DNA from: Murimonas intestini | GTDB lineage: Bacteria > Bacillota > Clostridia > Lachnospirales > Lachnospiraceae | Assembly (NCBI RefSeq): GCF_024622195.1 | Contig: NZ_JANKBI010000031.1 | Span: forward strand, 1-11,700 | Length of the DNA: 11,700 nucleotides | Reading direction: 5' to 3' | In this document: in pieces, positions 1 to 11,700 of the stretch | Numbering within the stretch: the stretch's first letter is position 1 | How the letters are laid out: each line of letters begins with the position of its first letter | Notes under the pieces: model-generated | Seen by the model: only the letters and a program-made list of their open reading frames with translations | Databases searched by the model: none | Told to the model about the DNA's origin: nothing | Position numbers and translations under genes: made by a program

Positions 1-318
1 ATTTAATACCCACTCTATGTTGAAGGAAAAATAGAATAGTCTATATATTTTGAACATACCAAATAATTGATTCCAATGTATTTCGGGAATCCAATAAAGT
101 AGTGGCCTCACCCACCCGCCTGCCCCTCCCACTGATTCACTGCCTACAATGCAAAGCGTCCTCCCCGCCTCTAATCATCTAAACAGCAATTTAGTCAAAG
201 CCACAGAAAAAGCAGCAGAAGAACTGGGGGTGGATTTTTCTAAGTGTTTTGAACACAAAACATTTACAAAGTGGCTAAAAAAGATTAAGAGATTTTTAAG
301 GCACAGCAAAATCATACA

Positions 319-327
319 TGGTATAAT
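319..327 (+). promoter_or_regulatory. Putative extended -10 promoter element (TGgTATAAT) for the efflux operon; no convincing -35
   Basis: Perfect TGnTATAAT at 319-327, about 48 nt upstream of the ATG at 375. The AGGAGG RBS at 362-367 follows. No good -35 hexamer at 16-18 nt spacing. Confidence 0.35.
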
Positions 328-374
328 AAAATCCAAAATGGCGTAATGAAGCATATCATTCAGGAGGAAAAGAG

Positions 375-1991
375 ATGGAAACAAAGAAAAGGAAACATAT
401 TATCATAGGAGTGCTTATAACAGTCGTCATAATTGCAGCGGCAGCGGCGGCGGTATGGTTTCTGGTTTTCAGGGAGCCTTCTGCAGCTCAGTCAGCTGGT
501 GACGAGACGGCATATGTAGATTCAGTGGCAAATATAACGGGTCTTGGTTCAGGAAATGGGATGCAGGACAGGTTCTCAGGTGTTGTAGAGCCTCAGAAGA
601 CCTGGAATGTAGAGCTTGCACAGGACAGGAAGGTTAAGAATATATTTGTACAGGAGGGAGAAGAAGTAGCACTTGGAACGAATCTGTTTGAATATGATAC
701 CGCAGATCAGGAAGAGAGCCTGAACCAGGCACAGATAGATCTGGAACGCCTTCAGAATGAGATAGATACAACCAATGCTCAGATAGAGTTACTCCAGAAG
801 GAAAAAGCAAACGCTTCACAGGAGGATCAGCTGGATTATACAACACGTATACAGACTGCACAGAATACAATTAAACGTGATGAATATGATATTAAGAAGA
901 AAAATGTAGAGATAGAGCAGCTGAAAAATACCATTGCTAATTCCATCGTTACATGTGAACTGGATGGAGTAGTTAAAAAAATCAATGAGGATAACAGCAC
1001 TACATCTTCACCTATGGGAAATAGCGGGGATAACAATGCTTTCATGACAATACTTGCAACAGGGGATTACCGTGTTAAGGGAAAAATTAATGAACAGAAT
1101 ATGGCCTCTGTCATGGAGGGCCTTCCTGTGATCGTTCGTTCCAGAGTAGATGATGAAAGAATCTGGAGAGGGACGATAACTACGATTGACCGTGAGAACC
1201 CGGAGACAGATAATAACTCATCAGGAGGCTACGTTTCATATGGAATGGGCGGCGGAAGCACTACTTCAAGTGTAAATTCCACAAATTATCCTTTCTATAT
1301 AACACTTGATAATGCGGATGACCTTATGCTTGGACAGCATGTATATATTGAGATAGACAACGGGCAGGAAGACGGCGAAGAAAAGGAAGGAATCTGGCTT
1401 GACAGTTATTACATCGTCCAGGAGGACGGAAAAGCTTACGTATGGGCGGCAAATGATAAGGACAAGCTGGAAAAACGCAGCATTACTTTAGGAGAGTTAG
1501 ATGATGTCACTCAGAAATACCAGATAACAGAAGGCCTGGAGCCGGATGATTATATCACATTCCCGAGTGAGAATCTCAAGGAAGGCATGTCTGTAGTGCG
1601 GAATGTTGAACAGATGGGGATGAACATGAACGGCGGAAGCGTTGATATGATGGGCGGCGATGGCCCTGTTGACGGCGGCTCAATGGATGCCGGGCCTGGA
1701 GGCAGTGTTGATTTTCCGGAAGGCAGTGATGATATGATGCCTGGCAATGATATTATGGTGCCGGGAAATGAAGATGGTGTTATGGACAGCGGAGACGGCA
1801 TTTCGGCCGGGCCTGACGGAGAAGCAGGAAGCAACGATATGGTGGGACCACAGGAAGAAGTTCCGGAGGCGGATGGAGGTCAGGATGCCCCTGGACCTGA
1901 GGCAGGCGAAGGCGGAGAAGAAGGACCAGCAGGGCCAGAAGATGTGTCTGACCTGGGAGACGGTTTGGCGCCAACGGAAGCAGCACAATAA
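375..1991 (+). CDS. HlyD-family periplasmic adaptor / membrane-fusion protein (MFP1) with N-terminal TM anchor, long coiled-coil hairpin and Met/Asp/Gly-rich acidic C-terminal tail
   Basis: AGGAGG RBS 7 nt upstream of the ATG. The N-terminus KKRKHIIIGVLITVVIIAAAAAAVWFLVF is a signal-anchor. It is followed by a lipoyl-like half-domain (IFVQEGEEVALGTNLFEYD), a long heptad-rich alpha-hairpin, a beta-barrel and a membrane-proximal domain typical of MacA/YknX-type adaptors. The C-terminal roughly 130 aa are low-complexity acidic (DMMGGDGPVDGGSMDAGPGG...). It is paralogous to the downstream adaptor at 2694-4973. Confidence 0.85.
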   Translation: METKKRKHIIIGVLITVVIIAAAAAAVWFLVFREPSAAQSAGDETAYVDSVANITGLGSGNGMQDRFSGVVEPQKTWNVELAQDRKVKNIFVQEGEEVALGTNLFEYDTADQEESLNQAQIDLERLQNEIDTTNAQIELLQKEKANASQEDQLDYTTRIQTAQNTIKRDEYDIKKKNVEIEQLKNTIANSIVTCELDGVVKKINEDNSTTSSPMGNSGDNNAFMTILATGDYRVKGKINEQNMASVMEGLPVIVRSRVDDERIWRGTITTIDRENPETDNNSSGGYVSYGMGGGSTTSSVNSTNYPFYITLDNADDLMLGQHVYIEIDNGQEDGEEKEGIWLDSYYIVQEDGKAYVWAANDKDKLEKRSITLGELDDVTQKYQITEGLEPDDYITFPSENLKEGMSVVRNVEQMGMNMNGGSVDMMGGDGPVDGGSMDAGPGGSVDFPEGSDDMMPGNDIMVPGNEDGVMDSGDGISAGPDGEAGSNDMVGPQEEVPEADGGQDAPGPEAGEGGEEGPAGPEDVSDLGDGLAPTEAAQ

Positions 1992-2007
1992 GAATGGAGG
2001 ACTCACA

Positions 2008-2697
2008 GTGATTCTCGAATTGGATAATATCTATAAGGATTATATACAGGGGAAAATGATAGTCCCTGTATTAAAAGATATCACGCTGCATGTGGAAAAA
2101 GGAGAATATGTAGCCATAATGGGGCCTTCTGGTTCAGGTAAATCAACGCTCATGAATATTATAGGATGCCTGGATAAGCCGACAAAAGGATCGTTCCTTC
2201 TGGATGGTGTAAGCCTTTTGAATAAAAGAGATAATGAACTTGCTGAAATACGCCTGCGCAGTCTTGGTTTTGTTTTTCAGACATTCCAGCTGCTGCCAAG
2301 GCAGTCGGCAGTGGAAAACGTGGCTTTGCCTTTGATTTATGCAGGTGTGTCTAAAAGAGAAAGAATAAAAATGGCAGAAGCAGCTTTAGACAGAGTGGGT
2401 TTGAGCGACAGGTACCATTTTAAGCCTAACCAGCTTTCAGGCGGACAGAAGCAGAGGGTTGCTATTGCTAGAGCTATGGTAAATAATCCAAAGATACTGC
2501 TGGCAGATGAGCCTACAGGCGCTCTTGATTCCAAATCCAGTGCACAGGTAATGGAGCTTTTTGAGAAGCTGAATGAGGAAGGTGTCACTATTATTATGAT
2601 AACCCACGACAGAAATATAGCAGAGCATGCAAAGCGTATCGTGGATATTTTTGATGGTGAGCTTTCTGAGCATAGAGATGAGGAGGTGGCGTTGTGA
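2008..2697 (+). CDS. ABC transporter ATP-binding protein, MacB/FtsE-like stand-alone ATPase
   Basis: Walker A GPSGSGKST, Q-loop, ABC signature LSGGQKQRVAIARAM, Walker B ILLADEPTGALD and H-loop ITHD are all present. The start is taken as the in-frame GTG at 2008 with a GGAGG RBS at 1996-2000 (7 nt spacing). The longer ORF from 1747 overlaps MFP1 and is not credible. The stop TGA overlaps the next gene's GTG (GTGA). Confidence 0.9.
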   Translation: MILELDNIYKDYIQGKMIVPVLKDITLHVEKGEYVAIMGPSGSGKSTLMNIIGCLDKPTKGSFLLDGVSLLNKRDNELAEIRLRSLGFVFQTFQLLPRQSAVENVALPLIYAGVSKRERIKMAEAALDRVGLSDRYHFKPNQLSGGQKQRVAIARAMVNNPKILLADEPTGALDSKSSAQVMELFEKLNEEGVTIIMITHDRNIAEHAKRIVDIFDGELSEHRDEEVAL

Positions 2698-4973
2698 AGA
2701 AAAAGTGGATAGCCCTTATCTGCGCTGTTTCAGTCGCTGCCGTAGGCGGCGGAGGATATGGCATTTATAAAGTAGTCAGTTCAAACAGTACGCCTGTGGA
2801 TGTAGTAAAAGTATCTGATCTGAACATGGGCTGGTGGGGACAGACGACATCTACATCAGGAATGGTTTCATCAACAGTGACTCAGCAGGTACATATGACG
2901 ACAAATCAGCTGGTGAAAGAGATTTATGTAAAAGAGGGCGATGAGGTAAAGATAGGAGATCCTCTTCTGGCCTATGATATGACTCTTGCAGAGCTAGACC
3001 TGGAAATGGAACAGCTGAACGGCAATGCAATAGATCTGCAGATAACAGCAGCTGAGAAGGACCTTGAAAAATTAAAAAATGAAACACCCATCAGTGCATC
3101 TGCGGAGGCAGATATTATGAAAAACGGACAGGTGATGGTGGCTGCCTCAGAAGAGGGGGGCACTGAAGGCACAGACCCGGGGACTGAACCGGCTCCGGCA
3201 TCAGCGGAGGGGACCAGTGAGGCGGCACCGCCAGTGACGGAACCACCACAGACGGAACCTCCAGTGACAGAGGCGCCACAGACAGAACCGCCAGTGACGG
3301 AACCATCACAGACGGAGCCGCCAGTGACAGAGGCACCACAGACAGATGCATCACAGACAAACGCACCACAGACAGACACATCACAGACCAACGCACCGCA
3401 GACGGATGCATCACAGACAGACGCATCTCAGACAGGCGGTGAGACAGATCAGAGCACAGAGCCTAACACCGGGGATTCTGAGCAGACTACGGAGCCAAAT
3501 ACTGATGCAACAGAGGTTACACCCCAGGAAACAGAAGTACCGATGATCATTGATATTACAGTCGTTGTGAACCAGCAGATTGATGAGAGCCTCAGACCTG
3601 AAAAGGTGAAGGTAACTCTGAATGATACAGTTCTCAATGTAAGTAAAGAGACAGTTGAACTCACAAAGGAAAATAACTGGACTTATAAATACCTGGCTAT
3701 GCCTATAGGAGGCACATACAGTCTGACTACTGATGCAGGTGATGCATATGACATCCAGTCTGTTTATGACGAGAATACAAAGACCTTTGATCTGCTGTGC
3801 ACGCCAAAGGCATATGATAAGCTGGATGAAAAGTCAGAGCCATATAAGAAGGGGGAAGGAACGAAAAAATCCCCGGATGTATATTTCTGCCAGGAGGGTG
3901 CAAAGATCGACGCTTCATTCCTGAATAAGGTATATGGGTATGATAAGGATGGCCAGACAAGGCTGACGGACAATACAGGCAGGTATGTTGTTCTGGAAAT
4001 GAGGAAAGATGACCAGGCAAATGGAGAATTTATGAGTGCGTTTGCCATAGACGGAACACAGCCGAGAGATACGGGATTCGCACCTTCAAGTGAGTGGACA
4101 ATAAGCAGTTCAAAGCTGGAGCAGACAGGGGGCAATGAGGTTCAGGAACCAAATATAGAGGAACCTGATTTTGACTTTGGAGGCGGTTTTGATTTCGGAG
4201 GCGGTTTCGGAGGCAACGGTTATACGGCTGACCAGCTTAAGCAGGCTATAGCTGATAAAGAGAGCGAGATAAAGAAACTGAAACTGGATAAAAAAGAATC
4301 AGATTTGAAGATACAGTCACAGCAGAGAAAACTTGATAATGGAGTAGTGAAGAGTTCTATCAATGGTATTGTAAAAACTGTTGGGGATCCCAATGTAGGT
4401 GAGGTCAACAACGAACCATTTATGACGGTTGTCAGTGCAGAGGGGCTGTATGTCACAGGTTCACTCAGTGAGCTTGAATTGGAAAAAGTGAAGGTAGGTT
4501 CCATCATGACAGGGTTTGCATATGATACGGGGGCTTCATTTTCTGCCACAATCACAGAAATTTCCCCATACCCTGACACCTCAGGAAATTATTACAGAGG
4601 GAATAACAATGCATCATATTATCCGTTCACAGCCTATATAGAAGGGGACAGTACTGAGGGGTTGAGCAATTATCAGTATGTGGAGCTTCAGATTCAGGAG
4701 AGTGTAGACGCGTCTGCGGCATCCTCACTATATATTGAAAAGGCTTATATCCGCTCAGAGAACGGTCAGAGCTATGTCTATAAAAAGGACGAAAATAACA
4801 GACTGAAAAAGCAGTATATCAAGACAGGAAAGACAGTTTATTCCACAGCTATCGAAGTGAAGGAAGGTCTTTCTATGGATGACAGCATTGCTTTCCCTTA
4901 CGGGAAAAATGTAAAGGAAGGGGCAAAGGTAAAGACATCGGATGAAGATGATAATACCGTTGTTCCGATGTAG
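2694..4973 (+). CDS. HlyD-family adaptor / membrane-fusion protein (MFP2) with a roughly 370-aa insertion: Pro/Thr/Gln-rich tandem repeat spacer, Cna B-type (prealbumin-like stalk) domain and Gly-Phe motif
   Basis: GTG start overlapping the upstream stop (translational coupling), with an AGGAGG RBS at 2681-2686. The N-terminus KKKWIALICAVSVAAVGGGGYGIY is a TM anchor. A lipoyl-like half (VKEGDEVKIGDPLLAYD) and hairpin helix 1 follow. Then come the PT/Q repeats, a Cna-B-like signature (VKVTLNDTV...VELTKENNWTYKYLAMPIGGTYSLT) and FDFGGGFDFGGGFGGNG. Hairpin helix 2 (ADQLKQAIADKESEIKKLKLDKKESDLKIQ) follows, and beta-barrel and membrane-proximal domains homologous to the C-terminus of MFP1. Confidence 0.85.
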   Translation: MKKKWIALICAVSVAAVGGGGYGIYKVVSSNSTPVDVVKVSDLNMGWWGQTTSTSGMVSSTVTQQVHMTTNQLVKEIYVKEGDEVKIGDPLLAYDMTLAELDLEMEQLNGNAIDLQITAAEKDLEKLKNETPISASAEADIMKNGQVMVAASEEGGTEGTDPGTEPAPASAEGTSEAAPPVTEPPQTEPPVTEAPQTEPPVTEPSQTEPPVTEAPQTDASQTNAPQTDTSQTNAPQTDASQTDASQTGGETDQSTEPNTGDSEQTTEPNTDATEVTPQETEVPMIIDITVVVNQQIDESLRPEKVKVTLNDTVLNVSKETVELTKENNWTYKYLAMPIGGTYSLTTDAGDAYDIQSVYDENTKTFDLLCTPKAYDKLDEKSEPYKKGEGTKKSPDVYFCQEGAKIDASFLNKVYGYDKDGQTRLTDNTGRYVVLEMRKDDQANGEFMSAFAIDGTQPRDTGFAPSSEWTISSSKLEQTGGNEVQEPNIEEPDFDFGGGFDFGGGFGGNGYTADQLKQAIADKESEIKKLKLDKKESDLKIQSQQRKLDNGVVKSSINGIVKTVGDPNVGEVNNEPFMTVVSAEGLYVTGSLSELELEKVKVGSIMTGFAYDTGASFSATITEISPYPDTSGNYYRGNNNASYYPFTAYIEGDSTEGLSNYQYVELQIQESVDASAASSLYIEKAYIRSENGQSYVYKKDENNRLKKQYIKTGKTVYSTAIEVKEGLSMDDSIAFPYGKNVKEGAKVKTSDEDDNTVVPM
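3227..3440. repeat. In-frame imperfect tandem nucleotide repeats (4 x approximately 30 nt, then 6 x approximately 15 nt) encoding TEPPVTEAPQ / TDASQ / TNAPQ units
   Basis: Directly visible periodicity: ccagtgacRgaNccNccacagacRgaNcc repeated, followed by tcacagacaNacgca-type 15-mers. These account for the spurious alternate-frame and antisense ORFs at 2972-3546. Confidence 0.8.
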
Positions 4974-4984
4974 GAGGTGGAGAG

Positions 4985-6241
4985 GTGTTAGAAAATATCA
5001 GGTTGTCAATTCAGGGAATATGGTCGCATAAAATGCGTTCTTTCCTGACAATGCTTGGAATCATCATTGGTATAGCATCCATCATCTCCATTGTTTCTAC
5101 TATTCAGGGGACAAATGAGCAGATAAAGAAGAACCTGATCGGTTCAGGAAATAATACGGTGGATATCAAGCTGTATCAGGGAGACATGGAATATTATCTG
5201 GATGATTACAGCGGTATCCCAAAAGGAGTTCCTGTAGTTACAGAAAAAGTCAGGGAAGAGATGGAAAAGGTAGATGGTGTAGCCGATGTTTCGCTCTATT
5301 CCAAAAGAAGTTATGCCGACAGTGTTTATTATAAGAATACCAGTATGGATGGCGCTAATGTTATGGGGATAGATCTGCATTATTTTAATACCTGCGGGTA
5401 TATCATGCGGACAGGGCGTGAATTCATACAGCAGGATTATGATGAATTCAGAAAGGTCGTGATTCTGGATCAGACAGCGGCCACCAGCCTGTTTCAGGAG
5501 GAAGATCCTCTGGGCAAGACTATAGAGATTAAGGGTGAACCTTTCACCGTTGTGGGCGTGACAGAGAAAAGCGAGGCTTTTGAGCCTGTTATCAATTCGA
5601 TGGAGGATTACTGGACGTATATGGGGAACCAGGCCAGCGGGTTTATTTATATGCCATATGCTACCTGGTGTGTGCCCTACCAGTATGATGAGCCTCAGAA
5701 TGTAATAGTCAGGGCTAACAGCACAGATGAGATGAGTGCCGTAGGTAAGAAATGTGCTGATATTTTGAACGCATACGTCACTTCACAGGATGACGTGAAA
5801 TATAAGGCGGCTGACCTGCTTGAACAGGCTAAGGAGCTCCAGGATCTGAGCGCGGCCACAAATAACCAGCTGATATGGATCGCTAGTATTTCACTGCTTG
5901 TAGGCGGCATCGGCGTTATGAATATCATGCTTGTTTCGGTCACAGAGAGGACAAGTGAGATCGGTCTTAAAAAGGCCATAGGGGCAAAAAAGAAGAGGAT
6001 TCTCGGCCAGTTTCTTACAGAGGCGGCTGTGCTTACAAGCCTTGGAGGCATTATAGGAGTCATTGCAGGAATCGGGCTTGCCCAGGCTATCTCCAAAATG
6101 TCCCAGACGCCGGTAGCCATCAGCGTCCCGGCTATTATAGGATCCGTTATCTTTTCAATGCTTATAGGCATCATATTCGGCCTGCTGCCTTCAATCAAGG
6201 CATCAAACCTGAATCCTATCGATGCTCTGAGACATGAGTAA
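4985..6241 (+). CDS. ABC transporter permease, FtsX/MacB-type (4 TM with large extracytoplasmic domain)
   Basis: GTG start 11 nt after the upstream stop, with an AGGAGGTGGAGAG RBS. The N-terminus LENIRLSIQGIWSHKMRSFLTMLGIIIGIASIISIVS is the classic MacB/FtsX TM1. An extracytoplasmic domain of about 250 aa follows, and then three C-terminal TM helices (SISLLVGGIGVMNIMLVSVTERTSEIGLKKAIGA...). Confidence 0.85.
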   Translation: MLENIRLSIQGIWSHKMRSFLTMLGIIIGIASIISIVSTIQGTNEQIKKNLIGSGNNTVDIKLYQGDMEYYLDDYSGIPKGVPVVTEKVREEMEKVDGVADVSLYSKRSYADSVYYKNTSMDGANVMGIDLHYFNTCGYIMRTGREFIQQDYDEFRKVVILDQTAATSLFQEEDPLGKTIEIKGEPFTVVGVTEKSEAFEPVINSMEDYWTYMGNQASGFIYMPYATWCVPYQYDEPQNVIVRANSTDEMSAVGKKCADILNAYVTSQDDVKYKAADLLEQAKELQDLSAATNNQLIWIASISLLVGGIGVMNIMLVSVTERTSEIGLKKAIGAKKKRILGQFLTEAAVLTSLGGIIGVIAGIGLAQAISKMSQTPVAISVPAIIGSVIFSMLIGIIFGLLPSIKASNLNPIDALRHE

Positions 6242-6314
6242 ATGTATCATAAATTGTAACTATTTAGCAGATATTTGTATTTACTGAGCAGTTATAATAA
6301 AGTTCTGAGTAAAG

Positions 6315-6328
6315 CTGCCTTCGGGCAG
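6315..6328 (+). other. UUCG-tetraloop hairpin (CTGCC-TTCG-GGCAG) in the operon 3' UTR
   Basis: Perfect 5-bp stem with a TTCG loop. Followed by the palindromic CTCCGGAG at 6335-6342. Confidence 0.4.
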
Positions 6329-6380
6329 AATTGCCTCCGGAGTATGTAGACTCTGCAAAGGGTGTGCACCGGAGATTTGA

Positions 6381-6413
6381 GGGCCTGACTTGTCAGGCCC
6401 CTTTTTTTCTTTT
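6381..6413 (+). terminator. Rho-independent terminator of the 375-6241 operon
   Basis: GGGCCTGAC-TT-GTCAGGCCC is a perfect 9-bp GC-rich stem, followed by CTTTTTTTCTTTT. Confidence 0.85.
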
Positions 6414-6564
6414 AATGTATATTTCGAAGAGACAAAACACTGGATAGGGGGAAGGAAGCTGCGAGCGGTACAAAATAAAAGTAAATTTATCCGTCAGAAC
6501 CGCTTGCCGGGATAAGCTGTGTGGAAATTGTGGATTTATATATGAGTAATTGCTTTCATTGTCA

Positions 6565-6593
6565 TTTACACAGGGAAAAAAGTGTGGTATTGT
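6565..6593 (+). promoter_or_regulatory. Putative sigma-A promoter for the flotillin gene (-35 TTTACA, 17-nt spacer, extended -10 TGgTATTGT)
   Basis: -35 hexamer at 6565-6570, TG at 6585-6586 and TATTGT at 6588-6593. This is about 80 nt upstream of the ATG at 6674. Confidence 0.4.
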
Positions 6594-6673
6594 ACTAAAT
6601 ATAGGCATTTAATTTAAAAACTGCCAAAATATTGGCGGGCTGCACATCAATCATACACACAGGAGGAAGAGAA

Positions 6674-8332
6674 ATGGAAGGGATATCTATCGGAATCATT
6701 ATTGCAGCAGTAATAGCGGTACTGATCATCATTTTGCTGGCCGCGGGCTATGTTAAAGCGCCGCCTAATAAAGCTTACATCATATCAGGTATGCGTAAGA
6801 GACCTAAGATCCTTATAGGCAGGGCAGGTTTCAGGATACCGTTTCTGGAGAGGATGAATGTACTTTACCTGAATCAGATAACTATCGATATTAAAACGGA
6901 CAATTATATACCTACTCTTGATTATATCAATGTGCAGGTGGATGCAGTTGCAAAGGTAAGGATCAACTCTGACAGTGAAGAGATGATGCTTCTCGCTATG
7001 AAAAACTTTTTGGATAAGAAGCCTTCGGAGATCGTTACAGACCTGCAGGATTCTCTTCAGGGAAATATGAGGGAAATTATCGGAACTCTGGACCTTAAGA
7101 CAATCTGCAACAACAGGGATGAATTCAGTAATCAGGTACAGGAAAAGGCTTCCGTAGACATGATGAAGCTGGGCATTGAGATTATATCCTGCAATATCCA
7201 GAATGTAGAGGACGAGCATGGCCTTATCCAGGATATGGGTATGGATAATACTTCAAAGATTAAAAAGGATGCGGCGATCGCAAAAGCAAATTCCGAAAAA
7301 GAAATCGCAATTGCCCAGGCTGAGGCTGACAAATTATCGAATGACGCCAGGGTAATCTCACAGACAGAGATAGCAAAGCGGAATAATGAGCTGGCTATCC
7401 GACAGTCAGAGCTTAAAAAAGAGGCTGACACAGTTAAGGCTGAAGCTGATATGGTCTATCAGATCAGAACAGAGGACCAGCGTAAGACTCTGGAGATTAC
7501 AAGAACAAATGCTGACATCGCAAAGCAGGAGCGGGAGATAGAGCTCAAGCAGAAGGAAGCATCGGTACGTGAACAGCAGCTGAATGCTGAGGTAAAAAAG
7601 AAAGCGGACGCCATGCGTTATGAACAGGAGCAGAAGGCTCAGGCAGAGCTGTTCAAGCGTCAGAAGGATGCTGAGGCCGCCCGTTATGAGCAGGAGCAGG
7701 AGGCAGAGGCCCAGAAGGCACGCGCCGAAGCCATGAAATTTGAAAAGGAACAGACTGCGGAAGGAATCAGGCTGGTGGGACAGGCAGAGGCTCAGGCAAT
7801 TGAAGCAAAAGGAAAAGCTGAAGCCGAAGCCATGGAAAAGAAGGCCGAAGCCTACAGTAAATATAATAAAGCCGCAATGGCTGAAATGCTCATCAATATC
7901 CTTCCTGAAATGGCCGGAAGGATTGCAGAGCCTCTCGCACAGATTGACAAGATCGTCCTGATCGGCGGCGGGGATGACGGAAGCGGTGTGAGCCAGATTG
8001 CCGGAAATGTGCCGGCTGTACTTACAAAGGTCATGGAAGCCATGAAGGAGACAACGGGTGTGGATCTTGCAGAAATCATGCGGGCCGATACGTATGATGC
8101 GAAAGTAAATAAGAATATTAATTTTACAGGATTTGACGGTCTGTTTGGCAAAGAAAAGGATAAAACAGCAGAAGCCGGAAAATCCGGGGATAAAGATTCA
8201 CACAGCGGATATGCGAAAGAGGGAAAGACAGAGGCTGAGGAAAAGGCAGCGGCAGCTACAGAGGCAGTTAAAGGCATGATGAAGGATGTAGTGAAGGATG
8301 TAAGGGACGCATTCAATAAAGATAAAAAGTAG
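6674..8332 (+). CDS. floT: Flotillin-like SPFH/band-7 protein (FloT/YuaG-like) with EA-rich coiled-coil repeats
   Basis: ATG at 6674 with an AGGAGG RBS at 6661-6666. The TTG at 6632 used by the ORF track lacks an RBS. N-terminal membrane hairpin IGIIIAAVIAVLIIILLAAGY, then an SPFH core (AYIISGMRKRPKILIGRAGFRIPFLERMNVLYLNQITIDIKT...). A long Glu/Ala/Lys/Gln-rich coiled coil follows (AEAQKARAEAMKFEKEQTAEG...AEAQAIEAKGKAEAEAMEKKAEA), typical of bacterial flotillins. Confidence 0.85.
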   Translation: MEGISIGIIIAAVIAVLIIILLAAGYVKAPPNKAYIISGMRKRPKILIGRAGFRIPFLERMNVLYLNQITIDIKTDNYIPTLDYINVQVDAVAKVRINSDSEEMMLLAMKNFLDKKPSEIVTDLQDSLQGNMREIIGTLDLKTICNNRDEFSNQVQEKASVDMMKLGIEIISCNIQNVEDEHGLIQDMGMDNTSKIKKDAAIAKANSEKEIAIAQAEADKLSNDARVISQTEIAKRNNELAIRQSELKKEADTVKAEADMVYQIRTEDQRKTLEITRTNADIAKQEREIELKQKEASVREQQLNAEVKKKADAMRYEQEQKAQAELFKRQKDAEAARYEQEQEAEAQKARAEAMKFEKEQTAEGIRLVGQAEAQAIEAKGKAEAEAMEKKAEAYSKYNKAAMAEMLINILPEMAGRIAEPLAQIDKIVLIGGGDDGSGVSQIAGNVPAVLTKVMEAMKETTGVDLAEIMRADTYDAKVNKNINFTGFDGLFGKEKDKTAEAGKSGDKDSHSGYAKEGKTEAEEKAAAATEAVKGMMKDVVKDVRDAFNKDKK

Positions 8333-8364
8333 TATTTGTTTTTTGAACTATCTGTAATCATTTC

Positions 8365-8405
8365 CGAGGGTGAAAGCACTTGTTGATTTCGCCCTCTTGT
8401 CTGTC
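8365..8405 (+). terminator. Possible weak terminator or structured element downstream of the flotillin gene
   Basis: GAGGGTGAAA...TTTCGCCCTC forms a 10-bp stem (one G-T wobble) with an 11-nt loop, followed by the T-rich TTGTCTGT. There is no clean U-tract. Confidence 0.25.
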
Positions 8406-8480
8406 CATGGGCAGGGACATACGCATTTGTAAACGGCTGGCATAGTTCGTTCATTTAGAACTTATAGAGGAGTTATAAAT

Positions 8481-9389
8481 ATGAATATTTTAGTGACGGG
8501 TGGAACTGTATTTGTCAGTAAATATATAGCAAATTATTTTAAGAATAATAATGAAGTTTTTGTGTTGAATAGAAATACTAAGAAACAGCTTGATGGAGTA
8601 CATCTAATAGAAGCTGACCGTCATAATTTGGGTAATATTTTGAAAGAATACAATTTTGATGCTGTTTTGGACATTTGTGCCTATACCGGAGAAGATGTAA
8701 GTGATTTGGCAGATGCTCTTCCAGATGGGGTCAAAGACTATATACTTATTAGTTCATCAGCAGTATATCCCGAAACAAATGTACAGCCTTTTACAGAAGA
8801 ACAGGAAATAGGAAGTAACTCTATTTGGGGAAACTATGGAACAAATAAAATTGAGGCTGAGAAAATCCTGTCCTCGAGAATGCCTGCAGCATATATTTTG
8901 CGTCCGCCATATCTGTATGGACCAATGCAGAATGTTTATCGTGAGCCTTTTGTTTTTGAGTGTGCATTATCTGATAGAGTTTTTTATATTCCAAAAGATG
9001 GAACAATGAAAATGCAGTTTTTTCATGTTGAAGATTTATGCAGAGTGATTGCCAAAATCATTGAAACACATCCTGATTATCATATTATAAATGTAGGAAA
9101 TAAGAATTTAGTCAATATTAACGAATTTGTATCGTTATGTTATAAGGTGGTTGGAAAAGAATTAAAAATAGTAAATGTTTATAATCATGAAAATCAGAGA
9201 GATTATTTCAGCTTTCATGACTACGAATATTATTTAGATGTCACAAAACAAAATGAATTGATTGATAATACAAAAGACTTAGAAGATGGGTTACGAGAAT
9301 CGTTTGAGTGGTATATAAAGCATAGTGAAGAAGTTTCTAGGAAAAATTATATTGATTTTATTGAATCACATAAAGGATTGTGGCAGTGA
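8481..9389 (+). CDS. NAD-dependent epimerase/dehydratase family protein (extended SDR), AT-rich
   Basis: AGAGGAG RBS 8 nt upstream. N-terminal Rossmann motif ILVTGGTVFVS. Catalytic YxxxK present (YGTNK). Length of about 300 aa fits NDP-sugar epimerase/reductase-like SDRs. The GC content is markedly lower than neighbouring genes. Confidence 0.8.
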   Translation: MNILVTGGTVFVSKYIANYFKNNNEVFVLNRNTKKQLDGVHLIEADRHNLGNILKEYNFDAVLDICAYTGEDVSDLADALPDGVKDYILISSSAVYPETNVQPFTEEQEIGSNSIWGNYGTNKIEAEKILSSRMPAAYILRPPYLYGPMQNVYREPFVFECALSDRVFYIPKDGTMKMQFFHVEDLCRVIAKIIETHPDYHIINVGNKNLVNINEFVSLCYKVVGKELKIVNVYNHENQRDYFSFHDYEYYLDVTKQNELIDNTKDLEDGLRESFEWYIKHSEEVSRKNYIDFIESHKGLWQ

Positions 9390-9474
9390 TGCCAAAATGG
9401 TGCTGACTTTACAAAACCACCTTATACGAAATTCTTGTAAGGTATGAATTAACGGAAAAATTATGAAAAAAGGC

Positions 9475-9504
9475 TTGCAACGTACCCGGGTGTTGTGATA
9501 TACT
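9475..9504 (+). promoter_or_regulatory. Putative sigma-A promoter of rpsB-tsf (-35 TTGCAA, 18-nt spacer, extended -10 TGaTATACT)
   Basis: TTGCAA at 9475-9480, TG at 9496-9497 and TATACT at 9499-9504. This places the TSS near 9511 and gives a 5' UTR of about 104 nt. Confidence 0.5.
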
Positions 9505-9510
9505 TTCATA

Positions 9511-9614
9511 GGCAAAAATAAATCACGCATGCAGATTCTGAGGACGGTGCCGGAGACGGTCTCTGAGGGAGCGTAAAACATGCGGTAGAAATCAACCAAA
9601 AGGAGATTAGAAAC
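9511..9614 (+). promoter_or_regulatory. Structured rpsB 5' leader (candidate autoregulatory element)
   Basis: CGCATG (9527-9532) and CATGCG (9580-9585) can close a long-range helix. This helix encloses the near-palindrome GAGACGGTCTC and a duplicated CTGAGG(G)A motif. The RBS AAGGAG sits immediately downstream. Confidence 0.3.
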
Positions 9615-10376
9615 ATGAGCGTAATTTCAATGAAGCAGTTACTCGAAGCAGGTGTTCATTTCGGACATCAGACAAGAAGATGGAACCCTAAAATGGCTCC
9701 GTACATCTACACAGAAAGAAACGGCATCTACATCATCGACCTTCAGAAATCTGTAGGTATGGTAGATACAGCTTACAAGGCAGTTTCTGACATCGCAGCA
9801 GAAGGCGGCACAATCCTCTTCGTAGGAACAAAGAAACAGGCTCAGGATGCTGTTAAGTCTGAAGCAGAGCGCTGCAACATGTTCTATGTAAATGAGAGAT
9901 GGTTAGGCGGAATGCTCACAAACTTCAAGACAATCCAGAGCAGGATCAGACGTCTGAAAGACATCGAAGCTATGCAGGAAGACGGAACATTCGATGTTCT
10001 TCCTAAAAAAGAAGTAATTGAATTAAAGAAAGAATTAGATAAACTGCAGAAGAACCTGGGCGGTATCAAAGAAATGAAGAGAATCCCGGATGCAATCTTC
10101 GTAGTTGACCCGAAAAAAGAAAGAATCTGTGTACAGGAAGCACATACTCTCGGAATTCCGCTGATCGGTATCTGTGATACAAACTGTGATCCTGAAGAGT
10201 TAGATTTTGTTATCCCAGGTAATGATGATGCTATCAGAGCCGTAAAACTGATCGTTTCTAAAATGGCAGATGCTGTTATCGAAGCAAACCAGGGCGCTGA
10301 GGAAGCAGTAGAGTTCCCGGAGACAGAAGCTACTGATATGGAAGAAATCGCAGCTGAAGAGACAGCAGAGGTATAA
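9615..10376 (+). CDS. rpsB: 30S ribosomal protein S2
   Basis: Unmistakable S2 sequence ([46 protein letters not shown]...) with an acidic C-terminal tail. RBS AAGGAG lies 10 nt upstream. Confidence 0.97.
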
Positions 10377-10455
10377 TATCAGCAGATCAGGAAATCAATA
10401 TGTAATATGCTAAAGAGGCTGTTACATCAATATCTGATATTCGGAAACGACAGGT

Positions 10456-10482
10456 TCTGGGCCGCCTTTTAGGCGGCTCAGA
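10456..10482 (+). promoter_or_regulatory. rpsB-tsf intergenic hairpin (11-bp stem, TTTTA loop), no U-tract: candidate attenuator or processing/stability element
   Basis: TCTGGGCCGCC-TTTTA-GGCGGCTCAGA with one G-T wobble. Followed by TAGAATAGAAATC rather than a T-run. Confidence 0.4.
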
Positions 10483-10525
10483 TAGAATAGAAATCAAAAT
10501 ACCAGTATAACGGAGGAATAAAGAA

Positions 10526-11458
10526 ATGGCTATTACAGCAGCAATGGTAAAAGAGTTAAGAGAAATGACCGGCGCAGGAATGATGGACTGTAAAAAAGCA
10601 TTAGGCGCTACAGATGGTGATATGGACAAGGCTGTAGAATTCTTAAGAGAAAAAGGTCTTGCAACAGCTCAGAAAAAAGCAGGCAGAATCGCTGCAGAAG
10701 GTCTCTGCAAGGTTCTTGTATCTGATGATGATAAGAAAGCAGTTGTTGTTGAAGTTAATGCTGAGACAGACTTTGTTGCAAAGAATGAAAAATTCCAGGG
10801 CTATGTAGCACAGGTAGCTGAGCAGGCAATGGATACAGAGACAGCAGATATCGAAGCATTCAAGGCTGAAACATGGAAATTCGATAATTCCATGACAGTT
10901 CAGGAAGCTCTTGCAGCTCAGATTTCTGTAATCGGTGAAAACATGAGCATCAGAAGATTTACAAAGGTTACAGAAGAGAACGGTTTCGTTGCTTCCTATA
11001 CACATATGGGCGGTAAGATCGGTGTTCTCGTAGATGTAGAGACAGATGTAGTAAACGATGATATCAAAGAGATGGCTAAGAATGTAGCAATGCAGGCAGC
11101 AGCTCTTAAGCCTATGTATACAAACAGGGCAGAAGTAGATCAGTCTTATATTGAGCATGAAAAAGAAATCCTCACAGTTCAGGCTAAGAATGAGAAACCG
11201 GATGCAAATGATAAGATCATCAGTGGAATGGTTATGGGACGTATCAACAAAGAGCTTAAAGAAATCTGCCTCATGGACCAGATCTATGTAAAAGCAGAAG
11301 ACGGAAAGCAGTCAGTACAGGCTTATGTAGATTCCGTAGCAAAAGCAAACAATGCCAAGATAGTAATCAAAGGTTTTGTTCGTTTCGAGACTGGTGAAGG
11401 TATCGAGAAGAAGGAAGAGGATTTCGCGGCTGAAGTTGCAAAGCAGATGGGCAATTAA
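10526..11458 (+). CDS. tsf: Elongation factor Ts
   Basis: MAITAAMVKELREMTGAGMMDCKKALGATDGDMDKAVEFLREKGLATAQKKAGRIAAEG... is the canonical EF-Ts N-terminal UBA-like domain, followed by the dimerisation core. GGAGG RBS 9 nt upstream. Confidence 0.97.
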   Translation: MAITAAMVKELREMTGAGMMDCKKALGATDGDMDKAVEFLREKGLATAQKKAGRIAAEGLCKVLVSDDDKKAVVVEVNAETDFVAKNEKFQGYVAQVAEQAMDTETADIEAFKAETWKFDNSMTVQEALAAQISVIGENMSIRRFTKVTEENGFVASYTHMGGKIGVLVDVETDVVNDDIKEMAKNVAMQAAALKPMYTNRAEVDQSYIEHEKEILTVQAKNEKPDANDKIISGMVMGRINKELKEICLMDQIYVKAEDGKQSVQAYVDSVAKANNAKIVIKGFVRFETGEGIEKKEEDFAAEVAKQMGN

Positions 11459-11493
11459 GCGAAGTTTGCAATAAAATTTAATGAAAGTATTTT

Positions 11494-11560
11494 AAGGGCT
11501 CCAAAAGCCTTGTAAACACTATATTCTCTAGTGATTATAAGGTTTTTGGGGCTTTTTTTC
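11494..11560 (+). terminator. Probable tsf terminator region (CCAAAAGCCTT ... AAGGTTTTTGG-GGC-TTTTTTT)
   Basis: Complementary segments at 11501-11511 and 11539-11549 (one G-U), followed by GGC and a 7-T run at 11553-11559. The loop is unusually long, and an alternative short hairpin AAGGGCT-CCAAA-AGCCTT exists at 11494-11511. Confidence 0.3.
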
Positions 11561-11565
11561 TTGTA

Positions 11566-11583
11566 TAATAGGAAAGTTCGCCA
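11566..11583. other. Perfect hairpin GTTCGCC-AAAT-GGCGAAC between convergent genes
   Basis: 7-bp stem with a 4-nt loop and no adjacent U-tract on the + strand. It may act with the neighbouring hairpin as a bidirectional terminator. Confidence 0.35.
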
Positions 11584-11586
11584 AAT

Positions 11587-11613
11587 GGCGAACCATTGAT
11601 AAAAAAGCCCGCA
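11587..11613 (-). terminator. Rho-independent terminator for the convergent minus-strand gene
   Basis: The minus strand reads ACCCGC-ATTTT-GCGGGC followed by TTTTTTATCAA. It lies 28 nt downstream of the minus-strand stop codon at 11642-11644. Confidence 0.6.
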
Positions 11614-11641
11614 AAATGCGGGTGAAGCAAACAGACGGTGA

Positions 11642-11700
11642 TTAAAAGAGGTCAATATAAAATCCTTCTTCAAATTCATCGTCATCTAAGTCATCATCCT
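11642..11700 (-). CDS. 3' end of an unidentified minus-strand gene (C-terminus ...DDDLDDDEFEEGFYIDLF*), continues beyond the window
   Basis: The open frame runs to the window edge and ends at a TAA (complement of 11642-11644) just upstream of a clean minus-strand terminator. The product is not recognisable from 19 residues. Confidence 0.35.
   Translation of the reverse strand, partial: DDDLDDDEFEEGFYIDLF

Follow-up and report, generated by a model that had tools for sequence, protein, structure and literature searches.

Among the described Gram-positive relatives of MacB, Spr0693-Spr0694-Spr0695 of Streptococcus pneumoniae (5xu0, 5xu1; PMC5768738) has separate adaptor, ATPase and permease proteins encoded in one operon. 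It has a single adaptor, the gene order is adaptor-ATPase-permease, and there is no insertion at the hairpin tip. YknWXYZ of Bacillus subtilis and B. amyloliquefaciens combines the split YknY/YknZ pair with a single adaptor, YknX, and with YknW, a 4-TM Yip1-like protein. The split ATPase/permease is also the described layout of AS-48EFGH, as of YknXYZ and Spr0693-0695 (PMC5985334, PMC8277102). In MacAB-TolC, the pump MacB is fused, and one homo-hexameric adaptor, MacA, docks TolC.

In the literature that we searched, the only characterised pump with two adaptors is the RND system TriABC-OpmH of Pseudomonas aeruginosa. A single operon encodes its two paralogous adaptors, TriA and TriB, which share 36% identity; the pump needs both, their roles differ, and it serves as the model case of a hetero-oligomeric adaptor ring (PMC4338810, PMC13328181). 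This pump is proton-driven and Gram-negative, works with an outer-membrane factor, and has adjacent adaptor genes without a tip insertion. The Desulfitobacterium hafniense protein DSY0927, known from bioinformatics only, is predicted to join two different MFPs and accompanies an ABC transporter (PMC4338810). According to that description it is one fused polypeptide with MFS-type and RND-type-like halves, and no orphan insert is reported.

We analyzed a window of 11,700 nucleotides, the whole stretch of DNA studied here, from the gut Lachnospiraceae species Murimonas intestini. At 375-6241, a four-gene operon on the + strand encodes a MacB-type ABC pump. Its genes and signals are as follows.

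319..327, + strand: candidate extended -10 promoter element TGgTATAAT, read from the sequence, 48 nt upstream of the MFP1 start
375..1991, + strand: MFP1 gene, ATG start, 538 aa, AGGAGG at 362-367
2008..2697, + strand: ATPase gene, GTG start, 229 aa, GGAGGA at 1996-2001
2694..4973, + strand: MFP2 gene, GTG start, 759 aa
4985..6241, + strand: permease gene, GTG start, 418 aa
6381..6410, + strand: intrinsic terminator at the operon end, an 8-bp stem (6381-6400) with 6 GC pairs, then a T-run

Each of the four genes is preceded by a ribosome-binding site. An earlier note on this DNA had read most of the boundaries correctly: three of the four genes (ATPase, MFP2 and permease) start with GTG, the MFP2 start overlaps the ATPase stop by 4 nt in the GTGA at 2694-2697, and 11 nt separate the MFP2 stop from the permease start. 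The gap between MFP1 and the ATPase gene, given there as 14 nt, measures 16 nt (1992-2007). One gene caller places the ATPase start at ATG 1942 (251 aa), differing from GTG 2008. We favour GTG 2008 because it has a ribosome-binding site, homologues are 224–231 aa long, and the NCBIfam alignment begins from residue 2.

The scan found no terminator-like site between the four genes, and the only strong, credible + strand terminator is the one at 6381-6400, 3' of the permease gene. With the short gaps, this bears out the assignment of all four genes to one operon. The element at 319..327 may serve as its promoter; the -35 paired with it is poor, and the element is absent from the promoter list of the consensus scan. 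The gene overlap and short gaps fit coupled expression but would not fix the ratios of the products, so that 'fixed stoichiometric co-translation', as formerly proposed, over-reads the close packing.

The ATPase matches ABC_tran at 2e-35, over the Pfam cut-off, and aligns with MacB residues 4-224 in NF007826 at 4.4e-79. Walker A (GPSGSGKS), signature (LSGGQ) and H-loop (ITH) motifs are intact, and Walker B reads ILLADE in the translation. By these matches, it is classed as a YknY/MacB-NBD type ATPase. The permease matches MacB_PCD (1.2e-34, residues 19-255) and FtsX (7.9e-23, residues 299-411), both over the Pfam cut-offs. It has four hydrophobic segments (19-37, 299-317, 347-365 and 383-401), and the TM1-TM2 loop of 260 residues contains the extracytoplasmic MacB_PCD. 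Full-length matches are found to MacB (5lil, 5.9e-56) and Spr0695 (5xu1_M, 6.1e-54), along with a distant match to the YknZ extracellular domain (4.6e-8). As judged from these profiles, the permease is of the MacB type (YknZ/Spr0695 type), with the features of a type VII ABC permease and a cognate ATPase. The domain calls of the earlier note thus hold for ABC_tran, MacB_PCD and FtsX, and both adaptors match RND_mfp below the NCBIfam curated cut-off. Its view that a split ATPase and permease are unusual does not hold: this is the normal layout in Gram-positive bacteria (YknYZ, Spr0694/0695) and hence not novel, and the alignment of the permease with Spr0695 (6e-54) runs over the full length.

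Several known identities were considered and rejected. E. coli MacB proper (the NF007826 equivalog) is a fused ATPase and permease of ~650 aa at the equivalog score, whereas the two separate genes here score 266 and 180 bits against a cut-off of 966. The FtsEX cell-division complex is excluded by scores of 22.8 bits for FtsX_Gpos (cut-off 225) and 219.6 for FtsE (cut-off 264.85). BceAB-type peptide-resistance transporters have a permease with 10 TM helices and a two-component system encoded next to it, whereas the permease here has 418 aa and 4 TM helices, and neither the window nor locus L001 contains a kinase or regulator gene. The operon shares with TriABC two paralogous adaptors encoded with a transporter, but that transporter is ABC/MacB rather than RND, the host belongs to the Lachnospiraceae, and the window has no outer-membrane-factor gene.

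MFP1 is a canonical YknX/MacA-type membrane-fusion (adaptor) protein by its sequence matches, which do not reach the curated cut-offs in Pfam and NCBIfam scans. It matches RND_mfp at 3e-19, short of the NCBIfam curated cut-off; precomputed Pfam assignments are BSH_YknX and Beta-barrel_YknX, and the structure-database matches are MacA (4dk0, 6.6e-6) and Spr0693 (5xu0, 2.4e-4). A single N-terminal TM helix spans residues 9-27. The protein ends in a long tail.

1599..1988, + strand: MFP1 C-terminal low-complexity tail, residues 409-538, defined by composition

The tail contains 24% Gly, 24% Asp+Glu, 10% Pro and 8% Met; His and Cys are absent, and the tail is probably disordered. The Pfam scan gave no match in it. 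In 120 homologues, the tail ranges from 25 to 333 aa (median 86) and keeps its acidic, Gly/Met-rich composition without sequence conservation or a conserved motif. The tail had been described as metal-like and Met-rich. The Met-rich composition is real and conserved; the metal-like character finds no His, Cys or motif to support it.

The second adaptor, MFP2, lies between the ATPase and permease genes. Its features are listed below.

2982..3077, + strand: hairpin helix 1, residues 97-128, AF2 model, pLDDT about 90
3117..3548, + strand: Pro/Thr/Glu/Gln-rich disordered linker, residues ~142-285, pLDDT <50 and composition
3582..3752, + strand: borderline Cna_B-like beta module, residues ~297-353, Pfam Cna_B
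3831..4109, + strand: domain X, residues 380-472 (93 residues), motif PYxGEGTxxxPYxFxC...LEIR...DGT...W
4125..4223, + strand: acidic Gly/Phe-rich return linker, residues 478-510 (33 residues), pLDDT <50 and sequence
4227..4337, + strand: hairpin helix 2, residues 512-548, AF2 model, pLDDT about 90
4338..4934, + strand: C-terminal core with second lipoyl half, beta-barrel and membrane-proximal domain, from the MFP1 alignment, AF2 strands and Foldseek

The Pfam scan of MFP2 gave nothing over threshold, and its match to RND_mfp (1e-15) is short of the NCBIfam curated cut-off. Its family profile matches Spr0693 at 6e-16 (6.1e-16), and Foldseek relates the AF2 model to AcrA, MacA, MexA and Spr0693 with probability 1.00. 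A single N-terminal TM helix occupies residues 6-24, the C-terminal core aligns with MFP1 residues 166-407, and pLDDT is mostly high in the hairpin arms and core domains (about 75–94). MFP2 is therefore a canonical adaptor, with predicted TM anchor, split lipoyl domain, hairpin, beta-barrel and membrane-proximal domain, which does not reach the curated HMM cut-offs.

Between the two hairpin helices, the MFP1 alignment and the AF2 model reveal an insert of about 380 residues at the hairpin tip (~130-510), in agreement with the stalk-domain insertion noticed before. Tandem Repeats Finder detects repeats of 15/30/60 nt at 3223-3435, which encode part of the Pro/Thr linker, and an 18-nt repeat at 4169-4207 in the return-linker region. 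The Cna_B match (E 8.5e-4) scores 20.2 bits against a cut-off of 22.3, with low AF2 confidence there, and we treat this module as tentative. Domain X is almost confined to this adaptor family, and no relative of its fold could be detected. By its Pro/Thr repeats, borderline Cna_B module and domain X, the insert resembles a surface protein. Insert length and content vary greatly among MFP2 orthologues (549–1124 aa). Since domain X is undetectable in about one-third of them (L014, L021, L024, L025, L027, L028, L030, L033 and L034), the insert has no single conserved head. The orphan domain was overlooked by the first reading.

MFP1 and MFP2 are paralogues by BLASTP, with 27% identity over 245 aa (E 2e-17) and 28% over the N-terminal 140 aa, and a second, paralogous adaptor between ATPase and permease was rightly recognized in the earlier note. 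In a neighbour-joining tree of C-terminal cores sampled across Lachnospiraceae and Oscillospiraceae, the MFP1s and MFP2s form two clean clades with largely congruent internal topology. Mean identity of the cores is 45% among MFP1s, 39% among MFP2s and 24% across.

The order MFP1-ATPase-MFP2-permease is found in 14 of the 14 MFP2-seeded loci listed with full flanks and an ATPase gene, and loci cut by contig flanks are consistent with it among the matches listed. All five MFP1-seeded look-ups returned the same order, including the complete Marvinbryantia formatexigens genome, and Blautia and Muricoprocola have it too. Three loci (L012, L017 and L019) read MFP1-MFP2-permease, and no gene for an ATPase turns up within 7 kb of them. 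An overlap of 4 nt between the ATPase and MFP2 genes is seen again in L007, L009, L038, L039, L040 and L041. No loss of one adaptor was seen among the loci listed, and the cassette lies in the core-genome synteny hisS-aspS/glyA ... cassette ... rpsB-tsf. The recurrence of this gene order is not chance. The sequence comparisons show that the adaptor pair has been co-inherited since before the Lachnospiraceae/Oscillospiraceae split, and we infer that the two adaptors are an obligate, ancient, co-evolving pair. We found no paper in the searched literature that characterises this arrangement, as the earlier note had supposed. Cassettes of this kind make up a family that is conserved and vertically inherited in gut Clostridia and is no local oddity, a point missed at first.

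Compared with the described systems, the operon resembles Spr0693-0695 in its separate components and its matches to Spr0695 and Spr0693, but has a second adaptor and the tip insertion. With YknWXYZ it shares the split pump and YknX-type Pfam domains in MFP1/MFP2 homologues; there is no YknW-like ORF in or beside the operon. Its permease and ATPase are homologous to the MacB halves and its adaptors have the MacA fold, whereas MacAB-TolC differs in its fused pump, single adaptor and outer-membrane duct. Like DSY0927, it belongs to a Firmicutes host and provides each ABC transporter with two different adaptor units, here as separate polypeptides.

Taken together, it is slightly more probable than an even chance, in our judgement, that the operon encodes a single type VII mechanotransmission machine of the MacB type, in which a split pump works with two non-redundant adaptors in a hetero-oligomeric ring. 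The ATPase and permease would each form a dimer, as in YknYZ and Spr0694-0695, and MFP1 and MFP2 would co-assemble on the permease dimer; the simplest ring would consist of three MFP1-MFP2 dimers, following the proposal made for TriA/TriB. Since the hairpin arms of both adaptors are similar in length (about 32–38 residues each), a shared alpha-barrel would fit. The tip insert of MFP2 would lie at the distal opening of the tunnel formed by the adaptors, and its long Pro/Thr segment would form a loop into the wall. The 33-residue return linker would keep domain X within roughly 10 nm of this opening and therefore in the inner wall zone or peptidoglycan. A 380-residue insert at this position could hinder closure of the barrel.

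In keeping with proposals for MacB, YknXYZ and Spr0693-0695, the most likely task of the machine is to remove from the outer leaflet or the wall space a molecule that acts on membranes or resides in the envelope (peptide, lipid or bile-like amphiphile), although the substrate is pure inference. Housekeeping neighbours, with no two-component-system or bacteriocin genes among the listed cassette neighbours, suggest that the function is a constitutive one in the envelope, or intrinsic resistance, rather than that of an acquired cassette.

The two adaptors might instead serve alternative assemblies, with MFP1 and MFP2 homo-hexamers competing for one ATPase-permease dimer and giving two pumps with differing exits or substrates. 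MacA, YknX and Spr0693 are all homo-hexamers (PMC8277102), both adaptors have a full core and TM anchor, and the variable insert looks like a specialised module. Such alternation would be expected to bring frequent loss of one adaptor, however, which is unseen among the loci listed. The pair has been strictly co-inherited in one operon over a long time, with matching trees, and the tight ATPase-MFP2 overlap suggests co-expression; we consider alternative assemblies unlikely. On the other hand, the motor may move the MFP2 coiled coil and a wall-embedded tip made of the Cna_B-like stalk and domain X, with MFP1 as conventional adaptor or stator, for anchoring, gating, signalling or remodelling of the wall or surface, as FtsEX drives its coiled-coil partners EnvC, PcsB and CwlO. 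The MacB-family motors FtsEX and LolCDE do mechanical work without transport (PMC5985334), and the insert between two long helices, the restriction of domain X to the MFP2 family and the housekeeping neighbourhood agree with such a role. We judge it rather improbable, as domain X lacks a recognisable catalytic or binding fold and is missing from many orthologues, the permease is far nearer to MacB/Spr0695 (about 1e-54) than to FtsX (22.8 bits, cut-off 225), and MFP2 keeps a complete lipoyl, barrel and membrane-proximal core.

MFP2 orthologues are annotated "hypothetical protein" and MFP2 lacks an over-threshold Pfam match, as a decaying duplicate might. Its ORF is nevertheless intact at every locus, with 42 invariant columns across 20 diverse homologues. 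MFP1 as part of a different, adjoining system, a reading raised in the earlier note, conflicts with the 16-nt gap without terminator before the ATPase gene and with its adjacency in all loci. We regard decay or chance adjoining as very improbable.

The single hetero-oligomeric machine therefore remains our preferred reading. A more specific form, possible but doubtful, is an obligate 3:3 MFP1/MFP2 hetero-hexamer on the MacB-type motor, with the MFP2 tip (Pro/Thr loop, Cna_B-like stalk and orphan domain X) as a wall-embedded head that acts as gate, wall anchor or ligand receptor and that the ATPase cycle positions or moves. If true, it would count as the first ABC pump with two adaptors and also the first in a single-membrane bacterium. 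Gram-positive bacteria would then have a mechanotransmission device of a new kind that spans the envelope and is conserved in abundant gut Clostridia.

It is a recognised gap in knowledge what adaptors do in bacteria that lack an outer membrane (PMC4338810, PMC5985334), and equally whether adaptors work in units of two with divided roles, an idea based mainly on one RND system, TriABC. The cassette offers a natural two-adaptor MacB-type system in Murimonas intestini, Marvinbryantia formatexigens, Catenibacillus scindens and Blautia, and its conservation in these cultivable gut Lachnospiraceae opens both questions to direct tests. It also shows that adaptor hairpin tips can bear surface-protein-like inserts and a family-restricted orphan domain, which are hidden from current annotation because of the "hypothetical protein" label.

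The four-gene cassette of Murimonas intestini, a Lachnospiraceae species, is a conserved, uncharacterised two-adaptor system of the MacB type; the insert in its second adaptor resembles a surface protein and includes an orphan domain. Four tightly spaced ORFs on the forward strand make up the cassette, at the positions assigned to them in the earlier note, which was made from the sequence alone.

Genes and signals of the cassette in the window
319-327: candidate extended -10 element TGgTATAAT 5' of MFP1, read by eye and absent from the scan's listing
375-1991, + strand: MFP1, membrane-fusion (adaptor) protein; ATG start, 538 aa, AGGAGG at 362-367
2008-2697, + strand: ATPase; GTG start, 229 aa, GGAGGA at 1996-2001
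2694-4973, + strand: MFP2, second adaptor; GTG start, 759 aa, GAGGAGGTGG upstream of the start
4985-6241, + strand: permease; GTG start, 418 aa
6381-6400: strong terminator site with a T-run, 3' of the permease

Reading the junctions directly confirmed the GTGA overlap of ATPase and MFP2 at 2694-2697 and the 11-nt gap between MFP2 and the permease, whereas the gap between MFP1 and the ATPase, previously given as 14 nt, measures 16 nt. The signal scan found no terminator-like sites between the four genes. The earlier note had considered that a promoter or terminator might split MFP1 from the ATPase; we looked for both between these two genes and found neither, and MFP1 as a separate upstream system is rejected. 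The four genes form one operon. The ATPase start differs between two public annotations of this DNA, ATG 1942 (251 aa) versus GTG 2008 (229 aa). We reject ATG 1942, with which the gene would overlap MFP1 by 50 nt, and favour GTG 2008 because the homologues are 224-231 aa long, a ribosome-binding site is present and the NCBIfam alignment begins at residue 2.

The ATPase matches ABC_tran (2e-35) and aligns with the nucleotide-binding half of MacB (4.4e-79, NCBIfam), with intact Walker A, signature and H-loop motifs. The permease matches MacB_PCD (1.2e-34) and FtsX (7.9e-23), contains four hydrophobic segments, the first of them (TM1) followed by a 260-residue loop, and aligns over its full length with MacB (5lil, 5.9e-56) and pneumococcal Spr0695 (5xu1_M, 6.1e-54). 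In the NCBIfam scan, the FtsX, LolC and DevC models score far under their cut-offs. The pump is of the MacB type, with ATPase and permease split. This split had been regarded as unusual. However, according to reviews, ATPase and permease are also encoded separately, alongside a single adaptor, in the characterised Gram-positive MacB-type systems, namely YknXYZ (with YknW), Spr0693-0695 and AS-48EFGH, so that the layout is ordinary (PMC5985334, PMC8277102).

A single N-terminal TM helix is present in each adaptor, and both match RND_mfp significantly, yet under the curated NCBIfam cut-off (3e-19 for MFP1, 1e-15 for MFP2). MFP1 has precomputed YknX-type Pfam matches and also matches MacA and Spr0693. 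The MFP2 family profile matches Spr0693 (6.1e-16), and Foldseek pairs the AF2 model of MFP2 with AcrA, MacA, MexA, BesA and Spr0693, all with probability 1.00. The two proteins are 27% identical over 245 aa (E 2e-17) and 28% identical across the N-terminal 140 aa, which bears out the view that they are paralogous. A neighbour-joining tree built from the C-terminal cores keeps MFP1s and MFP2s cleanly apart, and the topologies inside the two groups largely match; identity averages 45% among MFP1s, 39% among MFP2s and 24% between the two groups. Such a tree places the duplication before the split of these families, MFP1 and MFP2 having co-diverged since. The adaptors are ancient, co-inherited paralogues.

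The alignment of MFP1 with MFP2 is interrupted between MFP2 residues ~130 and ~525. Together with the two long helices that flank this region in the AF2 model, the break places the insert at the hairpin tip, in agreement with the stalk-domain insertion proposed for one adaptor. MFP2 has a complete adaptor core, to which the tip insert is added.

Parts of MFP2 (residues; AF2 model except for domain X)
97-128 and 512-548: long helices, pLDDT about 90
142-348: disordered
about 350-480: folded module
380-472: domain X, an orphan domain of 93 residues, third part of the insert
480-507: disordered Gly/Phe-rich linker

The first part of the insert is about 145 residues long, rich in Pro/Thr/Glu/Gln and partly encoded by 15/30/60-nt tandem repeats at 3223-3435; the second is a Cna_B-like module, borderline at E 8.5e-4 and 20.2 bits (cut-off 22.3). 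The return linker has only about 33 residues. Domain X would thus be tethered roughly 10 nm or less from the hairpin tip, and the long Pro/Thr segment would loop. The length of MFP2 homologues varies between 549 and 1124 aa, and the surface-protein-like insert is modular and varies by lineage. The longer homologues (P0011-P0018, about 1050-1120 aa) have extra conserved modules missing from the window MFP2, for example a 'KMNQSLNKFL...HFxE...TY' block and a Cna_B-like 'VTVQWNHGTN...WP' block.

MFP1 ends in a tail (residues 409-538, window 1599-1988) that lacks His and Cys and contains 24% Gly, 24% Asp+Glu, 10% Pro and 8% Met. In 120 homologues (P0161-P0280), the tail is 25 to 333 aa long (median 86); its sequence is not conserved, and it stays acidic and rich in Gly and Met, with 5-14% Met in sampled tails. 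The description of this tail as Met-rich and metal-like holds for the methionine; a metal-binding role is not supported, as the tail has no His/Cys, Pfam match or conserved motif. The arrangement first observed is confirmed, and its interpretation is supported in part: it stands for the paralogous adaptors, not for an unusual split or a metal tail. Long acidic C-terminal tails also occur in some MFP2s, e.g. P0005.

A genomic-context search for MFP-ATPase-MFP-FtsX cassettes, as the earlier note had suggested, recovered them in other genomes. A GTDB species-genome scan seeded on the MFP2 family gave at least 24 loci from Lachnospiraceae, Oscillospiraceae, "Clostridiales" and "Bacillota", which were annotated with HMMs derived from the window proteins. 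Among the matches listed, 14 loci with full flanks (hence at least 14) have the order MFP1-ATPase-MFP2-permease, 7 ending at contig edges are consistent with it, two (L017 and L019) show MFP1-MFP2-permease, and one (L036) is an unrelated single-adaptor system. The order of the cassette is also found in Blautia (L007, L008), a metagenome contig (L009) and Muricoprocola (L010). Look-ups seeded on MFP1 found the cassette in 5/5 cases, including the complete Marvinbryantia formatexigens genome and Catenibacillus scindens. The NCBI product names are "efflux RND transporter periplasmic adaptor subunit" for MFP1, "ABC transporter permease" for the permease and "hypothetical protein BRYFOR_06141" for the Marvinbryantia MFP2. 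In three loci, Blautia sp. UMGS97 among them, MFP1, MFP2 and permease are directly adjacent, and no ABC_tran ORF (E<1e-5) was found within about 7 kb.

Loci lacking the ATPase gene
L012: 5647-8842
L017: 6980-11371
L019: 6935-11287

Their ATPase may be encoded elsewhere, or the cassette may be changing in that lineage. A single metagenome protein call (P0227, ENA contig, 690 aa) joins an MFP1-type adaptor to an ABC ATPase; its topology makes a real fusion unlikely, and read-through or a faulty assembly probably accounts for it.

No paper on the locus or its orthologues was found in the literature searched, in keeping with the earlier note, which knew of no characterisation of the arrangement. 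TriABC-OpmH needs two adaptors (PMC4338810; 2026 review PMC13328181) and is of the RND type, whereas the window cassette is of the MacB type; no other characterised pump needing two adaptors was found in that literature. On two-adaptor ABC systems it yielded only TriABC and Desulfitobacterium hafniense DSY0927, a predicted fusion of two different adaptors that accompanies an ABC transporter (PMC4338810). VarABCDEF (VarACDEF) of Vibrio cholerae is rejected as a precedent: it has one adaptor, VarA, and a 40-residue remnant (PMC5595328), in contrast to the two adaptors here.

We lean, by a little, towards a single hetero-oligomeric ring on the permease dimer. MFP1 and MFP2 would assemble there as a trimer of heterodimers with hairpin arms of similar length, the MFP2 insert would lie at the distal mouth, within the inner wall zone, and the pump would clear a membrane-active or envelope molecule. 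Alternative homo-hexamers of each adaptor on one common motor seem rather unlikely, and a role for MFP2 as a mechanical output module in the style of FtsEX is slightly less probable still. That MFP2 is a decaying duplicate, or that MFP1 belongs to an unrelated system next door, is contradicted by the conservation data, and we give this explanation very little credence.

The cassette lies in housekeeping surroundings, in the order hisS-aspS, glyA, cassette, rpsB-tsf. In the window genome, about 960 nt without a called gene separate glyA from MFP1 (window 1-374; 6718-7681 of L001, the locus of this genome). An Rfam scan of the operon and this gap returned just a spurious miRNA match well under threshold, so no riboswitch or leader was found there. 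In about ten related loci, a divergently oriented lipoprotein-like gene (about 355-440 aa, weak DUF5105 matches) lies 5' of MFP1, with a lipobox, e.g. LTGC in L009 and L010; glyA intervenes in L040 and L041.

Lipoprotein-like genes in related loci
L007: 3112-4428, - strand
L009: 942-2009, - strand
L010: 3619-4701, - strand
L037: 5663-6802, - strand
L040: 2775-3959, - strand
L041: 3028-4092, - strand

The gene does not adjoin the cassette in the window genome, and a remnant in the upstream gap is rejected for want of a significant tblastn match (best E 1.6). It could be a lineage-specific partner. On the other side, rpsB-tsf directly follows the permease in most related genomes, and in the window two genes lie between.

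Genes between the permease and rpsB-tsf
6674-8332: flotillin/SPFH gene, with ATG 6674 from the gene callers; the longest ORF starts at TTG 6632
8481-9389: NAD-dependent epimerase gene

GC in the epimerase region is markedly low (0.30-0.35 versus about 0.42), which suggests a later insertion.

Follow-up and report, generated by a model that had tools for sequence, protein, structure and literature searches.

The window, an 11,700 nucleotide stretch of a Murimonas intestini (Lachnospiraceae) genome (contig NZ_JANKBI010000031.1, positions 1 to 11,700), carries a four-gene operon in the order MFP1, MacB-type ATPase, MFP2 and MacB/FtsX permease (Table 1). The transporter genes (ABC_tran, MacB_PCD and FtsX matches) adjoin the MFP2 adaptor gene, and the GTG start of MFP2 is overlapped by the stop codon of the ATPase gene. 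In NCBIfam, the ATPase best matches the N-terminal half of MacB (E 4.4e-79), and the permease matches the MacB permease half (E 4.5e-53). A terminator-like element with an 8-bp stem that includes six G-C pairs and is followed by CTTTTTTTCT appears to close the operon, and an Rfam search of the window returned no match. The operon is of the YknXYZ/Spr0693-0695 kind. As in the Spr0693 and YknX systems, a separate MacB-type ATPase and an FtsX-type permease are encoded alongside the adaptor, but unlike those systems the operon encodes two adaptor paralogs and no YknW-like fourth membrane protein. MFP1 has an ordinary uninterrupted hairpin and a C-terminal tail that is acidic and rich in Gly, Asp, Met and Pro.

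Table 1. Positions of the operon genes and of the parts of MFP2 in the window
Feature	Position	Strand	Basis
MFP1, first adaptor, 538 aa, YknX-like	375..1991	+	TIGR01730 E 3.3e-19; precomputed Pfam BSH_YknX and Beta-barrel_YknX
MacB-type ABC ATPase, 229 aa	2008..2697	+	ABC_tran E 1.9e-35; gene call
MFP2, second adaptor, 759 aa, bears the hairpin-tip insert	2694..4973	+	ORF; TIGR01730 either side of the insert
MFP2 N-terminal membrane anchor helix, aa 5-30	2706..2783	+	AF2 helices 5-19 and 21-30; hydrophobic stretch after KKK
MFP2 hairpin helix 1, aa 97-131	2982..3086	+	AF2 helix 97-128, pLDDT about 90; aligns to MFP1 helix 1
MFP2 disordered acidic Pro/Thr/Gln/Ser/Glu linker, aa 132-282	3087..3539	+	TRF repeats; pLDDT about 30
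MFP2 Cna_B-type beta-sandwich, aa 283-371	3540..3806	+	
MFP2 GEGT domain, aa 372-481, about 105-aa conserved beta-rich module with one helix	3807..4136	+	
MFP2 short return linker including FDFGGGFDFGGGFGGNG, aa 482-509	4137..4220	+	18-nt repeat; pLDDT below 50
MFP2 hairpin helix 2, aa 510-548	4221..4337	+	AF2 helix 512-548, pLDDT about 90; aligns to MFP1 helix 2
MFP2 second lipoyl half, beta-barrel and membrane-proximal part, aa 549-759	4338..4970	+	TIGR01730; AF2; 5xu0 alignment
MacB/FtsX-type permease, 418 aa	4985..6241	+	MacB_PCD E 1.2e-34; FtsX E 7.9e-23
Terminator-like stem-loop and T-run	6381..6410	+	Consensus match only

The second adaptor and the position of its insert

MFP2 is an efflux adaptor of the YknX/Spr0693/MacA type encoded in a MacB-type operon. 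An earlier reading of this DNA, made from the letters alone (the sequence-only reading), had recognized it as an efflux adaptor, and all of the sequence elements which that reading quoted are present in the 759-aa ORF. The adaptor is complete, with a membrane anchor, split lipoyl domain, alpha-hairpin, beta-barrel and membrane-proximal part, all of which it shares with Spr0693 of S. pneumoniae, YknX of Bacillus and MacA of E. coli. The best fold matches found with Foldseek were MacA (5nik_D, E 3e-11), AcrA (E 7e-11), MexA and Spr0693 (5xu0, E 2e-8), and 5xu0 was also the best sequence match in the PDB. Positions 96-320 of the TIGR01730 profile match aa 516-747 (E 1e-15) and Biotin_lipoyl_2 matches aa 73-95 (E 2e-4) of the split lipoyl domain, the two halves of which flank the hairpin as AF2 strands 53-94 and 551-592. 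The part from aa 549 to 759 is also predicted as strands (pLDDT 75-90), and MFP2 homologs carry the precomputed Pfam assignment BSH_YknX (PF25984). MFP2 scores 57.5 bits against TIGR01730, below the curated full-length cut-off of 94.9, because the insert splits the profile match.

The insert of 378 aa (aa 136-513, encoded by positions 3100-4230) separates the two hairpin helices. Helix 1, MTLAELDLEMEQLNGNAIDLQITAAEKDLEKLKNE (aa 96-130), and helix 2, ADQLKQAIADKESEIKKLKLDKKESDLKIQSQQRKL (aa 512-547), have predicted lengths of 32 and 37 residues in the AF2 model, and the start of helix 2, YT-x-[DE]-[EQ]-L, is conserved across the MFP2 family. Without aa 133-506, MFP2 and MFP1 are colinear along an alignment of 350 residues (28 % identity, E 3e-27), in which the MFP1 turn KEK-ANASQEDQ lies opposite the junction NETP|GNGY. 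The predicted helices, this alignment and the spacing of the profile matches (see below) all place the insertion at the turn of the alpha-hairpin, where the sequence-only reading had also put it, and outside the loops of the beta-barrel. In Spr0693, the hairpin turn (Pro142-Gly163) is disordered (PMC5768738); hence, about 22 disordered residues in that protein face a modular insert with two folded domains in MFP2.

Modules and linkers of the insert

From helix 1, the insert comprises an acidic Pro/Thr/Gln linker of about 150 aa, the Cna_B-type domain, the GEGT domain and a 28-aa Asp/Gly/Phe linker that leads into helix 2. The Pro/Thr/Gln linker includes 30 Asp and Glu residues and a single Lys or Arg, and AF2 predicts disorder across aa 142-300. 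A composition anomaly (GC 0.556, AT skew 0.52) coincides with it, and the repeat spacer reported earlier is a genuine DNA tandem repeat (positions 3223-3435, periods of 15, 30 and 60 nt, TRF scores 116-212). Identity to the closest homolog is only 42 % in this linker, compared to 77-89 % in the core. The return linker shares 46 % identity with its counterpart in P0001 and includes, within aa 493-509, the FDFGGG stretch, an 18-nt unit present in 2.2 copies (positions 4169-4207, TRF). This stretch had been noted as an FG-Gly motif. It is indeed present, but aromatic-Gly/Asp repeats in at least two copies were found in only 8 of 124 relatives, and its status as a conserved FG-type motif was rejected; it is a lineage-specific local variant of the acidic return linker. 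Overall, the folded modules share 72-86 % identity with the homolog and the linkers 42-46 %, a contrast which suggests that selection acts on the folded modules rather than on the linkers.

The Cna_B domain had been proposed from the segment KVKVTLNDTV...NNWTYKYLAMPIGGTYSLT (aa 304-344). With Pfam Cna_B (PF05738), the isolated insert scores 18.4 bits and the whole protein 14.9 bits, and neither reaches the gathering threshold of 22.3. The link was established via Pfam scans of relatives, in one of which (P0130) a Cna_B domain at the equivalent position passes Pfam with 36.7 bits. MFP2 and P0130 are colinear over the Cna_B and GEGT parts (E 4e-29), BLASTP of the MFP2 segment against the P0130 Cna_B domain gave 30 % identity over 63 aa (E 1e-4), and phmmer matched MFP2 to the S. 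aureus Cna B repeats (1d2p, E 5.7e-6). Hence, the earlier assignment holds as to homology with bona fide Cna_B sequences, which these comparisons support, though not as a Pfam match in its own right. Jackhmmer started from the same segment retrieved only P0001 within the family, and simple regular expressions for Cna_B motifs gave nothing useful. Seven strands are predicted in this part, with a low pLDDT (44-63). At the level of the fold, a predicted tandem of two small sandwiches could be matched to the Cna B1 unit along about 220 columns.

The domain resembles those in the CnaB stalks of adhesins and pilins (S. aureus Cna, RrgB and SpaC) in the motif RPEKVxVxL ... NNWTYxY ... P, in the Pro/Thr-rich spacer that adjoins it and, as far as its fold-level matches suggest, in its predicted fold. 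It differs from them in that it is present in a single copy, forms part of a loop in a membrane-anchored adaptor and not of a secreted chain attached by sortase, and has a first beta-strand (IIDITVVVNQ) that, as read from the sequence, lacks the Lys for a canonical CnaB isopeptide. A motif scan detected LP.[TSA]G nowhere in MFP2, the C-terminus of which is the membrane-proximal part of the adaptor. None of the findings that the sequence-only reading had named as refuting its view turned up.

The sequence-only reading overlooked a second folded domain, here called GEGT, with the motif G-x-G-T-x3-P-Y-x-F-x-C ... F-L-N ... L-E-I-R ... D-G-T and a pLDDT above 90 in a two-domain model. It has no Pfam match, just sub-threshold hints to EstA_Ig_like and GOLD, its profile found nothing among PDB sequences, and hhalign detected no relation to the Cna_B-like segment. 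GEGT was found in 243 clusters (50 % identity). It lies between two adaptor halves in 116 of the best 150 matches, and the other full-length carriers are an LPKTG-anchored protein and an SLH protein. Three large non-adaptor proteins (P0160, P0248 and P0254) were discarded as carriers; their matches were partial, repeat-driven ones to Peptidase_G2 or WD40 proteins. GEGT is 86 % identical to its counterpart in P0001, a level of conservation equal to that of the adaptor core, and it has invariant Gly, Pro and Asn positions. These comparisons point to GEGT as the conserved core of the MFP2 insert family and as an adaptor-tip-specific domain. It adds an uncharacterised domain family, and MFP2 is a clear case of domains inserted into the turn of a coiled coil. 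No peptidoglycan- or teichoic-acid-binding domain of a known kind was detected in the insert, and domain searches found no enzymatic or known regulatory domain there.

Distribution and variation in Lachnospiraceae

Loci were retrieved with full-length alignment from 80 species-representative genomes, almost all of them Lachnospiraceae. The order MFP1-ATPase-MFP2-permease is exact in 62 of the 80 loci, the rest being mostly variants or cut by contig ends. Carriers include Eubacterium ramulus ATCC 29099, Fusicatenibacter saccharivorans AM67-22ACA and Blautia assemblies, and the operon is thus widespread in abundant gut Lachnospiraceae. The loci lie in housekeeping neighbourhoods, and no partner gene is conserved within the operon. 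Literature searches turned up no account of tip insertions in adaptors, nor of MacB pumps with two adaptors in Clostridia.

Assembly error, or the chance fusion, in a single case, of an adaptor gene with an unrelated surface protein of the sortase type, is refuted as an explanation of the insert. Though one database protein (P0159) is visibly chimeric and joins an FtsK-like fragment to the insert of a Blautia MFP2, the identical 759-aa MFP2 is found on 10 independent contigs, two NCBI assemblies among them, its reading frame is continuous, it has no LPXTG, and the same architecture recurs in 80 species-level genomes.

The sequence-only reading missed both the family-wide design and the second adaptor with a matching hairpin. 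The spacing between the N- and C-terminal profile matches is always 3 residues in 77 MFP1 orthologs, compared to a median of 204 in 85 MFP2 proteins. In 77 paralog pairs, the hairpins of MFP1 and MFP2 match in length. Insertions of 114-794 aa across the family make the MFP2 turn a hotspot. GEGT is present in 76 of the 80 MFP2 proteins, in one to four copies, and in none of 73 MFP1 orthologs, and the last copy lies about 26 residues before helix 2 (from the last folded domain to helix 2 there are 26 residues in the MFP2 of the window, and the family median is also 26). The variable material is on the helix-1 side and includes acidic low-complexity linkers and Cna_B, Ig, InlB-B-repeat and helical modules, the I-set Ig domain and the InlB B-repeat having been seen in Pfam scans of inserts from relatives. 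The Cna_B-GEGT pair is kept between distant family members. Four of the 80 orthologs are without GEGT, and in a minimal ortholog (L043), which also has no GEGT, an acidic loop of about 55 aa is all that occupies the turn.

Such variation raises the question of whether a turn that has no TolC partner is simply permissive and has collected repeats and mobile modules with little or no function. The wide range of insert lengths, the fast-evolving tandem repeats that encode the linkers, the lineage-specific FG-Gly stretch, the turn of Spr0693, which is already disordered over 22 residues, and the bare acidic loop of L043 are all in keeping with this. However, GEGT is fixed beside helix 2 in nearly all MFP2 proteins and never occurs in MFP1, its conservation equals that of the adaptor core, its best matches lie mostly between adaptor halves with only LPXTG and SLH proteins as other full-length carriers, and the Cna_B-GEGT pair has persisted between distant members. 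Tolerated expansion is an unlikely account of the insert.

Possible roles of the insert at the hairpin tip

The sequence-only reading envisaged a stalk or spacer that might carry the adaptor through the peptidoglycan layer or tether it there. The geometry argues against a projecting stalk. With about 26 residues between the last GEGT and helix 2, the folded modules would hug the tip rather than sit atop a long stalk, and as the insert is tied to the tip at either end and its return linker is short, the Pro/Thr linker would be slack on one side and not a riser.

We favour, at about even odds, the view that the insert is a wall-facing crown, or interface, of the pump on a mixed MFP1/MFP2 tube. 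MFP1 and MFP2 would together build a single hexameric tube on the transporter, probably in alternation, so that the distal rim would bear about three inserts. The short return linker would keep the GEGT domains near the mouth, where they would make up the crown, while the adhesin-type sandwiches and acidic linkers would provide a hydrated fringe of negative charge that extends from the inner-wall zone into the peptidoglycan. For Spr0693, a published model puts the apex of the tube at about 154 Å, the depth of that zone (PMC5768738). The insert may position the exit, or keep it open, within the wall of a cell that has no outer-membrane duct. As there is no sorting signal, it would act non-covalently, and probably without catalysis. 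By analogy, the pump may export antimicrobial peptides or other compounds that act on membranes.

The equal hairpin lengths of MFP1 and MFP2 are as expected of a mixed hexamer. The surface-protein character suggested for the modules, with GEGT in LPKTG and SLH proteins and Ig and InlB B-repeat domains in relatives, also counts for a crown. Against it, no domain known to bind peptidoglycan or teichoic acid was detected, the Cna_B part of the two-domain model has a low pLDDT (50-60), and from L043 and the other orthologs without GEGT it would follow that the crown is dispensable for the pump. Operons with two paralogous adaptors and one transporter are known from TriABC-OpmH of P. aeruginosa and VarABCDEF of V. 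cholerae. The window's operon shares with these the paired adaptors, here with matching hairpin lengths. It differs in that the Gram-negative pumps, of which TriABC is RND-driven, dock to an outer-membrane duct and their adaptors are not known to bear a tip insert, and in that hetero-oligomerisation of MFP1 and MFP2 is putative. The pair suggests that heteromeric adaptors exist in monoderms.

The role of the hairpin in Gram-positive adaptors has been described as unexplained (PMC4446572). It is a recognised puzzle why adaptors retain prominent hairpins in bacteria that lack an outer membrane (PMC4446572; PMC5768738), and for this the MFP2 family provides a natural experiment: one of two matched adaptors has made its hairpin tip a display site for surface modules, which points to the tip as a functional interface with the wall. 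In a bolder form, GEGT, with Cna_B or other sandwiches stacked on it, would close a ring on the mixed hexamer that prolongs the alpha-barrel as a continuous conduit leading from the MacB-type transporter into or through the peptidoglycan, a Gram-positive counterpart of the outer-membrane duct. We regard this as rather doubtful; if true, GEGT would be a previously unrecognised family of domains whose dedicated role is to cap adaptor tubes.

A different role is suggested by FtsEX, in which a transporter of the MacB/FtsX fold acts with EnvC, PcsB or CwlO, where a long coiled coil carries distal globular domains in the wall compartment. By analogy, ATP-driven movements of the permease might be relayed along the coiled coil to the distal domains, which would turn an extracellular partner, e.g. 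a wall hydrolase, on or off. The transporter is of the right type, and MFP2 has globular domains at the distal end of a coiled-coil hairpin, exactly the FtsEX layout. EnvC and PcsB, however, do not have the HlyD/MFP fold, are not known to form hexameric tubes and end in LytM or CHAP hydrolase-type domains, whereas the distal modules of MFP2 are non-enzymatic beta-sandwiches between flexible linkers, which would transfer force poorly, and the insert offers no enzymatic or known regulatory domain and the operon no conserved partner. Amidase_3 genes lie a few kb downstream of the operon in a Blautia locus; they are absent from the window's locus. Transmission of this kind seems quite improbable.

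The insert might instead be a capture module, in which GEGT, Cna_B and the acidic linkers bind a specific ligand, e.g. the substrate of the pump (cationic antimicrobial peptides, for instance), a wall polymer or a host or dietary glycan, and serve as a receptor or sink at the mouth. The strong conservation of GEGT, its recurrence in wall-anchored surface proteins and the very acidic, Lys/Arg-poor linkers, which would attract cationic peptides, fit such a role, and kindred pumps protect against LL-37 and SDP (PMC5768738; PMC8277102). On the other hand, the insert domains show no similarity to known binding domains in Pfam or among PDB sequences, GEGT is missing from some orthologs, and the Cna_B, Ig, InlB and helical modules are swapped freely between lineages, as fits spacers better than a specific receptor. 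Capture is a possible but less than probable role.

The pump operon and its surroundings

Four closely packed genes on the forward strand fill 375-6241 of the window. Because the ATPase and the permease each match one half of MacB, the permease includes MacB_PCD and FtsX domains and both adaptor paralogs match TIGR01730, they encode a split MacB-type pump with adaptors, and in this resemble YknXYZ of Bacillus and Spr0693-0695 of S. pneumoniae. MFP2 begins with a GTG that shares bases with the stop codon of the ATPase gene (GTGA, 2694-2697), and only 11 nt separate the end of MFP2 from the permease start (4973-4985), suggesting translational coupling of the four genes.

Features of the pump locus and of the second adaptor, MFP2
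Feature	Position	Strand	Basis or remark
MFP1, first adaptor, 538 aa	375-1991	+	TIGR01730 match
ABC ATPase	2008-2697	+	Best match is one half of MacB, E 4.4e-79
MFP2, second adaptor, 759 aa	2694-4973	+	TIGR01730 match
Permease	4985-6241	+	MacB half, E 4.5e-53; Pfam MacB_PCD and FtsX domains
Terminator-like hairpin, strong	6381-6410		After the permease
Flotillin FloT homolog	6674-8332		E 6.5e-94; directly past the pump terminator
Pro/Thr/Gln/Ser/Glu linker, disordered	MFP2 aa 132-282		30 acidic residues, one basic
Predicted Cna_B-type domain	MFP2 aa 283-371		Sub-threshold Pfam match and transitive homology
GEGT domain	MFP2 aa 372-481		Named after the motif G-x-G-T-x3-P-Y-x-F-x-C
Return linker, short	MFP2 aa 482-509		Contains FDFGGGFDFGGGFGGNG (18-nt repeat)

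The neighbourhood, with grpE, dnaK, dnaJ and glyA on the 5' side in the source genome and the FloT homolog, an epimerase, rpsB and tsf on the 3' side, is a housekeeping one and not a mobile element. In the FloT homolog a long central region is rich in Ala, Glu and Lys, and the tail in Lys, Glu and Ala; in the Blautia locus this gene does not neighbour the pump. MFP1 ends in a disordered Gly/Asp/Met/Pro/Glu-rich tail of ~130 aa (MGMNMNGGSVDMMGGDG...GEEGPAGPEDVSD; window 1600-1991, aa ~410-538), where the local GC reaches 0.546. As MFP2 includes an acidic linker, both adaptors have strongly acidic low-complexity regions, in different places.

Site and modules of the MFP2 insert

The sequence-only reading had placed an adhesin-type insert at the alpha-hairpin of MFP2, naming a barrel loop as the location that would count against it. 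The region concerned (3100-4230) corresponds to MFP2 aa 136-513, and all of the peptides quoted are present where they were said to be. In an AlphaFold2 prediction using a 20-sequence family alignment, long helices at 97-128 and 512-548 (pLDDT around 90) have the beta-strands of the lipoyl halves on either side, and residues 142-300 are disordered (pLDDT about 30). Foldseek matched this model to MacA in the MacAB-TolC pump (3e-11), AcrA, MexA and Spr0693 (2e-8). When aa 133-506 were removed, MFP2 was colinear with MFP1 over 350 residues (28 % identity, E 3e-27), its best PDB sequence match was Spr0693 (5xu0), and the junction between NETP and GNGY lay opposite the MFP1 turn KEK-ANASQEDQ. The insert thus occupies the turn of the hairpin and does not belong to a barrel loop. 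MFP2 passes those tests of adaptor-family membership that could be run, and we are highly confident of its anatomy as an adaptor with a modular insert at the hairpin turn.

The Pro/Thr repeat spacer was also correctly recognized, and at the DNA level it reflects true tandem repeats (15, 30 and 60 nt) at 3223-3435, which also explain a local GC and AT-skew anomaly. The Cna_B domain was borne out as to homology, though MFP2 itself misses the Pfam threshold (18.4 bits, E 0.0029, against a gathering score of 22.3). Evidence from MFP2 alone is modest: phmmer finds the B repeats of the S. aureus collagen adhesin (1d2p, E 5.7e-6) via RPEKVxVxL and NNWTYKY..P, and seven strands are predicted at pLDDT 44-63. 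The decisive link is transitive, as in the relative P0130 a Cna_B that Pfam scores as significant (36.7 bits) directly precedes a GEGT domain, and P0130 is colinear with the two-domain segment of MFP2 (E 4e-29; Cna_B part alone, E 1e-4). Hence, judged by sequence, aa 283-371 are homologous to true Cna_B. The proposed FG-Gly motif is not a shared element, with two or more Phe/Trp-Gly/Asp repeats in only 8 of 124 relatives. MFP2 contains no LPXTG motif, and was therefore rejected as a sortase substrate.

The GEGT domain had been overlooked. Its model, from a 53-sequence alignment, is beta-rich with one helix (pLDDT >90); it has no match in Pfam and no sequence match in the PDB, and no relationship to the Cna_B segment could be detected. 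Foldseek with the two-domain model found SpaC and the two-subdomain Cna B1 unit (about 211-222 columns, weak scores), so that GEGT may be a further small sandwich of this broad type. The only cysteines of MFP2 beyond the membrane anchor are Cys369 (3798-3800), at the Cna_B/GEGT boundary, and Cys399 (3888-3890), in the conserved F-x-C of GEGT, which in many relatives is paired instead with a Cys in a G-C-Y-V strand; a disulfide in an extracytoplasmic domain of an anaerobe is possible.

Outside adaptors, GEGT is found twice in an LPKTG-ending protein with a hydrophobic stretch and basic tail (P0176, 504 aa, with a signal peptide and an unknown domain after each GEGT) and once after three SLH domains (P0179, 310 aa), neither with further Pfam annotation. 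GEGT belongs to the Gram-positive repertoire of wall-associated surface proteins; a rival explanation of the insert is that it specifically captures substrate or wall polymers.

Distribution and variation

A whole-protein search with MFP2 found 180 relatives (549-1124 aa), few of them carrying names (Blautia, Limivivens, Muricoprocola), and among 1.84 billion cluster representatives a GEGT profile picked out 243 proteins. GEGT lies between the adaptor halves in 116 of the best 150 of these, nearly all others being fragments; the adaptors among this 150 have inserts of 114-794 aa (median 264) with one GEGT (95), two (19) or three (3). Species-representative genomes include at least 80 operon loci, almost all from Lachnospiraceae, those listed including Robinsoniella, Marvinbryantia, Roseburia, Blautia, Eubacterium ramulus ATCC 29099 and Fusicatenibacter saccharivorans. 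Among the loci listed, the order MFP1-ATPase-MFP2-permease is exact in 62 of 80, the remainder being mostly variants or contig-end cuts, and GEGT is in 76/80 MFP2 but 0/73 MFP1. Scored against MFP2-derived profiles of the two adaptor halves, the turn is exactly 3 residues in 77/77 MFP1, compared with a median of 204 in MFP2. Hence, the hairpins of the paralogs are equal in length and one alone is decorated. The insert architecture is a family trait and not an oddity, and an artefact is excluded by the multiple contigs, the at least 80 loci and the conserved operon order. One database protein, P0159 (376 aa), is probably an assembly chimera: a fragment resembling FtsK/VirB4 is fused in it to a stretch with the same sequence as the MFP2 insert of Blautia.

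Helix 2, beginning with a conserved YT-x-E-E-L, follows the last GEGT at a median distance of 26 residues (interquartile range 20-49). Between helix 1 and the first GEGT the spacing varies (median 62, up to 651). This variable side holds acidic, Lys/Arg-poor linkers, PT repeats and lineage-dependent modules, namely Cna_B in P0130 and one further member (E 1.9e-10), with the same motif visible by eye in P0136, an I-set Ig domain in P0173 and an InlB B-repeat in P0174. Six longer relatives (P0011, P0012, P0013, P0014, P0017 and P0018; ~1050-1120 aa) have, about 170 aa before GEGT, a VTVQWNHGTN...WP..L.L.FY segment with a long acidic loop inside; as it opens with the W-x-H-G-T-N also seen in the bona fide Cna_B domains of P0130 and P0136, this segment is probably a Cna_B interrupted by an insertion of its own. 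A sub-branch (P0008, P0015 and L065 2444-4591) lacks GEGT and has a long turn segment (e.g. INSFLTRVNQLSTQELDSLIPSDISEALRIFRE...) that looks alpha-helical by eye, matches nothing in Pfam for P0008 and P0015, and still ends with a D/G/F linker and YTAEEL.

MFP2 of the window shares 71 % identity with its closest homolog, with 72 % in Cna_B, 86 % in GEGT, 77-89 % in the core and 42-46 % in the linkers; the folded modules are as conserved as the adaptor core, whereas the linkers are not. Another rival view is that a permissive loop has expanded here with no bearing on function.

Possible role of the insert

With the adaptor identity, insertion site, module order, module conservation and paired operon established, a role for the insert can be considered. 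In some Gram-negative pumps paired adaptors build one tube together and, because the hairpins of MFP1 and MFP2 are matched in length, we suggest by analogy that these two do the same, which would put about three inserts at the distal rim of a mixed tube. The solved MacA, YknX and Spr0693 adaptors are hexameric tubes (PMC5768738; PMC8277102), and the apex of the Spr0693 assembly, whose hairpin turn is disordered, was modelled about 154 Å above the membrane, at the depth of the inner-wall zone (PMC5768738). The short return linker would hold GEGT within a few nanometres of the tube mouth and the long acidic linker would be slack on the helix-1 side, so that the stalk envisaged earlier is not retained as a riser. 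The insert, non-covalent and non-catalytic, would form a wall-facing crown and fringe linking the tube exit to peptidoglycan where there is no outer-membrane partner. This function is tentative, with the odds somewhat against it, and a competing possibility is a mechanotransmission effector like that of FtsEX-EnvC; for the whole explanation, anatomy and crown together, we estimate a probability of about 0.5.

Known adaptors vary in how long the hairpin is, in whether it is present at all and in extra terminal domains, as in CusB and SilB (PMC4446572). Globular domains inserted at the hairpin turn, and MacB pumps with two adaptors in Clostridia, go unmentioned both in reviews up to 2026 and in targeted literature searches. 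The decorated turn and the uncharacterised domain family attached to it do not amount to a new principle, but they make a long-standing question, the purpose of adaptor hairpins in Gram-positive bacteria, directly testable in common gut bacteria.

One complete MFP1-ATPase-MFP2-permease operon (L043) lies on a 156-kb contig binned as Bacteroidota (labelled a Paludibacteraceae MAG). Either this contig comes from Firmicutes and was binned wrongly, or the operon has been transferred to a diderm and the tip modules are absent there. Its MFP2 (L043 7684-9006), the minimal ortholog at 440 aa, has an acidic loop of ~55 aa and no GEGT.
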